Shown: positions 1 to 64,000 of the stretch, piece after piece
Position numbering within the stretch: the first letter of the stretch is position 1
Layout: each line of letters begins with the position of its first letter
Assembly (NCBI GenBank): GCA_050733075.1
Contig: JBOHSD010000014.1
Span: 13 to 64,012 of the forward strand
DNA: 64,000 bases
Source: Gemmatimonadales bacterium
Lineage (GTDB): Bacteria > Gemmatimonadota > Gemmatimonadetes > Gemmatimonadales > GWC2-71-9
Direction of reading: 5' to 3'
Program-made: the position numbers and the translations under genes
Notes under the pieces: generated by a model
Database searches by the model: none
What the model was told of the DNA's origin: nothing
Seen by the model: only the letters and a program-made list of their open reading frames with translations

Positions 1-50
1 AACCGTAAACGGGGGGGATGGCCCGTTTACCGTTTACCGTTCACAGTTCA
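1..50. repeat. Heptamer-array hairpin element (GTGAACG family), left arm cut by the window edge
   Basis: GTAAACG at 5-11 faces four tandem 7-mers (CCGTTTA CCGTTTA CCGTTCA CAGTTCA) at 23-50. The array ends 7 nt before the ATG at 58. Confidence 0.7.
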
Positions 51-57
51 CGCAGTT

Positions 58-1194
58 ATGATCCGACCCATGGCCCCGACACCCGTAGCCCCTCGCGCGT
101 GGCTCCACCACCTGAAAGACGAGGCTGACGCGGCCTTCCTCTACCGGGAACTGGCCCGCGCCGAGCGCGACCCCGGCAGGTCCGAGCTCTACCTGAAGCT
201 GGCCTCGGTCGAGGACCGCCACGTGGAGATGTGGCGCAAGCTCCTGGCAGACAACGGCCACCAGGTCGCGATGCCGGCGCCCTCGGCCGGGGCGCGCCTC
301 AGGGCCTGGCTGGCCCGGCGGCTGGGCAGCGGGATCCTGCTCCCGATGTTGCTGGAGGAGGAAGGCCGGGAGGTCAAAAGCTACCTGAGTCTCTACCGCA
401 GCGAGCCGGAAGGAACCGTCGGCCCCACTGCCCTGCGCCTGGCCAAGGAGTCCAAGGAGCACGCGGACACCCTGTCGCAGATGAGCGGGGCCGAGGGTGA
501 GCCCTGGCACAAGACCGGCGCCGGCGGCTTCCTCCGGAACCTGGTCTACGGGTTCAATGACGGGCTGACGGCCAACTTCGGGCTGGTGGCCGGGATGATT
601 GGCGCCCAGGGCAGTCTCCAGTCGGCCGGCCATTTGGTGGTGGTGGCCGGGGTAGCCGGTATGGTGGCCGACGCCTTGTCGATGGGATCCTCGGGGTACC
701 TCGCGGCCAAGAGCGAGCGGGAGGTATTCGAGCATGAGATCGCCATGGAGAAGGAGGAGATCCGGCTCATGCCCGAGCTGGAGCGGGAGGAGTTGAGCCT
801 GCTCTATCAGGCTAAGGGAATCCCCGCGTCGCAGGCCGGCGTCCTGGCTGCGCAGGTCATGCAGAATCCGGAGCGGGCGCTGGAGGAAAAAGTCCGAGAG
901 GAGCTCAAGATCGGCGCGGCCACCAGCACGCCCATGCGGGAAGCCTGGATAACCGGGATCGCTACCGCGTTCGGAGCTTTTATCCCGGTGGCCCCCTTCC
1001 TTTTCGAGACCGGACCGGCGGCCATCTGGGCCTCGTTTGCGCTCGCCATGGTCTCCCACTTCGGCATCGGTGCGGCTCGGAGCTTCTTTACCGGCCGGGG
1101 GGTCTTCCGCAGCGGCCTCGACATGTTCCTGGTGGGACTCGGCGTCGCCGTGGTGGGATACGTCGTCGGAGAGCAGATCGTGAAGCTTCTTTAA
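58..1194 (+). CDS. VIT1/CCC1-family iron/manganese transporter with N-terminal ferritin/rubrerythrin-like domain
   Basis: 378-aa ORF. Helical ferritin-like N-terminus (ELYLKLASVEDRHVEMW), then GFNDGLTANFGLVAG and C-terminal TM helices typical of VIT1. Confidence 0.85.
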   Translation: MIRPMAPTPVAPRAWLHHLKDEADAAFLYRELARAERDPGRSELYLKLASVEDRHVEMWRKLLADNGHQVAMPAPSAGARLRAWLARRLGSGILLPMLLEEEGREVKSYLSLYRSEPEGTVGPTALRLAKESKEHADTLSQMSGAEGEPWHKTGAGGFLRNLVYGFNDGLTANFGLVAGMIGAQGSLQSAGHLVVVAGVAGMVADALSMGSSGYLAAKSEREVFEHEIAMEKEEIRLMPELEREELSLLYQAKGIPASQAGVLAAQVMQNPERALEEKVREELKIGAATSTPMREAWITGIATAFGAFIPVAPFLFETGPAAIWASFALAMVSHFGIGAARSFFTGRGVFRSGLDMFLVGLGVAVVGYVVGEQIVKLL

Positions 1195-1219
1195 GGAGCA
1201 GCGGACCTCTCCGGGCGCT

Positions 1220-1318
1220 GCACTTCGCTCTGCCATACGGATCGCGCAAGGGGAGGCGGCCCGCGGCGTCGGCGGTGACGTCGCCGAAGGTGTCCAGGCC
1301 CAGTTCGATGTTTGTCAT
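1220..1318 (-). pseudogene. N-terminal remnant of an LLM-class (luciferase-like) flavin oxidoreductase
   Basis: The minus-strand ORF 1088..1318 opens with MTNIELGLDTFGDVTADAAGR, the characteristic N-terminus of LLM-class oxidoreductases. It then degenerates into Arg/Pro-rich sequence overlapping the VIT1 3' end. Confidence 0.4.
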
Positions 1319-1408
1319 GAGGAATCAACTGGCGGACGGTTGGGAGGGTTCCCTGGGGCCTGGCTGCGAACGGATTGTCAACACTTATGACTATGGCAAA
1401 AGCTTTAC

Positions 1409-1567
1409 CACGGAGGACACGGAAACAATACGGAGAGCACGGAGGACGTTCCAGATCGCGCGAGAACTTTTTTGGTCAACAGCACACCATTCAGTCTCTA
1501 CGTCAATGCCAGACGAACCTTGTTGGTGTGCAGTTGAACACAAACATCTTTTTCCGTGCCCTCCGTG
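1409..1567. repeat. Nested inverted-repeat element in a lower-GC non-coding patch (MITE-like or structured RNA)
   Basis: Outer arms CACGGAGGACACGGAA (1409-1424) and TTCCGTGCCCTCCGTG (1552-1567) match 15/16. The left side carries 4 ACGGAG/ACGGAA repeats. Inner arms are CAACAGCACACCA (1477-1489) and TGGTGTGCAGTTG (1524-1536). Confidence 0.5.
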
Positions 1568-1645
1568 TTAAAGTTTTGCGGAGCGTCGGCGCTCCCTCGA
1601 TCTCGACTGCCGCCTGGTTTATTGCTGGATCGAAGAACTCAAGCG

Positions 1646-2230
1646 TCAGCTATCCTGGCGCGCGTACTTCAGGCCAACGACGCCGGTGGGATACGGCGTG
1701 GCGGATACCAGGCGAAAGCTTCGGTGAAGGCCAGCGGGCAGGATCCGCTTGCCGCCGCCGAGCGTGAGCGGGTACAGCGTCAGGTGGAGCTCGTCGACGA
1801 GATCATGGGCGAGCAGCAGCGGCACCAACTGGCTGCTGCCGTCGGTCAGAATGTTCTGGCCCGACTGGGCTTTGAGCGACCGGACCGCCTCCACGACGTT
1901 GTCGCGGATGATGGTGGTGTCGCGCCAGATCGGCTTCTTCAGCGCGCGCGATACGACGTACTTCTTCGGGGCGTTCATGAGGTCTCCGAACGGATCGCCG
2001 GGCGGCATGGGCTCGAATGCCTCCCCGTGGATCTCATACGTGCGCCGGCCGAAGAGGAACGCATCGACGCTCTGCATCGCTTGAAAGAAGGCGGCGCCGA
2101 TGTCGTCGTGCCAGTAGGGGACGGTCCAGCCCCCGTGGGTGAAGCCCCCGTCGCGATCCTCGTCCTGGCCTCCGGGGGCCTGCACCACGCCATCGAGGCT
2201 GATGAACTCGTGCACGATCAGTTTTCGCAT
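1646..2230 (-). CDS. Dihydrofolate reductase family protein (RibD C-terminal domain / YyaP-like)
   Basis: MRKLIVHEFISLDGVVQAPGG...FLFGRRTYE...DELHLTLYPLTLGGGKR. Start moved to the ATG at 2230, inside ORF 1646..2353. Confidence 0.85.
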   Translation of the reverse strand: MRKLIVHEFISLDGVVQAPGGQDEDRDGGFTHGGWTVPYWHDDIGAAFFQAMQSVDAFLFGRRTYEIHGEAFEPMPPGDPFGDLMNAPKKYVVSRALKKPIWRDTTIIRDNVVEAVRSLKAQSGQNILTDGSSQLVPLLLAHDLVDELHLTLYPLTLGGGKRILPAGLHRSFRLVSATPYPTGVVGLKYARQDS

Positions 2231-2414
2231 ATCAGACTCCTTTCGGGTGCTCCAGGCATTCCCTGTAGCGACGAACGAGAAGGCCTCAGATCGACAGCGG
2301 GCGGGCCGGTCCCGCTGTCCTCCCGGGTGACATGCGGGACCTCTCAGTGACACAAATTAGGAAGTCCGTGAGGCCGGCAGCGTGAGGCCGGCTTGGTCAG
2401 GCAGGTGCGTGCTG

Positions 2415-2456
2415 AAACCGCCGCCGATAGTCCGGACTGTTGGCGGCGGTTTATTA
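2415..2456. terminator. GC-rich hairpin, possible terminator downstream of the HxlR-family gene
   Basis: Perfect 11-bp stem AAACCGCCGCC (2415-2425) / GGCGGCGGTTT (2442-2452). It is followed by TTTATTAAA on the plus strand but only UUU on the minus-strand transcript. Confidence 0.4.
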
Positions 2457-2532
2457 AACGAGTGATGCGCTTCAGTTGGCATCCGAGGCGGCTCGGCATG
2501 GTGCAACAGGCGATGACGCCTCGAGTGGGTCG

Positions 2533-3249
2533 CTATGCTGGGCGGGCGGCGACGGCGGCCCCGCCGCGCTCGACACCGGCGAATGCGCTCAGCGTGAGCC
2601 AAGTCGGGAAGGCGCGGACGAGCGACCGCGGCCCATCGAGCCGGATCAGGCCAGCACGGACGGTCTCGGCCAGCCGCACGTCACCCATCCAGACACGTGT
2701 CAGAGTCCGGAGGTCGGCGCTGACCACGATGTCGACCAGAAAACCGGGGTCCTTGAGGCAGAGGTCGACCTCCCGCCGCTCGAGCACGAGCCACCAATAT
2801 TTCGGGCAACGCATGGTCGCCGGCACCCCGCGGAAGTCGAAGCGCACGACGACCCGCTCCGGGGGCAGCGCTTCCAGGTTCACACCCCGGTGGATGTCCC
2901 ACATGAGCAGGCCCGGGTCAAGGTCACCGCGGCCGACCTGTGCCCGGGCCCACCGCTGGCCCCACTCGCCGAGGCACTCGATAAGCGGCCGCAACTCCTC
3001 ACCCGCTGCGGTGAGGTGGTATTCGCGTCCGCGGCCACGCGACCTGGGCACGCTCCGCACGATCCCGGCGTCCTCGAGCTGCTCGAGACGTCCGGCGAGG
3101 AGGGTGCGCGACATCAGGGGCACACCCCGGTGGAGGTCGCTGAAGCGACGGCTCCCGCAGAGCAGCTCGCGCAGGACGAGCGGGGTCCATCGCTCGGCGA
3201 CGATCTCGGCCGCCTTGGCGACCGGGCAGAACTGGCCGTACCCCTTCAT
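2533..3249 (-). CDS. HxlR-family transcriptional regulator with C-terminal extension
   Basis: FCPVAKAAEIVAERWTPLVLRELLCGSRRFSDLHRGVPLMSRTLLAGRLEQLEDAGIV is a canonical HxlR winged helix. Divergent from an oxidoreductase gene. Confidence 0.9.
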   Translation of the reverse strand: MKGYGQFCPVAKAAEIVAERWTPLVLRELLCGSRRFSDLHRGVPLMSRTLLAGRLEQLEDAGIVRSVPRSRGRGREYHLTAAGEELRPLIECLGEWGQRWARAQVGRGDLDPGLLMWDIHRGVNLEALPPERVVVRFDFRGVPATMRCPKYWWLVLERREVDLCLKDPGFLVDIVVSADLRTLTRVWMGDVRLAETVRAGLIRLDGPRSLVRAFPTWLTLSAFAGVERGGAAVAARPA

Positions 3250-3353
3250 CCTGGCCCGAGAATAGCGAACGGCGGAGGGCGTCGCAAGTCCATTTTTTGT
3301 GCTTTACCGCCCGGCCGGCCTGAGCTATCCTGTCGGTCACCAGGAGGTGCCCT

Positions 3354-4778
3354 ATGGTTGCTCCATCAGCTCTCGCGTCCGAGCGTCGCGACGCCCCCGC
3401 GCTCGACGATGCGGCCCTCGCCGACCTCGCGCGACACTTCCATGGAGAGCTCATCCGTCCCGGCGACCCGCAGTACGACGCCGCCCGCGCGATCTGGAAC
3501 GGTGCGATCGATCGTCATCCCGGGCTCGTCGCGCGCTGCACCGGCGCCGCCGATGTCCGGGCCGCCGTCCGTTTCGCGCGGGAGCGCGGTTTGCTTGTGG
3601 CTGTGCGAGGCGGCGGCCACAACGTCGCCGGCACCGCGGTGTGTGACGGCGGGCTGGTGATCGATCTCTCACCGATGAAGGGCCTGTGGGTCGATCCGGC
3701 GGGCCGAACGGCGCGAGCGCAGGCGGGACTCCTCTGGGGCGAGTTCGACCGCGAGACCCAGGCCTTCGGGCTCGCCGCGCCCGGCGGGATCATCACCCAC
3801 ACCGGCATCGCGGGCCTCACGCTCGGCGGGGGGCTCGGCTGGCTGATGCGCCGACACGGACTGGCCGCCGACAACGTCCTGTCGGCCGATGTCGTCACCG
3901 CCGACGGCGACTTCCTTAGCGCCAGCGCTGAGGAGCACGCCGACCTTTTCTGGGGGCTCCGCGGTGGCGGCGGCAACTTCGGGGTGGTCACGTCCTTCGA
4001 GTATCGTCTGCACCCCGTCGGACCGATCGTCCTCGCCGGCGTGATGCTCTACCCAGCCGCGAAGGCCCGCGAGGTCCTGGGCCTCTACCGCGACTTCATC
4101 GGGAGCGCGCCCGACGAGCTCACGACCATCGTGGTTCTCCGGATGGCGCCGCCCGCGCCCTTCCTTCCTCCGTGGGTGCACGGGCAACCCGTCGTGGTCA
4201 TCGGCGTGTGCTACGCGGGCTCGGTGGAGGAGGGCGAGCGAGCGGTTGCCCCGCTGCGGCGGTTCGGCGAGCCACTGGTGGACCTGATCCGGCCGACGCC
4301 GTACGTCTCACACCAGGCGCTCTTCGACCCCACCGCGCCCCACGGGCTCGGCTACTACTGGAAATCGGAGTACGTGCCGTCGCTGAGCGATGCCCTCATC
4401 GACACGCTCGCCGAGCGGGCCTGGGGGGTCCCGACGCCGGAGTCCTACACCATCATCTTCCACCTGGGCGGCGCAGTCGGTCGCCAGGATCCGGAGGGAT
4501 CGGCCTTCGAAGACCGGCGGGCCGCCCATGCGGTGAACATCGACGCCGTCTGGTCCGAGCCCGACCGAGCGTCCGCGTGCATCGCGTGGACCCGGGAGCT
4601 GTGGGAGGCGGTGCGTCCGTATTCCACGGGCCGGGTCTACGTGAACTTTCTCGGGGAGGAGGGGCAGGACCGAGTGCGGGCGGCCTACGGCGAGGCCAAG
4701 TACGAGCGGCTCCGCGCGCTCAAGCGCAAGCACGACCCGACGAACTTTTTCCGGCTGAACCAGAATATCCGACCGTAG
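3354..4778 (+). CDS. FAD-binding oxidoreductase (PCMH-type FAD domain plus BBE-like C-terminus)
   Basis: VAVRGGGHNVAG, GGLGWLMRRHGLAADN, LFWGLRGGGGNFGVVTSFEYRL, and a C-terminal YERLRALKRKHDPTNFFRLNQNI tail. Confidence 0.9.
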   Translation: MVAPSALASERRDAPALDDAALADLARHFHGELIRPGDPQYDAARAIWNGAIDRHPGLVARCTGAADVRAAVRFARERGLLVAVRGGGHNVAGTAVCDGGLVIDLSPMKGLWVDPAGRTARAQAGLLWGEFDRETQAFGLAAPGGIITHTGIAGLTLGGGLGWLMRRHGLAADNVLSADVVTADGDFLSASAEEHADLFWGLRGGGGNFGVVTSFEYRLHPVGPIVLAGVMLYPAAKAREVLGLYRDFIGSAPDELTTIVVLRMAPPAPFLPPWVHGQPVVVIGVCYAGSVEEGERAVAPLRRFGEPLVDLIRPTPYVSHQALFDPTAPHGLGYYWKSEYVPSLSDALIDTLAERAWGVPTPESYTIIFHLGGAVGRQDPEGSAFEDRRAAHAVNIDAVWSEPDRASACIAWTRELWEAVRPYSTGRVYVNFLGEEGQDRVRAAYGEAKYERLRALKRKHDPTNFFRLNQNIRP

Positions 4779-5356
4779 ATCGGGCTGCGCACCGGGGACA
4801 CTTCATGCCGGGGCCTCCCCTGGGCGACGTGAGAACCGAACGGCCGGCTCCACAACCGGCCGCCGATCTGATGGTCACCTTCGCACAGGCCGCCGCAGAC
4901 GTTTGGGCACACGAGCTACAGCCGGATTACCGCACAGTCCGTAGCCGTGGTAGGTGAAGTACGGCCTCTCACACTCGGGTTGGACCAGTTGGTCCATATG
5001 CTTGACAATTTCGAACGCGGCGGTCGCGCCGGGAAACGTCGGACGCACGGCGCACGTCGGCGCGACGCGGGAGCTCCGAGCGGTCTCCTCGGAGATCGTG
5101 GGAGCCGTGCGGGTGATGACGGCAGGAACCGGCAGCGGTTCGCCGAGGATGGGCAGCTGCTGGGCTCCTGGATCAGCGCGAGCACGGTGCTGGGACCCCG
5201 CAGCCTGGTACGGAGTCGGAAGGAGGGACGCCGGCTGGCGGGGAGGTGAGGCCGGCCGCACCCGCCTTCGTGGGCGGCTTCTCTCCTTGTTCCCTCCCGA
5301 ATCGCGTCCTACCTTTTCTCGCGGCAGCATCCAGACCCACCATACCAGGAGGCTCC

Positions 5357-6688
5357 ATGTCGCTCACCCGGCGTCAGTTGATCGCAGGGGGGACGCTCAC
5401 GGCCGCGGCTGGTGCATTCGCCCCGGTGCTGAGCTTCACTGATAAACTCCGGCCCGCGCTTACCCTGTGGACCGATCCGAGTGACTGGCAATCGGTGCGG
5501 GAGCAGTTCGAGCTCGATCCGGCCTACATCCATCTCGGCCTGTTTTACCTCGCGTCCCATCCCCGGCCGGTTCGCGAAGCCATCGAGCGGCTTCGCCGGC
5601 GGCTCGACCAGAATCCCTTTCTCACCGTAGAGCGGGGGATGTTCGAGGACACGCCACGGGCCTACGATGCGGTGACGGCGGCGCTGGCTCGCTACACCGG
5701 TGCCGATGCCCGCGACTTCGCGCTCACCAGCAACACCACCACCGGCCTCTCGGTCATTTATCACGGCCTTCCGCTCAAGCCGGGGGACGAGGTCCTGACC
5801 ACCGATCAGGATCACTATGTCCAGCACGAGTCCATCCGCCTGGCGACGGAGCGGACCGGAGCCACCTGGCGAAAGATTCCGATCTTCGGCTCGTACGACA
5901 CGATCTCGGCGGACGAGGTCGTCGATCGGATCCGAAAGGGCATCGGGCCCAAGACCCGGGTGGTGGGAATCACCTGGGTGCACTCGTCCATCGGGCTGAG
6001 GATGCCGGTTCGCCGGATCGCGGACGCCATCGCCGAGGCGAATACGAAGCGCGGTCAAGCCGATCGCATCCTGCTGGTGGTGGACGGAGTGCATGGATTC
6101 GGCGTCGAGGACCCGAGACTCGGCGAGTTGGGAGCGGACCTCTTCGCGGCGGGCCTGCACAAGTGGATCTTTGCGCCCCGGGGGACCGGGTTCGTGTGGG
6201 CCAGGCCGGAAGTCTGGGCCACCATGAGGCCGCTCATCCCCACTTTCCAGACCCTGGACCTGTTCAACGAGTGGGCCGCCGGGCACCCGCCCCGGGTGCG
6301 GGCCCACGCGGCCATGTTCTCTCCCGGCGGGTTCCAGGCGTACGAGCACCACTGGACGGTGCCGGCTGCCATCGAGTTCCACGAGAGGATCGGTCCGGCC
6401 CGGATCACCGAGCGCATCCACGCGCTGAACGGGCAAATGCGCGAGGGCTTGAGCAAGATGCCTCATGTGGTGACCTACACCCCGGCGGCGCCGGAGCTGA
6501 GCTCGGGGATGGTCTGCTTCGATGTGAAGGGGCTCAAGGCCAAGGAGACTGTGGAGCGGCTGCTGAGGATGAAGATCCTGGCCTCGACTACACCGTATGG
6601 GGTGCCGTTTGCGCGGGTCGCCTGCGGGATCATGAACACGCCGGCAGAGGTGGAGAGCACGCTGCGCGCAGTTCGGGGGTTGGCGTGA
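5357..6688 (+). CDS. Class V aminotransferase-fold PLP enzyme (isopenicillin-N-epimerase/cysteine desulfurase-like) with Tat-type signal
   Basis: AGGAGG lies upstream of the ATG at 5357. N-terminus MSLTRRQLIAGGTLTAAAGAFAP is a twin-arginine motif. AGLHKW lysine region follows. Confidence 0.8.
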   Translation: MSLTRRQLIAGGTLTAAAGAFAPVLSFTDKLRPALTLWTDPSDWQSVREQFELDPAYIHLGLFYLASHPRPVREAIERLRRRLDQNPFLTVERGMFEDTPRAYDAVTAALARYTGADARDFALTSNTTTGLSVIYHGLPLKPGDEVLTTDQDHYVQHESIRLATERTGATWRKIPIFGSYDTISADEVVDRIRKGIGPKTRVVGITWVHSSIGLRMPVRRIADAIAEANTKRGQADRILLVVDGVHGFGVEDPRLGELGADLFAAGLHKWIFAPRGTGFVWARPEVWATMRPLIPTFQTLDLFNEWAAGHPPRVRAHAAMFSPGGFQAYEHHWTVPAAIEFHERIGPARITERIHALNGQMREGLSKMPHVVTYTPAAPELSSGMVCFDVKGLKAKETVERLLRMKILASTTPYGVPFARVACGIMNTPAEVESTLRAVRGLA

Positions 6689-6729
6689 GGTCGAGCCAGG
6701 ATCCCTAGACTCCGCTAAAGCCATCCCAT

Positions 6730-6790
6730 GTCACCCTGACCCCTCGGGCAGCGAGGGGAGGAGACCGAAGCTTCGGGTTCGCACCGAGCC
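6730..6790. repeat. Degenerate copy of the GTCACCCTGA... palindromic REP-like element
   Basis: GTCACCCTGA is followed by small hairpins CCCCTCG/CGAGGGG and the palindrome CCGAAGCTTCGG. Related to the full element at 51806-51896. Confidence 0.35.
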
Positions 6791-6945
6791 CTTAAAGCCT
6801 GACCGTTCATGGGCAGGCTCCGGCTGAGCGCAAGGGGTGTGGCGGGGGGAAGTCGGCGCTTGAAGCCGGAGAGCCTGCCCCGAGCTGTGCGAGGGGGGCT
6901 CGGTCCAGGGGCGCTGGCCGAGGGATGGGGGCTAGTTTGACCCGC

Positions 6946-7494
6946 TCAGATGGGCCGAAAGAGCTCCTGGAGGGAGAGCACGAACGGGTGGGCCGCTCCG
7001 GCGGGATGCCAGATGAGACGCTCACGTTCCACCTTGGGGAAGGTGTCGGCCGGCGACCAGGTCTCCACCTGGTGGTCGTCGGGATCGACGATCCAGTAGC
7101 ACGGAATATTCTGCCGCTGGTACTCCACTCGCTTGGTGAATCGGTCAGCCCGGCGGGATGAGGGGCTCAGCACCTCCACGACGAGTAACAGGGTCTTCAC
7201 CCTTGCCCAGTCGAGCGTGCGCACCTCCTCGAACGGAGCTACGAAAACGTCCGGTTCGACCAGGCTATCGGGACCCCAGGAGATATCGGAGCGCGAACCG
7301 AACACGTGGCCAATCGGATTATCGCGGAGGTAGACATCGAGGGCAGCGGTCAGGCGAACTACCATGACCTCGTGCCAGATCCGCGGAGCTGGGGTCACCA
7401 GCAACTCCCCACGGACGGTCTCGTACTTGTTCCCGTCCTCCGGGAGCGCCCGGACCATCTCGGCGGTGTAAAAGATCGGCGCTGCCATACCCAT
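6946..7494 (-). CDS. Uma2-family (DUF820) endonuclease
   Basis: YETVRGELLVTPAP...EPDVFV...LLVVEVLSPSS...D...K...Y...IPCYWIVDP shows the PD-(D/E)xK Uma2 pattern. Start uncertain (7494, 7487 or 7575). Confidence 0.85.
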   Translation of the reverse strand: MGMAAPIFYTAEMVRALPEDGNKYETVRGELLVTPAPRIWHEVMVVRLTAALDVYLRDNPIGHVFGSRSDISWGPDSLVEPDVFVAPFEEVRTLDWARVKTLLLVVEVLSPSSRRADRFTKRVEYQRQNIPCYWIVDPDDHQVETWSPADTFPKVERERLIWHPAGAAHPFVLSLQELFRPI

Positions 7495-7722
7495 ACGATG
7501 TTCTCCTCGGCGGCTGAGACGCAAGATCCGGCCATAGCTTAAGCTGCCGGGCTCGACCCTCCGCTCCATCACCATTTTCGCGCGATCATTACGATGCGGC
7601 CGCGGCCGCTAACTCTCATCGCGGCCCGACCCGCCGCAATCCCACCGCTGTCATACCCTTCCACTAATCTCTCCTCACGATCTCACCAGCAATCAGCCCG
7701 TCTTCAGCCTCGGGGGAGCCCC

Positions 7723-8169
7723 ATGTCTAAGTCAGTCGGCGTACTCCTGCTGTTTGCGCTTGCAGCTGCCGGTTGCGGGGACGACAGTACCGGTCCCAGC
7801 GAAGCCAATCTGGCCGGGGCGTGGACCCTGAGCGCCACCAACGTCTCGGGCCAGGGTGTGAGCTGCAATCTCAGCCCGACCCCGGTCACCATCAGCCAGA
7901 GCGGCACCACCTTTACCGGGACCTATGGCCCCGGCACCGTCACCTGTGTGTCGGGGACCGAATCGGTGAGCTTCTCCGTGCAGGGGAGTGTCGTCAACGG
8001 GTCGGTCAGCGGGAATGCGGTCCAGTTCGATCTCGACACCCAGGACGTCCACCATACCGGCAGCCTGAGCGGCAACTCGATGAGCGGCACGGTCCGATGG
8101 ACGATCGATTTCGGCGGTGACATCGGGATAGTCACCCTGAACGGCAACTGGGCCGCCGCTCGGCAGTGA
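7723..8169 (+). CDS. Hypothetical lipoprotein
   Basis: MSKSVGVLLLFALAAAGCGDD carries a lipobox, followed by a Ser/Gly/Thr-rich beta-type sequence. Confidence 0.65.
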   Translation: MSKSVGVLLLFALAAAGCGDDSTGPSEANLAGAWTLSATNVSGQGVSCNLSPTPVTISQSGTTFTGTYGPGTVTCVSGTESVSFSVQGSVVNGSVSGNAVQFDLDTQDVHHTGSLSGNSMSGTVRWTIDFGGDIGIVTLNGNWAAARQ

Positions 8170-8242
8170 GGCCTGCTGTCACACCCCCAACGTATCCTGC
8201 TCCTCCCAAGCTGGACCATCTATTACAACCGGGAGAGCACTC

Positions 8243-8725
8243 ATGATCTCGACACGTTGGATCAAGCTCATCGCGCTGGTACTGGCGGTCGGTGTGGCCG
8301 GAGCCGCATGCGCTACCCTGATGCAGGGCACCAGCCAGGAGCTGTCGATCGGGAGCTCGCCGACGGGCGCTAGGGTCATCGTGGACGGCAGCGAGGCCGG
8401 CAAGACGCCCTTCGTGGCGAGCCTTAAGCGCAAGGACAAGCATGTGGTCCGGCTCGAGATGGACGGCTACAAGCCATACGAGCTTGCCCTCTCGCGCGGG
8501 ACCAGTGGCTGGGTGTGGGGAAACCTGGTCTTCGGTGGCTTACCGGGGTTGGCCATCGATGCGATCACCGGCGGTCTCTACAAGCTCAAACCGGAACAGG
8601 TGCAGGCGACGCTCGAAAGCGCCACCACCGCCTATCAGGACGGCGGCGATATGATCGTAGTCGCTGTCGTGCTGCACCCGGATCCAGAGTGGCAGCGAGT
8701 GGGACAGCTGTCGCGGGAGAACTAG
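8243..8725 (+). CDS. PEGA-domain lipoprotein
   Basis: The signal ends in GAACA. SSPTGARVIVDGSEAGKTPFVASL is a PEGA-like motif. GGLPGLAIDAITGG lies in a C-terminal segment. Confidence 0.75.
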   Translation: MISTRWIKLIALVLAVGVAGAACATLMQGTSQELSIGSSPTGARVIVDGSEAGKTPFVASLKRKDKHVVRLEMDGYKPYELALSRGTSGWVWGNLVFGGLPGLAIDAITGGLYKLKPEQVQATLESATTAYQDGGDMIVVAVVLHPDPEWQRVGQLSREN

Positions 8726-8948
8726 CCGCGGGAGCATGAGGAAAGGGCAGAGCGATGGCTAAAAGGTTGACCGCAAGCGGAGACGGAGCGGAGGGCCTGG
8801 CGTCCTGGATTTCCGGGCTCACGATTGGGCCCCCGCAACGTGTGGGGGAGCTTACCCTCGTGCCCCTGTCTCACGATCGCGTGCCCTCTTTTTACCTCAG
8901 CTTTAGAGTCTGGACCCCCGGACCACACCGGGGGTTTGCGGCTACCGT

Positions 8949-9080
8949 CTAGTGGTAGTCCGTGATTTCTACAGCCTCTGCCCCGTCCTGCCAGACGAAA
9001 CAGATGCGGTACTGATCGTTGATGCGGATCGCGTGCTGCCCTTCGCGATCATCCTCTTCCCGAGAAAATCCCTCCGTCTC
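8949..9080 (-). pseudogene. C-terminal remnant of a HigB/RelE-type toxin (plasmid maintenance killer family)
   Basis: A stop-to-stop frame encodes ...REGQHAIRINDQYRICFVWQDGAEAVEITDYH*, matching the conserved HigB C-terminus. No start codon; in-frame TGA at 9081-9083. Confidence 0.55.
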
Positions 9081-9101
9081 TCATATCTCGGGTGACGACG
9101 G

Positions 9102-11609
9102 TTAGCCTACCACCAGATTCAGCAACCGATTCGGCACATACACCACCTTCCGAACCTCCTTCCCCTCCGTAAACCTCCGCACCGCGGAATCCTTCAGAGC
9201 AGCGGCCACGACCGTTTCCTCGTCGGCTCCGCGGGGCACGGTGACCTTCGATCGGGTCTTCCCGTTGACCTGCACCGCTATTTCCACGGTCTCTTCTACC
9301 GTGAGCCGCTCGTCCCAGGTGGGCCATCGCGCGTTGAAGATCGAGGAGTCGTGGCCCAGGCGCTCCCAGTTCTCCTCCGCAAAGTGGGGCGCGAAGGGGG
9401 CCAGCATGACGATCAGGTCCTCCACAATCTCGCGGCTGGCCACGTTCTCGGCGCGGATGGTGTTGACGAACTCCATGAGGGCCGCGATCGAGGTGTTGTA
9501 GCGCAGCTCCTCGAGGCCTTCCGTCACCTTCTTCACGGTCTGGTGCCGCTTGATGTCGACGAGTCGGGAGTCAGGAGTCGGGAGTCGGGAACGTCCGCCG
9601 TTGTCGCTGGCGGCCGTCTCGGTGACCAGGTTCCAGACTTTGTCCAGGAAGCGACGCGGCCCGCTGATCCCCTCGTCCCTGAAGTCGCCGCCCTCCTGGA
9701 ACGGGCCCAGGAACATGAGATACATGCGGAACGTGTCCGCGCCCCAGCGCGCGATGTACTCGTCCGGAATCACCACGTTGCCCCGCGACTTGGACATCTT
9801 GGCCCCGTCCTTCACGATGAGGCCGTGGGCCCGGAATTTCCGGAACGGCTCGTCGAAGTGAAGGTGACCGAGGCCGTGGAGCACCATCGTGATGAATCGC
9901 GAGTACAGCAGGTGCAGCACGGCGTGCTCGTTGCCGCCGATGTAGGTGGTCACCGGCAGCCATTTCCGGGTGCGCGCCGGGTCGAACGGCCGGTCGTCGA
10001 AGTCGGTGCTGGGATACCGTAGGAAGTACCAGGACGAGTCGAGAAACGTGTCGCTCACGTCGGTCTCGCGCCGGCTGCGCCTGCCGCAGATGGGACACGG
10101 GGTGTAGTACCACTCCTCGTGCCGGGCCAGCGGCGACACGCCGGTGTCGTCGGGCTGGAAGTCGTCGATCAACGGGAGCAGGACCGGCAGGTCCTTCTCG
10201 GGCACCGGGACCGCGCCGTGCTCGTCGCAATAGATGATGGGGATGGCAGGCCCCCAGTAGCGCTGGCGGGAGATGCACCAGTCGTGCAGCCGGTAGTTGA
10301 CGATGGCCTTGCCGGCGCCACGCTCGGCGAGCCAGGTGGTGATGGCGCGCTTGGCCTCGGGGACGGTGAGGCCGTCGAACTGGCCGGAGTTGACCAGGAC
10401 GCCGTTCTCGATGTCGACGTATGCCTCGGTAAGCGGAGTTTCGGCCCCTTCGCTGCGCTCAGGGTGACATACGACGCGGACGATCGGCAGGCCGAACTGC
10501 CGGGCGAATTCGAAGTCGCGCTCGTCGTGCCCCGGCACCGCCATGATGGAACCAGTGCCGTACTCCATCAGCACGTAATCCGCGATCCAGACCGGGATCG
10601 GCTTGCCAGTGGCCGGATTAATGGCGTACCCACCAGTGAACACGCCAGTCTTCTCGCGTTCACCGACTTTGCGGGAAACCAGGTCCTTCGCGGCAACGGA
10701 GCGACGGTAGGCATCTACCTCGGCCTTGCGGTCGGGAGTGGTGAAGGCGTCCACCAGCGGGTGCTCGGGAGCGAGCACCATGAACGTCGCCCCGAAAATG
10801 GTATCCGGGCGAGTCGTGAATACCCTGATCTCTTCCACCCTTCCCGTCTTTCCCGCCCTTCCCGCCTTTCCCGCAAACACGATCTCGGCGCCCTCGGAGC
10901 GACCCAGCCAATTCCGCTGGGCCAGCGTGGTGCTCTCGGACCAGTCCATCTTGGTCTTGTCGTCGAGGTCGGCCAGCAGCCGGTCGGCGTAGTCCGTGAT
11001 CCGGAAGAACCACTGCTCCAGCGTCCTCTGCTCCACCACCGAGCCGCAGCGCTCGCACCGCCCATCGATGACCTGCTCGTTGGCCAGCACCGTCTGATCC
11101 TTGGGGCACCAGTTGACCGCGGCCGCCTTCCGGTATGCCTTCCCTGCCTTCAGGAGTTGCAGAAAGAGCCACTGGGTCCACTTGTAGTACGCCGGATCGG
11201 TGGTGGAGAGCTCATGGCGCCAGTCGAACATGCCGCCGATACTTCGGAGCTGACGCCGGAAGTTGACGATATTGCGCGGGATCAACTCGGCCGGGTTGAC
11301 GCCGAGCTTGATTGCGTAGTTCTCGCTGTGAATGCCGAACGCATCGAAGCCGATCGGCTCGAACACGTCGTAGCCTTGAAGACGCTTGAAGCGACCGTAG
11401 ACGTCGCTGCCGGTGAAGGCGAACATGTTCCCCACGTGCAGCCCTTCGGCCGACGGGTAGGGGAACATCATCAGGTTGTAAAAGGGCCGTGCGGCCCGGT
11501 CGAGATCGGGCTCGTTGGTATGCCGCTCCGCCCAGCGCGACTGCCACTTGGCTTCGACCAGATCAGGACGGTAGGGCAGCACGTCGGTTGGTGTGGGATT
11601 CTGCTTCAC
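9102..11609 (-). CDS. leuS: Leucyl-tRNA synthetase
   Basis: FPYPSAEGLHVGN (HIGH region), VFTTRPDT, and KMSKSRGNV (KMSKS). Likely start is the GTG at 11609, just before YRPDLVEAKWQ. The ORF is open up to 11774. Confidence 0.95.
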   Translation of the reverse strand: MKQNPTPTDVLPYRPDLVEAKWQSRWAERHTNEPDLDRAARPFYNLMMFPYPSAEGLHVGNMFAFTGSDVYGRFKRLQGYDVFEPIGFDAFGIHSENYAIKLGVNPAELIPRNIVNFRRQLRSIGGMFDWRHELSTTDPAYYKWTQWLFLQLLKAGKAYRKAAAVNWCPKDQTVLANEQVIDGRCERCGSVVEQRTLEQWFFRITDYADRLLADLDDKTKMDWSESTTLAQRNWLGRSEGAEIVFAGKAGRAGKTGRVEEIRVFTTRPDTIFGATFMVLAPEHPLVDAFTTPDRKAEVDAYRRSVAAKDLVSRKVGEREKTGVFTGGYAINPATGKPIPVWIADYVLMEYGTGSIMAVPGHDERDFEFARQFGLPIVRVVCHPERSEGAETPLTEAYVDIENGVLVNSGQFDGLTVPEAKRAITTWLAERGAGKAIVNYRLHDWCISRQRYWGPAIPIIYCDEHGAVPVPEKDLPVLLPLIDDFQPDDTGVSPLARHEEWYYTPCPICGRRSRRETDVSDTFLDSSWYFLRYPSTDFDDRPFDPARTRKWLPVTTYIGGNEHAVLHLLYSRFITMVLHGLGHLHFDEPFRKFRAHGLIVKDGAKMSKSRGNVVIPDEYIARWGADTFRMYLMFLGPFQEGGDFRDEGISGPRRFLDKVWNLVTETAASDNGGRSRLPTPDSRLVDIKRHQTVKKVTEGLEELRYNTSIAALMEFVNTIRAENVASREIVEDLIVMLAPFAPHFAEENWERLGHDSSIFNARWPTWDERLTVEETVEIAVQVNGKTRSKVTVPRGADEETVVAAALKDSAVRRFTEGKEVRKVVYVPNRLLNLVVG
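9561..9590. repeat. GAGTCGG-family heptamer array inside leuS
   Basis: GAGTCGG GAGTCAG GAGTCGG GAGTCGG GA on the plus strand. On the coding strand it reads in frame as [10 protein letters not shown]. Confidence 0.85.
10445..10468. repeat. Half copy of the GTCACCCTGAG REP-like element inside leuS
   Basis: The coding strand reads GTCACCCTGAGCGCAGCGAAGGGG, translated CHPERSEG. It sits in a length-variable LeuS segment after HDERDFEFARQFGLPIV. Confidence 0.6.
10839..10874. repeat. Four tandem 9-nt repeats inside leuS
   Basis: CCTTCCCGT CTTTCCCGC CCTTCCCGC CTTTCCCGC encodes AGKAGRAGKTGR just before the conserved VFTTRPDT. Confidence 0.8.
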
Positions 11610-11811
11610 TCGCGTCTCGGTGCTCTTCCAGCGCTGGTTGGTCCCGCCCCCGGCCAGGCGCGGTTCCTCGAAGTGGGCGGCCTCGTAGAGAAGCCGTAAA
11701 TCTATTGCCGCTGCGGTGTTAGTGGTACCGGACCGGACCGGTTGACCCGCCGGTCCAACGGCCCGACCGTCCACCCGTCAGCGGGCCCCCCTCTTGCAAG
11801 GCTACGGCTCC

Positions 11812-13101
11812 ATGGCCGCAGCCCGCAATCAGTTCATCTTCCGCCTTCACCTGATCGGCTTCCTCTCCGCGGCTGTGCTGGCCACCGCGGCTGCGGGTAT
11901 CCTCGTCCTGGTCTGTCCGCCCCCGGCACAACCCACGATCCTGGGCGACCCGGTGGTGTGGGGTACCGCACTCATTCTGGCCCTCGGAGTGGCCATGGCA
12001 CAGCTGCTGGTCCGGCTGCTGCTGCAACGGGTACTGAAGCCGACCGGCAAGGCCGCGGCGGTGGCGTTGAGGGTTGCCGGGGGCGACCTCTCGATGCCCG
12101 ACTGGGCCGGCCGCAGCGGTCTGGACGGCCTCTCGACCTCCATAGTAGGAATGGTGACCCGGCTCCAGGAGCTGGTGGGCACCATCCGGCAACACTCACA
12201 CGACGCCGCCGCCATGGCTCAGGAGATCGCTGCCTCCACTCAGCAGATGACCGCATCGACCCAGGAGGTAGCGGGCACCACGGGCGATCTCACCGAGCGC
12301 GCCAACCAGCAAGCCACGGTGGTGCGGGCAGCGGCGGAAGATGCCGGCAAGATCCTGGAGATCGCCCAGGAGTTGGCCGCCGGCGCCACTCAAGCCGCCG
12401 AGCGGAATGCCGCTCTGGCCCGGCTGGCACGCTCTCATAGCGAGCGGCTGGACGAAAGCACCGCGGAGCTGGCGCGCCTGGCCGAGGAAATCGAGCGGGG
12501 CGCTGTTGAGGCAGAGGCGCTCGCCACCGCGTCGGGGCAGATCGAGAAGTTCATCACTCAGGCCAAGGCGATCGCCAAACAGACTCATATGCTCGCCCTG
12601 AATGCTTCGATCGAGGCCGCGCGGGCCGGAGAGGAAGGCCGCGGCTTCAGTGTCGTGGCCGAGGAGGTCCGCAAGCTGGCAAGCCAGGCGGCTCACGCGG
12701 CGACCTCGACCAGCGAAACAGTCCAGACCGTCGTGGCTCAGGTACAGACCGCGCGCGAGCGGCTGATCCGCCTGGGCCGGGGAGGAACGGCCGCTCGAGA
12801 GGCAGCTCACGCCGCGGCAGTCGGGCTGGTTAATGTCGCGGCCGATGCCGAGGCCAACGACGAGTGGACCCGGCGCATCTCGGAGTCAGCCAGCGAGGTA
12901 CGAGGGCTCATCGACGGCATTGCGGCACGGATGCGGGAAGTCTCCGCCGGAACCGAGGAGTACGCCGCCGCGGCCGAGGAGATCGCCGCGGCGGCAGAGG
13001 AGCTCAACGCCTCGACCGAGGAGATTTCGGCCTCCTCGAGCAACCTCGCCGGCGCCGCGGAGAAGCTGACCGGCGCCGTCGGCGGCTTCAAGCTCCAGTG
13101 A
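11812..13101 (+). CDS. Methyl-accepting chemotaxis protein (short, HAMP plus signalling domain)
   Basis: [36 protein letters not shown] is the MCP signalling hairpin. Two N-terminal TM segments. ATG at 11812, inside an ORF that opens with TTG at 11794. Confidence 0.85.
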
Positions 13102-13156
13102 GGGCGATGGCCGGCAAGGCCAGGTCTTAGAAGGGGCAAAGGGCGGTCGAGTTATC

Positions 13157-14014
13157 TTGACTGGGCGCCGTCTTACCTTCGAGGAGTCCTGGTCCTTGCC
13201 CAACACGCCGCCCTCCCGCTCACGCACCTCAGCGTGGGTTCAAGTGGGTGCCAGCGCAGCGATCCATCTGCTGCTGATGGCGCTGGCGGTGGGACTATCC
13301 GCTCGGCAACCCGCGGCACCCGACCCGATCCCGGAGGACGTCCGATCCGAAGTACCTCGGGTAAACATGATCTACCTGCGGCCGCCAGCCCCGCCGCCAC
13401 CAATGCCTCCGCGTCCACCTCCCGCCCCCGACCCAGTGGCACCGCCGATTCCCCGATCCTCGCTGCCGCCGGTCGAGCGCAGCCGACCGGAGCCGGAGCC
13501 CAACGCGCCTCCGGAGACAACCCGTTCGAGCGCCGCCGAGAGGGAGGGGGGTAGAGACTATAGCGAGCCTGAGCGGTCGGCGGAGGCTCCTACCGCCGAG
13601 TCCGAGGCGCGACGCATCTTCGGCCGCCCCCGTCTAGCCAAGCGGCCCGGAGTCGGGCCGGAGTCGGTTCGACCTATGGAGGCGTGGGTCACGGAGCCGA
13701 CGGAGCGCTGCGTCCCCCGGCCAGCGCCACCGGGCGAGTCGGCAGGCCCATCTCAGGTGGGGACGGTGACCGGGCGGATCTTCAGGCAAGACAATGGAGA
13801 GCCGCTCGCGGGGGCCCACCTCCACATGATCGGCACCCCACACGTCGCCTTTACCGACGGACGTGGCGAGTATCGCTTCAGCTTCGATATGGCGCTGGTG
13901 GACAATTGCCGAACTCAGTACGTGCGCGTCACGGCGGAGGGTTACGAATCCCGGCTTCTGGTGGTGATGGTAGGACCACGTGAAAGCGAGGATGTGCTCC
14001 TGCGGCGCCGGTGA
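13157..14014 (+). CDS. Pro-rich membrane-anchored protein with C-terminal CarboxypepD_reg-like domain
   Basis: TM helix AAIHLLLMALAVGL, a TonB-like PPAPPPPMPPRPPPAP tract, and C-terminal GTVTGRIFRQDNGEPLAGAHLHMIG...TDGRGEYRF. TTG start is uncertain. Confidence 0.6.
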   Translation: MTGRRLTFEESWSLPNTPPSRSRTSAWVQVGASAAIHLLLMALAVGLSARQPAAPDPIPEDVRSEVPRVNMIYLRPPAPPPPMPPRPPPAPDPVAPPIPRSSLPPVERSRPEPEPNAPPETTRSSAAEREGGRDYSEPERSAEAPTAESEARRIFGRPRLAKRPGVGPESVRPMEAWVTEPTERCVPRPAPPGESAGPSQVGTVTGRIFRQDNGEPLAGAHLHMIGTPHVAFTDGRGEYRFSFDMALVDNCRTQYVRVTAEGYESRLLVVMVGPRESEDVLLRRR

Positions 14015-14017
14015 GCT

Positions 14018-15178
14018 TTACTGCAAAATGACCGTCACGAGCGCCGCCGCCGCCAGTACGATGGCTCCGAGCACCAGGTATAGCATCTGGCGATCGTGCC
14101 GCCGCCTGCCCGAGGCAAACGACTCCCGCAGCCGCGCCTGACCGCTCTCCAGCTCGGCTCGGCCGGCCGATTGGTCGGCGGCCAGCGCGCGCAGGGCGTG
14201 GCCCATGGATTCGAACTGCTCGGCCAGCAGACCCAGCTCTCCCCGCAGCTCCTCCTGACCTTCCGACAGCCGGTCGATCACGCCGCCCAGGGGCCCGGCC
14301 GCCGCCGGGTGATCGAACAGCGACTGCGACATGACGTTCTCGGCCGAGATGACTTCGGCCATGCCCTGGATGAAATGGCGCTGGTGAATCCGCTTCGCGG
14401 AGTCGGGGCCCGGCTCGAGGGTTGCCATCTGAGCCGCCTTGAGCACCGCGTTCTTGATGTCGCCGCCGCTCCGCGGATAGGCGGCCGCCAGCGCGCGAAA
14501 ATCGACGTCGTCCGCCAGTGGGGTCTTCCGGGAATGGAGCTGCGCTCGCCAGATCCGCTCCCGCTCATCCTCGTCGGGCAGGTCGAAGAGAATGTGGGTA
14601 CGAATCCGGCGCTCGAATGCCGGATCGATGTTGGCCGCCAGGTTGGTGGCAAAGATGACCACACCGGGAAAGTTTTCCAGCTCGTGCAGGAGAACGCTGA
14701 CTACCGCGTTCGCCTCCCGCTCGTAGGCGGCGCTGATCGAGGTGAAACGCCGGCCCGCGATGGCGTCGGCTTCATCGAAGAAGAGCACCGCGTCCTGGCG
14801 CGCGGCCGATCGAAAGACCGCGGCAACGTGCTTCGAGGTCTGCCCTACCCAGCGGGATTCGAGCTCCGAATAACGGACGACCAGCAGCTTCTGGTCGAGC
14901 GCATGGGCGAGCGCCTCCGCACAGATGGTCTTGCCTGTTCCCGGAGGCCCGGCAAAGTGGAAGGCCAGGCCCAGGCCGGTTGAATGCCGCTCGGCCAACC
15001 CCCACTGCTGAAAGATGAGGTCGTGCTTGCGCACCAGCGCCAGGGCGTGGTTGAGGGCTCGCAGCGTGGTGGAGGGAAGGACGACGTCGTCGAAGGAACG
15101 ACGGGGCTCGATCGCCTCCACCAGCTCGCGTCCAGTCGCAACGCCACCGAAGAACAGATCGCGAATGGAGTCAGCCAT
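14018..15178 (-). CDS. AAA+ ATPase with C-terminal coiled-coil and single TM tail anchor
   Basis: Walker A GPPGTGKT, Walker B VLFFDEAD, and ATNLAANIDPAFERR (sensor/Arg finger). The tail is ...RRRHDRQMLYLVLGAIVLAAAALVTVILQ. Confidence 0.85.
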   Translation of the reverse strand: MADSIRDLFFGGVATGRELVEAIEPRRSFDDVVLPSTTLRALNHALALVRKHDLIFQQWGLAERHSTGLGLAFHFAGPPGTGKTICAEALAHALDQKLLVVRYSELESRWVGQTSKHVAAVFRSAARQDAVLFFDEADAIAGRRFTSISAAYEREANAVVSVLLHELENFPGVVIFATNLAANIDPAFERRIRTHILFDLPDEDERERIWRAQLHSRKTPLADDVDFRALAAAYPRSGGDIKNAVLKAAQMATLEPGPDSAKRIHQRHFIQGMAEVISAENVMSQSLFDHPAAAGPLGGVIDRLSEGQEELRGELGLLAEQFESMGHALRALAADQSAGRAELESGQARLRESFASGRRRHDRQMLYLVLGAIVLAAAALVTVILQ

Positions 15179-15223
15179 GGGCTCCCGACATCGTTATTCC
15201 CGGGCAAGGAGGAACCTCTGAAT

Positions 15224-15562
15224 CTAGCGCGATCGGACCTCTCCCATGACCCGGTCCCAGGCATCCCGCACCGCATCCTTGATCTCCTCCCAGGTGGAAG
15301 GGTTCGAGCCCCGGTGTTCGTACGTGTCCCAGCCCTTTCGAAGGTCTGGTTCGGCCTCTTCCCAGGGCCGGCCCATATGGTGATGGGCCGATTCGAACCC
15401 GTACCGAAACGCCGGTCTGAAGCGGTCGTAGAAATCCGGTCCCATGGCATAGGGGCGGCTGGTGAAGTTCTCGAACCAGTAGTTATCCTCCGTCTCCCAG
15501 GCAGCCTTCCAGCCGGGGTCCTTGTCGGCAGGCTCCCGTTCCGGTGCTCTTCTCTTCGGCAT
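15224..15562 (-). CDS. Conserved hypothetical Trp/acidic-rich small protein
   Basis: GAGGAGG lies upstream of the ATG at 15562. The sequence MPKRRAPER...WEEIKDAVRDAWDRV is protein-like. Confidence 0.6.
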   Translation of the reverse strand: MPKRRAPEREPADKDPGWKAAWETEDNYWFENFTSRPYAMGPDFYDRFRPAFRYGFESAHHHMGRPWEEAEPDLRKGWDTYEHRGSNPSTWEEIKDAVRDAWDRVMGEVRSR

Positions 15563-15779
15563 CGTCGCCTCCTCGGTTTGAAATGGTCGAAGGGCAATCT
15601 GTCCCATACTAGCTGGCCTTGCCCCAGGTATCGGGTGACCGCCGTCACCAGGCCTTTGCACGACCCCATGCTGCAGACATACTCCACCCACGGCGCCTCG
15701 ATGGGGCGGCAGGCTTCGCCTCCGCTCGGGTGATCCAGCACACAGTCGCGTTCCTCACCAACGGTGTCACGTGATCGTC

Positions 15780-16064
15780 ATGGACCGGCACAACCTCTTT
15801 GCTCGCGGGTGGTCTCACGTGCTCTCCACTACCAACGACATCGGTGAGCTCCAGGCATTTCGCCACCGGGTCGGTGCCCCAGCAGCCGCGCTGCACCTCG
15901 GCGGCCGACACTGGCCCCATCTCGATCTCAAGCTCGAGCCACGAGCCCGGGCGCTGGGCTGTCCCGACGTACGGGTGTTCGAGCGGACGGTCGACATGCT
16001 GCGCTTTGTCAAAGCCTGCCAGGTTCAGCAGAGGCAGCAGCACTTCATTCGAGAGTCACCGTGA
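15780..16064 (+). CDS. DUF4031-like protein
   Basis: W.H....T....ELQAF..RVG.......HLDL....R..AL..G follows the pattern I recall for DUF4031. Confidence 0.6.
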   Translation: MDRHNLFARGWSHVLSTTNDIGELQAFRHRVGAPAAALHLGGRHWPHLDLKLEPRARALGCPDVRVFERTVDMLRFVKACQVQQRQQHFIRESP

Positions 16065-16202
16065 CCGAGCAGCATGGGACCCGAAATGGAAGTGAGCGCA
16101 GCGCGGTACCGGCTGTGACACTCACCACGGCTCACGAGCCCACCGGATGTGATAATGCCTCCGTAGAGACTTCAGCCAAGGGCAACCCCGGAGGCCACTC
16201 CA

Positions 16203-16589
16203 TTGGGTACTCGCGAGACAGTGTTGGTGGTAGACGACGAAGACATGGTACGAGGGCTGGCTGTGCGTATGCTGGCCAGGCGGGGTTACCGGGTACTCGA
16301 GGCTCCAGGCAGTGAGGAGGCGCTACGGGTGCTACAGCGTGCTTCTCAGGAGATCAGTGGCGTGCTTACCGATGTGGTCATGCCGGGAAGAAGCGGATGG
16401 CAGCTCGGGGAGATCATTGCCCGGCACTGGCCAGGAGTACGGGTGCTTTACATGTCGGGGTTCCCACTCAGGCGGATGGTCGGCGAGGAACCATTCGATC
16501 CGCTTCTCCCGTTCATCGAGAAGCCCTTTACCTCGGAACAGCTGGCGAGAAAGATGGGAGAGGTGCTTGCCGGCCGCCGCAGACACTGA
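16203..16589 (+). CDS. Single-domain response regulator (CheY-like receiver)
   Basis: VLVVDDEDMVR...VLTDVVMPGRSGWQL...VLYMSGF. TTG start. No adjacent kinase. Confidence 0.85.
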   Translation: MGTRETVLVVDDEDMVRGLAVRMLARRGYRVLEAPGSEEALRVLQRASQEISGVLTDVVMPGRSGWQLGEIIARHWPGVRVLYMSGFPLRRMVGEEPFDPLLPFIEKPFTSEQLARKMGEVLAGRRRH

Positions 16590-16595
16590 CCTCCT

Positions 16596-16952
16596 TCAGT
16601 GGACCTCGGGGCGGGTCTCCAGATCGAAGTGCTTGGCCAAAACGTAGGTGACCCAGTCGGCTACCCGAATCCATAGACCCTCCATCTCATCCCGGTACTC
16701 TCCCTCCTGCACCACCTGATACCACATGCCGGGCTCAACTCCAGGATAAAGATGTAAGTACTCCGGTTTGGCCTTGACCCGAAGAGGACGAGGACCGCCG
16801 GAATGTGTCGCCCCGAGATGGCGAGAATGCGAGTTCCGCGACGGGTGACCTGGTGCGGGATGTGGATCGGGTTCGCGCATGTCGATGCCCCAGGATGTGT
16901 GGCTGCGCGCATGCTTCGGACGGCCAGGCAGATTGCGGGGGTGCGGCCGCAC
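16596..16952 (-). CDS. Hypothetical protein; only the C-terminal ~55 aa look protein-like
   Basis: KPEYLHLYPGVEPGMWYQVVQEGEYRDEMEGLWIRVADWVTYVLAKHFDL. Codon usage is atypical (several A/T-ending codons). Confidence 0.35.
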   Translation of the reverse strand: MRPHPRNLPGRPKHARSHTSWGIDMREPDPHPAPGHPSRNSHSRHLGATHSGGPRPLRVKAKPEYLHLYPGVEPGMWYQVVQEGEYRDEMEGLWIRVADWVTYVLAKHFDLETRPEVH

Positions 16953-16989
16953 TCATTCTACACGCCCACCCACGCAAAGGGCAATCGGT

Positions 16990-17904
16990 CTACATGATTT
17001 TCTTGCCGAACGCGGACTGAATCAGTTCGACTGCGAACGCCGCGGAGGTGTTGCCTTGATCCAGTATGGGATTCACCTCGACCAATTCGAGGGAAGTCAT
17101 CACTCCAGCAGCGGCAATGAGCTCCATGATCAGATGTGATTCGCGATAATCGAGGCCGCCCTTGACGGGAGTTCCGACCCCCGGAGCCAGCATCGGGTCG
17201 ACTGCGTCGAGATCGAAGCTCACGTGCAGGTAATCGGTCCCCCTGGTCACCCACGCGAGCGCCATCTGCATGATCTCATGCACCCCGTGCTGGTCGATAT
17301 CCGCCATCGTATGCACCTGGACGCCGGTTTCCTTGAGACGGCGCTTTTCACCGGGATCGAGACTCCGGATCCCGACCAGGGCAACGTTCTCTGGAGCAAC
17401 CTTGGGAAAGCCTCCGCCGACTCCGATCAGCTCGCCGGCTCCGTAACCCAGCAAGGCGGCCAGCGGCATGCCGTGTATGTTGCCCGAGGGGGAGGTCTCG
17501 GGTGTGTTGATGTCGCCGTGCGCGTCAACCCAAAGCAGGCCGAGCTTCTTTCCCTGGCGCCGGGCGAAGGCGGCTATGCCCGACACGGTACCCGCCGCGA
17601 TCGAGTGATCGCCACCCAGGACCAGGGGAAAATGCCCCCGCTCCATGATCCGCCCGACCTTGTGCGCGAGTATGCCGGCCGTACGCACGATCTCGCCCAG
17701 ATAGCGGGCTCGCTCGTTGCCGACCTTGAGTACCTCGATATTCTTGATCTGGATGTCGCCGTCGTCGACCACCCTGTGCCCCAGCTCTCGCAGGCGATCG
17801 GCTACTCCGGCAATCCGGATGGCGGACGGGCCCATGTCCACTCCGCGCCTGCCGGAGCCGAGATCCATGGGGGCACCCAGCAGGTGAACGATCACGGCTT
17901 CCAT
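16990..17904 (-). CDS. rocF: Arginase
   Basis: LVLGGDHSIAAG, WVDAHGDINTPETSPSGNIHGMPLA, and SFDLDAVDP are ureohydrolase Mn-binding motifs. Confidence 0.9.
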   Translation of the reverse strand: MEAVIVHLLGAPMDLGSGRRGVDMGPSAIRIAGVADRLRELGHRVVDDGDIQIKNIEVLKVGNERARYLGEIVRTAGILAHKVGRIMERGHFPLVLGGDHSIAAGTVSGIAAFARRQGKKLGLLWVDAHGDINTPETSPSGNIHGMPLAALLGYGAGELIGVGGGFPKVAPENVALVGIRSLDPGEKRRLKETGVQVHTMADIDQHGVHEIMQMALAWVTRGTDYLHVSFDLDAVDPMLAPGVGTPVKGGLDYRESHLIMELIAAAGVMTSLELVEVNPILDQGNTSAAFAVELIQSAFGKKIM

Positions 17905-18194
17905 CGATTCCGCTCGAGCGGCACGCGACCTCGCGCGTCCAGAGCGATTCCTTCCCTCTCCAGGAGCAGCCGCTGCACCAGCTCTCCGCCCGGGACCGCG
18001 CGGACGCTGATTTGGCCGGCCGCGTTGACCACTCTGTGCCAGGGCACCAGAGTTCCGGCCGGCAGGGCGTGGAGAGCGTACCCGACCTGCCGGGCCTGGC
18101 CCGCAAGCCCCGCGAGAGAGGCGATCTGGCCGTAGGTGGCCACTCGCCCCCGCGGAATCCGGCGGACCACCTCGTAGATGAGCTGATGGCTCAC
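17892..18194 (-). CDS. Alkyltransferase-like (ATL) protein: MGMT-fold DNA-binding domain without the catalytic Cys
   Basis: IPRGRVATYGQIA...VPWHRVVNAAG has PWHRV in place of the PCHRV active site. 100 aa. Overlaps the arginase start by 13 nt. Confidence 0.85.
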   Translation of the reverse strand: MSHQLIYEVVRRIPRGRVATYGQIASLAGLAGQARQVGYALHALPAGTLVPWHRVVNAAGQISVRAVPGGELVQRLLLEREGIALDARGRVPLERNRWKP

Positions 18195-18201
18195 ATTCCG
18201 A

Positions 18202-18417
18202 TCAGGCGCGCCGCTTCATTCCGGCAGCCAGGAGAACTATGCCGGCCACGATCGCAACCCCGCCCACCCAGGTGGGAATCGCTTTCTTTTCCTCCACCGA
18301 TGCCCTCATGTCTCCGACCCGCAGCACCTCCTCATTCGATGAGTAGGTGGCCCCTCTGAACACGACGAAGGCACCCAGCGCGAGAAGCACGATTCCAACC
18401 AGCGAGAGCGGTCGCAT
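18202..18417 (-). CDS. Small two-TM membrane protein
   Basis: The 71-aa ORF has hydrophobic helices at both ends and is a paralogue of the next gene. Confidence 0.55.
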   Translation of the reverse strand: MRPLSLVGIVLLALGAFVVFRGATYSSNEEVLRVGDMRASVEEKKAIPTWVGGVAIVAGIVLLAAGMKRRA

Positions 18418-18456
18418 GAGCGGCTCCGATCTATTTGAGGTGACTGCACCGATGAC

Positions 18457-18660
18457 CTAATCTCTAGGAACCCAGATGGAACGCAGGTAAAGGCTCACCG
18501 CCAGAACGATTACTCCGGCTATGATGGGGCCGGGGCCGCCATAGCTCTCGAAGGTGAACGGCACCCCGTTCGGCCCCTGCATGCCGCGGATAATGGTGAC
18601 CACACCGAACGCGATACCGGCGACACCTAAAAGCGCGAGAAGCCCGAAGAGGGCACGCAT
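18457..18660 (-). CDS. Small two-TM membrane protein (paralogue of 18202..18417)
   Basis: MRALFGLLALLGVAGIAFGVVTIIRG...IIAGVIVLAVSLYL. ATG at 18660. Confidence 0.55.
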   Translation of the reverse strand: MRALFGLLALLGVAGIAFGVVTIIRGMQGPNGVPFTFESYGGPGPIIAGVIVLAVSLYLRSIWVPRD

Positions 18661-18887
18661 GATCACCTCATGGACGAGGTACAACGGGAGCACGCCGGCC
18701 CGGCGCGGGAGCCGGCTGCGCTCATCCATCTAAAGGTACTCCGGCGCAACACATTGGCCATCTCGGAAGGTCCGCTCCGACATATTGCGGAATCGGGTGG
18801 GTTCCCGACATTTCCGAGCCGGCCGCGGGTCCGGTAGCGCCGGCAATGCTGCGGATGGGGAGTCCGGCCCATAGTAGGAGTGATCGA

Positions 18888-20132
18888 ATGCAGCTCACGA
18901 TTCTGAGGGATGGAATCCACCTGACGGGCACTCTGGGCGGCTCGGTGCAGACGGCGGCCGACACCGTGGCTGTGCCCCAGCCGAGCGAGCTTGCGGTACG
19001 CTATTACCGGACTGGAAATGCCCTCTGGGGCGTGGAGCTGGCGCTCAGCCTTCTGATTCCCGCACTCCTCCTGTTAAGCGGCCTCTCAGCTCGGTTGCGC
19101 GACCTGGCCCAGCGGATCGGCCGCAGGTGGCTCCCGACCGTAGCGATGTACGCGCTGCTCTTTACCTTGGTAACCGCACTGCTCATGCTCCCGCTGTCCT
19201 ACTACGAAGGCTACCTGCGGCAGCACGCTTTCGGGCTCTCGAATCAGAGCTTCGCCCGCTGGTTCAGCGAATGGCTCAAGGGGGTGGCGGTAGGCGGGAT
19301 CGGACTGTCTCTGGTGCTGTGGATCCCTTATCTGCTTCTGCGGAAGAGCCCGGGACGATGGTGGCTTTATGCGGGGCTGGCGACGATACCTGTTGCGGCG
19401 CTGGTGCTCGTGATCACGCCGGTCTGGGTGGATCCCATTTTCAACGAATATGGCCCCATGAAGGACAAGTCCCTGGAAGCCCGGATCCTGGCATTGGCCC
19501 AAAGGGCCGGAATCGAGGGGGGCCGGGTATACCAGGTGAATAAGAGTGTGGACACCAGAACCGTTAATGCCTATGTGACGGGGGCCGGGAACACCAAACG
19601 AATCGTCTTGTGGGACACGATCCTAGATAAACTCGAGCCGAACCAGATTCTTTTCGTGACCGCTCACGAGATGGGGCACTTCGTCCTGCGGCACACCCTC
19701 GCTTTTATAGTGCTGGCCGCTGGTCTCACGACGGTTTCGCTCTACGTGGTGCACCGCGTTGCCGGGAGACTGATTGCGCGGTTTTCCAGGCGGCTTGGCT
19801 TTGACAGGCTCTCGGACGTCGCCTCCTTCCCTCTACTACTCCTCCTTGGGCGCCTCGTGGCGTTGATTCTGACGCCGGCAGTGCTCGCATTCAGCCGGTA
19901 CCAGGAGCGCGAAGCGGACAGATTTGCCCTCGAGATCACCCGCGATAACCGGGCGGCGGCCAGTACCTTCGTCCGGCTGCAGCAGGAGAACCTGACCATC
20001 CCGCGACCTGGACGGCTCTACACGCTGTGGCGTGGTAGCCATCCCTCGCTCGGCGAACGGATCGATTTCGCCAATCACTACCGCCCCTGGGAGACGGGAG
20101 AGGAGCTCAAGTACGGCCATCTCTTCCGGTAG
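18888..20132 (+). CDS. M48-family (Ste24/HtpX-like) zinc metallopeptidase
   Basis: HEMGH in FVTAHEMGHFVLRH, multiple TM helices, and C-terminal SHPSLGERI. AGGAG lies upstream of the ATG at 18888 (alternative start 18846). Confidence 0.85.
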   Translation: MQLTILRDGIHLTGTLGGSVQTAADTVAVPQPSELAVRYYRTGNALWGVELALSLLIPALLLLSGLSARLRDLAQRIGRRWLPTVAMYALLFTLVTALLMLPLSYYEGYLRQHAFGLSNQSFARWFSEWLKGVAVGGIGLSLVLWIPYLLLRKSPGRWWLYAGLATIPVAALVLVITPVWVDPIFNEYGPMKDKSLEARILALAQRAGIEGGRVYQVNKSVDTRTVNAYVTGAGNTKRIVLWDTILDKLEPNQILFVTAHEMGHFVLRHTLAFIVLAAGLTTVSLYVVHRVAGRLIARFSRRLGFDRLSDVASFPLLLLLGRLVALILTPAVLAFSRYQEREADRFALEITRDNRAAASTFVRLQQENLTIPRPGRLYTLWRGSHPSLGERIDFANHYRPWETGEELKYGHLFR

Positions 20133-20294
20133 TTGACGGCGGCTCTCCGAATGCGGGAGCTTGCCTGTGTCGCTCGTCACGGCGGCACGGTCATATCCGG
20201 CATATAAGAGGATTGGGGGTTGACTTCGCAAGCCTGAAATTACGCAATTAATAGGTTCGTCAGCCGGGCAGGCCCCACGCCTCAGGGAGGCTTC

Positions 20295-20771
20295 ATGAAA
20301 GCTCACACAACCGGTCTGGTTCTTTGCGCCCTCGCCGTGACGTCCTGTGGCGGCCGGCAGCCCGTCGAGCTCAGCCCCAACCGCCAACAGGTAGCCACCC
20401 GATGGAACGGCACGCTGTCGACTCCACCCGAGCTGCTTGGAATCATAGACATCCGCGGCTCAGCCTGGATGGGCCCCGAGGAGAACAACCCGGAGCGGGC
20501 CCGGGCACACGTGGAAATCGCCAACGCAGTACCCGGCGGGGTGCATCCGTGGCATGTCCATCGGGGGCAGTGCGGATCGGATCAGGGAATTCTCGGGCCG
20601 GCGGACGCCTACAAGCCGATCGAGATCCAGGGTAACGGCCGCGCCAGCTCGGACGCGGTTTTGCCCATACCTCCCCCCAAGGCCGGCGACTTCTTCGTGA
20701 ACGTCCACGCCTCGGCGAGGAACATGGGAACGACCGTTGCCTGCGGGAACCTGGCGCCACCAGCTCATTGA
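20295..20771 (+). CDS. Lipoprotein with CHRD/SOD-like beta-sandwich features
   Basis: LCALAVTSCGG lipobox. HPWHVHRGQCG and the C-terminal FFVNVHAS...GTTVACGNL resemble CHRD-domain ends. Confidence 0.55.
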   Translation: MKAHTTGLVLCALAVTSCGGRQPVELSPNRQQVATRWNGTLSTPPELLGIIDIRGSAWMGPEENNPERARAHVEIANAVPGGVHPWHVHRGQCGSDQGILGPADAYKPIEIQGNGRASSDAVLPIPPPKAGDFFVNVHASARNMGTTVACGNLAPPAH

Positions 20772-21637
20772 CCGGAGCCCGGCCGGGATCCCTGCGCGAT
20801 CGGGGTATCCGTACGGGCGCCCCACTCGGCCCAGGCTCCATCGTACAGCGTCGTTTGGCCGTGACCAATCAGATGTAGCGCCAGCACCAGGGAGCAGGCG
20901 CTGGTTCCGGACCCACAGGTTGCGATGACCGGACGGGAAAGGTCTATGCCCGCGTCAACCAACCGGCGGCGCAGCTCGTCGTGCGGCAGAAGCGTCCCAT
21001 CACTCCGAACCAGGTCACCGTAAGGCAGATTCAGGCTTCCGGGCACATGCCCGCTCCGAAGCCCGGGGCGGGGCTCGGGTTGGGTGCCGGCAAAACGCTG
21101 CGGGGAGCGGGTGTCCACCAGCTGCTCGGCACGGGTTAAGATGCTGGCGCGAACGGCGGCGAGATCTCGAACGGCGCTCCGCTCGACGCGGGCGGTGAAG
21201 CGACCCGCCGGCAGGCTCACGACGCCGGCCTCGATGGGGCGATGTTCCCGTCGCCATTTTCCCAAACCACCGTCCAGAAGAGCCACCCGCTCGTGGCCCA
21301 AGGTGCGGAAGGTCCACCAGACGCGGGGCCCGCTGAGATTGACGCCCGATCCATCGTAGACGACCAGATCGTCCGAGTCGTTGAGTCCCAGGGCCGACAT
21401 CCGGGCGGCGAAAGCCTGAGCGCTCGGCAGCATGTGGGGCAGCGGGTTGTTCGGGTCGCTGGAGGCGTCGAGGTCGAAAAAACCCGCGCCCGGAATGTGC
21501 CCCGCCGCGTATTCGGCCGCGGCATCGCGGCCGCTGTCGGGCAGGTACCAGGACCCATCGACCACGCGTAGACCGGGACGCCCCAGCTCCGCTGCCAGCC
21601 AATCGGTGGAAACGACGGCAGGAAGCCGGCCGTTCAC
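20765..21637 (-). CDS. sseA: 3-mercaptopyruvate/thiosulfate sulfurtransferase (tandem rhodanese)
   Basis: Two rhodanese domains. Active-site loop [21 protein letters not shown] motifs. Confidence 0.9.
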
Positions 21638-22602
21638 GGAATGAGCAACAGCTTGCCCGTGGTCCGGCGGCCCTCCAGCTCACCGTGAGCCTCCGCCGCT
21701 GCAGCAAGGGGGAACTCGCGGCCGATTCGGACCTTCAAGGTGCCATCCGACACCCAGCCGAGAACCTCGGATGCCCGCTCGAGCAGCTCGGCTCTGGTGG
21801 CCACGTAGTGGTTCAGGCTGGGGCGGGTCAGGAAGAGCGAGCCTTTCTGATTGAGAATTTGGGGATCCAGTGACTCTACCGGCCCACTGGACTGCCCGTA
21901 AAGCACCATCGTACCTCGGGGAACGAGGCAGTCCAGTCCTTTGGTAAACGTGGTTCGGCCTACCGAATCGTAGACCACGTGTACCCCGGCTCCCGCGGTA
22001 AGTCGCCTCGTCTCGGCCACGAAGTCCTGCTCGGTGTACAGGATCACCTCGTGAGCACCGGCCTCACGAGCTAGAGCGGCTTTTTGTCGGGTCGAGGCGG
22101 TCCCGATGACGCGAGCTCCCCGGTGGCGGCCGATCTGACAGAGCAGCAGGCCCATGCCTCCGGCGGCCGCATGCACCAGGCAAGTGTGCCCGGGGCCCAG
22201 GGGGAAGGTCGAACACGCCAGGTAGTGAGCGGTCATTCCCTGGAGCATGACCGCAGCGCCGAGCCTGGTACTTACACTGTCGGGTAGTGCTATCAGCCGG
22301 TCTGCGGGTGCCAGAGCGTACTCTGCGTAGGAGCCGGCAAAGCTCTGCGAGGCCACCCGGGCACCTATTTTCACCGACGATACGCCGGCCCCGACCTCCA
22401 CCACCGTTCCCCCCGCCTCGGTGCCCGGAGTAAACGGTGTCGGTACCGGATAGAGCCCGCTCCGTTGGTAGATCTCGATGAAGTTCACGCCGACCGCGTC
22501 TACCTCCACCAACGCTTGCCCCGGGGGCGGAGATGGCCGGTCTACGCGCTCGTAACGCAAAACCTCGGGACCGCCGGTCTGGTGGACGCGAACAGCCTGC
22601 AC
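21634..22602 (-). CDS. qor: NADPH:quinone oxidoreductase (MDR/zeta-crystallin family)
   Basis: [32 protein letters not shown]-terminal GKLLLIP. 4-nt overlap with sseA. Confidence 0.9.
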
Positions 22603-22622
22603 GGAGGTCCCCTGAAGAGAGG

Positions 22623-23249
22623 CTAGACGCCCATGAACCGGCGCTCTGGTCCGGGATAGCCCGGATTCTCACCATTGCGCCGATTCGGGGCTACCGAGCT
22701 TCTCCCGGCAGCGGCCGCTCCACCATCGAGCCCCAGATCGGGCCGATGCTGCTTGAGTATGGCCAGCGCCTGAGGAGTACGTCCGCCCGCGCTGACCGTG
22801 AGGAGAATTCCACCGGCCCGTAGACCGCGGTCGAAATGCTCGGCATCGCTCTCCGAGACTCCCATGCCCCTGAGAAGCCCGATGAGCCCGCCGGCCGCCG
22901 CGCCGATCCCCGCGCCGGTCAGCGATGTTGCAAGTACGCCGCCGAGCACCACGGGGCCGACGCCAGGCACGAGAAGCGACCCCAGCAAGCCAATCAGGCC
23001 GCCGGCCAGACCGCCACCCACCGCTCCTCTGGTGGCAGGCTCGGAAGGACTGGGCTCCTCCTCAGAGTCTCGCCGGCCAGCGGAGTCCTGCATGGCCAGT
23101 CCAATCTGCTGGTCGGTGAATCCGGCCCCTTTGAGGTCGCGAACAGCCGCTTCTGCTTCAGATCTGCTGGCGAAGAGGCCCACCACTGTAAGGTCGGGAG
23201 GGTCGCTTTCAGTAGGGGGTAAATCTCCGCCGGGATTGGGGGAGGTCAT
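22623..23249 (-). CDS. YflT/general-stress-protein-17M-like protein with Gly-zipper membrane segment
   Basis: [32 protein letters not shown], then [27 protein letters not shown], then a second [21 protein letters not shown] module. Confidence 0.65.
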
Positions 23250-23329
23250 TGGGCTCTCCGTACACTGTTAGCTCGCAAGCTAGGGAGAAGCGCCTGCCGG
23301 GTGGGTGACCTTGCTCACAGGGGCTCTCC

Positions 23330-24586
23330 CTATGCCGCCACAGCCTCCTGGATGAGGTCGTCGGCAGGTGACCGGGCCCTCCTGGTGTAGCGTTCGAAAA
23401 AGGCGTGAGCCTGCTCCAGATCGGCGGGGTGGAAGTAGCCCGGTCCGAGCCCGGCGCAGCCTTCCATCGCCAGCTCGAAGAGATCAGTGGCGGTTCTCGC
23501 TATCCCCTGGTCGTGGAGCCCCACCCGGCCAGCCAGCTCGAGCAAGTCCTGATCGGGAGGTCCGAGCAGCTCGGCGGCCGCCCGAAGGGCCCGGGAGTCG
23601 TAAAGGATGCCCGCCGTGAGTGCGAGCGGGGCGGCATACCACTCGGGCGCTATGGTATCCGCGGATCTGAGCTCCAGATGGCCGCGGGGGCGCACCTCGG
23701 GAAACAAGGTACTGAGGTGCTCTCTCCACTCCGGGACTGACGGGTTGCCCCGCGCGAGCCACTCCCCGAACGGGCGGTGTTCTCCATGAACGATAGGAAA
23801 GAGAATTGCCGGAGCATTCAGGGCAAACTCGAGATACGCCTCTACCGGCGCCCCCTCGCGGTACGGCAGGCCGGTACGCGCCGGGTCGAGCGTGCGCCAC
23901 ACGTGGGCCCGGGCGCTCTGGTGCCCGGTGCGCTCTCCACAGTAGATCGGCGAATTGGCGAAGATTGCCACCATGTAAGGGGTGACGGCGTTGAGCACCC
24001 GCCAACGCAGCCAGGGCTCGTCATCGAAATCGAGGCTCACCTGGAGTGCCGCGGTTTGCCGCATCATGCGGGCTCCCGCTGGCCCCCGGTGCGCGAGGTA
24101 CTCGGCCATGCGGTGATACCGCTTGGCGGAGATCAAGAGTGGCGCCCGGTCCGCTGAGTTCATCGGATCGAGACCGACTGCCAGGAGATCAATACCCTCG
24201 TCCGCCGCCGCCGCACGCAAGGGAAGAACCACCGATCGCAGCAGCGCGAGCAACCCGGCGGCGGTGCTACATGGGGGCGAGCTGTACTCGAGCTGGCCAC
24301 CGGGCTCGAACGTCAGTGCGCCCCCTGCCGGTAAAGCGAAGCAGGGAGTCCCCTTCTCCGTGACACCCTCGTGCCACCCCTGTCCGGCGCCAAAGCGGCG
24401 AAGCAATGGAAGAGTCGAGATGACCTCCTCAGCCTCGATGGGACAGCGCCGGCCGGTCACCGACTCCACTGGGATGAGCTCCACCTCCGCACCTAGGCGG
24501 CGCGGAGTGGTCGAGCTGCTGATGGGTGCGGTGAAGGCGGCTTCGGCGAGGTCCGCCGCCAGGGCTGCCCGCGTCAACCGTGTCAT
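23330..24586 (-). CDS. egtA: Glutamate-cysteine ligase family 2 protein (EgtA-like)
   Basis: LGAEVELIP and TFEPGGQLEYSSPP are plant-type/EgtA GCL motifs. Its ATG overlaps the egtD TGA (ATGA). Confidence 0.75.
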   Translation of the reverse strand: MTRLTRAALAADLAEAAFTAPISSSTTPRRLGAEVELIPVESVTGRRCPIEAEEVISTLPLLRRFGAGQGWHEGVTEKGTPCFALPAGGALTFEPGGQLEYSSPPCSTAAGLLALLRSVVLPLRAAAADEGIDLLAVGLDPMNSADRAPLLISAKRYHRMAEYLAHRGPAGARMMRQTAALQVSLDFDDEPWLRWRVLNAVTPYMVAIFANSPIYCGERTGHQSARAHVWRTLDPARTGLPYREGAPVEAYLEFALNAPAILFPIVHGEHRPFGEWLARGNPSVPEWREHLSTLFPEVRPRGHLELRSADTIAPEWYAAPLALTAGILYDSRALRAAAELLGPPDQDLLELAGRVGLHDQGIARTATDLFELAMEGCAGLGPGYFHPADLEQAHAFFERYTRRARSPADDLIQEAVAA

Positions 24587-25584
24587 TGGCCGGCTCCGAC
24601 CACCAGGGCAAAGAGAGCTCCGGGGTCGGCTTTCCAGGCTTCGATCCGAAGCCCAGCCGCCGCGAAAAGCTCCGACACGCTAGCCCGGTCGTGCTTGCAA
24701 CTGATCTCGGTCCGGATCGATTCCCCGGCTGCAAAGGGAACGATCCCTATACCGGGTATGCTGACCTCCTGAGGCCCGCTCGAGACCAGATGCATCTCGA
24801 TCCGGTGGGTGCCCGGCTCATAGAACGCCAGGTGCTCGAATCTGGCGGGGTCGAAGTTGGCACCGAGCTCATGATTCAGCACCAGCAGCATGTTGCGGTT
24901 GAACGCCGCGGTAACGCCCCGCGCGTCGTTGTAAGCCGCCTCGATGCGGCTCATGTCCTTACGAAGATCCACTCCCAGCAGGAACCGGTCACTCGACTCC
25001 ATAGCGGCGCGCACCCGGGCGAGAAGCCGAATGGCCGCGGGGGGGTAGAAGTTGCCGATGGTGCCGCCGAGGAATGCGTATAGCGCCGGACGCGGCAGCC
25101 TGCGGGGAGGCTCGAAATCTTCCGTGATGTCGGCCACGATCGGCTCGACCGCCAGGCCAGGATACTCGCGGTGGAGACGGGCCGCGGTCTGGGCGAGAAA
25201 GCTGGCGCTGACGTCGATGGGGACGTAGAGGTCGGCCGTGTCGACCGTTCGCATGGCGCTCAGAATGAGGCGGCTCTTCTCCGCGCTTCCAGCGCCGAGC
25301 TCGACCAGGGCGCGGGTGCCCAGGCGGGGAATGAGTGCCGGCATCCAGCTCGCGAGCAGGGATCGCTCAGTCCGGGTCGGGTAGTACTCCGGCAGCCTGG
25401 TGATCTCCTCGAACAGCTCGGATCCCCGATGATCGTAAAAGTACTTGGGATGAAGCTCTTTCTGCGGCGCCGACAGGCCGGCCGCCACCTCCGCCAGCAT
25501 GCCTGGATCGGGACGCTGGTACGCCCGTGCCGCCCCTTCGCTTCGCTCAGCCCTGCGAGCCCACTTTGTGGTCGAGTCAGTCAT
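24583..25584 (-). CDS. egtD: L-histidine N-alpha-methyltransferase
   Basis: KYFYDHRGSELFEEITRLPEYYPTRTE, LVELGAGSAEKSR, FLGGTIGNF, FLLGVDLRKD. ATG at 25584 overlaps the egtB stop by 8 nt. Confidence 0.9.
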   Translation of the reverse strand: MTDSTTKWARRAERSEGAARAYQRPDPGMLAEVAAGLSAPQKELHPKYFYDHRGSELFEEITRLPEYYPTRTERSLLASWMPALIPRLGTRALVELGAGSAEKSRLILSAMRTVDTADLYVPIDVSASFLAQTAARLHREYPGLAVEPIVADITEDFEPPRRLPRPALYAFLGGTIGNFYPPAAIRLLARVRAAMESSDRFLLGVDLRKDMSRIEAAYNDARGVTAAFNRNMLLVLNHELGANFDPARFEHLAFYEPGTHRIEMHLVSSGPQEVSIPGIGIVPFAAGESIRTEISCKHDRASVSELFAAAGLRIEAWKADPGALFALVVGAGQ

Positions 25585-26908
25585 CGCATGCGCACCGGAA
25601 GCCGCTGAAGATCTGACGGCGGATAGGGTAATCCCAGTTCCTGAAGGTGGTGCGGATAGCTCCCGGTCGCGTGGCCCACGATCCCCCGCGAAGTACCTTG
25701 TATTCGGTTCCGAAGAACGCCTCGGAGTATTCCGGGTAAGGAAAGCTTTGGAACCCGGGATAAGGACCGAAATCGCTGGAGGTCCACTCCCAGACATCGC
25801 CGATCATGCCATAGCAGCCGAGTGGAGACAGGTTCTTCGGGTCGCTCCCCACTGGGCTAGTGCCAAACGACAGTTGATCCAGATTGGCCAGATCCTTCGA
25901 TGGCCGCTGATCGCCCCAGGGATAGCGGCGCCTGCCGGCTGAGGCTCCATCCCAGGAGGCGGCCGCCTCCCATTCGAACTCGGTCGGAAGCCGCTTGCCG
26001 GCGTATCGGGCGAACGCCTCGGCCTCGTAGTAACTCACGTGACAGACGGGGTGGCGGAGATCCACCGGCCCGACCTGGTCCATGCACCGGGTCAGCCAGA
26101 CACCATCCACCCAGCTCCAATATCGCGGCGCGTGAACCCCGGCTCGGCGGACCCACTCCCATCCCGCCTCGGACCAGTACTCCGGGGCGGTGTAGCCCCC
26201 GGCCGCCATGAAGGTCATGAAATCTCCATTGGTGACCGGATTGACATCGATTCGGAAAGGATCGAGCCGCATCGAGTGACGGCTCCGCTCGTTGTCGTAT
26301 GCCTCGGAGCGATCGTCCGTCCCGATCTCGACCGCACCGCCTGGAAACCGGACCATGCTGCCGCTACCCGCCCCCGGATTCGGCTGGGGGTGGGTGCCCG
26401 GCAGCTCGAAACGTGCGGCTGGCGAGTAGGGTCTCCCGCGCTTCAGTTGCAGGGTCTGGAGAATGGTCTCATTGTGCTGGTACTCGTGCTGGAGCACCAT
26501 GCGGTAAACGTACCCGTCGCGAAGCAAAGGGTTTTCCTGATCGAGATCGGTGGCCGCGAGATGCGCGAGGACGCGGCCGCGGATCTCCTCCATGATCTTC
26601 CGGCATTGTCCGGGCCCCGGAAGCGGCAGGGCGGCCCGCTCCCTCCGAGCGTGCTCGAAGGGGTTGAACAGGCCCGGCATCTCGACGAATTCTATGGGGC
26701 CCTCGAGGTTACGGGTGAGCCAGAGCTCCTCGAAGTGAGCTATATGGCCCAGGTCCCACAGGATAGGGCTCATCAGGGCGTCATGCTGAGCCTGGAGCTC
26801 CTCGTCGGTCAGCGGTGCAATCAGCAGGAAGGTTCTCTCCCGTGCCTCGGAGAGCTCCGCGGCGATGGCTTGGCGGTCGATGCGGCTCCGCGCCAGGGTC
26901 GTGATCAT
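25577..26908 (-). CDS. egtB: Ergothioneine biosynthesis sulfoxide synthase (DinB-like plus FGE-sulfatase domains)
   Basis: MSPILWDLGHIAHFEELW, HEYQHNETI, and GDVWEWTSS...RVLRGGSW. Start uncertain (26908, 26947 or 27010). Confidence 0.9.
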   Translation of the reverse strand: MITTLARSRIDRQAIAAELSEARERTFLLIAPLTDEELQAQHDALMSPILWDLGHIAHFEELWLTRNLEGPIEFVEMPGLFNPFEHARRERAALPLPGPGQCRKIMEEIRGRVLAHLAATDLDQENPLLRDGYVYRMVLQHEYQHNETILQTLQLKRGRPYSPAARFELPGTHPQPNPGAGSGSMVRFPGGAVEIGTDDRSEAYDNERSRHSMRLDPFRIDVNPVTNGDFMTFMAAGGYTAPEYWSEAGWEWVRRAGVHAPRYWSWVDGVWLTRCMDQVGPVDLRHPVCHVSYYEAEAFARYAGKRLPTEFEWEAAASWDGASAGRRRYPWGDQRPSKDLANLDQLSFGTSPVGSDPKNLSPLGCYGMIGDVWEWTSSDFGPYPGFQSFPYPEYSEAFFGTEYKVLRGGSWATRPGAIRTTFRNWDYPIRRQIFSGFRCACDD

Positions 26909-27071
26909 GAAGTTATCATACGGCCGGCGCGAGGGATGCGCGAGCATGGGGCGGGGGAGAAGTTCCAGCGCAAGAACCGGGTAGTGCGGACCCGCTCGCA
27001 ATGGTACCATGGGGCGTGGCAGGAGACGGTATCATAAATCGGGAAGCTATACAGCCAGAGGGAGAAGGGTG

Positions 27072-28148
27072 ATGACGGCACGACTACAACCCGGGCGAGC
27101 CTTACCGCCGGATGACGGCAGGTGGGAGGCAGTGCTCGGACGAGACCAGACCCATGACGGCGAGTTCGTCTATGCCGTCTCCACTACCGGAATCTACTGC
27201 CGCCCGACTTGCCCCTCGCGGCGGCCGGCTAGAGACCACGTGAGCTTCTTCGATACTGCGGACGCCGCAGAGTCTGCCGGTTATCGTCCGTGCCTTCGCT
27301 GCGAGCCGCGGAGCAGCTACCCGACCGCCATTCGCCTGGTAGACTTGGCCCGCAAGTACATAGATGAGCACCCCACCGAGGCCGTGACCTTGGAGCGCCT
27401 GGGACAACTCGCCGGAATGAGCCCGTTCCACCTCCAGCGTACGTTCAAGCGCGTAGTCGGCGTGACGCCAAAGGCGTACGCGAGCGCCCTGCGGCTGCAG
27501 CGAATGAAGTCCCGCCTGCGGCATGGCGCCAGCGTGAGCCGCGCAACCTACGATGCCGGGTACGGCTCCGGCAGCAGGGCATACGAACAGGCCCAAAAAC
27601 GGCTGGGAATGACGCCGGGTCGGTATCGCAAGGGCGGGATCGGAATTCGAATCCGTTACGCTGTAGCTCCGAGCCCGGCAGGGCTGCTGCTCGTTGCCGC
27701 GACCGACCGGGGACTCTGCGCGGTCATGCTGGGAGACGAAAGGGAGCGGCTCGAGACGGCGCTCAGACGGGAATATCCGGCGGCCACGATCGAGCGGGAA
27801 GACCAGGAGCTCAGGGGCTATACGGAAATGGTGGTGGCGCTGCTGGGGGGAAACCACCTCCGGTCCGGCCCTGCACTGGATGTGCCGGGCACGCCTTTCC
27901 AATGGCAGGTCTGGGAGGCGTTGCGGCGCATCCCTCCCGGGGAGACACGGTCATATCAGGCCATTGCCCGTGAGCTGGGCCGGCCGACCGCAGCCCGGGC
28001 GGTGGCCAGAGCCTGTGCCGGCAATCCGGTCGCTCTGGTGATCCCGTGTCATCGGGTGGTGCGGGAGGACGGGCAGCTGGGGGGCTACCGCTGGGGGTTG
28101 GAACGCAAGCGACGGCTGCTGGAGGAGGAGAGAGAGTCAAAGGGATAG
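27072..28148 (+). CDS. ada: Bifunctional Ada: Zn methylphosphotriester domain, AraC HTH and O6-methylguanine methyltransferase
   Basis: YCRPTCPSRRP...CLRCEPR, AraC HTH MSPFHLQRTFKRVVGVTPKAY, and C-terminal IPCHRVV. Confidence 0.9.
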   Translation: MTARLQPGRALPPDDGRWEAVLGRDQTHDGEFVYAVSTTGIYCRPTCPSRRPARDHVSFFDTADAAESAGYRPCLRCEPRSSYPTAIRLVDLARKYIDEHPTEAVTLERLGQLAGMSPFHLQRTFKRVVGVTPKAYASALRLQRMKSRLRHGASVSRATYDAGYGSGSRAYEQAQKRLGMTPGRYRKGGIGIRIRYAVAPSPAGLLLVAATDRGLCAVMLGDERERLETALRREYPAATIEREDQELRGYTEMVVALLGGNHLRSGPALDVPGTPFQWQVWEALRRIPPGETRSYQAIARELGRPTAARAVARACAGNPVALVIPCHRVVREDGQLGGYRWGLERKRRLLEEERESKG

Positions 28149-28203
28149 CCTACGGGCGTCTCCTGTGCCAGTATTCCCGGAGCCCTCAAGTCGAGTATGA
28201 GCC

Positions 28204-28623
28204 ATGCCCAGTTTGGAAACTCTGATCCCTCGCTTTCAGGCGGCTGACCGCAACACCCGGCTCGAGACGCTGCTGGACTATTCCAAGAAGCTGCCTCCAC
28301 TGCCCCAGAAGCTGGAAGCGGAAAAGGAGCTCGGGCACAATCGGGTCCATGAGTGCCAGACCCCGGTCTACCTCTGGGTCGAAGTGGACCAGGGCCGGGT
28401 CAGCATTTACGCGGACGTGCCTCGCGAGTCGCCCACCGTCCGAGGGTTCATCTCGCTGCTGGCCCGGAGTCTCGAAGGCCAGACGCCGGATGCGGTCGCA
28501 CGGATCCCCGACGACCTGCTCGATCAGCTCGGCCTCAGTGAAACCCTCGGCATGACACGGACCCAGGGACTCACGGCCATCCTCCATCAGATCAAACGCT
28601 CAGTGGCAGCGGCGAGCACCTGA
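28204..28623 (+). CDS. sufE: SufE-family sulfur acceptor
   Basis: RLETLLDYSKKLPPLP...HECQTPVYLWVEV...SPTVRGFISLL...GLSETLGMTRTQGL. Confidence 0.85.
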   Translation: MPSLETLIPRFQAADRNTRLETLLDYSKKLPPLPQKLEAEKELGHNRVHECQTPVYLWVEVDQGRVSIYADVPRESPTVRGFISLLARSLEGQTPDAVARIPDDLLDQLGLSETLGMTRTQGLTAILHQIKRSVAAAST

Positions 28624-29744
28624 TGCTCGGCGTCCTCGAGGTCGCCGGCAGAGGGAGTGGTTTCCTGCGCCGGCGTGAGGCGAGCTATCTCCCGTCGCAT
28701 GGCGACGTCCACGTCGGTGAGCGGCTCATCCGTCAGTTTGGTCTCCGTACCGGCGACGAGATAGCCGGCTCGGTCCGTGCGGCGGGCAAAGGCAAGAGCG
28801 CCTCGCTCGAGACCATTACCGCCGTTCAGGGAAAGCCGCCCGACATCCTGCGCGAGCGCCCCGAGTTCGGCCGCCTGGCCGCGGTGCACCCCAAGGAGCA
28901 GCTCAGGCTGGAGTTCTCCCCCGAGGCCGGCGCACAGCCCGACTACACCAACCGGGTCATCGACCTGCTGGCTCCGCTCGGGAAAGGGCAGCGCGCCCTG
29001 ATCGTCGCTCCCGCCAAGGCGGGCAAGACGATGGTGCTCCAGGCCATCTCCCAGGGCGTGAGCCGCAACTACCCCCACGCCGACCTGTTCATACTGCTGG
29101 TGGACGAGCGCCCTGAAGAGGTGTTCGAGATGGAAGCGGCAGGGGTGGGGGAAGTTGTGGCTTCGAGCTTCGACAACCCCGCTCAGCGCCACGTCGCAGT
29201 GGCCGAGCTGACGCTGGAGCGGGCCCGGCGGAGAGTCGAGATGGGAGACGACGTGGTTCTGATCGTGGATTCTCTCACCCGGCTGGCGCGAGCCTACAAC
29301 ACCGTCGAGAAGGGTACCGGCCGCACGCTTTCCGGCGGGTTGGACGCCCAGTCACTGGAGAAGCCGAAGCGGTTTCTCGGCAGCGCGCGGCGCATCGACC
29401 CCGCGCAAGGCGGCGGCTCTCTCACCATTATCGCCACCGCCCTGGTGGACACCGGCAGCCGGATGGACCAGGTCATCTTCGAGGAGTTCAAGGGCACCGG
29501 AAACAGCGAGCTAGTGCTGAGCCGCGAGCTGGCGGAACGGCGGATCTACCCGGCCATAGACCTGGTGGCGAGCGCCACCCGGCGGGAGGAGCTGCTGCTC
29601 TCGAATGAGGCTCTCGCCGCGTCTCGCCTCCTGCGCCAGCGTATTGCCGCCATGACTCCGATCAACGCCATGAACGATCTGCTGACCGATATGCGGCGCC
29701 ACAGGACCAACGAAGACCTGGTCCGGGCGCTCAACGCCGGCTGA
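28623..29744 (+). CDS. rho: Transcription termination factor Rho, lacking the N-terminal helical (Rho_N) subdomain
   Basis: Begins at the CSD-like RNA-binding segment (GVLEV...GSGFLRR). [46 protein letters not shown]. Its ATG overlaps the sufE TGA by 1 nt. Confidence 0.9.
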
Positions 29745-30174
29745 TCAGTTCCCCACCGACCTGGCTATGGCGTCCAGTCTGGCATCGATCACCGCGGTGT
29801 CTCGGGTGGCCCAGCATGCCACGTATGGTGGTGATGCCGCCGGACACGTAGAGAAACAGGGTGCGCTCTATGACGCTGTCCGGCGTCTGTCCACCGGGTA
29901 TGTGCGCATGCATCTCGGCCAGGCCGGGAATCAGGAACCTGCCGCGGCCATCCACGCTTACGCCGCCGGCAGGAACCTCCACGCGATCGGCTGGCCCGAT
30001 GGCCACGATCCGCTCGCCTCGGACCACCACCGTCACACCCGGCAGCGCGCGCTCCCGATCCATCGGGATCACGGTGACGTTTACGAAGGCGATGACCGAA
30101 TCCAGCTGCCTGACCGGTTGCCCCGAGAGCAGGAGGAGCAGGGTGGCGTACAGCAAGGGGTCAGCTCCTGGCAC
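29731..30174 (-). pseudogene. N-terminal fragment of a metal-dependent amidohydrolase
   Basis: FVNVTVIPM...VVVRGERIVAIG...VDGRGRFLIPGLAEMHAHI carries the HxH motif. The match stops after ~125 aa and the ORF ends at 147 aa. It is wedged between the rho and serC 3' ends with 14-nt overlaps. Confidence 0.5.
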
Positions 30175-31267
30175 CGGCCGGGCGGTTTGCCCGCTCGAAC
30201 TCCTTCATGAAGGCCACCAACGCCTCGACCGCCGCGCGAGGACAGGCGTTATAGATGCTGGCGCGCATTCCGCCGACCGACCGGTGCCCCTTGAGCCCGT
30301 CGAGCCCCTTCTTGGTGGCGTCCCTTACGAACTTTTCTTCCAGCTCCTCGGTGGGAGCGCGGAAACAGACGTTCATCCGCGACCTGCTGCCGGGCTCCGC
30401 CGTGCCGCGGAAGAACTCGCTGGTGTCGAGGTAGTCGTATAGAAGGCGGGCCTTGATCTCGTTCTGCTCCGCCATGGCCGCCAGACCCCCCTGCCCTTCG
30501 ATCCACTTGAATACTTCCCCCATCACGTAGATGCCGAAGGTAGGCGGGGTGTTGTAGAGCGACCGCTCGGCCGCATGGGTCCGGTACTGGAGCATGGTCG
30601 GCAAGGTCTTGGGACCCGCCTCCACCAGATCGTCGCGGACGATCACCAGGACTACACCGGACGGACCCAGATTTTTCTGGGCACCCGCGTAAATCACCCC
30701 ATACTGCTTGATATCGATCGGCCGGCTATACATGTCGCTCGAGGCATCGGCGACGAGCGGTGCGCTGGCCGGCAGTTGAGGCTCCCGTTGCCACTGGGTG
30801 CCGTAGATGGTGTTGTTGGTCGTGATGTGTACGTATGCCGGATTGGCCGAGTAGCGGATCTGATCGGGCCCGGGGATCCGGTCGAAGTTGGTGGCTTCGC
30901 CGCTGGCTGCGATGTGCACCTTGGCGACCTGCCTGGCCTCCTTGACCGCCTTCTGCGACCAGACACCAGTCAGGAGATAGTCGGCCGTCCGGTCACCGGA
31001 CAGGAGGTTCATGGGCACCATCGAGAACTGCAGTGAGGCACCACCCTGGAGGAACAGCACCCGGTAGTTGTCGGGTACATCTCCCAATCTGCGGCACGCG
31101 TCCTCCGCCTCGGTGATGACCTTGTCGAACACCTTTCCCCGATGGCTGTGCTCCAGGATCCCGATCCCGCTGCCGGCCACGTTCCAGATGGCCTCCTGTG
31201 CCTTCTGTAGGACGGGTTCGGGCAGGACTGCGGGGCCGGCGCTGAAGTTGTGGATGCGATCGGGCAT
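30161..31267 (-). CDS. serC: Phosphoserine aminotransferase
   Basis: [32 protein letters not shown], and [18 protein letters not shown]. Confidence 0.95.
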
Positions 31268-31408
31268 GGGAGTCGGAAGTCTGGGGTGGAGAGTCGAGAG
31301 ACTACAGTCGAGAGTCGAAAGTCGAGAGTCGAAAGTCGAAGGTCTAAGATAATCTCGGGGGCCGGCCTGAGAGTCCGGTCGAGACTCCCGACTCCTGACT
31401 CCCGACTA
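31268..31408. repeat. Inverted heptamer-array element (GAGTCGG family) filling the serC-serA gap
   Basis: Left arm: 7-nt periodic GTCGA at 31307, 31314, 31321, 31328, 31335 (plus 31293). Right arm: GACTC at 31383, 31390, 31397 and GACTA at 31404. The serA TAG (31406-31408) is part of the last unit. Confidence 0.85.
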
Positions 31409-32632
31409 TTCCCGCGGCTCGCGCCCGTCGAGCTCGCTCAGCTCGGCACTGATGATGTCGCGGTTGCCCTGGCGGATCCGGTCCAGCGCGGACGGACCGG
31501 GCTGGCCATCAAGGTGGATCCGGGCCAAAGTGGCGTGGGCCCCATGATAAATGATGTTCTCCACTTCTTCTACGTTGATGGAGGCCCCTGCCAGCACCCC
31601 GAAGACGTGGGCGAGCACGCCCGGCCGGTTCCGGTGGCGGATCGTCAGAACATGCGTCGCCGAGCTTCGGGCCAGCCGGTTCACTACGTTGGGAACCTCG
31701 CCGGTGGCCTTGAATGATTGCACGATCCGGATCACCTCGTGCGCGATGGCCACCTGTGCCTGGTCGGTCGAAGCCCCCACGTGGTGGGTCCCGTAGACCC
31801 CGGGAGCCTGCACAATCGGGTTGGAGAACTCGCCGCCGGCGGCTGGCGGTTCGTTCTGGTAGACGTCCAAACCAACCCGGATTCCCTTCTCCCGTACCGC
31901 GGCCTCCAGGGCGGCCTCGTCCACTACCGACCCCCGGGACGTGTTGATGAGGTAAGCGCCCGGCTTCATGGCAGCCAGGAACTCTGCGTTTACCAGGTTC
32001 CGGGTTTCCTCGGCGCCGACCACGTTGATGGTAACGGCATCTGCCAGCCGGGCGATCTCCAGGGGAGTCTGCGCGTAAGCCAGCTCCAGACGGTCGGCCT
32101 CCTCGTGCGTCAGGCTGCGGGACCAGGCGACGACCCGCATCCCGAACGCCCGGGCTCGGGCGGCAACCTCCCGGCCGATCTGCCCCAGCCCCACGATTCC
32201 CAGCGTGCGGCCGTAGAGCCCGCGTGCCTTGGAGAACTCGGCCTTGTTCCATTTGCCCTGGCGCAACTGGGCCACCTGGTCGGGAATGCGCCGGTCGCAG
32301 GTGAGCAGCAGCCCCAGGACCAGCTCCGCGACCGCAATGGAGTTCTTGCCGGGACAGTTCGAGACGAAGACGCCCAGGTCGGAAGCCGCGGCCACATCGA
32401 TGGTATCGATCCCCGCACCCGCCCGGATCACCAGGTTCAGCGCGGTTCCGGCCCTGAGTGCCTCGGCATTCACCTTCTTGCTGCGGACGATCAGAATGTG
32501 CGGGTCGATCTGCCTGATCAGTGCCGCGAGCGCCTCCGCCTTTACTCCGGGCTCGGAAATCACCTTGCAGCCGAGCTCCTCGAGGCCGTCCATACCGACT
32601 TTGTCGAATTTGTCGGCGATCAGAACCTTCAT
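31406..32632 (-). CDS. serA: D-3-phosphoglycerate dehydrogenase with C-terminal ACT domain
   Basis: GIVGLGQIGREVA, NTSRGSVVDEAAL, HVGAST, and an ACT-like C-terminus. Confidence 0.95.
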   Translation of the reverse strand: MKVLIADKFDKVGMDGLEELGCKVISEPGVKAEALAALIRQIDPHILIVRSKKVNAEALRAGTALNLVIRAGAGIDTIDVAAASDLGVFVSNCPGKNSIAVAELVLGLLLTCDRRIPDQVAQLRQGKWNKAEFSKARGLYGRTLGIVGLGQIGREVAARARAFGMRVVAWSRSLTHEEADRLELAYAQTPLEIARLADAVTINVVGAEETRNLVNAEFLAAMKPGAYLINTSRGSVVDEAALEAAVREKGIRVGLDVYQNEPPAAGGEFSNPIVQAPGVYGTHHVGASTDQAQVAIAHEVIRIVQSFKATGEVPNVVNRLARSSATHVLTIRHRNRPGVLAHVFGVLAGASINVEEVENIIYHGAHATLARIHLDGQPGPSALDRIRQGNRDIISAELSELDGREPRE

Positions 32633-32653
32633 TTGGTCTCCTGGAACGCTATT

Positions 32654-32768
32654 GGGAGAGTCGGGAGCTGGGAGCTGGATGTTGTAGGCCAGCAGACTTT
32701 CGACTGCGGACTCCTGACGAAGAGTCCTGACTTCCTACCCCCGACTCCCGACTCCCGACTCCCGACTA
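32654..32768. repeat. Inverted heptamer-array element (GAGTCGG family) filling the serA-DUF1015 gap
   Basis: Left arm GGGAGAGTCGGGAGCTGGGAGCTGG (32654-32678). Right arm GACTC at 32743, 32750, 32757 and GACTA at 32764. The TAG of the DUF1015 gene (32766-32768) is part of the last unit. Confidence 0.85.
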
Positions 32769-33992
32769 TTCTAACAGATGCACAAACAACCCGCTCCTGA
32801 GCTTGGGCTCGAACCAGGTGCTCTTGGGCGGCATGACGGCGTCGGCGTCGGCTACCGCCATAAGCTGCTCGAGAGTCGTCGGATACAACGAAAACGCAAT
32901 CGCCATCTCCCCCGACCTGACCCGCCGCTCCAGCTCGGCGGTGCCGCGAATCCCACCCACAAAGTCGAGGCGCTGGTCGGTGCGCGGATCGCCGATGCCC
33001 AGGATGGGACCGAGTACCCGGTCCTGGAGCAGCGAGACATCCAGTGACCCGATGGGGTCCCGCCGATCGATGCTCTGTTCGTCAAACTCCACCCGGTACC
33101 AGGCGTCCGCCAGGTACGCGCAGAACGTGCCGGGACGCGGTGGCCGGGGATGATCGGTGGTGGAGATGCGGCCGACGTCGCGCAAAGCGTGAAGCACCTC
33201 GGCGGCCGACCTTCCGCCCAGATCGCGTACCATCCGGTTGTAGGGCAAGATGGTGAGCTGGTCGGCCGGAAACAGCACCGCGAGAAACCAGTTGTACTCC
33301 TCGTCTCCCTGGTGCCTGGGGTTGGCGGCTCGGCGCTCCTTCCCCGCACGCCAGGCGCTGGCCGAGCGGTGATGGCCGTCGGCGACGTAGGCGTGAGGCA
33401 CGCCCAGGAAGGCGTCCACCCAGGGCGCCGGATCTGGTATGCGCCAGACCGTGTGGCGAACCCCGTCCGGGGCCGTGAAATCGTAGAGGGGCTCGGTGCC
33501 CAGCACCGGCTCGGAGAGCACGTCGATCTCGCCGCGGCTACGATAGGTGAGGAACACCGGCTCGGCATGAGCACCCAGAGCCAGTACATGGCGGGTGCGG
33601 TCGTCCTCCTTGTCGGGGCGGGTCTTCTCGTGCTTTCGGATCACATTCTGCTCGTAATCATCGATGTGGACGCAGCCTACCAGGCCGGTCTGCGCCCTTC
33701 CGCCCATGATCTGACGATACAGATAAAGGGCCGGGGCTCCCTCCCGAACGAGAACGCCGCCAGCCAGAAACTCCCAGAGCGCCTCGCGCGCCCGGGCGTA
33801 GATGCGGGGATCGTGGGGGTCGATCTCTGCGGGGAGGTCGATATCCGAGCGGCCGACATGCAGGAAGCTGTGCGGATTTCCCCGCGCCAGCTCCACCGCC
33901 TCAGCCCGGTTCACCACATCGTAGGGGACTGCCGCAACTCTGGCCGCCACCTCCGGGGCCGGCCGGACCGCGTCAAAAGGATGAAGTCGCAC
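32766..33992 (-). CDS. DUF1015-family protein
   Basis: MRLHPFDAVRP...VAAVPYDVV...HEKTRPDKEDDR...YVADGHHRSASA. Commonly linked to serA/serC. Confidence 0.85.
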   Translation of the reverse strand: MRLHPFDAVRPAPEVAARVAAVPYDVVNRAEAVELARGNPHSFLHVGRSDIDLPAEIDPHDPRIYARAREALWEFLAGGVLVREGAPALYLYRQIMGGRAQTGLVGCVHIDDYEQNVIRKHEKTRPDKEDDRTRHVLALGAHAEPVFLTYRSRGEIDVLSEPVLGTEPLYDFTAPDGVRHTVWRIPDPAPWVDAFLGVPHAYVADGHHRSASAWRAGKERRAANPRHQGDEEYNWFLAVLFPADQLTILPYNRMVRDLGGRSAAEVLHALRDVGRISTTDHPRPPRPGTFCAYLADAWYRVEFDEQSIDRRDPIGSLDVSLLQDRVLGPILGIGDPRTDQRLDFVGGIRGTAELERRVRSGEMAIAFSLYPTTLEQLMAVADADAVMPPKSTWFEPKLRSGLFVHLLE

Positions 33993-34023
33993 TGAGCTCC
34001 GGACCCCGAGAGAGAATGGGCAT

Positions 34024-35580
34024 TTAGCCGGCCGGCGTTACGATCCGCTCGCACAGGCCGAGCGCTCCATCCACCAGCAGCGCGAGCAGGGCGGCCGGCA
34101 GGGCGCCCGAAAGGATCATCCGGGTATCCGAGAGAGCAAGTCCGGCCGCAATCGGATCTCCCAGGCCCCCGGCTCCGATGAATGCGGCCAGGGTGGCGGT
34201 CCCAACGTTGATGACCGCGGCGGTTCTGACGCCGGCCATGATGATGGGCGCGGCAAGCGGCAGCCGCACATAGCGGAGCACCTGCCCGGCGGTCATGCCC
34301 AGCGCCCCTGCGGCGCCGACCGCTTCGGGCGCCGCGTCTCTCACCCCGGTGTAAGTGTTGCGCAGGATGGGGTACAGAGAATAAAGGAAGAGCGCCACCA
34401 AAGCCGGAACGAGGCCGATCCCCAGGAGAGGGATCATAAAGGCCAGAAGTGCAATGCTGGGGAGCGTCTGAAGCAGCCCCACGCCGCGGATAACCGGCTC
34501 CGCCGCACCTCCGCTCCGTTCCAGGGCCAGGCCCAGCGGTAGCGCCACTGCCAGGGCGCCGGCAAGGGAAACCACGACCAGCAAGAGGTGCCGGAGCGTC
34601 AAGCTGAAGATCGTCGCCCGCTGTTCCCAGAGGTAGGGGAGTACGCCGGAGGCGGAGCGATGGCGACCGGTGGGGGTCTCCTCGGCCATGATGCCGGTCA
34701 GCCCCAGACGGCTCAACTCGGCCGCGGCGATCCTGGGGGCAGGCTCCCCATCTACCTCGTGGCGCCGGTTGAGCTGCCGCATGCCGGCATCGGTGAGCAG
34801 CCCGCTGAGCTCGGTCAAAGCCGCCACTCCACCCGGGATATCCCGCTGCATCTCCTCGCCGATAAGAGCGGCGGCCTCGTAGGGGGGGAAGAAATCACGA
34901 TCGTCCCGCAACACCACGAGGTCGTACCTGGCAATGAAGCCATCGGTTGAATAGCCGTCGATCACGTCCACCTCGCCCGCGGCGAGCGCCTGATACTTGA
35001 CGGCAGGTAACAGAGCGCGGATCGACCGGAATCGGAGCCCGTATGCTTGCTGGAGCCCTGGCAGACCGTCGCTCCGGCCGATGAAATCGGGAGTAAGACC
35101 GGCCGTCAGCGTGGATGACACCCGAGCCAGATCGCTGAGCGTCTCGAGCCCGAGCCGGGCTGCGGTCTCCCGCCGCACGGCGATGGCATACGTGTTCTGG
35201 AATCCGAGGGGCGGAAGCCACCTTACTCCGTACCGCTCGCGGAACTCACGAGCGACCTTCCGGTAGACCGCCCGGGGATCGCGGCTGGGTTGCTCCCCCA
35301 TGATGGCCAGGAGTCCGGTGCCGGTGTACTCGGGGTATACGTCGATTGCGTTGTTCCGGAGCGCCTCGAACGTGATCTCGGTGGCTCCGAGCCCAAGACG
35401 CCGGTTGACCTCGAAACCCCTGGCCTCGAGCAGTTGCGCGAACATCTCAGCCAGCAGGTAAGACTCGCCGAAAGGCTTGGAAGCCACGACGATGGGTCGG
35501 GCCTGTGTGCCTGAGGGCAAGGTAGAGGCCGGAACAGCGGCCAGGACCGCCAGCGGCGCCACCATGGCGAGCAGCCTCAC
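34024..35580 (-). CDS. Osmoprotectant (glycine betaine/choline-type) ABC transporter, fused substrate-binding and permease protein
   Basis: N-terminal OpuBC-like binding domain (VVASKPFGESYLLAEM...YPEYTGTG), then a C-terminal six-TM permease with LPSIALLAFMIPLLG. Confidence 0.9.
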   Translation of the reverse strand: MRLLAMVAPLAVLAAVPASTLPSGTQARPIVVASKPFGESYLLAEMFAQLLEARGFEVNRRLGLGATEITFEALRNNAIDVYPEYTGTGLLAIMGEQPSRDPRAVYRKVAREFRERYGVRWLPPLGFQNTYAIAVRRETAARLGLETLSDLARVSSTLTAGLTPDFIGRSDGLPGLQQAYGLRFRSIRALLPAVKYQALAAGEVDVIDGYSTDGFIARYDLVVLRDDRDFFPPYEAAALIGEEMQRDIPGGVAALTELSGLLTDAGMRQLNRRHEVDGEPAPRIAAAELSRLGLTGIMAEETPTGRHRSASGVLPYLWEQRATIFSLTLRHLLLVVVSLAGALAVALPLGLALERSGGAAEPVIRGVGLLQTLPSIALLAFMIPLLGIGLVPALVALFLYSLYPILRNTYTGVRDAAPEAVGAAGALGMTAGQVLRYVRLPLAAPIIMAGVRTAAVINVGTATLAAFIGAGGLGDPIAAGLALSDTRMILSGALPAALLALLVDGALGLCERIVTPAG

Positions 35581-36323
35581 GCCGCAAGCACCCGGGCTCG
35601 CAACAGCAGCTGCCGGACGTACTCCGTCGCCGGGGCTGCACGCAGCTCGCCGGAAGGGGCAACCTGCTCGAGCCGCCCCTGCCGCATGACCGCGATTCGA
35701 TCGGCAAGGAGAAAGGCTTCGTGGATGTCGTGCGTGACCAGGAGCGCGGTGAAGCCGAGCTCACGCCGAACCCGGCCGAAAGTGGTCTGAAGGTCGGCCC
35801 GGGTAATGGCGTCCAGTGCGCCGAATGGCTCGTCGAGCAGAATGACGTCGGGTCTGGCAGCCAGTGCCCGGGCCACCGCCACCCGTTGGCGTTCACCGCC
35901 CGAGAGCTTTCGGGGACGGCGCTCGGCGAAGCTCTCGGGATCGAGCCCCACCAGTGCGAGCGCGCGGTCGGCCAATCTCTCGGGATCCTGCATTCCCCGG
36001 AGCCAAGGCACCAGAGCGACGTTGCGCCTCACCTTCCAGTGGGGAAGCAGACCGCCGTCTTGCGGAACGTAGCCCACCCTTCGTCGCAAGACGATCGGAT
36101 CGAGCTCAGCAGCATCGAGCCCATCGATCAGAACCCGTCCCTGCTCCGGATCCACCAGCCGGTTGAAGCAGCGCAGAAGGGTCGTCTTTCCCGAGCCGCT
36201 TTCTCCGATCAGGGCCAGGCACTCACCGCGGGCCACCTGGAGCGACACCCCACCAAGCGCCAGGACACGGCCGTAGCGCTTGGTAACGTTCTCGGCGCTG
36301 AGCGCGATATCAGTCGCTGCCAA
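35577..36323 (-). CDS. ABC transporter ATP-binding protein (osmoprotectant system)
   Basis: GESGSGKTT, LSGGERQRVAVARAL, ILLDEPFGALD. 4-nt overlap with the permease gene. Confidence 0.9.
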   Translation of the reverse strand: MAATDIALSAENVTKRYGRVLALGGVSLQVARGECLALIGESGSGKTTLLRCFNRLVDPEQGRVLIDGLDAAELDPIVLRRRVGYVPQDGGLLPHWKVRRNVALVPWLRGMQDPERLADRALALVGLDPESFAERRPRKLSGGERQRVAVARALAARPDVILLDEPFGALDAITRADLQTTFGRVRRELGFTALLVTHDIHEAFLLADRIAVMRQGRLEQVAPSGELRAAPATEYVRQLLLRARVLAA

Positions 36324-36326
36324 GCG

Positions 36327-36692
36327 TCAGCCCCGCGCCCGGGCGCTGCCCCACAGCGCCGCCAACCCGATCTCGACCGCGGCATCGGCCAGGTAGATAG
36401 CGGATATTCGCCCCGACAGTGCGTAGACGAGATCGATGGCCGCAAGGCCCAGCGCGCTCCCTATGGCCAGGAGAACTATCTCGTCGGTTACCCGGCGCCG
36501 GCGAGCCGCCGAGATCAGAACCGCTCCTATGACGGTTACCAGCACTCCTACCGTCCTCACCAGCCAGAGGTCCGTCTTCGGTCCAGTCACTGCCTGGAAG
36601 CTGTCGATCTCGATGATTGGCCAGAGGCCGGTGGCCACGTAAAACAATCCCTGGATCAGCGCAAGCCTTGGCAGCAATCCAATGTCACTCAT
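36327..36692 (-). CDS. Small integral membrane protein
   Basis: Four predicted TM helices. ATG at 36692. Ends 4 nt before the ABC ATPase start. Confidence 0.55.
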   Translation of the reverse strand: MSDIGLLPRLALIQGLFYVATGLWPIIEIDSFQAVTGPKTDLWLVRTVGVLVTVIGAVLISAARRRRVTDEIVLLAIGSALGLAAIDLVYALSGRISAIYLADAAVEIGLAALWGSARARG

Positions 36693-37049
36693 CGCCCATC
36701 CCGGTAAACACCACTTGCCCTCGTCGTGAGCAGTTTTTCTGGCAATGTACCAGAGTGGCAAGGATGCAAAGCTATGCTTTCAAACATTCAGTCCCTCTGC
36801 CGTCCCGGCAAGCTGCAGAAACGAGCACTACGAAGCGAGGCGAGCAGCCGGATCGAAGTGTTTGATTAGGCGAGTATTCCCGGCCGCAGTTCAGACTCTG
36901 CTTCGGGGCACTACGGAGTTTGCATCAGCAGGCTGCCTGTCAGGAGGACATGAAGGAAAATGCATCGCAGACGCGCTCGAAACTTGCATTTGCTCGGAAG
37001 CCCAGCGCGGAATTGACTCGAGAACCTCAGCACTTCGAGAGGCAGGCGG

Positions 37050-37931
37050 ATGTATCGCATCGAGCTCTCACCCGGCGAAGAAACTGCATTCAGATCGATA
37101 GAGGAACTGGCGGTGGCGATCCGGCGTGGTGTGGTGACGCCGCGGGCGCGCATCTATCACCACGCCTCGAGCAAGTGGTTACCGATCCAGTTTCATCCGC
37201 ACTACAAGACTGCTGCCACCATGCCGCTTACCCAGGCAGACCTGGTTGTCGGACCGCCGGTAGCGCCGCTCTCGTCACTGACCGTGCCGGATCCGACCGC
37301 GCAGGCGCCGAGGGTCACGCCATTTAGACCACTTTCACCGCCGGCTCAGCCACAATCGCCTGTGCTCGAGCCGCCGGTGGTCGCGCGGCCCAAGCCCGAG
37401 CCGCTCAAGGCCAAGCCGGCCGCGAAGCCCCAGCCCGCGCGAATGGTCCCGGCGGCGGAGGAGTCGCTACCGAAGAAGAAGCGCCCCGGCATCAGGAAGC
37501 CGTCCCGCCGCACCCTCAGACTGGCCCTGGTGGGAGCGTTGGTGATCGCCGGGGCGCATCTGCTGGTGGCGGCCGGGACGGCTCTGCACTCGGAGGGGCT
37601 CCGCACCCATAGGCGCTTCATCGCAGCACCACCCGAAGCCATCAAGCAAGCAGCCCCCAAGACGGTTGCAGCCGTCATGCCGGTACTCCGCAACGCCTCG
37701 ATTCCCGGAGGGGGGTCATCCTTATCGAGTACTCCATCGAGCACTCCGGTTGAGATCGCGCCGGAGATTCAACCGGTTCCCTCGGGCATCGAGATGTCGG
37801 CGCCGGCGCCGGCCGCACCCGACTCTCTCGCCGAGGCCGTGGTGGACTCCACTGCTAAGAAGAACCTGAAAAACATTCTCCGCGCCATCACGGAAGCGCC
37901 AGAGGGCGGGAAGAGCTCTTCCCGGCGGTAA
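37050..37931 (+). CDS. Hypothetical membrane protein with GYF_2-like N-terminal domain and Pro-rich linker
   Basis: YRIELSPGEETAFRSIEELAVAIRRGVVTPRARIYHHASSKWLPI, then PAQPQSPVLEPP..., then the TM segment LRLALVGALVIAGAHLLVAAG. Confidence 0.5.
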   Translation: MYRIELSPGEETAFRSIEELAVAIRRGVVTPRARIYHHASSKWLPIQFHPHYKTAATMPLTQADLVVGPPVAPLSSLTVPDPTAQAPRVTPFRPLSPPAQPQSPVLEPPVVARPKPEPLKAKPAAKPQPARMVPAAEESLPKKKRPGIRKPSRRTLRLALVGALVIAGAHLLVAAGTALHSEGLRTHRRFIAAPPEAIKQAAPKTVAAVMPVLRNASIPGGGSSLSSTPSSTPVEIAPEIQPVPSGIEMSAPAPAAPDSLAEAVVDSTAKKNLKNILRAITEAPEGGKSSSRR

Positions 37932-38003
37932 TACCCTTTAGTGTGACTCAAGCCACAGCATCTTACTGCCGACCGGCCGATCTTCGCTGGCGTAAGCTCA
38001 TGG

Positions 38004-38026
38004 TTATCAACCAGTTCTGTTGATAA
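38004..38026. promoter_or_regulatory. Perfect 8-7-8 palindrome upstream of ku (candidate operator)
   Basis: TTATCAAC cagttct GTTGATAA sits in an AT-richer patch, 127 nt upstream of the ku ATG. Confidence 0.35.
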
Positions 38027-38152
38027 ACCTGGGGAAAACGCCGGCGCCTGTGGGAAAGTGCCGGTGCTTTTTCCGCGCTCAGGAGCCGATTCGTGCCGCG
38101 GGTTGCGCGCCAGCGGATACCTGCTCCGAGACTCGAGCCGGGAGCACCGAAT

Positions 38153-38989
38153 ATGGCGAGAGCGATCTGGAGCGGCTCCATCAGCTTCGGGATGGTGAGC
38201 ATCCCAGTCAAGCTGTATGGTGCGACCGAAAGCCGCGATATCTCGTTTAATCTGCTGCATGCCACCTGTGGAACCAAGCTCCAACAGCGACGCTGGTGTC
38301 CCACCGATGAGGTCGACGTGCCATGGAGCGAAGTGGCGCGGGGCTACGAGTACGCTAAGGGCGAGTACGTGGTGCTCACTGATGAAGATTTCGAGCACCT
38401 GCCCCTGCCCAGCAAGCACACCATCGATCTCAGCGCCTTTGTCGAGGAGCAGGAGGTCGATCCCATCTTCTACGAGCGCAGCTATTTCCTGGAGCCCGGC
38501 GAGCGGGCGGAGAAGCCCTACGCTCTCCTGTTGAAGGCGCTGGAGCAGAAGAGGCTGGGTGCCGTGGCCAGCATCACGATAAGAAAGAAAGAGCAGCTCT
38601 GCCTGCTCCGCCCGCAGAACGGCACGATCCTTTTAGAGACGCTCTACTATCCCGACGAGATCAGGCAGCAACCCGGCGTCGATCTCGACCAGGTGAAGGT
38701 GTCGGACCGGGAGCTCGAGATGGCCTATACCCTGATCGAGCTGCTCAAGAAGCCCTTCGATCCATCCGAGTACAAGGACCACTACCGCGAGGCGCTGGCC
38801 CAGCTCATCGAGTCCAAGCTCGAAGGCAAGCAGGTGGTGACGGCGCCGCAACCGCGGGAAACCAAGGTCATCGATCTGGCTGAGGCGCTCAAGCGCAGCG
38901 TCGAAGCGGCGAAGAAGGGAGCCAAACCGAAGCCCGCGGCACGCGGCCGGGGGCGGCCCGCCCGCCGGCGGACCCGGAAGGTTGGATGA
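38153..38989 (+). CDS. ku: Ku protein (NHEJ DNA-end binding)
   Basis: MARAIWSGSISFGMVSIPVKLYGAT and a Lys/Arg-rich C-terminal tail. ATG at 38153. Confidence 0.95.
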   Translation: MARAIWSGSISFGMVSIPVKLYGATESRDISFNLLHATCGTKLQQRRWCPTDEVDVPWSEVARGYEYAKGEYVVLTDEDFEHLPLPSKHTIDLSAFVEEQEVDPIFYERSYFLEPGERAEKPYALLLKALEQKRLGAVASITIRKKEQLCLLRPQNGTILLETLYYPDEIRQQPGVDLDQVKVSDRELEMAYTLIELLKKPFDPSEYKDHYREALAQLIESKLEGKQVVTAPQPRETKVIDLAEALKRSVEAAKKGAKPKPAARGRGRPARRRTRKVG

Positions 38990-40053
38990 GCGCAGTCGGG
39001 GAGGTGGCAGGACAGCTCGAAGATCCGAAGCCGCAACTGGTCCTGGACGTCGAAGGACACCGGCTCCCCGTCACCAACCTCGAAAAGGTTCTCTGGCCCG
39101 GCTCCCAGCGGGGCAGCGGTTTTACCAAGCGGGACCTGCTCCGCTATATGGTCCGGGTGTCTCCCTGGCTCCTCCCCCACCTGGCCGGACGACCTCTCTT
39201 CGTCACTCGGTATCCTGACGGCGTCGGCGGCAAGAGCTTCTACCAGAAGCACTGGGATAACCCTCCGGAGTTCGTGCGCACCGTCACCATCTACTCCAGC
39301 CACACCGAGGGCGATAGCGATTATGTGATCTGTGAGAACCTTCCGACCCTGCTCTGGCTAGCCCAGATGGCGGGGCTCGAGCTGCACCCCTGGTTTTCCC
39401 GGGTGGATCCGGCACCCGACGCCCGTGGTCGGGGGCGGAAGTTCTCCGGCTCGGAGGATACCCTGGACCGCTCGGTCCTGAACTATCCCGACTTCGTGGT
39501 GTTCGACCTGGATCCATATCAGTACTCGGGCCGGGAGAGCAAGGGTGAAGAGCCGGAGCTGCACCGCGAGGCGTTCAAACGTACCTGCGATCTCGCTCTC
39601 CGGCTGCGTGACCTGCTCGGCAGTCTCGGCCTCAACCCCTTCGTGAAGACATCGGGCCGCACCGGACTGCACCTCTATCTGCCCATTCTCCGGAAGTTCG
39701 ACTACGATGCTGCTCGGGGCGTTGCCGAGACCATCGGGCGGTACGCGCTTCAGGTATGGCCCAGGGACGTGACCTTGGAATGGGCAGTCGAACGGCGGAC
39801 CGGGAAGATCTTCTTCGACTACAACCAGAACACCCGGGGCAAGTCGTTGGCGTCCATCCTCTCGCCGCGGCGGCATAGGTTGGGTACGGTATCGATGCCG
39901 GTCCACTGGGATCGGCTTCAGGGGATTTATCCCACCGACTTCACCCTCGGGACCGCACCCGATCTGCTGGGCAGCCAGGGCGACCCCTGGGCCGGCATCC
40001 TCTCTGCAAAACAGGACCTGGGTCAGCTGCTGGAGCAGCGAACGGCCGGATGA
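38986..40053 (+). CDS. ligD: LigD polymerase/primase domain protein (stand-alone PolDom)
   Basis: LEKVLWPG..FTKRDLLRYM..PHLAGRPL...RYPDGV.GKSFYQKH, DLDP, and KTSGRTGLHLYLP. ATGA overlap with ku. Confidence 0.9.
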   Translation: MSAVGEVAGQLEDPKPQLVLDVEGHRLPVTNLEKVLWPGSQRGSGFTKRDLLRYMVRVSPWLLPHLAGRPLFVTRYPDGVGGKSFYQKHWDNPPEFVRTVTIYSSHTEGDSDYVICENLPTLLWLAQMAGLELHPWFSRVDPAPDARGRGRKFSGSEDTLDRSVLNYPDFVVFDLDPYQYSGRESKGEEPELHREAFKRTCDLALRLRDLLGSLGLNPFVKTSGRTGLHLYLPILRKFDYDAARGVAETIGRYALQVWPRDVTLEWAVERRTGKIFFDYNQNTRGKSLASILSPRRHRLGTVSMPVHWDRLQGIYPTDFTLGTAPDLLGSQGDPWAGILSAKQDLGQLLEQRTAG

Positions 40054-41054
40054 CAAAAGGGCCGAAGGCCCAAAGCATAAGCGCCCCGGCTCGCCTCCGC
40101 CGTCGCGGGATGCCCTCCTGGATTCCCCCCATGCTGGCGACGCTCACCGACAGCTTACCCAGCGGGGGTAAATGGGTCTACGAGCCCAAACTGGACGGCG
40201 TGCGGGCCCTGGTCTACGTGACCGGTGGAGAGGTCCGCCTCTATTCGCGGAATCGGAAGCCGCTCAACGATGCCTATCCCGAGCTGGTCGAGGCCCTCCG
40301 GGAAATGGTGCGCGGCGACGCGGTGCTCGATGGCGAGATCGTGGCTTTCGACCCCGAGCGCGGGATCACCAGCTTTGCCAGGCTGCAGCAGCGCATGCAG
40401 CTCAGAGACCCGGTGCGCGCCCGGCGCAGCCCGGTGCCGGTGTACCTCTACCTCTTCGATTGCCTGTACTACGATGGCCTCGATCTCACCGGACTTCCTC
40501 TGCTGGAACGCAAGGCGGTCCTGCGGGACGTTGTGACGTCCCGTGACCCGGTGCGGCTCACTCCATACCGGATGACCAGGCCGCAAGCCATGCTGGAGGA
40601 AGCCTGCACCAGAGGCGAGGAGGGGATCCTTGCCAAGCGGGCAGACTCCCGATACGTGAGCGCGCGCTCGTCCGATTGGCTCAAGATAAAATGTCTCCGC
40701 CGCCAGGAGCTGGTGATCGGCGGTTACACCGCTCCGCAAGGCTCGCGGGAGCGCCTGGGCGCTCTGCTGGTAGGATATTATGACGGCAAATCACTGCGCT
40801 ATGCCGGTAAAGTCGGCACCGGCTACGATCGCAGAACGCTGCAGTACCTGCACGATCGTCTGGTTCCTCTCCACCGCCCCACCTCCCCGTTTTCGGCCGG
40901 GCCGGTTCCCACTGGGGAGGTCCAGTGGGTCACACCTAAGCTGGTGGCGGAAGTGGGCTTCTCCGAATGGACATCGGCAGGGCTCCTCAGACACCCACGA
41001 TTCCTGGGCCTCCGAGAGGACAAAGCGGCCCGGGAGGTACGCCGGGAAGACTAG
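40050..41054 (+). CDS. ligD: ATP-dependent DNA ligase (LigD ligase domain, stand-alone)
   Basis: WVYEPKLDGVRAL (KxDG adenylation motif), EGILAKR, and WLKIK, with an OB-fold C-terminus. ATGA overlap with the PolDom gene. Confidence 0.9.
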   Translation: MTKGPKAQSISAPARLRRRGMPSWIPPMLATLTDSLPSGGKWVYEPKLDGVRALVYVTGGEVRLYSRNRKPLNDAYPELVEALREMVRGDAVLDGEIVAFDPERGITSFARLQQRMQLRDPVRARRSPVPVYLYLFDCLYYDGLDLTGLPLLERKAVLRDVVTSRDPVRLTPYRMTRPQAMLEEACTRGEEGILAKRADSRYVSARSSDWLKIKCLRRQELVIGGYTAPQGSRERLGALLVGYYDGKSLRYAGKVGTGYDRRTLQYLHDRLVPLHRPTSPFSAGPVPTGEVQWVTPKLVAEVGFSEWTSAGLLRHPRFLGLREDKAAREVRRED

Positions 41055-41254
41055 CGTGGCAGAGCGCCCGGACCCCTTCAAATTTCCCACCTCCCGAGCC
41101 CGATCCGCCCTTGCCTCGTCATCCGCAAGATAAGCCATAGCAAGAGGTTAGACCCGCGCCCCCGGGAGGTGGCTCGCTCCGGCCACCCCTGCACGGTTCT
41201 TGCCCTCTGGGCAGCGGTCGAATCGTCCCCCAACGCCGCTTCCAAGGAGCTCGT

Positions 41255-41614
41255 ATGCTCGCAGCTCGCCGGGTGCTCTGGTCGGCTCTTGCAACCTTCA
41301 CCCTGCTCGGCGTCGCCCTGGCTCCAGCGCATGCCCAGGGCAAGGCCAGGGGCAAGCACAAGCACTACGTCGTCACCAGCGACAAGGCCATCACCGTGAC
41401 CCGCACGGTGCTGGTCGGTCGGGGATACGAGGTCGTGCGGGTCGAGCGCGTCGGACCCACGCGGGTGGTGTATTACCGGCCTGGCAAGAAGTGGCGCGGC
41501 AGGGGAAAGCGCCCGGTCTACCGTATGGTCATTCGCACCGTTCGCGAGCGGGTGGTCTTCGAAGAGACCGATCCGGCGGTGCTGATAGACATCGACGTCA
41601 AGCTGAAGCTCTAG
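41255..41614 (+). CDS. Secreted basic small protein, hypothetical
   Basis: Signal peptide LGVALAPAHAQG, then a Lys/Arg-rich beta-type sequence. Confidence 0.55.
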   Translation: MLAARRVLWSALATFTLLGVALAPAHAQGKARGKHKHYVVTSDKAITVTRTVLVGRGYEVVRVERVGPTRVVYYRPGKKWRGRGKRPVYRMVIRTVRERVVFEETDPAVLIDIDVKLKL

Positions 41615-41656
41615 CCAGTGGACTCTTTCACCTATCCCTTTCCAAGCGGAGGCGCA

Positions 41657-42301
41657 ATGCGTGGCAATGCGTGGATGGCTCGCGCCGTGGCCGTAGGCGG
41701 CATACTGCTGGGTGCGGGAGTGCAACCCCTCTCGGCTCAGCGCATCAGCATCGCTCCCAATATCGGAGTCTACGTTCCCACCACGGAGCTGGTGCGGGCA
41801 GCCAGCGGTGAAGAGTTCAAGCAGGAGATCAGCATCACCCTCGGTGGCCGCATGGGAATCTTCCTGAGCGAGCGCCTGGGGCTGGAGTTCACCGGTGCCT
41901 ACGCGCCCAGCGACCTGAAGATCACCCAGACCGGAATCGGCGACCAGGCAGCGGAGGCGAACATCTTCACCGGTAGCGGCCGGCTCAGCTACCAGCTGGT
42001 GCCTTACACCAGCCCGGTGGCGTTCGTAGTTACCGGCGGCGTCGGCATCATCAACCGCAGCGGCGATTTCTATGCTGATGTGGAAGACAAGACCGACATC
42101 GGCGGCACCCTCGGTGCCTCCGCCCGATTTCGCCTGGGTAAGCTCCTGCGCATTCAGATCAGCGCCGAAGACTACATCTACAAGCCGAAGGCCGAAATTC
42201 CGGGCTTCGGGCCGGACCAGCAGAAGAGCACCCAGAACGACATCCATCTCTCCATCGGGGTAGGTATTCCACTCCTTGGCCTGGGTCAGATGGGCCAATA
42301 G
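41657..42301 (+). CDS. Outer-membrane beta-barrel protein (OmpA-like beta-barrel / OmpW-like)
   Basis: GGAGG lies upstream of the ATG at 41657. Signal ends in PLSAQ. Alternating beta-strand pattern. Terminal ...HLSIGVGIPL. Confidence 0.75.
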   Translation: MRGNAWMARAVAVGGILLGAGVQPLSAQRISIAPNIGVYVPTTELVRAASGEEFKQEISITLGGRMGIFLSERLGLEFTGAYAPSDLKITQTGIGDQAAEANIFTGSGRLSYQLVPYTSPVAFVVTGGVGIINRSGDFYADVEDKTDIGGTLGASARFRLGKLLRIQISAEDYIYKPKAEIPGFGPDQQKSTQNDIHLSIGVGIPLLGLGQMGQ

Positions 42302-42327
42302 GCCCGATGGCCCCGGTATCACCCCGG

Positions 42328-42359
42328 AGGGCGGCTCCCAGAGCCGCCCTTTTCTTTTT
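42328..42359 (+). terminator. Rho-independent terminator after the first OMP gene
   Basis: 10-bp stem AGGGCGGCTC / GAGCCGCCCT with a 3-nt loop, followed by TTTTCTTTTT. Confidence 0.75.
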
Positions 42360-42542
42360 GCCTGCCCGTCACTACCAGAGGGTGACCCGCTTCACAGTCT
42401 TCACCTCTCGCGGTTCACAGCGCCCAATTCCCGAATCAGCCATGCTAACTGGGCCGGGTCAGTCCCCGACCGTTGGGCGCGCCCGAAACCCCGCGCCAGG
42501 TTCTGTTGCCACAACAGGTTCTGAAACTCTGGGAGCGTTTAC

Positions 42543-43160
42543 ATGTCGATTCACAAGCTTCTTCAACTGACCTCCGGTCTGGTCGCCGCGGCAATCGTAG
42601 CCAGCGCCGCCGCGCCCCCTGCCGCCGCACAGGGCGGGGTGGAGCTGACTCCCTGGGCCGGGGTATACATTCCCACCAGCAATTCAGTGAGTGCCCTCGG
42701 TGATGACATCTCCCGTGACGTCAGCGTTGCCGGTGGCGCCCGTCTCAGCTTCTGGGGCACCGGTGCCCTCGGCTTCGAGGTGACCGGCGGCTACGCTCCG
42801 GCGAAGATCGGAGACGAGACCATCAACGAGACCGGCAACACCGATCTCCTGCTCGCCAGCGGGCGTCTGATGCTTGCGCTGTCACCCGTCAGCAACCCCG
42901 TCGGCTTCTATATCGCCGGAGGCCCTGCGCTGCTGGCACGCGGGAGCAATCCCTTCGACGACGACCGGAGCAGCACCGATATCGGCGGAGTGCTCGGACT
43001 CGGCTTCCGCTTCGGCGGCGGCGATGATAATCGAGTGGGCTTCCGGCTCGATATCGAGGATTACCTTTACAACGGTGACTTCGGTGGCGGCGACGAGTTC
43101 CAGAACGACCTGGTCGCCTCGCTGGGCGTCTCGATCGCCCTCGGAGGCAGCCCCGACTGA
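42543..43160 (+). CDS. Outer-membrane beta-barrel protein (paralogue of 41657..42301)
   Basis: Signal ASAAAPPAAAQG. Shared motifs with the upstream OMP include GVYIPT, RL.F and LGVSIALG. Confidence 0.75.
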   Translation: MSIHKLLQLTSGLVAAAIVASAAAPPAAAQGGVELTPWAGVYIPTSNSVSALGDDISRDVSVAGGARLSFWGTGALGFEVTGGYAPAKIGDETINETGNTDLLLASGRLMLALSPVSNPVGFYIAGGPALLARGSNPFDDDRSSTDIGGVLGLGFRFGGGDDNRVGFRLDIEDYLYNGDFGGGDEFQNDLVASLGVSIALGGSPD

Positions 43161-43188
43161 CCTCCGGAAGCTCAACCGCAGGACTCGA

Positions 43189-43224
43189 GGGCGTGCAGCC
43201 GAACCTAGCTTCGGTTGTGCGCCC
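43189..43224 (+). terminator. Long hairpin downstream of the second OMP gene (possible terminator)
   Basis: 15-bp stem GGGCGUGCAGCCGAA / UUCGGUUGUGCGCCC with three G-U pairs and a 6-nt loop. The downstream U-tract is weak. Confidence 0.45.
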
Positions 43225-43526
43225 TTCCCGCATTGAGGCCAGGGCAGTCCGGGTGGTTTCCTCTCACGCCAGGCGACAATGAAGGGACATGAAGGTGGGT
43301 GGAACGGGCCCATTGGGGGCCCGTTCCCGGCGAGATGAGATAAGAAGGGGAATTTGAGGGAGACAAACAGCAAAAGCGAAGATGGATAGCTCGTCCGGCC
43401 GTTGAGCAGGGGACTCGAGGCTTGTTCGGACGTCTCGCGGTTCGCCCTCCACCCACGCTCTCACTGGGCCAAGTATAGACTCGCGAAAAGGAGCCGCTGT
43501 GCGGTAGATCACAACCAAGAGTCGCC

Positions 43527-44207
43527 TCAGGGCGCCGGTGCTACCGCGCGCAGAGGCAAATGCGGCTCGAGTACATGGTCTTCCAAGATCTGCCGCAGCG
43601 TTATAGGTCGAACTCCTCTCGAACGCCAGGCAGCGATCAGCCGCTCACCCTCTTCCGGGTTGATGGCCCGCACAGCGTCGGTCACCAGATACAGCTCCGC
43701 CTTCGGCAGCGCGCGCATGAGGCCTTCCATGGCGTACTTGTCACAGAAATCGGTGGCCACGCCGTAGAGCACCACAGCCTCTGGCTCCAGCGCTCGAAGC
43801 AGCGCCGGCACGTTGGCGTTGGTGAACACGTCCAACGCCCGCTTGTGCAACAGGAAATCGCCCCGGTGGGCGAGGACCTGCTGGGCCAGCGCGCCCGGAT
43901 CGTGAAGCTCGGGGCCGATCACCAGCGGATTGAGCAGCTCGGTCTCGGGAATCTTGAGCTGTCCCGGTGTGCCCCGCATGCAGTGCGGCGGGAAAGTAGT
44001 GCTCCAGTCGGGGGTATCGCTGATCTCCGGATCGGAGAGCTCGTGATTGTCAGCCGAGGCGACGATCGGGATCCGGTTGGCGTGGGCAAAGTCGGTGAGC
44101 GCCTTGACGGCGGGGATGATCTCTTCGCTGCCGGGCACATAGAGCTTTCCGTCCGACTTCATGAAGTCATAGGACGTGTCCACGTCCCAGAAAATCAGTT
44201 TCGTCAT
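43527..44207 (-). CDS. pncA: Isochorismatase-family hydrolase, probable nicotinamidase
   Basis: LIFWDVDTSYDF...PIVASADNH...FPPHCMRGTPG...VVLYGVATDFC. Lies next to pncB. ATG at 44207. Confidence 0.75.
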   Translation of the reverse strand: MTKLIFWDVDTSYDFMKSDGKLYVPGSEEIIPAVKALTDFAHANRIPIVASADNHELSDPEISDTPDWSTTFPPHCMRGTPGQLKIPETELLNPLVIGPELHDPGALAQQVLAHRGDFLLHKRALDVFTNANVPALLRALEPEAVVLYGVATDFCDKYAMEGLMRALPKAELYLVTDAVRAINPEEGERLIAAWRSRGVRPITLRQILEDHVLEPHLPLRAVAPAP

Positions 44208-44223
44208 GCGGTCTCCGAAAAAC

Positions 44224-44371
44224 CGTGAACCGTGAACAGTAAACGGTGAACGGCAAGGGGTGAACCCGGCCACCCGTTCACCGTTTACCGTTCACCGTTT
44301 ACCGTTCACCGTTTACCGTTCACCGTTCACCGTTCACCGTTCACCGTTCACCGTTCACCGTTCACCGTTTA
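44224..44371. repeat. Inverted heptamer-array element (GTGAACG family) between pncB and pncA
   Basis: Right arm 44274-44371 is 14 uninterrupted units (10 CCGTTCA, 4 CCGTTTA). Left arm 44224-44253 is CGTGAAC CGTGAAC AGTAAAC GGTGAAC, plus GTGAACC at 44260-44266. Confidence 0.9.
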
Positions 44372-45427
44372 ATCTACCTTTTCCAACCTCGGGTTGGGCC
44401 GGTATTCCCGTCCCACCTTGGCACATGGCCTTCCTTCGCGCCGCACCACGTCGGCCGTGAAATCGAACCGTCCCTGGAACAGCGAGGACCCCACGCCGTA
44501 CCCGTCCACCGGCACTTTGTCCCGCTCGAATTCCCGGATCTTGTCAACCGTGAACCCACCGGAGACGATGATCCTCACGCTGCGGAAGCCGTCGCCATCC
44601 AGCGCGCGGCGGACATTCCAGACCAGCTGCGGGTTGACCCCATTGGGCTTGAAGTACCCCATCCTATCCCAGAGTGAGCGGTCCACCAGCGTCTCGCTGG
44701 TGTCGAGACGTACGCCGTAGAGCCGGTCTCCCAGCGCGTGAGCCACCTCGAGCGAGGTGCGCACGCAATCGTTCTCGAAGTCGACCAGGCTGATCAGCCT
44801 CACTTCCGGCCGTATGTGCTGGGCGAACTTCCGGGTGGCGAGCACCGTGTCACCCCCGTAGGCAGCGATGAGCGCGTGCGGTACCGTCCCCACACCCTCG
44901 CTCCCCCACCACGAGGCCTGCGCGTCGGTCGAGACCCCGATGGCACCGGCCACGTGTGCGGCGTATCCATCGCCGGTCTGGACCAGCCAGTGATCGTGAC
45001 GGGCCGGAAAGAACATGATCTCCTTGGGCGCGGCTGCTTCGACCACCCTCCGAGTGTTCGTCGCCACGCGGGTTCGCCGGGCGAGCACTCCCAGGTAGAG
45101 CGTCTCCAGATGGGCAAAGGCGTCATAAGGCCCCTCGACAAGAAGCGCCGTCTCCCAGGGCTCGACCTCGTCACCATCATGCAGCGCGTGGACCTCGAGC
45201 TCGGGCCACTCGATGGCACATAGCTTCAGGATGGCGAGCGCCTCATCCACCCCGCCGAGGAATGCGTGGGTCTTGCCGAACACCTGCATGGTTACCCGGG
45301 GGCGATACCGATCGGCTAACAGGATCTCGCGCGCCCGTACGAAGTACTTGTCGGAGTAATAGCCGGCCCGCATCTTCGCCACCGGCAAGTTGAAGATTTC
45401 GGGGTCCAGCCGCTGGCGAGCGGGCAT
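44369..45427 (-). CDS. pncB: Nicotinate phosphoribosyltransferase
   Basis: 352-aa ORF with YYSDKYFVRAREIL and LDTSETLVD-type motifs of the NAPRTase family. The TAA stop is embedded in the first heptamer. Confidence 0.85.
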   Translation of the reverse strand: MPARQRLDPEIFNLPVAKMRAGYYSDKYFVRAREILLADRYRPRVTMQVFGKTHAFLGGVDEALAILKLCAIEWPELEVHALHDGDEVEPWETALLVEGPYDAFAHLETLYLGVLARRTRVATNTRRVVEAAAPKEIMFFPARHDHWLVQTGDGYAAHVAGAIGVSTDAQASWWGSEGVGTVPHALIAAYGGDTVLATRKFAQHIRPEVRLISLVDFENDCVRTSLEVAHALGDRLYGVRLDTSETLVDRSLWDRMGYFKPNGVNPQLVWNVRRALDGDGFRSVRIIVSGGFTVDKIREFERDKVPVDGYGVGSSLFQGRFDFTADVVRREGRPCAKVGREYRPNPRLEKVD

Positions 45428-45428
45428 T

Positions 45429-46100
45429 TCAGCAGGGCCCGGCGTCGAACCGTTGGGCTTTCAAGGCCGCCAGAGCCGTCCGGAGCCGCCGCGCATCACC
45501 CGACGTGGGGTGACGGTCTATCAGCCTGCGCAGCTCGGCCATGGCGCGTCCCGGATCGCTCAGGTGCTGCTCGTAAACCTGGACCAGGGCCAGCCCGATC
45601 CGGAAATCGTCCCGGCTCGAGAGCGGCCCCGCCATCCGCAGATTATCGAGCTCGAGTGCCGCCGTCTCGGAATGGCCCAATGACTCCGCCAGCAGCTTCG
45701 CCCGCCTGAGGGTGGCCTCAACCCGCTCGGCCTGGTTCTGCGCTCGCTCCGCGTAGGCCTCGGCGGCGGCCGCGAGATGACCTCGCGCCACCAGGGTCTC
45801 GATGGCGGAAAAGCCGCCGCCCCTGCGCACCAGCCCGGCATTGCTCACGAGGTGAAAGAATCCGTCGATCACGGGCTCGAGCACGCCGTAGAGCAACCCG
45901 ACGACTAGGCCATACACCGCCCATAGCGCGCCTACCAGCTGGAGGGCTCGGGGCTCGGCTCCGGTCGCCGCCAGAATGACCGCGATGACCGTACCCAGGA
46001 GCGCGAGCGCTCCCACAACCAACCGAACCAGGCCGAACGGCTCCTCGGTGGATCGATTGGCTCGGTCGGTGGCGGAGCGGAGCGGGGAGTAAGAGGCCAA
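45429..46100 (-). CDS. Membrane protein with TPR-like helical C-terminal domain, hypothetical
   Basis: Two TM helices, then Ala/Leu/Arg-rich helical repeats. TTG start. Ends 1 nt before the pncB start. Confidence 0.55.
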   Translation of the reverse strand: MASYSPLRSATDRANRSTEEPFGLVRLVVGALALLGTVIAVILAATGAEPRALQLVGALWAVYGLVVGLLYGVLEPVIDGFFHLVSNAGLVRRGGGFSAIETLVARGHLAAAAEAYAERAQNQAERVEATLRRAKLLAESLGHSETAALELDNLRMAGPLSSRDDFRIGLALVQVYEQHLSDPGRAMAELRRLIDRHPTSGDARRLRTALAALKAQRFDAGPC

Positions 46101-46117
46101 GGCAAAAAGTTACTCGG

Positions 46118-46146
46118 TTGACTTTCGCTTCGCGACGGGCCTAAAT
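46118..46146 (+). promoter_or_regulatory. Candidate sigma70-type promoter for the asparaginase-family gene
   Basis: TTGACT (46118-46123), a 17-nt spacer, and CTAAAT (46141-46146). GGAGG lies 8 nt before the ATG at 46194. Confidence 0.3.
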
Positions 46147-46193
46147 CCCCCGCAGCGTGAACGGCGGTTCCCTCTGCCATTGGAGGCTTTCCT

Positions 46194-47219
46194 ATGTCAC
46201 GGCCGGTCTCCCGCCGCACCTTTTTGGGAGCGAGCGGTTTCGCGGCGGCAAGCGTTGCGTTGCCATCGATCCCTCCGGCGGTCCTCCGCGGGAGCGCGAG
46301 TCGACCGGCAGCGGTGAGCTCGGCCAACGGTCTCCCCGCGGTCAACCGCGCCATGGAGCTGATGCTTGGCGGCACCGACACGCTCGATGCGGCCGTGGAA
46401 GGCGTCAAGATCCAGGAGCTCGACCCGGCTGACAATTCGGTTGGCTACGGCGGCCTTCCCAACGAGGATGGCGTGGTTCAGCTGGATGCGTCGTGCATGC
46501 ACGGTCCGACTCGACGGGCAGGAGCGGTGGCGGCGCTGGAGGGGATCAAGACGCCGAGCGAGGTGGCGCGGCTGGTGCTCAAGTATACCGATCACATCAT
46601 GCTGGTGGGCGAAGGCGCCAAACGTTTCGCGCTCTCGTACGGCTTCAAGGACGAAGATCTGCTGACTCCCGAGTCGCGGCAGCTGTGGCTCACCTGGCGC
46701 GCCAACCGGGGGCCGGAGGACGACTGGCTCGACGTCCCCGAGGACGAGCCCATGGTGGCCCGGCCCACCGGCACGATCAATCTGAACCTGGTGAACTCGC
46801 GGGGCGAGGTCTCCTCCGTCACTACGACCAGCGGGCTGGCCTGGAAGATCCCGGGTCGCGCGGGGGACTCACCCATTGTGGGCGCGGGCCAGTATACCGA
46901 TAACGATATCGGGGCCGCCGGGTCCACCGGTCGGGGCGAGGCGAACATCCTGGCCTGCGGCGGGTTCTTGACCGTCGAGAACCTGCGGCGGGGACTCAAG
47001 GCGACCGATGCGTGCCTCGAGACGCTGAAGCGGGTGGTGCGGATCACTCCGCCCCGTCTGCTCCGGAATGGCCGCCCGACGTTCAATCTGAACTTTTATG
47101 CGGTGAGCAAGCAGGGCGACTTCGGGGCCGCGTCGCTCTATCCGGCTCGCTACGCGGCGCACGACGGCAAGGACGGAGCCCTGCGCGACACGGCCTACCT
47201 CTATCAGAGGCGGGCGTGA
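46194..47219 (+). CDS. Ntn-hydrolase of the asparaginase 2 family (isoaspartyl peptidase / glycosylasparaginase-like), Tat signal
   Basis: MSRPVSRRTFLGASGFAAAS is a twin-arginine signal. GTINLNLV holds the nucleophile Thr. GAAGSTGRGEANI. Confidence 0.85.
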   Translation: MSRPVSRRTFLGASGFAAASVALPSIPPAVLRGSASRPAAVSSANGLPAVNRAMELMLGGTDTLDAAVEGVKIQELDPADNSVGYGGLPNEDGVVQLDASCMHGPTRRAGAVAALEGIKTPSEVARLVLKYTDHIMLVGEGAKRFALSYGFKDEDLLTPESRQLWLTWRANRGPEDDWLDVPEDEPMVARPTGTINLNLVNSRGEVSSVTTTSGLAWKIPGRAGDSPIVGAGQYTDNDIGAAGSTGRGEANILACGGFLTVENLRRGLKATDACLETLKRVVRITPPRLLRNGRPTFNLNFYAVSKQGDFGAASLYPARYAAHDGKDGALRDTAYLYQRRA

Positions 47220-48361
47220 CGGGGCGGGTCGCTCTGCTCCTTCCCGTACTGCTCTGGGCTGCGCCGCTGGTGGCGCAGGAAGCCGAGGAGCGGGAGCGGA
47301 GCACGCCCTGGCGCACCAGTTACTTCCCCTATCTTACGGGCGGCACCAACGATGGACCGGTGCTCGCTTTCCGGGTCCATCACTGGCAACCCGCGCAGTA
47401 CGAAGACCGGGTCACCGCCAATGGGGCACTCACCGCCGACGCGGGCATCACCCATCGCGGCAGCCGCCACGCCTACGTCAAGTTCCGGGCCCCCCAGCTG
47501 CTGAACGGATGGCGGATCAACCTGCTCGGCGCCGCGGCGCGGGAGGCGCGCTTCGGCTACTTCGGGCTGGGAAACGATACCGAGTACAACGGAGATCTCG
47601 TCACCAGGACGCAGCCGTTCCTATACCGGGTCCGGCGAACCCGTTACACCGGGCAGGTCGAGGTCACCAAGCTGATCGGGGGGCCGCTGCAACTCGCCAT
47701 TCTGGGAAACCTGGAGAAGGCGCGGTTCACCTCGCTGCCCGGCCCCTCGTTGTTCCGCTCGGACTTCTCCACCGAGCTGGACCAGACCGATGCCTCGGGT
47801 CGACTGGCTTTCGTGTACGACACCCGGGATAACGAGTTCAACACCCATCAAGGACTTTTGCTCGAGGGTGGCGCGCAGATCGGCAGCGGGGGGAGTGGCT
47901 ATACCCGGCTGTATGCCATACTCCGAGGCTATGTCACTCCGCGCGAGGGCACCGTAGTGGCGACGCGGCTGGTCGCGTCGGGGATGGGGGGTGGCCCGAC
48001 GCTGGATGCGCGCTTCACCATTCCGGGTTGGGAAAAAGAGATCCCGGTGCTGGGGGGTCAGTACTCCCATCGCAGCTTCGATACCGGGCGCTTCGCCGGC
48101 CGCCACCTGATCTTTGGAAATCTAGAGGTCCGCCACGACCTTCTGGCGTTCGGCGATCTCGGCGCCATTACACTGCTGGGATTCGTCGATGCGGGGCGGG
48201 TGTTCGAGCAGGAGTCTTTCGGGCTGACCACCGATGGCGTGAAGGTGGGCGGGGGCGGCGGAGTGGCGCTCCGGATTCTCCGCTCGACCATATTCACCTT
48301 CAACTTTGCCGGCGGCCCGGACGGCTTCAACTATTCGGTGGGAACCGGGTGGATGTTCTAG
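47216..48361 (+). CDS. BamA/TamA-family outer-membrane protein (surface-antigen D15 beta-barrel only)
   Basis: The GTG at 47216 overlaps the upstream TGA (GTGA). Signal LLLPVLLWAAPLVAQ. C-terminal ...FNYSVGTGWMF aromatic terminus. Confidence 0.75.
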   Translation: MTGRVALLLPVLLWAAPLVAQEAEERERSTPWRTSYFPYLTGGTNDGPVLAFRVHHWQPAQYEDRVTANGALTADAGITHRGSRHAYVKFRAPQLLNGWRINLLGAAAREARFGYFGLGNDTEYNGDLVTRTQPFLYRVRRTRYTGQVEVTKLIGGPLQLAILGNLEKARFTSLPGPSLFRSDFSTELDQTDASGRLAFVYDTRDNEFNTHQGLLLEGGAQIGSGGSGYTRLYAILRGYVTPREGTVVATRLVASGMGGGPTLDARFTIPGWEKEIPVLGGQYSHRSFDTGRFAGRHLIFGNLEVRHDLLAFGDLGAITLLGFVDAGRVFEQESFGLTTDGVKVGGGGGVALRILRSTIFTFNFAGGPDGFNYSVGTGWMF

Positions 48362-48363
48362 AG

Positions 48364-48398
48364 GCGGGGAAGCGGGGGAGCGGGGAAGCGGGGAAGCG
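48364..48398. repeat. Tandem octamer array (GCGGGGAA x4) starting 2 nt after the TAG stop
   Basis: GCGGGGAA GCGGGGGA GCGGGGAA GCGGGGAA GCG, between convergent genes. No inverted partner seen. Confidence 0.8.
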
Positions 48399-48424
48399 AT
48401 GCTGTCGGAGGACGGGGTCCGCCC

Positions 48425-48961
48425 TCAAGCCACCTTCGCAACCGGGAACCCTGCGGTTTCCAGAACCTCGCGCAGCGTCGTCTCGCCGCGGTCGCGGGCA
48501 TACCACTGGCGGACCTTGGGATAGAGCTCGGTCTTAGGCATGGTGCCGAGGCTGGCCATGACCCAGGCCTGCAGCTCGGCCGGACGCGGCCCCCAGTGGC
48601 CGATCTCCTGGAACGACTCGTCCAGCGCGATCACGATGGGAATAGAGCGCGAGCCGTTGGTAAGGTACTGGTCCATCACCTCCGGATACGCGTCGCGCAT
48701 GATCACCCGCAGCTCGAGCCCGGGCACCAGGTCGGCCAGCCGGGCGACGACCGGCACGGTGTTTGAAGCGTCGCCGCACCAGTCTTCCGCGATGACCAGG
48801 AGCTTACGTTTCACCCCGGGAGGAACGGCTGCCGGCGCCCAGCCGGGAATTCGGGCCAGATTGTAGATCGCCTGCCAGAGCCCGCAGTGCTCAGCCTTGC
48901 ATACGGCGACGAACGCCTCGAAGGTGAGCGCGCTCTCCCACAATTTCCTGAAGTCCAGCAT
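48425..48961 (-). CDS. Thioredoxin-fold family protein
   Basis: LLVIAEDWCGDASNTVPVVARLA...IPIVIALD. ATG at 48961. Confidence 0.75.
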   Translation of the reverse strand: MLDFRKLWESALTFEAFVAVCKAEHCGLWQAIYNLARIPGWAPAAVPPGVKRKLLVIAEDWCGDASNTVPVVARLADLVPGLELRVIMRDAYPEVMDQYLTNGSRSIPIVIALDESFQEIGHWGPRPAELQAWVMASLGTMPKTELYPKVRQWYARDRGETTLREVLETAGFPVAKVA

Positions 48962-49045
48962 GTCTTTCTCCGGTAATAGGCGGCGGCGTTCCTCAAACAC
49001 CAGGTTACCCCGGAAGGTTCCCACCGCGCCGCCGCGCCGCCCACC

Positions 49046-50188
49046 TCAGGTCTCCTCTACCATGATTCCCCGTTTGGCCAGCTCAGAGACGTACTGGTCG
49101 AACGGGATCGCCTCATCCGGGGTGTGTACCCCCTTCGCCTTGACCCGGCCGTCCACCTGCATCTGCCCGGTAATGGACAGCGAGTAGCCGGTGGTCCGCA
49201 TCATGGCACTGATGCCGTGCTGGGCATCGTAGTAGTCGATCAGCCGGAAGGTGACCCGATGACGCTGGCCGCCCCTTTGTCCGGTGACCTGAACCTGGAG
49301 GGCGACGAGATCGCGACCCTCGGGCTTGTACAGCTTGGGGTGTACCGCGGCGATGAACAGGTCACGAGGCGCCACCTTCTTCCCCTTGACCTCGATTGGC
49401 GCGTTGGACAGGAGGCCGAGCTCGCGTATGGGGCGCATGATGGCGACGTGACCGGGGTAGCGAAGCGTCTTGTACTCCATTACGTCGATCTTGCCGGCAT
49501 AGGCAAATGGCAGCGTGCTGATGCCGCCGCCGGTGTGGAACGCCTCCAGGGTGCCGACCGGCGCCGGGAACTCCACCGGCTCCACCTCGCTCAGGGCCTC
49601 GACCTGTACCGGCTTGCCACCCCTGAGGACCCAGGAGGGGGTGGTGTAGTAGTCGAGCGCACCCTCGAGGGAATACACGAGCTGATAATTGAGCGGGGGC
49701 TCGGGGCTCTGGGGCAGGCCGCCGACGAAGATCTTCACCCTTTCGGCCCGGTCGACCCGCCGGATTCCCTCGGCGGCCAGAATATTTACCATTCCAGGCG
49801 CCAGGCCGCAGTCGGGAATCACGGATACACCCCGGGCCCATGCCTGCTGGTGCAGCTTCTTCTGCTCCAGCACGATGTCGGTGTTGCCGCCAAGATCGGA
49901 GAAGTGGCAGCCGCACTCGATGGCGGCTCTTGCCATGGCGCCGTTGTAGTAGTACGGGATGGCGCTCATGACCGCGGCCTGACCATCGAACGCCGCGTGC
50001 ACCGCCGCAGAGTCGGTGACGTCCAGTTTCAGGGTGCGTAGGCGCCCCTTCCAGTCTTCCGCCAGAAACCGGGGCAGCTTCTCGGGGCGCAGATCGGCCA
50101 GCGTAACCTGACCAACCGCCGGATTCTGGAGGAGGTCGTAGGCGCAGGCGCACCCCTGGAGTCCGGCACCGAGGACCAGCAGTTTCAT
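49046..50188 (-). CDS. Saccharopine dehydrogenase-family NAD(P) oxidoreductase
   Basis: MKLLVLGAGLQGCACAYDL is a Rossmann motif. A Sacchrp_dh C-terminal-type sequence follows. ATG at 50188. Confidence 0.85.
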   Translation of the reverse strand: MKLLVLGAGLQGCACAYDLLQNPAVGQVTLADLRPEKLPRFLAEDWKGRLRTLKLDVTDSAAVHAAFDGQAAVMSAIPYYYNGAMARAAIECGCHFSDLGGNTDIVLEQKKLHQQAWARGVSVIPDCGLAPGMVNILAAEGIRRVDRAERVKIFVGGLPQSPEPPLNYQLVYSLEGALDYYTTPSWVLRGGKPVQVEALSEVEPVEFPAPVGTLEAFHTGGGISTLPFAYAGKIDVMEYKTLRYPGHVAIMRPIRELGLLSNAPIEVKGKKVAPRDLFIAAVHPKLYKPEGRDLVALQVQVTGQRGGQRHRVTFRLIDYYDAQHGISAMMRTTGYSLSITGQMQVDGRVKAKGVHTPDEAIPFDQYVSELAKRGIMVEET

Positions 50189-50237
50189 TCCTACCCCGTT
50201 GGAAAAGTCCCCGAACATACTCGGGAGAGTGGGAGGG

Positions 50238-50396
50238 GTGAAGGCCGTGAACGGTGAACGGTAAACGGTTAACGGGTACATGATTGCGGGAGAATGGTGA
50301 ACCGGCCCATCCCTTCCCCCCGTTCACCGTTCACCGTTCACCGTTCACCGTTTACCGTTCACCGTTCACCGTTTACCGTTCACCGTTCACCGTTCA
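50238..50396. repeat. Inverted heptamer-array element (GTGAACG family) in the divergent SDH/TetR intergenic region
   Basis: Left arm: GTGAACG GTGAACG GTAAACG GTTAACG (50247-50274), plus GTGAAGG at 50238 and GGTGAACC at 50297. Right arm 50320-50396 is 11 uninterrupted units (9 CCGTTCA, 2 CCGTTTA). Confidence 0.9.
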
Positions 50397-50432
50397 CGCC
50401 CTTCATCTCTCACCTCTTACATTCATCATCAC

Positions 50433-51035
50433 ATGTCGCCCCCTGGCCCTTCCAATCCCCGCCGCAACGGCACCGCCACCCGCCAGCGGCTCCTGCGCGC
50501 GGCGGCGGAGCTCTACACCACCGTGGGTTACCGGGCGACCACTACCCCGGAGCTCGCCGCCCGCGCCGGAGTGGCGGAGGGGACGATATACCGGCACTTC
50601 AAGGGCAAGGAGAGCCTGCTGAACGAGGTCTACCGCGATGCGCAGCAGCGGGGGGCGGAGCTGGTCCGCGAGGTGGACACCTACAAGGCGCTACCACCGC
50701 GTGAGCGATTGCTCGGCGTTGCCAGGCGCCTCGTGGACGAGGCGAAGACCGACCCCGCGAGGATGCGGATGCTGCTGCAGAGCCGGGAGGAGCGTCTTCT
50801 GGACGAGCAGAGCCGGGAAGCAGGACGCGAATTTCAGGAGGCGCTACAGCAGATCGTTGCCGGCGGCAAGGCGGACGGGAAAGTGCGTTCCGGCCCGGCC
50901 GACCTCTGGGCCTCGATCTGGCTGGCGCTGGTAGGGTTTGCGGCAGAGCGGGTGAGCGCAGGTGAGTGGACCCCGGAGCATCCGCAGGTGGCGCTGACGC
51001 TGGAGGCGGCCTGGGATGCGATCTCGGCGAGATGA
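50433..51035 (+). CDS. TetR-family transcriptional regulator
   Basis: RQRLLRAAAELYTTVGYRATTTPELAARAGVAEGTIYRHFKGKESLL. Confidence 0.9.
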   Translation: MSPPGPSNPRRNGTATRQRLLRAAAELYTTVGYRATTTPELAARAGVAEGTIYRHFKGKESLLNEVYRDAQQRGAELVREVDTYKALPPRERLLGVARRLVDEAKTDPARMRMLLQSREERLLDEQSREAGREFQEALQQIVAGGKADGKVRSGPADLWASIWLALVGFAAERVSAGEWTPEHPQVALTLEAAWDAISAR

Positions 51036-51051
51036 GGAGTTTTTCTCCCGC

Positions 51052-51810
51052 TCACCGCTCCCGTCTCCCCTCAAAAAACGTCAGCTGCCTCGGCCGGGCC
51101 GGCAGATTCGACCACGCGGGCCGGCGGGGACGCCCTGGGCCCAGGGGCCGGACCTCGAGCCTATCGTTCACGAAGTATCCCACCGAATCACTCCCCCAGC
51201 GCACCGGGTCACGCGCGCCGCGGGCGAGGAGACCGGGCGCTCCGGTATCCGCCACCACGCACAGGTCGCCACCCGTCTCACACGGCACCGCCCGGGCGAA
51301 CACCGGGTCGCCCAGCAGCACCGCCAGGCTCGACTCCGCGCGCGCGCGTTCGCCGGCCGGCACCGCCCGGGCATCCCGGGCCGCGGGCGGCGAGCCGACC
51401 CGATAAAGGCCGTTAGCCGTCGAGACGATCACCGATTGTCCACCCCGCTCCCAGCCGACTCGCAGGGGCTGTCCAGCGCCCCTGGGCAGCCGGAGCTCGC
51501 GTTCCCCACCGCTCAGCAGGCTCATGACCCAGACGGTGGCAGGGGTAGAGTCGTTGACCGATGCACTGCGGAAGAACGCCAACCTGGCGCCGTCGGGCGA
51601 GAGGGCCGGCCTCAGCTCGGCGATGTTGCTGAAGGTGACCCGGACCGGGGAGCCCCCCTGGGGACGCGCAGCATAGAGATCACCATTGAGACCGCCACCA
51701 ACGAAGACGGCATATGGGTCTCGCCCGACCTCCATCTGGCCGCGGAGCGGAGGGAGCGTGGGATCGCAGGCGGTCAGAAGTAAGAGGTGAGAAGTGAGAA
51801 GGGTTGTCAC
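51052..51810 (-). CDS. TolB-like beta-propeller (PD40 repeat) protein, possibly a lipoprotein
   Basis: LRPALSPDGARLAFF is a PD40 motif. Putative GTG start at 51810 gives VTTLLTSHLLLLTAC, a lipobox-like signal encoded by the heptamer array. Alternative ATG at 51735 has no signal. Confidence 0.55.
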   Translation of the reverse strand: MTTLLTSHLLLLTACDPTLPPLRGQMEVGRDPYAVFVGGGLNGDLYAARPQGGSPVRVTFSNIAELRPALSPDGARLAFFRSASVNDSTPATVWVMSLLSGGERELRLPRGAGQPLRVGWERGGQSVIVSTANGLYRVGSPPAARDARAVPAGERARAESSLAVLLGDPVFARAVPCETGGDLCVVADTGAPGLLARGARDPVRWGSDSVGYFVNDRLEVRPLGPGRPRRPAWSNLPARPRQLTFFEGRRER

Positions 51811-51933
51811 CCTGAGGGCGCGGCCGCGCCCGAGGGGCCGGAGCTTGAATTGTGCTTCGGCCCCCTCGCCTGCGCTGCGCTTCGGCTCAGGGTGACACCG
51901 CATTCCCCTCACTTCTTACTTCTCACCTCTCAC
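51773..51933. repeat. Composite element: GTGAGAA-family heptamer arms flanking a GTCACCCTGAG...CTCAGGGTGAC REP-like palindrome
   Basis: Left arm GTCAGAA GTAAGAG GTGAGAA GTGAGAA (51773-51800). Palindrome arms at 51806-51816 and 51886-51896 enclose the internal palindrome GGCGCGGCCGCGCC and the hairpin CGAGGGGCCG/CGGCCCCCTCG. Right arm CCCTCAC TTCTTAC TTCTCAC CTCTCAC (51906-51933). Confidence 0.85.
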
Positions 51934-53511
51934 TGTGCTTTTGAGCAGCCACCAGCCGTGGGGATCGACCTGGATGCTGGCGGGCTTCCGCCTGATTCCC
52001 TCGAGCACCTTGCGGGTCTTCCTTCCCTCGATCGCCACCCGCACCGGTTTTCCATCAACCAGTAGCTCGAGAGCCGGGATTCGATAGGCGCCCCACTCCG
52101 GCTTTTGGATCTGCTCGATCTCGAGCGTCAGCTTCCCTCCCTGGTGACGCCAGTGGATCTCCAGCACCGGATAGCCCGGCTGAGTCAGCGCCTGCCGGAA
52201 GTACCACTCGAGATCCTGCCCCGCGGTCTGGGACATTACCCGGGCGAAATCGCCGGAGAGCGCGGTACTGTCCTTATAGGCCGAGTAGTAGCGCCGCAGC
52301 CCGCCGAAGAAGGTGGAGTCTCCCAGGATACCACGGAGCTGATGCAGTACCCACGCACCTTTCTCGTAGCTGTTGCTGTTGAGCAGCCCGAGCAGATCGG
52401 ACGTCGCAGTATCTACCACCGGCCGCTCGCTGGCGGGGGAGTCGAGAATCTCGGCTGCCGCTCCCGCCATTCTGGAGCGGAAGGCGCTGTCGCCCTCGGC
52501 GTGAGCGGTCCAGAGGGCGGAGAGATAGGTGGCGAACCCTTCCGACAGCCAGAGATGCGGCCAGTCCAACGGGGTGACCGAGTTGCCGAACCACTGATGC
52601 CCGGTCTCGTGGGCTACCAGCGCCTCGTTCAGCTTCTTGCTCCGGTAGAGCTTCTCGTCGTAAAAGATCGCAGTGGCGTTCTCCATGCCGCCGAACCTGG
52701 TGCTCGACTCGACGTGGGCCAGGCTGGGATAGGGAAATGGAGCGATCAGCCGGCTGAAGTACTCCAGCATCTCGCCGGCCCGCCGGAAGGCCCTGGTAAC
52801 AGCGTAGGCCGAGTCGAGGGGGTAGGTCCAGACGGTGAGCGGCACGCACTTGATCGCGCAGGCAGCGTCCGGCAGAGCGGTACGGGCGAACTTGCCGACG
52901 CCCGCCACCATGGTGTATACCGGCACCGGAGTGTCCAGGCGGTAGTGCCACATCGCGCTGCCGTAGGGCAGCGTGTCGATTTTCTCCAGCACGCCGTTAG
53001 CGATCACCTGGTGCTCGATAGGCACCTCGACGTGAAATGCGACAGTCGCCTTGTCGCTGGGGTGATCGCGGGAAGGGAGCCAGAGGTGAGCCCGGTTGGG
53101 CCAGTTGTCGGCGAACAGGGTGCGCTGGCCGTATTGGTTGTTGCGAATGATCAGCCCATCGCGGGTGAAGCCGCGGTAGCGCACCCGGGTGCTGATCGAA
53201 TCGCCCGGCTGCTTTTGATGCGGGATAGCAATGTAGTCCTCCGACCGGCCATACATGGTGCGGGAGAGCCGGGTGTTGGGTTTACCGTCCACCAGAACCC
53301 GGATCACCCGCATGGCGGAGTCGAGCTGCATCGTCACCGGCTCGGCGGAGCGGAGCCGCCATGTGGTCTGCACTTCGCCTAGGACGTGGGTGCCGGTGTC
53401 GCTGGGCACGAGGGTGATGTCGTAGTGCAGCGCGTCATGCACCGCGCCGACCGAGTCGGCCCAGGCGGCGAGGGGAGACTGGGATTGCAACAGGAGAATC
53501 AGGGGGAGCAT
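51916..53511 (-). CDS. M1-family zinc aminopeptidase (aminopeptidase N-like)
   Basis: GGMENAT, HETGHQWFGNSV (HExxH), and WLSEGFATY. The last codons (VRGEK) and the TAA stop lie inside the heptamer array. Confidence 0.9.
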   Translation of the reverse strand: MLPLILLLQSQSPLAAWADSVGAVHDALHYDITLVPSDTGTHVLGEVQTTWRLRSAEPVTMQLDSAMRVIRVLVDGKPNTRLSRTMYGRSEDYIAIPHQKQPGDSISTRVRYRGFTRDGLIIRNNQYGQRTLFADNWPNRAHLWLPSRDHPSDKATVAFHVEVPIEHQVIANGVLEKIDTLPYGSAMWHYRLDTPVPVYTMVAGVGKFARTALPDAACAIKCVPLTVWTYPLDSAYAVTRAFRRAGEMLEYFSRLIAPFPYPSLAHVESSTRFGGMENATAIFYDEKLYRSKKLNEALVAHETGHQWFGNSVTPLDWPHLWLSEGFATYLSALWTAHAEGDSAFRSRMAGAAAEILDSPASERPVVDTATSDLLGLLNSNSYEKGAWVLHQLRGILGDSTFFGGLRRYYSAYKDSTALSGDFARVMSQTAGQDLEWYFRQALTQPGYPVLEIHWRHQGGKLTLEIEQIQKPEWGAYRIPALELLVDGKPVRVAIEGRKTRKVLEGIRRKPASIQVDPHGWWLLKSTVRGEK

Positions 53512-53519
53512 AGCAAAGC

Positions 53520-53632
53520 GTAAACGGTAAACGGTGAACGGTGAACGGTGAATGGAAGGCTGCTGTACCCCGGCACGTGAACGGGAGGTGAGCGGCCCGT
53601 TTACCGTTTACCATTCACCGTTCACGGTTTCA
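53520..53632. repeat. Inverted heptamer-array element (GTGAACG family) between the dienelactone hydrolase and M1 peptidase genes
   Basis: Left arm: GTAAACG x2, GTGAACG x2, GTGAATG (53520-53554), plus an extra GTGAACG at 53577. Right arm: CCGTTTA x2, CCATTCA, CCGTTCA, CGGTTTCA (53597-53632). The upstream TGA at 53630-53632 abuts the array. Confidence 0.9.
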
Positions 53633-54466
53633 TTTGCCCAGCCGTGCCGTGAAGAACTCCAGGATTCGCCCCCACGCCTTCTCCCGCTCCGGCGTGTCGT
53701 ACCCATCCCGGCCCGGCTTCAGGAACCCGTGGCCGGTGCCCGGGTAAACCTCCGAGTTGTAAGTCTTTCCGGCCGACTGCATCGCGGCGGTCACGTCGGG
53801 CAGGTTGGCGTTGATCCGCTCGTCGTTCTCGCCGTAGATGCCGAGCACCGGGGCCTTGATGCGCTTCATGGAGGTCGGGTCGGGAGCGGGGCCGTAGGCG
53901 ACGACCGCGGCCCGGAGATTCGGGTTGTTGGTGGCATAGCGGAAGCTCTGTCCCCCACCCCAGCAGAACCCGATCACTCCGATCTGGTCCGTGGCCACTG
54001 CCGGCAGACCATTCACGTAGGCGTGGGCCGCATCGAGATCGGCGGTGACCCGCTCGGGCTCGAGCTGGCCTATCAGCTTTCGTCCCGAATCGGCATCGGC
54101 CGGCGTGATACCGTGCTTCGAGGAGAGCAGGTCGGGAACGATCGCGACGAAGCCCTCTTTGGCCAACCGGTCGGCCACGGTCGGCTCCCAGTCGGTCAGC
54201 CCATAGATCTCGTGTATGACGATGATGGCCGGCGCCTTGGTGTCCCGCTCGGGGTATGCGACGTAGGCCCGAATGGAGTCTCGGCCTCGCTTGATCGAGA
54301 CCCATTCGCCGTGGGTGGTCACCGGAGCCTGCGCAGATGAGGAGGGAGCCGTCACCGCTTTATCGCTTCCGCTGTACATCCAGATCAGCGCCGCGCCCAC
54401 CAGCAGGAGCACCAACACCAGGGCCGCTGAAACAGCGCCGCTGCCACGGGAGCCGTGCTGCATCAT
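53630..54466 (-). CDS. Dienelactone hydrolase-family protein, membrane-anchored or secreted
   Basis: N-terminal TM segment. IVIHEIYGLTDW and GVIGFCWGG (nucleophile elbow). PGTGHGF. Confidence 0.9.
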   Translation of the reverse strand: MMQHGSRGSGAVSAALVLVLLLVGAALIWMYSGSDKAVTAPSSSAQAPVTTHGEWVSIKRGRDSIRAYVAYPERDTKAPAIIVIHEIYGLTDWEPTVADRLAKEGFVAIVPDLLSSKHGITPADADSGRKLIGQLEPERVTADLDAAHAYVNGLPAVATDQIGVIGFCWGGGQSFRYATNNPNLRAAVVAYGPAPDPTSMKRIKAPVLGIYGENDERINANLPDVTAAMQSAGKTYNSEVYPGTGHGFLKPGRDGYDTPEREKAWGRILEFFTARLGK

Positions 54467-55437
54467 GGCACCTCCAGAAATTGAACCTTGTTCTCCATCA
54501 ACTGCGGCACCGCAACGCGAGAGTTCCTCGGATCGACGTCGATGTCGGCAGGAAATGAAATCCCCGTGGCTACCGTTCTAGCCTGGCCGTTTTCAATAAC
54601 GAACAGACTCGAATCGGTCCAGCTCGTCACCAGCAGGCGACCATCGGGAAGCATCACCACGCCATCGTGCTGACCGGGGCCGGACCCGATCGACTCAACA
54701 TCCTTGTCGCCCGGCTTCCATCCGTAGATGCCTTTACCCAGAAAGGAGACGATCACAAAGCGGCGCTGCTGGGCATCCCAGGTGATGCCGTTGGGGCCCT
54801 CGAGCTTGGATGACGTGAGGGCGGGCTTGGCGCCGGCCCGGGTAACCCGGAAGACCCGATCGGGGCCGGGGTGGGAAACCTTCCCGTCGGATCCGAAGAG
54901 GATTCCGGTGTCAGTCATGTAGATCGCTCCGTCCGGCCCCACCGTCGCGCCGTTGAGGAACTTGGCCTGCCCTTGAGCGCTGACGTTGGCGATGGGCGCT
55001 CCGGTGCGCTTGTTGAAGGCGCGGGCGACATCGATGTCCGCCACCCAGAGCGTGTCGCCGTTGATCGCGAGCCCTTTGGGAGCATGGAGCGTGACCCCCT
55101 TCTTCCCGCCCTCGATGAACTTGACCGAGTACGGGGTGCCGTCGGGCCTGAGCCGGCTGATGTATCCGTTGTTGTCCTTGCCGAGGGGCTGACCGTTAAT
55201 GTTGGCCACGAACCACACGTCGAGGTCGCGGTCGTAGCGGGCCGACTCCGGTCCCTCGAGGTTCGGGGTCTCCCCCACCTTCCGGAACATGCCGGACTCT
55301 TTTTCGTAGACGGCTGCGGACTCAGCCAGAGCGCGGGAATCGGCGGCCGTGCGGTCATCTCGGCCTTTACAGGCTCCCAGCCAGAGGCTCAGCGGCGCGC
55401 TGAGGATCAGGATTTGTTGGACGTATTGGCGGAGCAT
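54463..55437 (-). CDS. Beta-propeller lipoprotein (SMP-30/gluconolactonase/NHL-like)
   Basis: LSLWLGACKG lipobox. Repeated ...GP.GI..D / DG.IY..D propeller blade motifs. ATGA overlap with the downstream gene. Confidence 0.7.
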   Translation of the reverse strand: MLRQYVQQILILSAPLSLWLGACKGRDDRTAADSRALAESAAVYEKESGMFRKVGETPNLEGPESARYDRDLDVWFVANINGQPLGKDNNGYISRLRPDGTPYSVKFIEGGKKGVTLHAPKGLAINGDTLWVADIDVARAFNKRTGAPIANVSAQGQAKFLNGATVGPDGAIYMTDTGILFGSDGKVSHPGPDRVFRVTRAGAKPALTSSKLEGPNGITWDAQQRRFVIVSFLGKGIYGWKPGDKDVESIGSGPGQHDGVVMLPDGRLLVTSWTDSSLFVIENGQARTVATGISFPADIDVDPRNSRVAVPQLMENKVQFLEVP

Positions 55438-55585
55438 TGAGGCATTCTCCACATCAGGAGGACAAGCAAGTATACCCACACCACCCTCCCCGTCGCAGCG
55501 GAGGAACGGCGAACCCTTCCAGCCGCTGCAGTGCGCTCAGGTGGATGGATCGCGCAGAGGTTACAGTGCACAGCGGGGGTGGGGC

Positions 55586-56557
55586 CTACGATTCCTCAGG
55601 TACGCCGCCAACCTTCGCGACCTGATCCGCACGGACCCGCCCGGCATCGAACCGCCGCGCGGCAGAAAGCATCGTATCGAGCGTCTCGTCCGCATCGGCG
55701 GGGCCGCGCTTGAACCGTATCGGGTTGATCCGCGCCACCACGAACGGGCGAAGGTAGGGGCTCTCGAAGCCGCGGGCCTTGAGCGCCTTCATCGCCTCGC
55801 TCACCGCCGCGTCGACTTGGAGGACCCGCTTGGCCCGTTCCCGCCGGGTCTCCAGCGCCTTGGGCAGCGCTGCCGACTGCCACTTCTCGATTCGGCGCAG
55901 GATCGGGTGGTAAGCCCCGCCGGCAAACCGGCCGTTCTCCTGGTAGCAGAGTCCCAGAGTCAGGAGGGCCGGCTCCTCGAACTCGATCTCGTAATCGCGC
56001 TCGGGCCGGCTCTCGGTTGCCGCCAGCAGCTCGGCCAGCCGGATCACCTCCAGCGACCGCTCGCGCAGGTTGTGCGCCTTCTCGGTGTTGAGCAGCAGGA
56101 TTCGGTGGGCGACCTCGATCTCCGGCACCACGATGGCGATGGCCGACCTGGCTCCGAGCTGCCGGAGCGCGGCCAGGCGGTGGTTGCCGTTGGGGGTCCA
56201 GTACTTCCCCTCTTCCGAGCGCACTACGACCATCGGGTCCAGGTATCGGCCCAACTTATCGATGGCCGCGGAGAGCCGCTCGACGTGCGGCTTTGAGAGG
56301 TCGCGCTGATAGGGAGTGGGCTCGACCAGATCTATGGGAAGGGCGGCGAAGAGCTGCCAGTTCCCGCCGAGGGGGTCTTTGTAGGGGGCCAGGACGGTGC
56401 CGCCGTCGGCCTCGATCGCCTGGGCCAGCCGGGTCACCTCTGCGGGCGGGGTTCCCGAGCCGATGGCGTCGGGCGCGATGCCGCGGGAGCGGGGCTCGGC
56501 TGCCGCCTTCTTCTTGGAGCGGCGGGTTGCCTTTTTTTCTGTCTTGGGCTCAGCCAC
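55586..56557 (-). CDS. ParB N-terminal (sulfiredoxin-like) domain protein
   Basis: LVEPTPYQRDLSKPHVERLSAAI...PNGNHRLAALRQLG, with a basic N-terminal tail. Confidence 0.75.
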   Translation of the reverse strand: MAEPKTEKKATRRSKKKAAAEPRSRGIAPDAIGSGTPPAEVTRLAQAIEADGGTVLAPYKDPLGGNWQLFAALPIDLVEPTPYQRDLSKPHVERLSAAIDKLGRYLDPMVVVRSEEGKYWTPNGNHRLAALRQLGARSAIAIVVPEIEVAHRILLLNTEKAHNLRERSLEVIRLAELLAATESRPERDYEIEFEEPALLTLGLCYQENGRFAGGAYHPILRRIEKWQSAALPKALETRRERAKRVLQVDAAVSEAMKALKARGFESPYLRPFVVARINPIRFKRGPADADETLDTMLSAARRFDAGRVRADQVAKVGGVPEES

Positions 56558-56748
56558 TGGGTACCCCGTCTGGTTTCGCTCAGCCGACAGAGGTATGTAA
56601 ACCCAGCGGAAAGACTTCGGGAAGACTGCCGATGCCGCAGGGTGGTGTGGCGCCGCAGCCCCCTATGTCCTTCCGCGACGCGATACCGGCCTCTAGCTTC
56701 TTCTTGCAACTACGCGAGTCCATCATTTCGTTCTCTAGACCCCTAGAA

Positions 56749-57588
56749 ATGACGCACACCTCTCCAGGCCGGATGTCGGCTCGGACGCTGGTTCTCCCTC
56801 TGGTGGCCGGGCTGTCCCTGCTCGGTGGCGGAGTTGCACGCGCCGCGCCCGCGCAGTGGGCCGTGGTGACACGGAACGTCAATCTGCGCGCTCAACCCTC
56901 GACCGATTCGGCAGAGATCGTGCTGCTCCATACTGGTACCGAGCTCGAGCTGGTGTGGCCCGACCGGGTGAACCGCTACTACCTCGTCCTGACTGAGGCG
57001 GGCGAGATCGGCTGGGCCTGGGGGAATAACGTGCGGTTGGCATCAGAGAGCGAGGTTCCGTCGCTGGAGCACTTTCCCCGCGAGCGCGGCACCACCCCAC
57101 CGTATGACCGCGACCGGCATTTCGGTGGATGGACCGACCACGATGCGGACTGCCAGGACACCAGAGCCGAGGTTCTGGTGCGCGACTCCGATGGGGGAAC
57201 AGTGGCCGACGCGCGCGGGTGCCGCATCCGCCAGGGCCGCTGGCCGGACCCATACAGCGATGAAGTACTCACTGCCGCGGCCGACGTGGACATCGATCAC
57301 TTCGTGCCGTTGAAGAACGCTTACGAATCTGGTGCCTGGCGCTGGAGTTACCCTCGGCGAGCGGCCTACGCCAACTACCTGCAGGATTCCCGTCATCTCC
57401 TTGCAGTTAAGGACCGGCTCAATCAGTCGAAAGGCGACCGGGGACCCGACCGCTGGTTGCCGCCGAGCCAGCCCTATCTCTGCACCTACGTACGGGAGTG
57501 GGTGCGCCTCAAGGACAAGTGGCGGCTCGTCATTTCAGCCGGTGAGAGACGGGCGGTGGACAGCATCAGTGGCCTGCATTGTCAGTGA
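56749..57588 (+). CDS. Secreted SH3b-domain HNH/DUF1524-type nuclease
   Basis: Signal LLGGGVARAAP. SH3b-like VNLRAQPSTDSAEIV...GWAW. C-terminal nuclease motifs VDIDHFVPLKNAYESGA and NQSKGD. Confidence 0.7.
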   Translation: MTHTSPGRMSARTLVLPLVAGLSLLGGGVARAAPAQWAVVTRNVNLRAQPSTDSAEIVLLHTGTELELVWPDRVNRYYLVLTEAGEIGWAWGNNVRLASESEVPSLEHFPRERGTTPPYDRDRHFGGWTDHDADCQDTRAEVLVRDSDGGTVADARGCRIRQGRWPDPYSDEVLTAAADVDIDHFVPLKNAYESGAWRWSYPRRAAYANYLQDSRHLLAVKDRLNQSKGDRGPDRWLPPSQPYLCTYVREWVRLKDKWRLVISAGERRAVDSISGLHCQ

Positions 57589-57864
57589 GCCTGCGACCCC
57601 CAGGTGCTTGACCGATCGTTCTCCGCGCTCCTGCCACCTAGCGGCGATAATGCCGCGATGGCAGTCGCCGGGATGGCGCTCGAAACATGCGATGCAGACC
57701 TGCTTGCTTCGAGCGTGGAACGTGGCGACCAGGGCTTCAAACTGGTGACTCCAGGCCGTCTCTCTCACGTCCAGGAGCACATCCACAGTTGCTTGCTTCA
57801 GAAGCCGGACGAACTCGTCTATGCTGCGCTTCTCATAGCCGAGAGTAAGTAAGGTGGTCGGCAT
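57535..57864 (-). CDS. DUF488-family protein (short form)
   Basis: LLTLGYEKRSIDEFVRLLKQATVDVLLDVRE and CFERHPGDCHRGIIA. Its 3' end overlaps the convergent nuclease gene by 54 nt. Confidence 0.55.
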   Translation of the reverse strand: MPTTLLTLGYEKRSIDEFVRLLKQATVDVLLDVRETAWSHQFEALVATFHARSKQVCIACFERHPGDCHRGIIAARWQERGERSVKHLGVAGSLTMQATDAVHRPSLTG

Positions 57865-57889
57865 ATGCTCCGGAGATATGGTCCTGAGG

Positions 57890-58594
57890 TTAGCGTCCCA
57901 CCCTCAGCCGGTTATGCACCTCCCGCACCCCCGGCACCGACTCTACCAGCTCCTCGGCCAGCAGCCTCGCGTCGGAGCCGTCCACCACCCCGCTGAGCGT
58001 CACTGCGCCACCCTCGACCTCGACTTCGACTTCCGTGGCCTCGAGCTCGGGATCCCGGATCAGGATCTCGTGGAGCTCGCGGGCGAGACTCTCATCGGGC
58101 CGGCGGACCCTACGCGGGCCGCGAGCCTCCTGGCGGCCCTGCTCCTCCCTGCGCTCGGCGGTGTACTGCTCCTCGCCCCAGGTCTCCTCCCCGGGGTAGC
58201 CGAGCCCCTCTTGCCCCCGGGCGCCGGAGCTTGCGCCGGAGCTGTGGCGCTGCCAGTCACCGTAACTAGGCGCGTCCTCGTCAGATGCCTCGTCCTGGTA
58301 CACCTCGCCGCCCAGCGTACTGTAGCTGCCCTCCCCACCGGTTCCACCCGTCCGCGGGTTGGCCGGCTGTCTCGGCTCCGAAAGCTGGCCGCCGAAGCGG
58401 CCTGAGGCTTCGGTGCCGGGGCTGCCCCCGCTCGGATCGACCTGCTCCTCTGCGGTCGGCCCTTCACCCCGCTCGAGCAGCTGGGTGCTCTCCTTGTCTC
58501 GCTTGATGGTTCGCCGACGGACCGCCGGCCGGCCTCGCCGTGGCGAGCCGCGCCTGGTCTGGCCGCCCCTCCTGCCACCGCTCTTTCGTGCCAT
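57890..58594 (-). CDS. BON-domain protein with long disordered basic/acidic N-terminal region
   Basis: The C-terminal segment VEVEVEGGAVTLSGVVDGSDARLLAEELVESVPGVREVHNRL is a BON domain. Confidence 0.75.
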   Translation of the reverse strand: MARKSGGRRGGQTRRGSPRRGRPAVRRRTIKRDKESTQLLERGEGPTAEEQVDPSGGSPGTEASGRFGGQLSEPRQPANPRTGGTGGEGSYSTLGGEVYQDEASDEDAPSYGDWQRHSSGASSGARGQEGLGYPGEETWGEEQYTAERREEQGRQEARGPRRVRRPDESLARELHEILIRDPELEATEVEVEVEGGAVTLSGVVDGSDARLLAEELVESVPGVREVHNRLRVGR

Positions 58595-58769
58595 TTTTCT
58601 CCTCCGAGTTGGCCGTGCTCCGCAACCTTGGCCCTCTGCAAGGGCAATACTGTGAGCGGGATTACATCTCCTGGTGCGGAAGCGCTCCTATAGATCGGCT
58701 ACTGCCCGGAGCCACGTCTAACCGGGAGAATGTGGCAGCGTGCTACTGCGGAGTCGAGTGAGGAGCGCG

Positions 58770-59141
58770 ATGTGGGAAACGGCTTGGGAAGAGGCGGCCC
58801 TTGCCCGCCGCTTTGTCGAACGCCTTAGGGAAGTTCCCCCCTCCCTGCTCAGGCCGGCGGTGCCACCGGCGCTGGACGCGGATCCCTACCTCAGCGCCTG
58901 GACCAACGTGCAGGCCGCACTGGCAAACGCGCCCCCGGTGGATCGGGAGCGGCTACGTGTCCTCACTGAGGAGCTCGACCGAGAGTTGAGCGTCCTGCCG
59001 ATGAATCCCGTGATGGCCCAGGCGGCGCGCCGCTCGGTCCGCGCTCTCCTTGCCCGGCGGTGGCTCACGACGCCGGAGAGCTTCACCTTTGTCTTCGAGC
59101 CCTTCGAGAGTGTCATCCCTCTTACGTCCCTTCACGCCTGA
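58770..59141 (+). CDS. Hypothetical protein
   Basis: GAGGAG lies upstream of the ATG at 58770. The sequence is helical and protein-like. No family recognised. Confidence 0.45.
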   Translation: MWETAWEEAALARRFVERLREVPPSLLRPAVPPALDADPYLSAWTNVQAALANAPPVDRERLRVLTEELDRELSVLPMNPVMAQAARRSVRALLARRWLTTPESFTFVFEPFESVIPLTSLHA

Positions 59142-59154
59142 AGCGGGCGCAGGA

Positions 59155-59820
59155 TCATGGGCGAACCGACATCTCCGCCGCGGTCCGCTCCAGCAGCTCC
59201 CTGACCTCCTCGTCGGTCGTCTGGGAGAAGTCCTGGTACCAGAGCCCCACCGCATAGAACGGCTCCGGCGTCACCGCACAGACGACATCGTCCACCTGCT
59301 CCTTCAACAGCTCGCAGGTATCGCCCGCCGCTACCGGCACCGCCACCACAATGCGGGCCGGCCCCTGCTTTCGGAGCGCCTGGACTGCCGCCAACATGGT
59401 TGATCCGGTGGCCAGGCCGTCGTCCACCAGGATCACCGTCTTGTCTCGCACGTCGGGCGGAGGACGGTTTCCCCGGTAGAGCCGCTCCCGCCTCTGAAGC
59501 TCCTGCAGCTCCCAGTTGGCCACCGCATCGATCACGTAATCGGGAATGCGCAGCCCACGAACCACCTGTTCGTTGAGCACCCGCACCCCACCGGTGGCTA
59601 CGGCGCCCATCGCCAGCTCCTCGTGTCCCGGCACCCCCAGCTTTCGCACGATGAACACGTCCATCGGCGCGCGCAGCGCGCGGGCCACCTCGTACGCCAC
59701 CGGCACCCCGCCCCGTGGCAGGGCCAGAACGATTACGTCCGGCTGGTCGGCATACTTGCTGAGCCGGGAGGCGAGCTCCCGGCCCGCCTGGGATCGGTCG
59801 TTAAACAATCGTGGGGTCAT
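59155..59820 (-). CDS. Phosphoribosyltransferase-family protein
   Basis: [13 protein letters not shown] and [18 protein letters not shown] (PRPP-binding loop). Confidence 0.85.
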
Positions 59821-60019
59821 TTCTCCTCCAGCAGCGTCACCGAAACCTCGCCATCGGGAACCGCTCCACCCTCTACACCCCTGCTTGGGACCTGGACTCC
59901 ATACGCCAGCACTGACATACTCGGCTTCGGCAGTGCATATCTGTCAGGAAACCGGTACTCGCGCTAGCGGGAAAAGCCCGGCAGTCCGAGACCCGATCTT
60001 AGTGTGCGAGCAGCCAGCC

Positions 60020-60514
60020 ATGAGCGACATTGCCGAGCTCTTCCGCCGGCTCACCTATGGGGTCTACGTCGTCGGCGTGGCCCAAGGCGAAAAGCGGAAT
60101 GCCTTCACCGCCGCCTGGGTGATGCAGAGCTCATTCGACCCATTGCTGCTGGTCCTGAGCATCAACCCCGAGAACGCCTCGTATCGCTTGCTTGGAGGTG
60201 GTGGATTCGTGGTCAACGTGCTGAAGCAAGGTCAGTTGGATCTGGCCCGGCGGCTCGGCACCCGCTCGGCCTCGGATGAGGACAAGCTTGCAGGCATCGC
60301 ATGGAGCGCCGGCCGCACCGGCGCACCTATCCTCGATGAGGCGCTGGCCTACTTCGACTGCGAGCTTATGGGACGGGTCCGGGCGGGCGATCACGAGCTG
60401 GTGCTGGGGCGAGTGGTGGACGGCCAAGTGCTCGACCCCGACGCCACCCCGCTGACCCACGCCGAGACCGGTGATATGGATGGAAGCAGCGCTCTCTTTC
60501 CGAGGAAGCTGTGA
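60020..60514 (+). CDS. Flavin reductase-like (FMN-binding split-barrel) protein
   Basis: GVYVVGVAQGEKRNAFTAAWVMQSSFDPLLLVLSI...GDHELVLGRVV. ATG at 60020. Confidence 0.85.
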   Translation: MSDIAELFRRLTYGVYVVGVAQGEKRNAFTAAWVMQSSFDPLLLVLSINPENASYRLLGGGGFVVNVLKQGQLDLARRLGTRSASDEDKLAGIAWSAGRTGAPILDEALAYFDCELMGRVRAGDHELVLGRVVDGQVLDPDATPLTHAETGDMDGSSALFPRKL

Positions 60515-60861
60515 GCGTGTCGCGCAAGGCTCTCGCCCTGGCCGGGCTCCTGGGACTCGGGGCCTGCGACCAGTGGCACCTGTCGATCAACCGCGATGGC
60601 CTGGTCTTCGTTTCCGTGATCGATGGCACCGGCCAGCGGGACGGTTACCGGGTGCGCACTCGGCAGTCGCACGGCACCGTTCAAGTCGTTGACCTGCCTG
60701 CCTCCGGAGTCCTGAGGTTGAGCCCCGTGGCCTCGGGCATCCTGGAGCTCACACTTCTGCCGCCGGCGGGCTGCACGGTGGCGGGCGCCAACCCGCGGGT
60801 GTTGACGGTTGGCGTAGACGTGACCGTCAGGGTGAGCTTCGACGTGCGTTGCGGGGGGTAG
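60511..60861 (+). CDS. Hypothetical lipoprotein
   Basis: The GTG overlaps the upstream TGA. LALAGLLGLGACD lipobox. Confidence 0.5.
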   Translation: MSVSRKALALAGLLGLGACDQWHLSINRDGLVFVSVIDGTGQRDGYRVRTRQSHGTVQVVDLPASGVLRLSPVASGILELTLLPPAGCTVAGANPRVLTVGVDVTVRVSFDVRCGG

Positions 60862-61179
60862 GCGGGAGCAGACCACCCCACCCCACTCGGCCAGCGGCCC
60901 TGGACCGAGCCCCTCCGGCTTCAAGCGCCTGACATCCCTTCACCGCACCCCTTGCGCTCAGCCTTCGGGGCTCAGCCCAGTTCCGCTGGCCGCCCCACCA
61001 CAGGGGGAGGAGCAGCGGCGGAGCCATGGACCCTGAAGGGCGCGTCAGTGCGCACTGTATCCTCTGCGCGATCTTTCCTCCAGAGCGCACTGCAGTGACC
61101 GGAAGGGTTCGTGGCTCCTGCCGCTGCGGTGGGTGGTGGGCCTTAATGCCGTCTGTACCAAGGGCGTAAATGCCCCGGC

Positions 61180-61506
61180 TTATTCGACAAACAGCTTGAG
61201 CTTGCCCAGCGCCTGATCCCACTGCCGAGAGATCAGTTCGAGCGACCGGCGCGCCTCCTCCAGCCGCCGCCGCTCGAGCTGCCAAAGGCTCTCCTTCCCC
61301 CGCCGCCTACCCCGCACCAGCCCGGCGTTGGCGAGCACTCGCAGGTGTTTGGTGACTCCCTGCCGGGTGATGCCCGAACCCGCGGTGAGCCGCGAGATCG
61401 ACATCGGCTCTCCGCTTCCCAGCCGGGCCAGCAGCCGGAGCCGGGTCTCGTCGCCCAGGGCGGCGAACACCGGCGCCGGCGTCTCGGCCCTACGCCGCTG
61501 GGGCAA
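61180..61506 (-). CDS. ArsR/SmtB-family transcriptional regulator
   Basis: FAALGDETRLRLLARL...MSISRLTAGSGITRQGVTKHLRVLANAGLV. Confidence 0.9.
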   Translation of the reverse strand: MPQRRRAETPAPVFAALGDETRLRLLARLGSGEPMSISRLTAGSGITRQGVTKHLRVLANAGLVRGRRRGKESLWQLERRRLEEARRSLELISRQWDQALGKLKLFVE

Positions 61507-61963
61507 GGTACTTCCGGAGATTTTCCATCTGCCCAGTCCAGCCGGCTTCGTTCTCCCGGTACGCCTTCCCCCTGCGCGACACCGGAATCCGGTCGAACCC
61601 CGACTCCCTCACCGTGAGCCGGGTCCCCTCCGGCACCTCCTCCAGCTCGAACACTACCAGCGTGGTGGGCTCGGCCGGGTCGGCCTGGGGATCGCCGCCG
61701 GGCTGCCAGCGCCAGGAGAAGAGCCGCTCCGGCTCCAACCGGTCGATGGTGATGTCCATGGTGAGATGCTGGTAGCCCGGGCTGGTGACCGGCCCCCGCA
61801 CCCGGTCGCCTGGATTGAAAGGATCCTTCAGAGCTACCCCGAACCATTGGCTGAACTGCGCGGGATCGATGAGGGCGCGCCACACCCTTGATCTGGGGGC
61901 GCGCAGCACGATGGACTTCTCGATCCGGTCGGTGCTGCTGGGACTCTGGGTGCTGGTGCTCAT
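61490..61963 (-). CDS. SRPBCC-superfamily (Aha1/BPI-like) protein
   Basis: IEKSIVLRAPRSRVWRALIDPAQFSQWFG. 17-nt overlap with the ArsR gene. Confidence 0.85.
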   Translation of the reverse strand: MSTSTQSPSSTDRIEKSIVLRAPRSRVWRALIDPAQFSQWFGVALKDPFNPGDRVRGPVTSPGYQHLTMDITIDRLEPERLFSWRWQPGGDPQADPAEPTTLVVFELEEVPEGTRLTVRESGFDRIPVSRRGKAYRENEAGWTGQMENLRKYLAPAA

Positions 61964-61982
61964 GGCCGACCTCCTGGTGTGT

Positions 61983-62047
61983 AGGCAACCTGCTGGTTGC
62001 CTGAAACCTTAAGCTGGAGCCCGGAAATCCGCAACCCTTCGGTTGCG
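61983..62047. promoter_or_regulatory. Two related palindromes (GCAACC-N4-GGTTGC) in the divergent SRPBCC-ArsR / PolDom promoter region
   Basis: AGGCAACC tgct GGTTGCCT (61983-62002) and CGCAACC cttc GGTTGCG (62030-62047). Confidence 0.4.
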
Positions 62048-62105
62048 CGTCTACGAGCCCGACGCCGGCCCACCGGTCTTGGCGAACCGGGCTGCCGGAG
62101 CGAGA

Positions 62106-63107
62106 ATGAGAGCGATGCCCAAGGCGAAGCTGAGCGCAGCCCGCGCGAGATATGTCCGCCGAACTGAAGAGCACTCGAAGGTGGCCTCTTCCGCGGAGCT
62201 GGTGCGCATCGGCCGCCGGGAAATGGAGATTGCCCGCCTTGATAAGGTTCTGTTTCCCGAAGCCGGGATCACCAAGGGAGAGCTGATCGACTATTACCAC
62301 CGCATCGCCTCTTGGATGCTGCCGCATCTCCGGGGGAGGCCGCTGTCCCTGGAGCGCTATCCCGATGGAATCGAGGGCCAGGGCTTCTTCCAGAAATCGG
62401 CGCCTTCCTATTACCCCGATTGGATTCGCCGGGTCACGGTCAGGAAAGTCGGAGGCACCGTCACCCATGTGGTTTGCGAGGACGAGGCCACCCTGGTGTA
62501 TCTGGCCAACCAGGCGGTCGTGACCCCCCACGTGTGGCTCAGCCGCACCGACCGGCTCGACCACCCCGACCAGATGGTGTTCGATCTGGATCCGTCGGGC
62601 CAAGCCTTCGGACCGGTGAAAAGAACGGCGCAGGCGTTCAAGGAGCTGCTCGACCAACTGGAGCTCCCGGCCTACCTCAAGACCACCGGCTCACGCGGCC
62701 TGCACGTCGTGGTACCGCTGCGGCGCCGGGAAGGGTTCGATTCGGTACGCGCCCTTGCCAGAGAGCTGGCCGAGATCGTGGCCGGGGAGGCGCCCACCGA
62801 ACGGACTCTCGAACAGCTGAAGAGCAAGCGCGCAGGCCGGGTGTTCCTCGACACCAACCGGAATGCCTATGCCCAGACCGTCGCCCCAGCGTATGCGGTG
62901 CGGGCCCGGCCGGGGGCTCCGGTATCAGTGCCGCTGGATTGGAGCGAGCTGGAGAGAAAAGCGCTGCGGCCCGACGGCGTGACCATCCGTACCATCTTCG
63001 GCCGGCTGGAGAAGGTCGGCGATCCCTGGAAGGGCTTCTGGCGCCGCGGCGTTACGCTGACGCGGGCCCGACAGAAGCTCTCGTCGCCATCCTCCGCTCC
63101 CGCGTGA
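62106..63107 (+). CDS. Second stand-alone LigD-type polymerase/primase domain protein
   Basis: LDKVLFPEAGITKGELIDYY..PHLRGRPLSLERYPDGI.GQGFFQK, DLDP, and KTTGSRGLHVVVP. GGAG lies upstream of the ATG at 62106. Confidence 0.85.
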   Translation: MRAMPKAKLSAARARYVRRTEEHSKVASSAELVRIGRREMEIARLDKVLFPEAGITKGELIDYYHRIASWMLPHLRGRPLSLERYPDGIEGQGFFQKSAPSYYPDWIRRVTVRKVGGTVTHVVCEDEATLVYLANQAVVTPHVWLSRTDRLDHPDQMVFDLDPSGQAFGPVKRTAQAFKELLDQLELPAYLKTTGSRGLHVVVPLRRREGFDSVRALARELAEIVAGEAPTERTLEQLKSKRAGRVFLDTNRNAYAQTVAPAYAVRARPGAPVSVPLDWSELERKALRPDGVTIRTIFGRLEKVGDPWKGFWRRGVTLTRARQKLSSPSSAPA

Positions 63108-63172
63108 CGCCGGTCACCACACCTCCTCCCGGGGCCGCGTACACTCACCAAGACAGCGACAAAGGAGGAATC

Positions 63173-63808
63173 ATGGCTCTGCCGGATCAGTCGGGCTGGG
63201 GCATCGTGGGCGCGCTCTTGCTTCTGACCGCGTGCGAGGGCGATCGGAGGGAGCAGCGAGAGTCATCCGCCGGCGCGGATACTACGGTACCCGCTATGAC
63301 GTCGTCCGAGACCGCCAAAGCCCGGGCCACCATCGCTGGGCCACCGGGTTCGGGGATCAAGGGGGAGGTGACCTTCGTCGAGCTAGCGGGCAACGCGCCG
63401 GTACCAGGCGTGGAGATAGAGGCGCGCATCACCGGACCGGCAGACCGCTTGACCCCTGGTCCCCACGGCCTGCACATCCACGAGGTGGGGAGCGGCGCCT
63501 GTGTTCCTCCCTACAAAGCGGCACAGGGGCACTTCGACCCGGGACCGGCCGCCAACCCCGATCCCGACGTCAATCACCCCTTCCACCTGGGCGACATTCC
63601 CAATCTGGTCGTGGACCGGAACGGCGCGGGCGTAGTGGAGGCGACGACCAGCCGGATCACCCTCTCTCCCGGCCCCCTCAGCCTGTTCGACGCCAACGGC
63701 AGCTCCGTCATAGTTCATGAAAAGCCCGATCAGGGGATTCCCGGCCCGGCGGGGTCCGGAGTTTCGGGAGGCCCGCGGATTGCCTGCGGCGTGATCGAGT
63801 TGGAGTGA
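63173..63808 (+). CDS. sodC: Cu/Zn superoxide dismutase lipoprotein
   Basis: AGGAGG lies upstream of the ATG at 63173. LLLLTACEG lipobox. HGLHIHEVGSC-type motif, HLGDIPNL, SVIVHEKPD, and RIACGVI. Confidence 0.9.
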   Translation: MALPDQSGWGIVGALLLLTACEGDRREQRESSAGADTTVPAMTSSETAKARATIAGPPGSGIKGEVTFVELAGNAPVPGVEIEARITGPADRLTPGPHGLHIHEVGSGACVPPYKAAQGHFDPGPAANPDPDVNHPFHLGDIPNLVVDRNGAGVVEATTSRITLSPGPLSLFDANGSSVIVHEKPDQGIPGPAGSGVSGGPRIACGVIELE

Positions 63809-63949
63809 CCACCTGGCAGCTGCTCCCCGGTGATGCGGGTCACGGCTTCCCTATTTCCCTGGGGACACTATGCGTATTCCCGACACGTCAACCGCTCGCC
63901 GGCCGGCTACGATCTCAGGGCGGCGATCACTCACTTAGGGAGCCGGATC

Positions 63950-64000
63950 ATGGGTTTACTTACCAAGCCGATCAAGAACCTGGATGATCTCTTCGTCCAC
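63950..64000 (+). CDS. Start of a DUF892 (YciE/YciF ferritin-like) protein, truncated by the window end
   Basis: MGLLTKPIKNLDDLFVH resembles the conserved N-terminus of DUF892 proteins. GGGAG lies upstream. Confidence 0.45.
   Translation, partial: MGLLTKPIKNLDDLFVH

Follow-up and report, generated by a model that had tools for sequence, protein, structure and literature searches.

In-frame heptamer repeat array in a hypervariable loop of the leucyl-tRNA synthetase of a Gemmatimonadales bacterium

The window, that is, the whole 64,000-nucleotide stretch of DNA that was analysed, belongs to a 98%-complete Gemmatimonadales genome (GCA_050733075.1, hereafter G000), a metagenome-assembled genome (MAG) of 159 contigs that contains a single full-length leuS gene. 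The leuS reading frame is open further upstream of the called gene (ORF 9102–11774, minus strand). The features considered here are as follows.

9102–11579, minus strand: leuS (leucine–tRNA ligase), with an 825-residue product (P0002) as called in the public collection
9546–9632, minus strand: hypervariable LeuRS linker of 29 residues, delimited by orthologue alignment
9561–9590, minus strand: in-frame heptamer array, encoding 10 residues (664–673 of the 825-residue LeuRS)
10838–10874, minus strand: second in-frame tandem repeat of leuS, 3.8 copies of TTCCCGCCT, encoding AGKAGRAGKTGR
31270–31407, no strand: intergenic inverted pair near serA, a GAGTCGA/GAGTCGG-type arm followed by a GACTCCC arm
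32725–32767, no strand: TCCCGAC array of 6.1 copies on the opposite side of serA, of the same GAGTCGG/CCGACTC family

The leuS product is a class Ia leucine–tRNA ligase (LeuRS), as shown by its full-length similarity to the solved bacterial enzyme of T. thermophilus (1H3N; E = 1e-243), its KMSKS motif and its set of LeuRS domains (PF00133, PF09334, PF13603 and PF08264). The preliminary description had placed a GAGTCGG array in frame within this gene, and the sequence, Tandem Repeats Finder (TRF; period 7, 4.3 copies, 91% matches) and the ORF reading all bear this out. The array reads GAGTCGG GAGTCAG GAGTCGG GAGTCGG GA on the plus strand, with three GGG tracts, and TC CCGACTC CCGACTC CTGACTC CCGACTC on the sense strand, giving the codons TCC CGA CTC CCG ACT CCT GAC TCC CGA CTC, of which four out of ten are rare (each at most 8% of its own synonymous set). 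As had been stated, the array contains no stop in the orientation present. The implied dictation of that orientation by stops does not hold, however, because the pure unit is stop-free both ways (TPDSRLP and RESGVGS); it is in the orientation found in leuS that tandem CTGACTC variant units would give TGA.

The segment had also been described as length-variable, correctly so: the linker measures 87 nt in G000 and 66–72 nt in array-less congeners, reaches 189 nt in others, and spans 51–111 nt across phyla. It lies between a helix ending in RRFLDKVW and one starting with HQTVKKV. In an AlphaFold2 (AF2) model of LeuRS (mean pLDDT, 91.6), the array site corresponds to a 12-residue coil (660–671) between the helices 635–659 and 672–690, where the anticodon-binding domain begins, and the block 661–670 has a pLDDT of 58, the minimum of the whole predicted structure. 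The site is aligned to a variable stretch in T. thermophilus LeuRS. Thus, the surface loop supposed in the preliminary description is found in the model, where the array site is predicted to be a surface loop compatible with the LeuRS fold.

The leuS array belongs to a heptameric repeat family dispersed throughout the genome, having 4.3 tandem copies of a unit that recurs at many loci. Within the window, the 14-mer GAGTCGGGAGTCGG occurs seven times with at most one mismatch, versus 0.09 expected from shuffles; those of the seven outside leuS, at 31388 and 32741–32768, flank serA, so that the proposed kinship with the repeats bracketing this gene is upheld by matches on both of its sides. A genome-wide census, based on our own codon-usage ORF calls and not on a curated annotation, gave 315 robust heptamer arrays, including 211 intergenic ones, 81 straddling ORF ends and 19 within 150 nt of ORF ends; only three loci lay deep in coding sequences in a genome of which ~80% is coding, and all three belong to the ACTCCCG family, that of the leuS array. 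This family comprises 45–52 arrays and is one of only three, out of 15 tabulated, that can be read without stops both ways. The exact leuS 30-mer occurs eight times in G000, leuS included, and the 21-mer 24 times. The usual form of the GAGTCGG/CCGACTC family is an intergenic hairpin of two inverted arrays. The leuS copy in G000 is a single arm without the paired, convergent arrays capable of forming a hairpin, and no hairpin was found in its mRNA (RNA fold z = +0.66). Restriction or methylation pressure on GANTC, considered as a separate cause, was rejected, as GANTC words show neither enrichment nor avoidance in the genome (observed/expected, 0.99–1.03).

A search of the other coding sequences of G000, as had been proposed, revealed two further in-frame arrays, both of the same ACTCCCG family and both inverted pairs. 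One of the ORFs concerned (on C8) shows the in-frame array pattern in four congeners, at one loop; it matched no Pfam family, but 16 of 18 congeners have an orthologue, which marks it as a real conserved gene. Within leuS itself, the second repeat, TTCCCGCCT, sits where the chain enters the editing domain, in another hypervariable loop, which ranges from 6 to 53 residues among 120 relatives and there also contains repeats and palindromic elements. In 7 of the 120 relatives, the loop of the heptamer array is likewise occupied by a dispersed palindromic element unrelated to the array (QSLR...AIPRQ), and in others by further repeat types.

Comparison with the relatives points to an addition, as had been proposed. 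Array-less congeners retain an older 23-residue linker with no proto-repeat; indeed, the sister alleles L002 and L003, which form a clade (99/92*) with L001, have the ancestral linker GD..R...H.V.VK and no GACTC repeat. The preliminary description had allowed that orthologues from genomes lacking the repeats might have the same residues at this position; in the alignment, the orthologues carry different ones. The net difference between G000 and the sister alleles is +18 nt and not +30, 12 nt of the older linker having been replaced by the array. Moreover, L157 carries at the same site a complete inverted heptamer pair, in frame, with a predicted RNA fold of –73.9 kcal/mol (z = –5.1); no target-site duplication was seen at this insert. 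The claim of an insertion or copying event, rather than local slippage, is in line with this inverted hairpin and with the identity of the 30-mer to seven other loci. Its accompanying argument, that a 7-nt unit speaks against slippage, fails, since three units (21 nt) keep the frame, and 21-nt super-units, CCGACTC-CTGACTC-CCGACTC, are found three times in L116 and ~4.5 times in L161. Among the relatives, the inserts range from 24 to ~100 nt and differ between species in unit (CCGACTC, GCGACTC and AGCTCCC types) and in linker peptide (PTPDSRL, ATRDSRL and SSQLPAP). All arrays are in frame except that of G015 (L141), whose 94-nt linker breaks the frame; this genome bin is 63% complete, contains two versions of leuS and shows further frame breaks.

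Upstream of the array, the 'TET' codons include GAGACGG, one base away from GAGTCGG. A reading of these codons as part of the insert or as the remnant of an inverted arm was set aside as unproven, given that P0020 and P0009 are alleles with TET but no array. The use of 'KR' versus 'KY' endings as clade markers proved too simple, P0005 combining a G000-like linker with a KY ending.

The distribution of the arrays is patchy. Heptamer-bearing leuS genes were found in 6 of ~50 congeners and in 17 of 120 metagenome relatives. On a tree of the flanking sequences, the 11 heptamer-bearing genes require at least eight changes, at least four of them forced by well-supported branches, and their monophyly was rejected (p-AU = 5e-6, for a group chosen after inspection of the first tree). 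Such a patchy, non-monophyletic distribution requires allele exchange or repeated gain; compared with transposition, ordinary homologous recombination of leuS segments accounts for it equally well. Sliding-window identity along leuS suggests mosaicism but does not locate recombination breakpoints. Of the earlier view that the repeats are or were 'mobile or recombinogenic', the need for exchange or repeated gain is thus retained, whereas mobility finds neither a target-site duplication in L157 nor a transposase linked to the arrays. The 30 nt of the array are identical in L001, L159 and L160, although the flanks are only 82–84% identical (65–68% at third positions), an identity with P ~0.005 per pair given this divergence. 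As a neutral passenger would be expected to diverge, the identical 30 nt point to recent exchange, to homogenisation against the genome-wide family, or to selection.

Collectively, we consider it probable that the leuS array is a translated piece of the GAGTCGG/CCGACTC family, tolerated as a passenger in a permissive loop, modified by slippage, and exchanged or regained among species; in this account, the copying event, the copying mechanism and the neutrality are what we infer. The copy written into leuS would most likely have been a single arm or what remained of an inverted pair, and its target the one permissive stretch in this part of the gene, namely the putatively disordered surface coil joining the last helix of the catalytic domain to the anticodon-binding helical bundle. 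It would have survived owing to a total length that keeps the frame, a unit free of stops in both orientations and a structurally permissive loop. Its length may then change by slippage in steps of 21 nt (three units, seven residues, PTPDSRL), and the array may decay through point mutation. The array-bearing linker would be an allele recombined between congeneric species, or one gained repeatedly, and not simply inherited, and its peptide presumably a tolerated passenger with no demonstrated role. Sequence comparison with the proto-repeat-free sisters and with the inverted hairpin of L157 supports such putative seeding by copying or insertion. We know of no enzyme that writes heptamer arrays; with no known writer and no hallmark of insertion, 'copying' has no mechanism behind it, and, the copy in G000 being single-armed without hairpin potential, its presumed descent from a hairpin element is drawn from the relatives only.

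A wholly local origin, in which replication slippage extended a short native linker sequence with no input from the genome-wide family, is quite unlikely. Slippage is active at the site, to judge from the 21-nt expansion steps in relatives; the ancestral KY-type linker contains GAG GAC GAG ACN, and L117 reads ...CTCCCGAGGACGAGACTCCGG..., with a faint resemblance to the unit. Against this, nothing resembling a GACTC proto-repeat is present at the site in L002 and L003, the 30-mer is found unchanged, variant unit and all, at the seven other loci, the loop is filled by unrelated elements in other species, and tandem slippage alone could not have made the two inverted arms of L157. We also regard as unlikely that selection maintains the array for a function of its peptide or nucleic acid, whether in LeuRS or at the leuS locus, for example as a spacer that gives flexibility, a patch that binds protein or RNA, or a group of GANTC sites. 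The identity of 30 nt in three lineages with 16–18% flank divergence, improbable at P ~0.005 per pair, and the persistence of heptamer-coded linkers in 17 of the 120 relatives would fit such a role. Against it stand the absence of the array from most congeners, the nearest sisters among them, the freedom of length and unit type to vary, and the presence of an unrelated palindromic element or of nothing at the site in other species, as well as the position in the lowest-confidence coil of the AF2 model, the use of rare codons and the unremarkable GANTC frequency.

Phase-variable SSR contingency loci are known from Haemophilus and Neisseria, and the leuS array resembles them as a slippage-prone tandem repeat in a coding sequence with a unit that is no multiple of three. 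A shift of leuS in and out of frame, to which the out-of-frame linker of G015 might be referred, is nevertheless highly improbable: leuS is a single-copy, essential housekeeping gene whose off state would be lethal, the array lies deep in the gene with no on/off logic, intact alleles show no frame-shifting variants, four units are a low copy number for efficient switching, and the lone out-of-frame case comes from a poor bin in which an error or dead copy is likelier. Hardly more credible is a repeat read mis-joined into leuS during assembly. Repeats are error-prone in assembly, and G000 is a MAG of many contigs; yet the reading frame is intact, five other genome bins contain related arrays, and the 30-mer recurs at the identical place in two assemblies made independently from other samples (L159 from ERZ1758401 and L160 from JGI 3300051201).

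The closest precedents for the leuS array are the palindromic elements of Rickettsia (RPE; Ogata et al. 2000/2002) and the heptamer repeats of Xanthomonas and Nostoc. RPE, as summarised in PMC10969869, are dispersed short repeats of roughly 150 bp that have a consensus for the family and encode a conserved peptide; they are translated in frame in unrelated housekeeping genes, tolerated by the fold, and absent at the site from relatives. The leuS array is likewise a dispersed repeat in frame in an undisrupted conserved gene whose orthologues lack it. It differs in being a tandem array of a 7-nt unit with variable length, the leuS heptamer inserts having no fixed length, family consensus and conserved peptide, in being a single arm without a palindrome in G000, and in that the loop is reused by different units or elements in different species. 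Heptameric repeats were reported for Xanthomonas (GGGAATC) and Nostoc (GGGGA(C/T)T; STRR class) by Rehm et al. 2015 (PMC4692102), and share with those of G000 the abundance of tandem 7-nt units in a high-GC genome, the mostly intergenic location near ORF ends, the common convergent or inverted pairs and an intragenic minority (7–11% in Xanthomonas, partial overlap counted) (PMC4692102). The unit in G000 is different, and in-frame arrays in essential genes, recurrence in one loop across species and 21-nt super-units are not found in PMC4692102.

The S23p/IVP genes (PF05635) of G000 offer a candidate gene-bearing form of these repeats, as inverted arrays flank all nine, and 24 of the 27 in congeners, and the IVP phylogeny follows the period and unit of the repeat. 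Exactly one such cassette belongs to the GAGTCGG family; its IVP ORF contains a premature TAG in G000. The TTCCCGCCT unit is one base different from the TCCCGCCTC arm of an IVP cassette on C3. Intervening sequences of 23S rRNA carry an S23p/IVP four-helix-bundle ORF (PF05635). The cassettes of G000 resemble them in that each PF05635 gene is enclosed by a pair of inverted arms, one cassette having the GAGTCGG unit, and differ in being intergenic and not in rRNA, with arms made of tandem 7–9-nt arrays; the leuS array has a single arm and no ORF. It is conceivable, although we hold this only tentatively and as a rather doubtful proposal, that the heptamer and 8–9-nt arrays, both leuS ones included, are gene-less derivatives of IVP cassettes, in each of which the gene is flanked by inverted arrays of its cognate unit, and that IVP, an Avd-like four-helix-bundle protein, has a part in writing, spreading or maintaining arrays of that unit, such that gene ends and permissive loops of essential genes are colonised repeatedly. 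If causal, the link between unit and IVP would provide a testable mechanism for unexplained heptamer repeats and for the function-less S23p/IVP family.

These results indicate that translated repeat DNA can sit in an essential, highly conserved enzyme, one loop of which has repeatedly received small elements of several unrelated kinds across the genus, thereby providing a natural guide to where LeuRS tolerates insertions. Selection would filter the repeat family, such that stop-free families, frame-preserving lengths and 21-nt slippage steps alone survive, and the patchy, non-monophyletic linker may serve as a sensitive marker of interspecies recombination. The heptamer repeat in the LeuRS loop of this soil bacterium thus has the look of selfish or repeat DNA that is tolerated, rather than of a functional part of the enzyme.

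The 30 nt at 9561-9590 of the window read GAGTCGG GAGTCAG GAGTCGG GAGTCGG GA, a period-7 array of 4.3 copies with 91% matches by Tandem Repeats Finder (TRF), and lie within the following reading frame.

9102..11774, minus strand: ORF containing the leuS array

This ORF encodes leucyl-tRNA synthetase (LeuRS; E = 1e-243 against the T. thermophilus enzyme; KMSKS present) and is the only full-length leuS copy in the source genome G000 (98% complete, 3.67 Mb, 65.6% GC). The in-frame heptamer array reported in the preliminary description was confirmed by the sequence, TRF and the ORF reading, and the further copies said to flank serA were found on both sides of that gene (31388 and 32741-32768); with one mismatch tolerated, the double unit occurs 7 times in the window versus 0.09 expected from shuffles. 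The minus-strand codons of the array are TCC CGA CTC CCG ACT CCT GAC TCC CGA CTC. Because 4 of these 10 are rare (CGA twice, ACT and CCT, each at most 8% of its synonymous set) despite a genomic GC3 of 82%, the codon make-up fits repeat DNA and not a sequence shaped as coding.

In LeuRS, the array segment is placed between ...GPRRFLDKVW and HQTVKKVT...YNTSIAALME. The structural mapping proposed in the preliminary description, performed on an AlphaFold2 model from 80 LeuRS sequences (mean pLDDT 91.6, pTM 0.86), located the array (residues 664-673) in a coil between two helices; residues 660-671 are modeled as coil, with helices 635-659 and 672-690 on either side, and the pLDDT of 58 at block 661-670 is the minimum of the entire protein. 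By alignment, the T. thermophilus counterpart is gapped and weakly conserved and lies where the helical anticodon-binding domain begins; the linker varies from 17 to 37 residues across phyla. Because of this low-confidence coil, poorly conserved alignment and range of lengths, the linker loop is permissive.

Among about 50 congener genomes covering the linker part of leuS, the usual linker is 66–72 nt long and resembles GDACRTHADDEVRHETLVKY, heptamer-coded linkers being found in G000, G011, G064, G081 and G108, and also in G015, where the frame is broken; that of G087 (leuS locus L138) has a different insert of 63 aa. Of the 120 nearest metagenomic LeuRS proteins, 17 have a heptamer-coded linker (periodicities PTPDSRL, ATRDSRL or SSQLPAP), 7 a QSLR...AIPRQ insert, 1 another repeat and 87 none. 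The source of the QSLR insert is a dispersed palindromic element that is translated in LeuRS and also has intergenic copies in G000.

C7:11707: palindromic element GTCATTGCGAG...GCAATCC, G000 copy

One or two in-frame copies of QSLR...AIPRQ stand in the linkers of L138 (G087) and of proteins P0035, P0037, P0044, P0052, P0057, P0084 and P0019. Other tandem repeats occupy the same linker in L010 (leuS of G030, from another family of the order) and protein P0070, namely GGG ACA GAG three to four times (GTEGTEGTEG) and a 24-nt unit (THGRTDAQ twice).

The proposed alignment of orthologues delimited the array as 30 nt in place of 12 nt, a net gain of 18 nt relative to the nearest sister genes, L002 and L003, which are without the array and retain H-A-V and G-D-T-x-R from the older linker. 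At the same site, the leuS locus L157 carries an in-frame inverted pair, in which a 17-nt spacer separates four GAGTCAG/GAGTCGG units from the five to six of CCGACTC type that follow, with a predicted RNA hairpin of -73.9 kcal/mol (z = -5.1); no hairpin was predicted at the G000 array region (z = +0.66). The triplet CCGACTC-CTGACTC-CCGACTC is repeated 3 times in L116 and ~4.5 times in L161. Such a 21-nt super-repeat of three units is a frame-keeping step, so that the earlier argument from the 7-nt unit against slippage is wrong.

In a maximum-likelihood tree built on 663 nt to either side of the linker, which was excluded, all 11 heptamer-bearing genes fell within one 20-row clade, interleaved with 8 array-less genes and one QSLR gene, and G000 joined the array-less L002 and L003 (99/92). 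The heptamer label requires at least 8 changes on this tree, of which well-supported branches force at least 4, and the best tree holding the bearers together was 236 log-likelihood units worse (p-AU = 5e-6, for a group chosen after the first tree had been seen). Simple loss cannot account for the distribution, because the array-less sisters keep ancestral residues missing from the array-bearing alleles. Moreover, array-bearing alleles of different sub-clades have in common TET..DNGG upstream and the identical 30-mer (L001 from G000, L159 and L160). Since loss fails and these features recur in separate sub-clades, the data favour exchange of the linker allele between species by homologous recombination, or alternatively its repeated gain. 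Identity measured in a sliding window over leuS varies along the gene; this is compatible with mosaicism but gives no breakpoint positions. The flanks of the identical 30 nt in L001, L159 and L160 are 82–84% identical (65–68% at third positions), giving a probability of ~0.005 per pair for the 30-nt identity; it could be due to recent very short-tract exchange, to homogenisation against the numerous copies in the genome, or to selection.

TRF detected 494 period-7 arrays in G000, among which 315 were robust (at least 3 copies and a score of at least 38). These sort into a few unit families, of which ACTCCCG (= GAGTCGG) is the second largest. Relative to our own codon-usage ORF calls (~80% of G000 coding), 211 of the robust arrays are intergenic, 81 lie across an ORF end and 19 are at most 150 nt away from one. 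Deep in a CDS there are only three loci, all of the GAGTCGG family; besides leuS, the proposed search of other G000 genes for in-frame arrays found two.

C5:92865-94056: MFS transporter ORF (Pfam MFS_1), in-frame array at C5:93409-93500
C8:93719-94913: PHP-like conserved membrane ORF (L162; orthologues L163-L177), array at C8:94101-94231

In the central loop of the transporter, GGAGTCG/GACTCCG-type units form a complete inverted pair that is read through in frame as ...GRESGVRNSEASRAPSSPLLTPDSQLLAPDS... The C8 ORF, which has no Pfam match, is present in 16 of 18 congeners, most having an ancestral loop of 13 aa (TVAGLRPHxGPPV); in-frame arrays stand in its place in G000 (132 nt, a complete inverted heptamer pair, translated), G011 (141 nt), G016 (42 nt) and G015 (75 nt, unit CCAGTCG). 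A second variable loop of LeuRS, at the editing-domain entry, also bears a repeat.

10838-10874 of the window, minus strand: second in-frame leuS repeat, TTCCCGCCT x3.8, encoding AGKAGRAGKTGR, after SEGAEIxF

Among 120 relatives, this loop measures 6–53 aa and contains 9-nt repeats, the QSLR...AIPQQ palindromic element or other repeats.

When stop codons were tabulated over seven codons per unit in both orientations, only ACTCCCG, AGCTCCC and ACTCTCG among 15 families were stop-free both ways. The weight formerly given to the stop-free orientation in leuS is therefore not discriminating; the orientation used is the one giving TGA if CTGACTC units stood in tandem. Stop-free arrays also occur at the 3' ends of called ORFs (C1:394316-394404, C2:285418-285475, C12:13942-13965, C3:166731-166755 and C4:806-836), and several of these proteins may end in repeat-coded tails. 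The exact leuS 30-mer is present in 8 copies in G000 and its 21-nt core in 24. The interpretation in the preliminary description is thus supported in part: seeding of the leuS array by copying is supported, its anti-slippage argument does not stand, and mobility is at most putative.

Heptameric repeats abound in Xanthomonas and Nostoc, where they lie mainly between genes, close to ORF ends, and frequently form convergent pairs, with an intragenic share of 7–11% in Xanthomonas, partial overlap counted (PMC4692102); unlike that family, the G000 leuS copy forms no paired hairpin. According to PMC10969869, the hallmark of Rickettsia palindromic elements (RPEs) is in-frame translation of palindromic repeats in housekeeping genes. 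By analogy, the leuS array would work like an RPE-type passenger made of a heptamer SSR, differing from RPEs in not being a fixed consensus element. A contingency locus was also considered and rejected.

Genes of PF05635 (23S_rRNA_IVP/S23p; IVP) are flanked by inverted tandem arrays in 9 of 9 cases in G000 (loci L182-L191), the arms having 7-, 8- or 9-nt units that differ from cassette to cassette.

C2:104127-104690: IVP cassette
C2:324857-325403: IVP cassette, GAGTCGG/CTGACTC arms, ORF with a premature in-frame TAG
C2:89936-90486: IVP cassette
C13:7568-8126: IVP cassette
C1:717699-718343: IVP cassette
C5:184750-185326: IVP cassette
C3:179649-180272: IVP cassette
C12:44716-45506: IVP cassette
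C22:5299-5908: IVP cassette

Bracketing on both sides was seen in 24 of 27 further IVP loci from 11 congeners. In the IVP protein tree, one clade (100/100) comprised 14 of the 15 period-7 cassettes and no others, unit types were shared within sub-clades, and the repeat-period labels required 7 changes versus 16.6 in shuffles (0/200). This shows an association of IVP lineage with repeat period and unit, not a cause, because related cassettes inherit their labels by common descent. The leuS array would gain significance if the link with IVP proves causal.

Follow-up and report, generated by a model that had tools for sequence, protein, structure and literature searches.

Paired heptanucleotide arrays between serA and serC in an uncultured Gemmatimonadales bacterium

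The serA-serC gap and its heptamer arrays

The window (the whole stretch of DNA that was analyzed, 64 kb in length) is a contig from an uncultured Gemmatimonadales MAG with a G+C content of about 65%. A DUF1015 gene, serA and serC follow one another on its reverse strand (Table 1). SerC is encoded identically on contig CDHZYM010000036.1 of GCA_975305025.1, and every named organism among its close homologues (82–87% identity) is a “Gemmatimonadales bacterium.” The sole second assembly of the locus was identical, so that no strain-level variation in copy number was seen at serA-serC. Rfam 15, searched at the gathering score, gave 0 matches in the whole 64-kb window, and the search for tRNA and tmRNA genes found none.

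The gap between the two genes carries two opposed heptanucleotide microsatellite arrays, a G-rich arm next to the serA stop and a C-rich arm next to the serC start, which together make up an inverted pair. The sense context of the serA stop is GAA-TAG-TCGG, with TCGGGAGTC immediately 3' of the TAG, and the terminal unit TAGTCGG opens with the stop codon itself, just as the initial annotation had proposed. That annotation had also described GTCGA as recurring every 7 nt from 31307 to 31339 and GACTC from 31383 to 31401, and both are there: GTCGA starts at 31307, 31314, 31321, 31328, and 31335 (with an extra copy at 31293, 14 nt off and in register) and GACTC at 31383, 31390, and 31397. Its statement that the gap is essentially all repeat needs to be narrowed, since the two arms fill most of the gap but about one fifth of it is non-repeat.

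The start-proximal arm in full has about 10 units (CGACTYT/CCGACTC) and stops 3 nt short of the serC ATG; in the sense direction it reads TTCGACT TTCGACT CTCGACT TTCGACT CTCGACT GTAGTCT CTCGACT, followed by degenerate units and CCC-ATG. The arm had been thought to run right up to the ATG. This is correct for its register (AGTC at 31271, 31278, 31292, and 31306) up to those 3 nt, but the last three units are degenerate. TRF reports period-7 arrays at 31289–31339, 31306–31344, and 31383–31407 and a 14-nt super-period at 31270–31339. The two arms are very unequal in length (3.6 vs. about 10 units) and no longer match exactly: the unit after the serA stop is GGGAGTC, and the complementary unit before the serC start has drifted to GACTYTC. 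The start-proximal core is complementary to the G-rich arm by way of G-U pairs, and the outer units beyond it are the best Watson-Crick partner of that arm, the two forming inverted repeats. A CCCGAC motif upstream of serC is conserved in relatives.

Table 1. Features of the serA-serC region and other GAGTCGG arrays of the window (positions are those of the window)
Feature	Position	Strand	Remarks
serC (SerC)	30161–31267	-	
serC start ATG	31265–31267	-	no upstream Shine-Dalgarno motif
serA-serC gap	31268–31405	genes on -	138 nt
Degenerate outer units	31268–31288	-	sense CTCCACC CCAGACT TCCGACT CCC, up to serC ATG
Start-proximal arm, core	31289–31339	-	about 7 units TTCGACT/CTCGACT; 14-nt super-period
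Non-repeat spacer/loop	31340–31368	.	about 29 nt; sense AGGCCGGCCCCCGAGATTATCTTAGACCT
Small inner palindrome	31369–31387	-	GAGTC-TCGACCG-GACTC, at inner end of G-rich arm; local stem in minimum-energy fold
Stop-proximal G-rich arm	31383–31408	-	3.6 units, TAGTCGG GAGTCAG GAGTCGG GAGTC; TRF 31383–31407
serA stop TAG	31406–31408	-	plus strand CTA
serA	31406–32632	-	408-aa phosphoglycerate dehydrogenase
Partner arm of sister array	32654–32678	-	sense CCAGCTCC CAGCTCC CGACTCTCCC
Sister array after DUF1015 gene	32725–32774	-	stop TAG is the first bases of AATAGTCGGGAGTCGGGAGTCGGGAGTCGGGGG
DUF1015 gene	32766–33992	-	
Third GAGTCGG array	9556–9595	+	4.3 units; inside leucyl-tRNA synthetase ORF 9102–11774 (-)

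The window holds eight period-7 loci and at least three unit families, namely GAGTCGG (3 loci), GTGAACG/GTAAACG (GTGAACG at 4 loci), and AGAAGTG. Five of the loci lie between co-directional genes, and despite their different units they have a common layout on the sense strand: a stop codon in or beside the first unit, a purine- or G-rich arm, a spacer, a complementary C-rich arm, and a start. The view in the initial annotation that the design is conserved and the sequence is not is thus supported here, as it is by the different units found in orthologous gaps (see below). One further array fills a divergent gap completely, so that arrays occupy 5/36 co-directional, 1/10 divergent, and 0/11 convergent gaps. 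The flanking genes are unrelated housekeeping genes with no common function.

More GAGTCGG arrays, whose absence from the rest of the genome would have counted against the initial annotation, were found twice in the window (at 9556–9595 and 32725–32774) and also in related Gemmatimonadales. The sister array beyond serA is the only member of the GAGTCGG family to contain a canonical G-quadruplex motif, (G3+N4)x4, at 32763; downstream of its partner arm come the serA Shine-Dalgarno sequence AGGAG and then the ATG at 32632. The third array encodes part of the variable linker of LeuRS that precedes the anticodon-binding domain. Elements of one family have only the 7-nt unit in common; no sequence is shared between their spacers or flanks. 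Another heptamer element (51772–51934) encloses an unrelated long palindrome, GTCACCCTGAG, which is absent from all comparison loci. Heptamer arrays mark true gene boundaries and can also mislead start-codon calling, as at the saccharopine dehydrogenase ORF, where the predicted N-terminus extends into an array.

The period of 7 is not a matter of chance. The window has 10 instances of AGTC-N3-AGTC-N3-AGTC, and 100 dinucleotide shuffles of it have none; the high-scoring positions of a period scan of the window are distributed as 145 for period 7, 7 for period 8, and 0 for periods 4–6 and 9–12; and in 513 kb of related loci there are 31 period-7 arrays, whereas none of the other periods between 4 and 12 has more than 3. 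The gap has what a heptanucleotide SSR should have: at least three head-to-tail 7-nt copies, a period over-represented relative to other non-triplet periods (in the window and the related loci), a unit (GAGTCGG) present at three dispersed loci (one of them inside the LeuRS coding sequence), and convergent inverted pairs with the G-rich sequence on the coding strand at the stop and the C-rich sequence before the next start. The serA-serC element belongs to a genome-wide set of heptamer elements.

As RNA, array-bearing gaps fold better than their dinucleotide shuffles (z about -2 to -7.6) and array-free gaps do not (z near 0); the serA-serC gap itself is marginal, with z = -1.4 with flanks and -2.1 without. 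The minimum-energy structure predicted for this gap has the outermost degenerate units as partners of the G-rich arm, and its stem spans from the A of the serA UAG to about 5 nt before the serC AUG. In 18 gaps the antisense strand folds as well as the sense strand; these gaps therefore contain no specific pointer to selection on the sense RNA, and we rejected selection acting on that RNA through G-U pairs for the same reason.

A Shine-Dalgarno motif precedes 21/58 crude gene starts in the window, compared with a background of 17%. In every relative serA is preceded, at 6–8 nt and outside the array, by GGAG, and serC has no such motif either here or in relatives with 18–39-nt array-free gaps. 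It had been suggested that the array leaves no room for a conventional ribosome-binding site before serC; since the relatives with short array-free gaps lack the motif as well, the array is not the cause of its absence.

The same gaps in related genomes

The orthologous region (OpuAC-DUF1015-serA-serC-(amidohydrolase)-rho-sufE) was collected from four long contigs and 80 metagenome loci. Among these relatives, serA and serC overlap by 4 nt (ATGA) at one extreme and are 160 nt apart at the other. The genes overlap as ATGA in L133, L134, L137, L142, and L154 and abut as TAATG in L141 and L144; some relatives have array-free gaps of 18–39 nt, and elsewhere there are AGTC..GACT palindromes of 10–20 nt. 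The long gaps usually contain an inverted array pair with another unit: AGTCGCC in L124, GGTCNTT / AACGACC in L131, AGTGCAG / CACTCTG in L145 and L146, and AGTCTTC / GAAGACT in L149, with GAGTCGG itself in L129 and the one period-8 case in L148. Further units at the DUF1015-serA and serA-serC gaps of relatives are AGTCACC, AGTCGAG, and GGTCGTT. Although the units differ, the arms are complementary in 6/6 array-filled serA-serC gaps.

The DUF1015-serA gap forms a graded series across the relatives, from empty gaps to arrays with long spacers. At its lower end are gaps of 4–23 nt with nothing or a single AGTCGCGA; L132 has CAGTC-AC-GACTG in 20 nt, L129 two units in 38 nt, and L123 and L124 arrays in 63–75 nt (75 nt in L124); the window, L127, L131, L137, and L142 have arrays with long spacers in 116–171 nt, the window, L127, and L131 falling at 133–166 nt. 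Of the 13 distinct gaps from the clade with SerC identity of 78% or more, 11 retain an AGTC/GACT element immediately downstream of the DUF1015 stop. The AGTC core is almost constant in this clade, and the other three positions of the unit take at least seven states (GGG, AGG, GCC, ACC, GAG, GAA, and TAG). As a genome-wide motif AGTCGCGA shows no overall excess (6 observed vs. 7 expected), three of the six being in L125. A GANTC methylation site as the conserved core was ruled out by the relatives that have CAGTC.

The two neighboring gaps of one genome share a unit family in the window, L123, L124 (AGTCGCC in both), and L131 (GGTCGTT in both), and loci on other contigs do the same (two loci in L128, and L176). 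Within a pair the arms have drifted apart, as GGG vs. GAG/GAA in the window and AGCT vs. AGTC in L123. The G-rich arm comes first (5') in 18/20 non-tied inverted pairs; since the order of an inverted pair reads alike on both strands, this amounts to the rule that, in the sense direction, G-rich arrays follow stops and C-rich arrays precede starts.

In genomes whose SerC proteins are 67–87% identical, the same two gaps may contain nothing, a 10-nt palindrome, or arrays of at least eight different units, and units, copy numbers, and presence all turn over quickly over that range. The site is old and the unit changes. The serA region of the Gemmatimonadales thus offers a clean comparative series, and its value lies in the series and not in the single locus: it separates growth in place from insertion and a hairpin from a G-quadruplex, and it shows where a trans-acting factor should be sought.

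Origin and possible role of the arrays

The explanation we prefer, with a probability of roughly one half, is that the inverted heptamer arrays grew by slippage from a palindrome beside the stop codon and that their role, if they have one, is that of a structural intergenic hairpin. The seed would have been a short AGTC..GACT palindrome of the kind still visible in relatives with gaps of 20–40 nt, each arm of which would then have expanded independently by replication slippage, in steps of 7 and 14 nt, until growth halted at the serA stop on one side and at the serC start region on the other. A 7-nt unit breaks the reading frame, so array growth is limited to the space between coding sequences, and this confinement would by itself account for the filled gap and for the stop codon in the terminal unit, without any special mechanism. 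Judged from the sequences compared here, growth in place by slippage, confined by the flanking coding sequence, is the most likely origin, as suggested by the graded series of gaps, by super-periods of 14 nt, and by arms that drift independently.

In the serA-serC transcript the arms could pair in many registers and give a long imperfect stem from the serA UAG to 3–5 nt before the serC AUG. This stem might act as a barrier to 3' exonucleases or as an RNase III target and might slow ribosomes at the stop. Such a role would be structural and REP-like, independent of the sequence of the unit and not a sequence-specific signal. By analogy, we infer that it is the most likely function, because arm complementarity survives the change of unit and the post-stop element persists in 11/13 close gaps. 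Speaking against this explanation, the unequal and drifted arms fit neutral decay as well as they fit function, the serA-serC fold is marginal against its shuffles, and sense and antisense folding are equal.

The same slippage from a small palindrome, bounded only by selection on the flanking coding sequences, might have left a neutral by-product with no function at all, which would persist because intergenic DNA tolerates it. On the question of function we rank this nearly as likely as the REP-like role; as an account of the whole element it is possible, if rather unlikely. It agrees with the fast turnover of units, copy number, and presence among relatives with 67–87% SerC identity, with the drift between arms and the absence of a sense/antisense folding bias, with the relatives that apparently manage with overlapping genes or array-free gaps of 18–39 nt, and with flanking genes that have no common function, as in Xanthomonas (PMC4692102). 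It is harder to reconcile with an AGTC/GACT element kept after the DUF1015 stop in 11/13 distinct close-clade gaps, with the strong orientation rule (18/20 non-tied pairs), with an AGTC core conserved while the other three positions vary, and with the unit family shared by neighboring gaps of one genome. Slippage alone has no account of the exclusive period of 7, the fixed AGTC core, or the sharing of units within a genome, and these keep alive the idea that the unit is dictated by some factor specific to the genome. It might be a protein recognizing a 4-nt core at 7-nt intervals on RNA or single-stranded DNA, or an enzyme adding templated repeats. At intergenic breaks or stalled forks, the enzyme would extend 3' ends with repeats, and the ends would then be joined; with the protein, arrays would be kept as landing pads for something that reads nucleic acid every 7 nt. 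Separate loci of one genome do share a unit while genomes differ (window, L124, L131, L128), AGTC is nearly constant against at least seven states at the other positions in the clade with SerC identity of 78% or more, a period of 7 is strictly kept, and GGAGTCR recurs in more than 10 phyla among the matches listed. Yet no candidate protein was identified, the three unrelated families of the window (GAGTCGG, GTGAACG, and AGAAGTG) would require several factors, the 14-nt super-periods and drifted arms look like slippage and not templated addition, and the conserved core may stem from one ancestral AGTC..GACT palindrome. We consider such a factor improbable, and would give long odds against the broader claim that the heptamer unit is set genome-wide by a trans-acting factor and not locus by locus; if true, it would give a mechanism to a repeat class reported since about 1990.

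The remaining readings attach a specific activity to the element. Translational coupling, in which the stem would bring the serA stop to the serC start for re-initiation or unmasking and so replace an ATGA overlap, is suggested by the overlapping or abutting genes of several relatives (ATGA, TAATG), by a fold that in the window runs from the A of the UAG to about 5 nt before the AUG, and by the lack of a Shine-Dalgarno motif at serC; a dependence of serC translation on the hairpin had been raised by the initial annotation too. Folding argues the other way. By constrained partition-function folding, opening the serC start window costs 7.8 kcal/mol, and a ribosome footprint on the serA stop raises this to 10.1 kcal/mol because the periodic arms re-pair in another register and keep the start closed; ribosome-driven unmasking was therefore rejected. 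In 12 other loci, and in six array-bearing orthologues, the footprint had no consistent effect on the opening of the start, and by opening energy array-bearing gaps are no more closed at the start than array-free ones. Arrays of the same design also precede serA, whose good Shine-Dalgarno sequence lies 20–25 nt outside the stem, or sit between divergent genes, and coupling is accordingly very unlikely. A G-quadruplex regulatory element, as proposed for the GGGAATC arrays of Xanthomonas, would be attractive in that GGGAGTC is one base from that unit, that the sister array at 32725–32774 has the canonical (G3+N4)x4 motif, and that related units form quadruplexes in vitro (PMC4692102). The serA-serC arm, however, has just two G3 tracts and the motif (G3+N1-7)x4 is absent from 31268–31408; the partner arm and the GTGAACG and AGAAGTG families, which have the same layout, are incapable of forming a quadruplex, and relatives have AGTCGCC, AGTCACC, or GGTCGTT at the same sites. 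By these sequence counts a quadruplex at serA-serC seems close to refuted, and this reading is exceedingly unlikely. Least credible is an inserted mobile element (MITE or REP/REPIN-like) or an intrinsic terminator, which the inverted arms, the intergenic position, the many copies per genome, and an element such as 51772–51934 with its enclosed palindrome might call to mind. Spacers within a family share no sequence, there are no target-site duplications, and filled and empty orthologous sites differ gradually, in a series from a 10-nt palindrome to arrays with unduplicated flanks, and not by a clean insertion. Nor does the element have a fixed palindrome of 20–40 nt with a conserved head, as a REP or REPIN does: the 7-nt unit alone is shared. 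The serA-serC gap contains neither a terminator-like stem followed by a T-run, on either strand, nor a sigma-70-like promoter; arrays are absent from the 11 convergent gaps; and no Rfam family matches.

Growth in place by slippage remains our preferred origin. The fixed order of the arms can be explained by selection at gene boundaries: G/T-rich arms carry GTG and TTG codons and GGAG-like motifs, which would be harmful just before true starts. The near-universal order of G/T-rich arm first and C/A-rich arm second is also the geometry of a head-to-head telomere fusion, and under a trans-acting factor it would fit together with the strict 7-nt step, the AGTC core with its three free positions, and the unit families that separate gaps of a genome share and orthologous gaps elsewhere do not. 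Single arrays follow the same orientation rule, which makes boundary selection more economical than addition at DNA ends.

Relation to known repeat systems

Arrays of this kind are widespread. When one genome of each species was scanned for four GGAGTCR units, at least 120 stretches were returned, and among the matches listed Cyanobacteria form the majority, with Chloroflexales, Gemmatimonadales, Acidobacteriota, Verrucomicrobiota, Planctomycetota, Bacteroidota, Nitrospirota, Bacillota, and Xanthomonas/Lysobacteraceae also present (more than 10 phyla in all). These loci contain 283 arrays of period 7 and 20 of period 8; among the remaining periods between 4 and 12, none has more than 8. Other units account for about 150 of the 283, with 79 unit types in all among the matches listed, and the many other heptamer units at GGAGTCR loci imply that proneness to heptamers is a property of whole genomes. 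Across all phyla and among the matches listed, the end of a long ORF lies no more than 30 nt away in 36/120 cases on the G-rich strand and in 16/120 on the C-rich strand, and an inverted partner is present in only 9/120. Outside the repeats, the window has no nucleotide similarity to the 120 listed loci of other organisms. In arrays of Xanthomonas and Lysobacteraceae (L014, L047), GGGAGTC units directly follow GGGATTC units, and this contiguity places the present unit in the same family in the broad sense. Among long microsatellite classes, heptamers are the one with a systematic excess in large, GC-rich, and cyanobacterial genomes.

The best functional analogy for the serA-serC hairpin is provided by REP/REPIN elements of Enterobacteria and Pseudomonas, intergenic hairpins that are genome-specific, present in many copies, and often placed right after stops; Liang, Rudd, and Deutscher reportedly described in 2015 REPs within 15 nt of stop codons. 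Their effects include protection of mRNA 3' ends and stalling of ribosomes at the stop. A REP, which is mobilized by a RAYT transposase, is an imperfect palindrome of about 35 nt whose sequence is fixed and whose GTAG head is conserved, whereas the present element consists of tandem heptamers without a conserved non-repeat core. A short constant core at a fixed period (here AGTC plus three variable bases, at period 7) is also what ring-shaped regulators recognize: HutP reads UAG-N4 three times, with a period of 7, and TRAP reads GAG/UAG eleven times; the footprint of a cold-shock domain is likewise about 7 nt. HutP and TRAP sites, however, number one to a few per genome, lie in specific leader RNAs, and have neither an inverted partner nor a link to stop codons.

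The closest relatives are other bacterial heptamers, a class first reported around 1990. For those of cyanobacteria, Mazel et al. (1990) reportedly used the name STRR (short tandemly repeated repetitive), with the units CCCCAGT, TTGGTCA, and CAACAGT. Cyanobacterial heptamers, such as GGGGA(C/T)T of Nostoc PCC 7120, resemble ours in forming several abundant intergenic families per genome, and GGAGTCR arrays are common in cyanobacteria among the matches listed. They differ in being mostly single direct arrays: inverted partners are rare, with “only a few” in Nostoc (PMC4692102). In a Nostoc preprint, deletion of heptamers had modest effects on a reporter, and a binding protein was speculated upon. 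The TAACTGA repeats of marine Beggiatoaceae are, like ours, intergenic heptamers near start codons, patchily distributed across phyla in a way that suggests transfer or convergence, and a post-transcriptional role has been proposed for them (MacGregor, 2015; PMC4679880). They are, however, A/T-rich, almost all direct (one is inverted), and of 2–6 copies, and they lie upstream of starts and are not attached to stop codons (PMC4679880). The heptamer excess itself was suggested by Mrazek et al. (2007), as cited in Rehm et al. (2015), to reflect the DNA segment held by the polymerase (PMC4692102). Our literature search found no paper that mentions the GGGAGTC unit, no heptamer arrays in Gemmatimonadota, and nothing more recent on the mechanism of heptamer arrays in bacteria.

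The greatest likeness is to the GGGAATC arrays of Xanthomonas, most of which are flanked by co-directional genes (Rehm et al., 2015, PLoS One; PMC4692102). On the coding strand, their G-rich sequence overlaps the stop or lies no more than 50 nt from it, and their C-rich sequence precedes starts. They form 70–75 convergent inverted pairs per genome and differ in length and sequence between sister species at conserved sites; neither a functional bias of the flanking genes nor a function was identified (PMC4692102). Ours share with them G-rich intergenic tandem units of 7 nt between co-directional genes, stop overlap, convergent pairs, a site that is kept while copy number and sequence vary among close relatives, and flanking genes without functional bias. 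They are set apart by a host in a different phylum, by a unit (GGGAGTC) one base from GGGAATC, by the lack of a G-quadruplex motif at serA-serC and of a four-unit preference, by non-G-rich families with the same layout in the same genome, and by different units at orthologous sites of different Gemmatimonadales genomes. The element is therefore an ordinary member of the known class of Xanthomonas and cyanobacterial intergenic heptamers and not a new kind, and its convergent-pair, stop-overlapping layout has already been described in Xanthomonas (PMC4692102). What is new here is the host, the Gemmatimonadales, in a phylum where the class had not been described before, together with the changing units at orthologous gaps, the sharing of families within a genome, and the fixed order of the arms.

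Heptamer arrays within and between genes

The leucyl-tRNA synthetase (LeuRS) gene carries a GAGTCGG array within its reading frame, where it codes for 15 residues of the variable linker that joins the catalytic domain to the anticodon-binding domain; an in-frame heptamer array inside an essential gene is unusual. Two other tandem repeats lie in coding sequence, one elsewhere in LeuRS and one in ORF 11794-13101; their periods are multiples of three and they have no relation to the heptamer arrays.

The saccharopine dehydrogenase and TetR genes are divergent, and GTGAACG/CCGTTCA arrays take up almost all of the 151 nt that separate them, leaving no obvious space for two promoters. The dehydrogenase start chosen by longest ORF (50281) reaches into the heptamer array. 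Given that the Pfam domain begins at residue 35, the true start probably lies further downstream.

The third heptamer family forms an element in which the TAA stop of the upstream ORF falls within the array and the arms enclose a GC-rich palindrome (GGTGTCACCCTGAG...CTCAGGGTGACAACC) unrelated to the heptamers, for which no match was found in any comparison locus examined. The predicted fold of the entire element has an energy of -96.6 kcal/mol (z = -7.6 against dinucleotide shuffles).

Among the few arrays with a unit other than a heptamer is one of period 8, which begins 3 nt past the stop of ORF 47012-48361 and constitutes a canonical G-quadruplex motif.

Repeat arrays and neighboring genes in the window
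Feature	Position	Strand	Details
GAGTCGG array	9556-9595	plus	4.3 units; inside LeuRS ORF 9102-11774 (minus strand); C-rich strand is sense
Tandem repeat	10838-10874		LeuRS coding region; period 9/18 nt (AGKAGRAGKTGR)
Tandem repeat	12944-13024		coding region of ORF 11794-13101; period 21 nt
Rho gene	28623-29744	plus	373 aa
Amidohydrolase gene	29731-30174	minus	3' of serC; 141-147 aa; overlaps rho end
Period-8 array	48364-48398		GCGGGGAA x4.4; convergent gap
GTGAACG/CCGTTCA arrays	50240-50404		between divergent saccharopine dehydrogenase and TetR genes
Third-family heptamer element	51772-51934		arms GAGAAGT / CTTCTCA

Repeated motifs in other genomes

In L125, an array-free relative, the octamer AGTCGCGA occurs three times in 9 kb (at 2725, 3960 and 7566), twice directly 3' of a stop codon (DUF1015 and serA); the one at serA forms a hairpin, TAGTCGCG-ACC-CGCGACTA. 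This octamer may be a single-unit seed of the arrays or else a remnant of them. The Gemmatimonadales locus L026 carries, on the minus strand at ~2598-2800, three distinct AGTC-core arrays joined end to end without a gap, in the order AGTCAGG, AGTCGCC/AGTCATC and AGTCACG; the three variable bases can thus change along one array tract.

The amidohydrolase and Rho genes

The amidohydrolase encoded at the same position in the relatives L123, L124 and L127 has 450-452 aa, and the gene is absent from L125; the short gene of the window is probably a truncated remnant. Rho is 372-373 aa long in the relatives, as in the window, where its alignment to the Rho models (413-415 residues) begins only at profile position 53; the Rho of this clade seems to be shorter than the standard protein by ~50 residues at the N-terminus.

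Follow-up and report, generated by a model that had tools for sequence, protein, structure and literature searches.

Identical gene-end junctions on both sides of serA in a Gemmatimonadales genome as a probable by-product of heptamer arrays anchored at stop codons

[quoted passage not shown] A DUF1015 gene (32766-33992; Pfam PF06245, E 8e-102) ends in ...VHLLE with the codons TTA GAA TAG. It is followed by serA (31406-32632), which encodes a D-3-phosphoglycerate dehydrogenase with an ACT domain and ends in ...LDGREPRE with CGG GAA TAG, and by the downstream cistron serC (30161-31267), encoding a phosphoserine aminotransferase. The genes were delimited from the list of open reading frames, with the C-termini of orthologues as an additional guide for DUF1015, and Pfam confirmed DUF1015, SerA and SerC. 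The gene order DUF1015-serA-serC was found in 15 out of 15 same-genus loci that reach serC (17 such loci were collected). An AGGAG Shine-Dalgarno-like motif lies 5 nt before the serA ATG, as originally predicted (32638-32642, minus strand; CTCCT on the plus strand), and is left unpaired outside the hairpin in the predicted fold of the spacer.

The ends of the first two genes are strikingly alike. The 15-mer GACTCCCGACTATTC occurs in exactly two copies in the 64-kb window, at 31397-31411 and 32757-32771 of the plus strand, while fewer than 0.11 matches are expected by chance (0.11 is the shuffle mean with up to two mismatches allowed). Read on the minus strand, both copies give GAA TAG TCGGGAGTC, where TAG is the stop codon of the DUF1015 gene in junction 1 (32757-32771) and of serA in junction 2 (31397-31411). 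Junction 1 spans the final codon and the stop together with the initial repeat units of an array that runs from the A of TAG. The original prediction had claimed identical 15-nt gene ends, with both coding strands finishing in GAA TAG TCGGGAGTC, and this was borne out by two exact copies, both located at real stops. Identity extends past the 15-mer as GAATAGTCGGGAGTC[G/A]GGAGTCGGGAGTC, which amounts to 29 nt with one mismatch.

The spacers around serA are 133 and 138 nt long, and both are made of heptamer arrays that are predicted to form long hairpins on the coding strand. The bracketing of serA by one repeat family, also claimed beforehand, thus proved correct in the form of a heptamer-array hairpin in each spacer. 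The coding strand of the DUF1015-serA spacer folds with -62.0 kcal/mol (z -3.9) and that of the serA-serC spacer with -58.7 kcal/mol (z -2.1). Both have the same layout on the coding strand, a purine-rich (AGTCGGG)n arm that begins inside the stop codon and a pyrimidine-rich arm before the next start, and in the folds both stems start 0-3 nt past the stop. In hairpin 1, the 5′ purine-rich arm (32725-32767, minus strand) consists of three AGTCGGG units followed by degenerate ones, as seen by Tandem Repeats Finder (period 7, 6.1 copies) and in the fold, and the 3′ pyrimidine-rich arm, CCAGCTCCCAGCTCCCGACTCTCCC (32654-32678, minus strand), was assigned by repeat finding and folding to an AGCTCCC subtype. 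In hairpin 2, the 5′ arm (31383-31407, minus strand) is composed of AGTCGGG, AGTCAGG, AGTCGGG and a final AGTC (Tandem Repeats Finder period 7, 3.6 copies; fold). Its 3′ side is a long GACTYTC array (31268-31344, minus strand) that ends with GACTTCCGACTCCC flush with the serC ATG and leaves no space for a Shine-Dalgarno motif. As the 3′ arms of hairpins 1 and 2 belong to different subfamilies, neither hairpin was copied from the other. The 5′ arms differ in their G tracts, with four tracts of at least three G in the DUF1015 arm (GGGAGTCGGGAGTCGGGAGTCGGGGG) vs. two G3 tracts in the serA arm (GGGAGTCAGGAGTCGGGAGTC).

At the base of the serA-serC stem, the UAG of serA and the AUG of serC are found within a few nt of each other, with no Shine-Dalgarno motif. 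A similar start, with a pyrimidine-rich (GACTCCY)n arm placed 0-5 nt before the ATG and no space for a Shine-Dalgarno motif, was observed for serC (window 31254-31281) and for about 10 more genes, e.g., at C5:60061+, C10:60852-, C22:11007+ and C4:132677-; at such starts the stem base puts the upstream stop beside the downstream ATG. In about 20 orthologous loci free of arrays, serA and serC overlap as ATGA instead. Neither spacer contains a terminator-like site on the minus strand according to the terminator scan, and the stems are followed by CCCAAUAGCG and AUGCCC. An intrinsic (Rho-independent) terminator was ruled out, since no U run follows the GC-rich stems. An Rfam scan returned no family at the gathering score, only sub-threshold look-alikes of microRNA precursors (19-27 bits vs. 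cut-offs of 80-97).

Comparison with orthologues was based on 17 same-genus loci and 80 metagenome loci, which as relatives are not independent samples; no strain-level relative turned up, the closest metagenome locus being only 88% identical. The DUF1015 gene ends with TTA GAA TAG in the locus described here (L001) and in L002, L010, L054, L089 and L071, as well as in L093, where a 7-nt spacer without an array follows. Of the six orthologues besides L001, L093 is array-free and the remaining five have four repeat families, all different from the one here. The unit families that begin inside the DUF1015 TAG are AGTCGGG, AGCTGGG, AGGTCGA and AGTCACC, starting at the A, and GCTATGG, starting at the G. 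In further DUF1015 orthologues the final Glu is encoded by GAG and the stop is TGA or TAG; several of these have an array-free spacer of 4 nt. Since TTA GAA TAG is kept with other families or with no array at all, the terminal Glu and TAG of DUF1015 are older than the present array, and the suggestion that they were repeat-derived fails at this gene.

At serA, the picture is less uniform, as the SerA tail after the LDG/IDG motif is strongly variable among 88 orthologues. The serA gene of L021 ends in REPRS with AGC TAG TCGGGAGTCAGGAGTC at the place matching junction 2, so that array and phase are as here and the last codon is different. In L036, L043 and L047, CGG is followed by AAA or AAG and then by TGA, and the array, of the GGGAGYY family, starts again at the second base of the stop; L036 and L047 read CGG AAA TGA GTC..., and L036 continues with GTCAGGAGTC after TGA. 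Compared with the locus here, the T is found at the identical frame position and the array is shifted by one base. The serA GAA is one transition from the AAA of the cousins L036 and L047. In the tree, L001 is sister to (L002, L021), and both L002 and L021 have AGC at the position of the serA GAA.

A separate observation concerns the DUF1015 gene of L021 (metagenome contig Ga0299906_10062024). Its usual stop (after HTF) is replaced by GAA, and the frame extends for nine codons (EQVEMRTSR) into an array with a period of about 15, up to a TGA inside a unit; arrays can therefore supply a replacement stop.

The unit families themselves are specific to single genomes or to a few of them. Three consecutive RGGAGTC units gave 107 matches in this genome (G000), 18 in G002, 10 in G008 and none in 23 of the 31 genomes searched. 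In turn, three consecutive GAAGGTC units gave 74 matches in G005 and almost none elsewhere, and both serA spacers of G005 carry GAAGGTC. Neither pattern was found in 12 genomes of the order's two other families. Each genome has thus refilled these orthologous spacers with a unit family of its own.

Genome-wide, 32 junctions of the type TAG-YY-RGGAGYY (NNN TAG YY RGGAGYY) were collected. At least 14 represent real gene ends (13 by a third-position-GC test, the fourteenth being a tandem TAG TAG at a called gene end), and 8 others lie antisense to a gene start. The collection of all junctions, proposed earlier as a check, demonstrated that a common phase exists: when an RRRAGTC array follows a called gene end, it begins at the second base of the stop in 21 out of 28 cases. 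These comprise 11 with T followed by AGTC, 4 with T followed by GAGTC and 6 in which the two purines after the T come from a variant unit. With all families considered, a heptamer array lies within 12 nt of the stop in 94 of 2708 called genes, the calls being made with a crude third-position-GC ORF filter and not with a trained gene finder. Forty of these 94 arrays begin at the very next base, and in 44 the periodicity extends to the stop. In families that have a stop inside the unit, arrays extend into the coding sequence.

Upstream of the T, in turn, no conserved motif was detected across the 32 junctions. The codon before TAG is varied (AAG in four, GAA in three, ATG and AGG in two each, and others), which gives no support to the defined target supposed at the outset. 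The base before AGTC-RGGAG is T in 25 cases and C in 19; with real stops removed the numbers are 11 T vs. 19 C, as base composition predicts, so that the T excess comes from stop codons alone. TAGTC was accordingly rejected as a general array end, given that the T excess stems only from real stops and that the antisense junctions make up 8 of the 32. Likewise, the genome contains no excess of GAATAGTC (35 copies vs. about 39 expected from base composition). An all-purine codon (AAG, AGG, GAA, or GAG) precedes TAG in 8 of the 14 real junctions vs. 21% of TAG-ending genes (p = 0.003, post hoc), and given this enrichment some process may act just upstream of the T. A junction formed by an all-purine codon and TAG reads like a normal RRRAGTC unit with an inserted T.

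The assembly (3.67 Mb, 65.6% G+C) contains about 305 heptamer arrays that fall into four superfamilies, GTGAACG, GGGAGYY, GAGAGGT and GGCTATT, and form 110 inverted array pairs, or 98 after merging of overlaps. The purine-rich arm comes first in every purine-skewed family, on both strands, and in 89 of 109 pairs overall. GGGAGYY, the superfamily of the arrays around serA, is the second most common one and accounts for 30 hairpins out of 98. For two hairpins picked at random, the probability of belonging to a common superfamily is 0.27, and among neighbors less than 3 kb apart 5 of 14 pairs do; the presence of one family on both sides of serA is therefore unremarkable. Local copying between neighboring hairpins was considered and rejected, as these counts (5 of 14 vs. 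27% expected) give no signal for it. The genome has a sole Y1 (IS200/RAYT-like) transposase-like gene (PF01797, G000 C5:102512-102850, 82.6 bits), and no heptamer arrays were found within 600 nt on either side of it.

Two further arrays deserve mention. An in-frame GAGTCGG array of the GGGAGYY family (4.3 units; window 9561-9590) is located inside a long ORF that an earlier note read as leuS. A third copy of GACTATTC (G000 C8:67893-67970) forms the end of a hairpin's 3′ arm, 4 nt upstream of the start codon (ATG) of a gene for a glutamine-amidotransferase-like protein (MILLIDNYDSF...), which at its start resembles trpG or pabA. Read on the opposite strand this copy gives GAA TAG TC, and no gene ends there; it is complementary to the TAGT in the first, stop-bearing unit of that hairpin's 5′ arm.

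To what extent the structure is kept was judged from 67 distinct orthologous spacers with lengths of 60 nt or more. Their median z was -4.15, and z was below -2 in 46 of the 67. Such low values despite complete unit turnover indicate either that the structure is maintained or that the arms are copied from each other. No advantage of the sense strand was detected: it is more stable in about half of the genome's co-directional hairpins, and the 67 orthologous spacers show no such advantage either (22 vs. 15 for the DUF1015-serA spacers). In the serA-serC spacers the antisense strand is the more stable one in 23 of 30, with a mean difference of 6 kcal/mol, which is probably due to the longer pyrimidine-rich arm. 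In the loci inspected, e.g., L043, L036 and L001, the purine-rich arm that follows serA is far shorter than its pyrimidine-rich counterpart in front of serC. By eye, hairpin 2 has G-U pairs on the coding strand only. Asymmetry of G-U vs. A-C pairs was nevertheless rejected as evidence of RNA function, the hairpin giving -58.7 kcal/mol on the coding strand vs. -62.7 on the other. As to what the hairpins do, we give equal weight, in each case somewhat short of even, to a putative RNA structure past the stop with a role in insulating translation or in protecting the upstream cistron and to tolerated selfish or neutral repeats confined to spacers. A smaller share goes to something else, e.g., a putative G-quadruplex or protein-binding site.

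In our view, the 15-nt identity is probably a by-product of stop-anchored heptamer arrays: both serA spacers hold stop-anchored hairpins, and the shared GAA would be coincidental. Eleven of the 15 nt of the junction are the repeat unit itself, and the T is the first base of TAG; the array opens with the last two bases of this stop (T followed by AGTCGGG...). With 11 nt assigned to the unit and a T that is typical of the family, only the three nucleotides GAA need explaining, given the repeat family. The start of the array may be understood from the composition of its surroundings. The array is periodic as far as the T. Because every stop consists of a T and two purines and the 5′ arm is made largely of purines, the repeat would be able to take in the last two stop bases but not to replace the T, which is under selection. 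At the DUF1015 gene, the Glu-TAG end came first and the present array later. At serA, the TAG-anchored array descends from an ancestor in common with L021, and GAA is private to this genome. Arrays may then change by slippage, the two arms of a hairpin may be copied from each other, and each genome would homogenize its arrays towards its own dominant unit families.

The sharing of GAA by DUF1015 and serA is most likely a coincidence. The final codon is GAA in 1.8% of genes, two random genes share their last codon with a probability of 0.025, and among the 14 real-stop junctions 5 identical pre-stop pairs were seen vs. about 2.3 predicted, which is not significant. Yet, GAA stands at 3 of the 32 junctions vs. 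about 0.5 expected, and both real-stop cases are the adjacent genes; for this adjacent pair, coincidence is not comfortable (roughly p = 0.02). If AGC was ancestral at serA, all three bases changed here, and point mutation explains this poorly. We are doubtful about a further-reaching proposal, that the stop T is a fixed anchor after which each genome actively overwrites the sequence. If true, it would imply a genome-wide copying or homogenizing process, or a co-evolving trans-acting factor, aimed right after stop codons, and the two stop-codon purines would be imprinted on every array unit.

The uncomfortable GAA pair is what gives some room to a different, and in our judgment improbable, account, in which an older AGC TAG at the end of serA was overwritten with the DUF1015 junction (GAATAGTCGGGAGTC) through a short ectopic gene conversion or a template switch; the two arrays are in direct orientation and separated by 1.36 kb. 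At DUF1015, GAA TAG is old and present in seven loci, and at serA GAA is unique to this genome, with AGC in L021 and L002. All three bases of that codon differ, yet the five codons before it show synonymous differences only. Each genome also has dozens of dispersed arrays with one genome-specific unit family, so that some copying between loci must exist. The polarity at serA is ambiguous, however: L001 lies outside (L002, L021) on the tree, AGC may be derived in that pair, and CGG AAA T.. in L036 and L047 is one transition from CGG GAA T... Moreover, the second unit of the serA array is still its own AGGAGTC, as in L021, and the conversion tract would therefore measure 15 nt at most and end 3 nt into non-homologous sequence. 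Nor is there genome-wide support for conversion in the pre-stop codons, whose sharing (5 vs. about 2.3 pairs) is not significantly above chance, or in neighboring hairpins, which show no enrichment of shared families; in addition, hairpins 1 and 2 have 3′ arms of different subtypes. Of the gene-conversion-like copying suggested originally, the whole hairpin was not copied, as its 3′ arms differ, and such copying is not needed; a short junction tract survives as the improbable option just described.

Compared with the preferred reading of a by-product of stop-anchored arrays, we find it very improbable that the exact junction GAAUAGUC is selected for function, e.g., as a termination context or as a binding site through which termination at the upstream cistron is linked to the hairpin. 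Such selection would fit the stop-adjacent hairpins kept at both spacers across the genus despite complete unit turnover (median z -4.15 in 67 spacers), the enrichment of all-purine codons before TAG, and the report that stable post-stop structures control re-initiation (PMC7518266). It agrees poorly with the presence of GAA in only 2 of 14 real-stop junctions, the matching array after AGC TAG in L021, a sense strand no better folded than the antisense one here or in orthologous spacers, and the ordinary frequency of GAATAGTC (35 vs. about 39).

A mobile element that inserts at a short GAA/TAG-like target and brings or creates the stop, leaving gene ends as insertion scars, is hardly credible: the identical 15-nt junction, the recurrent TAGTC edge and the one Y1 transposase-like gene of the genome would suit it, but nothing is conserved upstream of the T in the 32 junctions, neither conserved element termini nor duplicated target sites can be seen and the 3′ arms differ, the DUF1015 Glu-TAG is array-free in L093 and accompanied by four other repeat families elsewhere, T precedes AGTC as often as base composition predicts once real stops are removed (11 T, 19 C), and the flanks of the Y1 gene are devoid of heptamer arrays. 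The insertion at a defined target creating the present stops, put forward in the original prediction, is not supported, since the codon before TAG is unconserved and the end of DUF1015 predates its array.

Among known systems, REP, BIME and REPIN elements are abundant intergenic palindromes that occur after stops inside operons, possibly stabilize mRNA and are linked to RAYT transposases. The elements described here share with them an intergenic, post-stop placement; REPs, however, are fixed palindromes of 20-40 nt, whereas our elements are tandem heptamer arrays. An assignment to REP/REPIN with RAYT was rejected, as no arrays flank the Y1 gene and there is no fixed palindrome.

Heptamer repeats of a comparable kind include the cyanobacterial STRR heptamers. 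Intergenic direct repeats of the heptamer TAACTGA were described in Beggiatoaceae, cyanobacteria and Bacteroidetes (MacGregor, 2015; PMC4679880). Similarly to these, the arrays analyzed here are intergenic, they overlap the preceding stop in some cases, and a recognizable Shine-Dalgarno motif is often missing in front of the following gene. In contrast, TAACTGA provides stops in all three frames and forms mostly direct repeats, while the arrays here are inverted. GGGAGTC has no stop in any frame, and a stop therefore needs an extra T.

The position of the hairpins also recalls the ribosome termination structure (RTS), proposed to insulate translation or to tune re-initiation (Chemla et al., 2020, Nat Commun; PMC7518266). 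In both cases a stable structure is located directly downstream of the stop (here with stems from 0-3 nt). Yet, RTS is a statistical folding bias and not a repeat family, whereas here the structure is a tandem repeat of 100-140 nt that is equally stable on both strands. By analogy of position, an RTS-like RNA-level role of the hairpins is plausible.

The closest match is found in Xanthomonas campestris and X. citri, for which paired GGGAATC heptamers have been described, along with GGGGAYT in Nostoc (Rehm et al., 2015, PLoS One; PMC4692102). According to the passages of that paper drawn on here, the G-rich strand of GGGAATC is found on the coding strand 0-50 bp past the stop, overlap with the stop included, and the C-rich strand just before the next start. 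In the same passages, 70-75 convergent pairs capable of forming stem-loops are given per genome, and the copy number is described as highly variable. The kind of repeat that we describe is already published, in the GGGAATC repeats of Xanthomonas that overlap stops (PMC4692102). Our arrays resemble those described there in that tandem 7-nt units occur at many dispersed intergenic loci (305 arrays), with the purine/G-rich strand after the stop and the C-rich strand before the next start, and in that convergent stem-loop pairs are formed (110; folds with z of -2.1 and -3.9); our unit differs from GGGAATC at one position. Set against the same description, the host here belongs to the Gemmatimonadales, and thus to a different phylum, several unit families coexist in one genome and their set varies among genomes, and most arrays are paired. 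A G-quadruplex reading, considered against that account, would fit only some of our arrays, the DUF1015 arm having four G tracts and the serA arm fewer than four. The rule that arrays start at the second base of the stop is not among the statements on placement in the passages of Rehm et al. (2015) cited here.

In the light of this comparison, the eye-catching 15-nt identity, as a probable by-product of a published repeat class, has little significance of its own. The lasting gain is the placement rule, by which arrays start at the second stop base, take only the phases that offer a T and two purines, and put the purine-rich arm first. To this the orthologue series adds a stop codon older than its arrays and unit families whose replacement proceeds from one genome to the next. 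Models of how such hairpins spread, or of the role that they play, must fit both the placement rule and the orthologue series.
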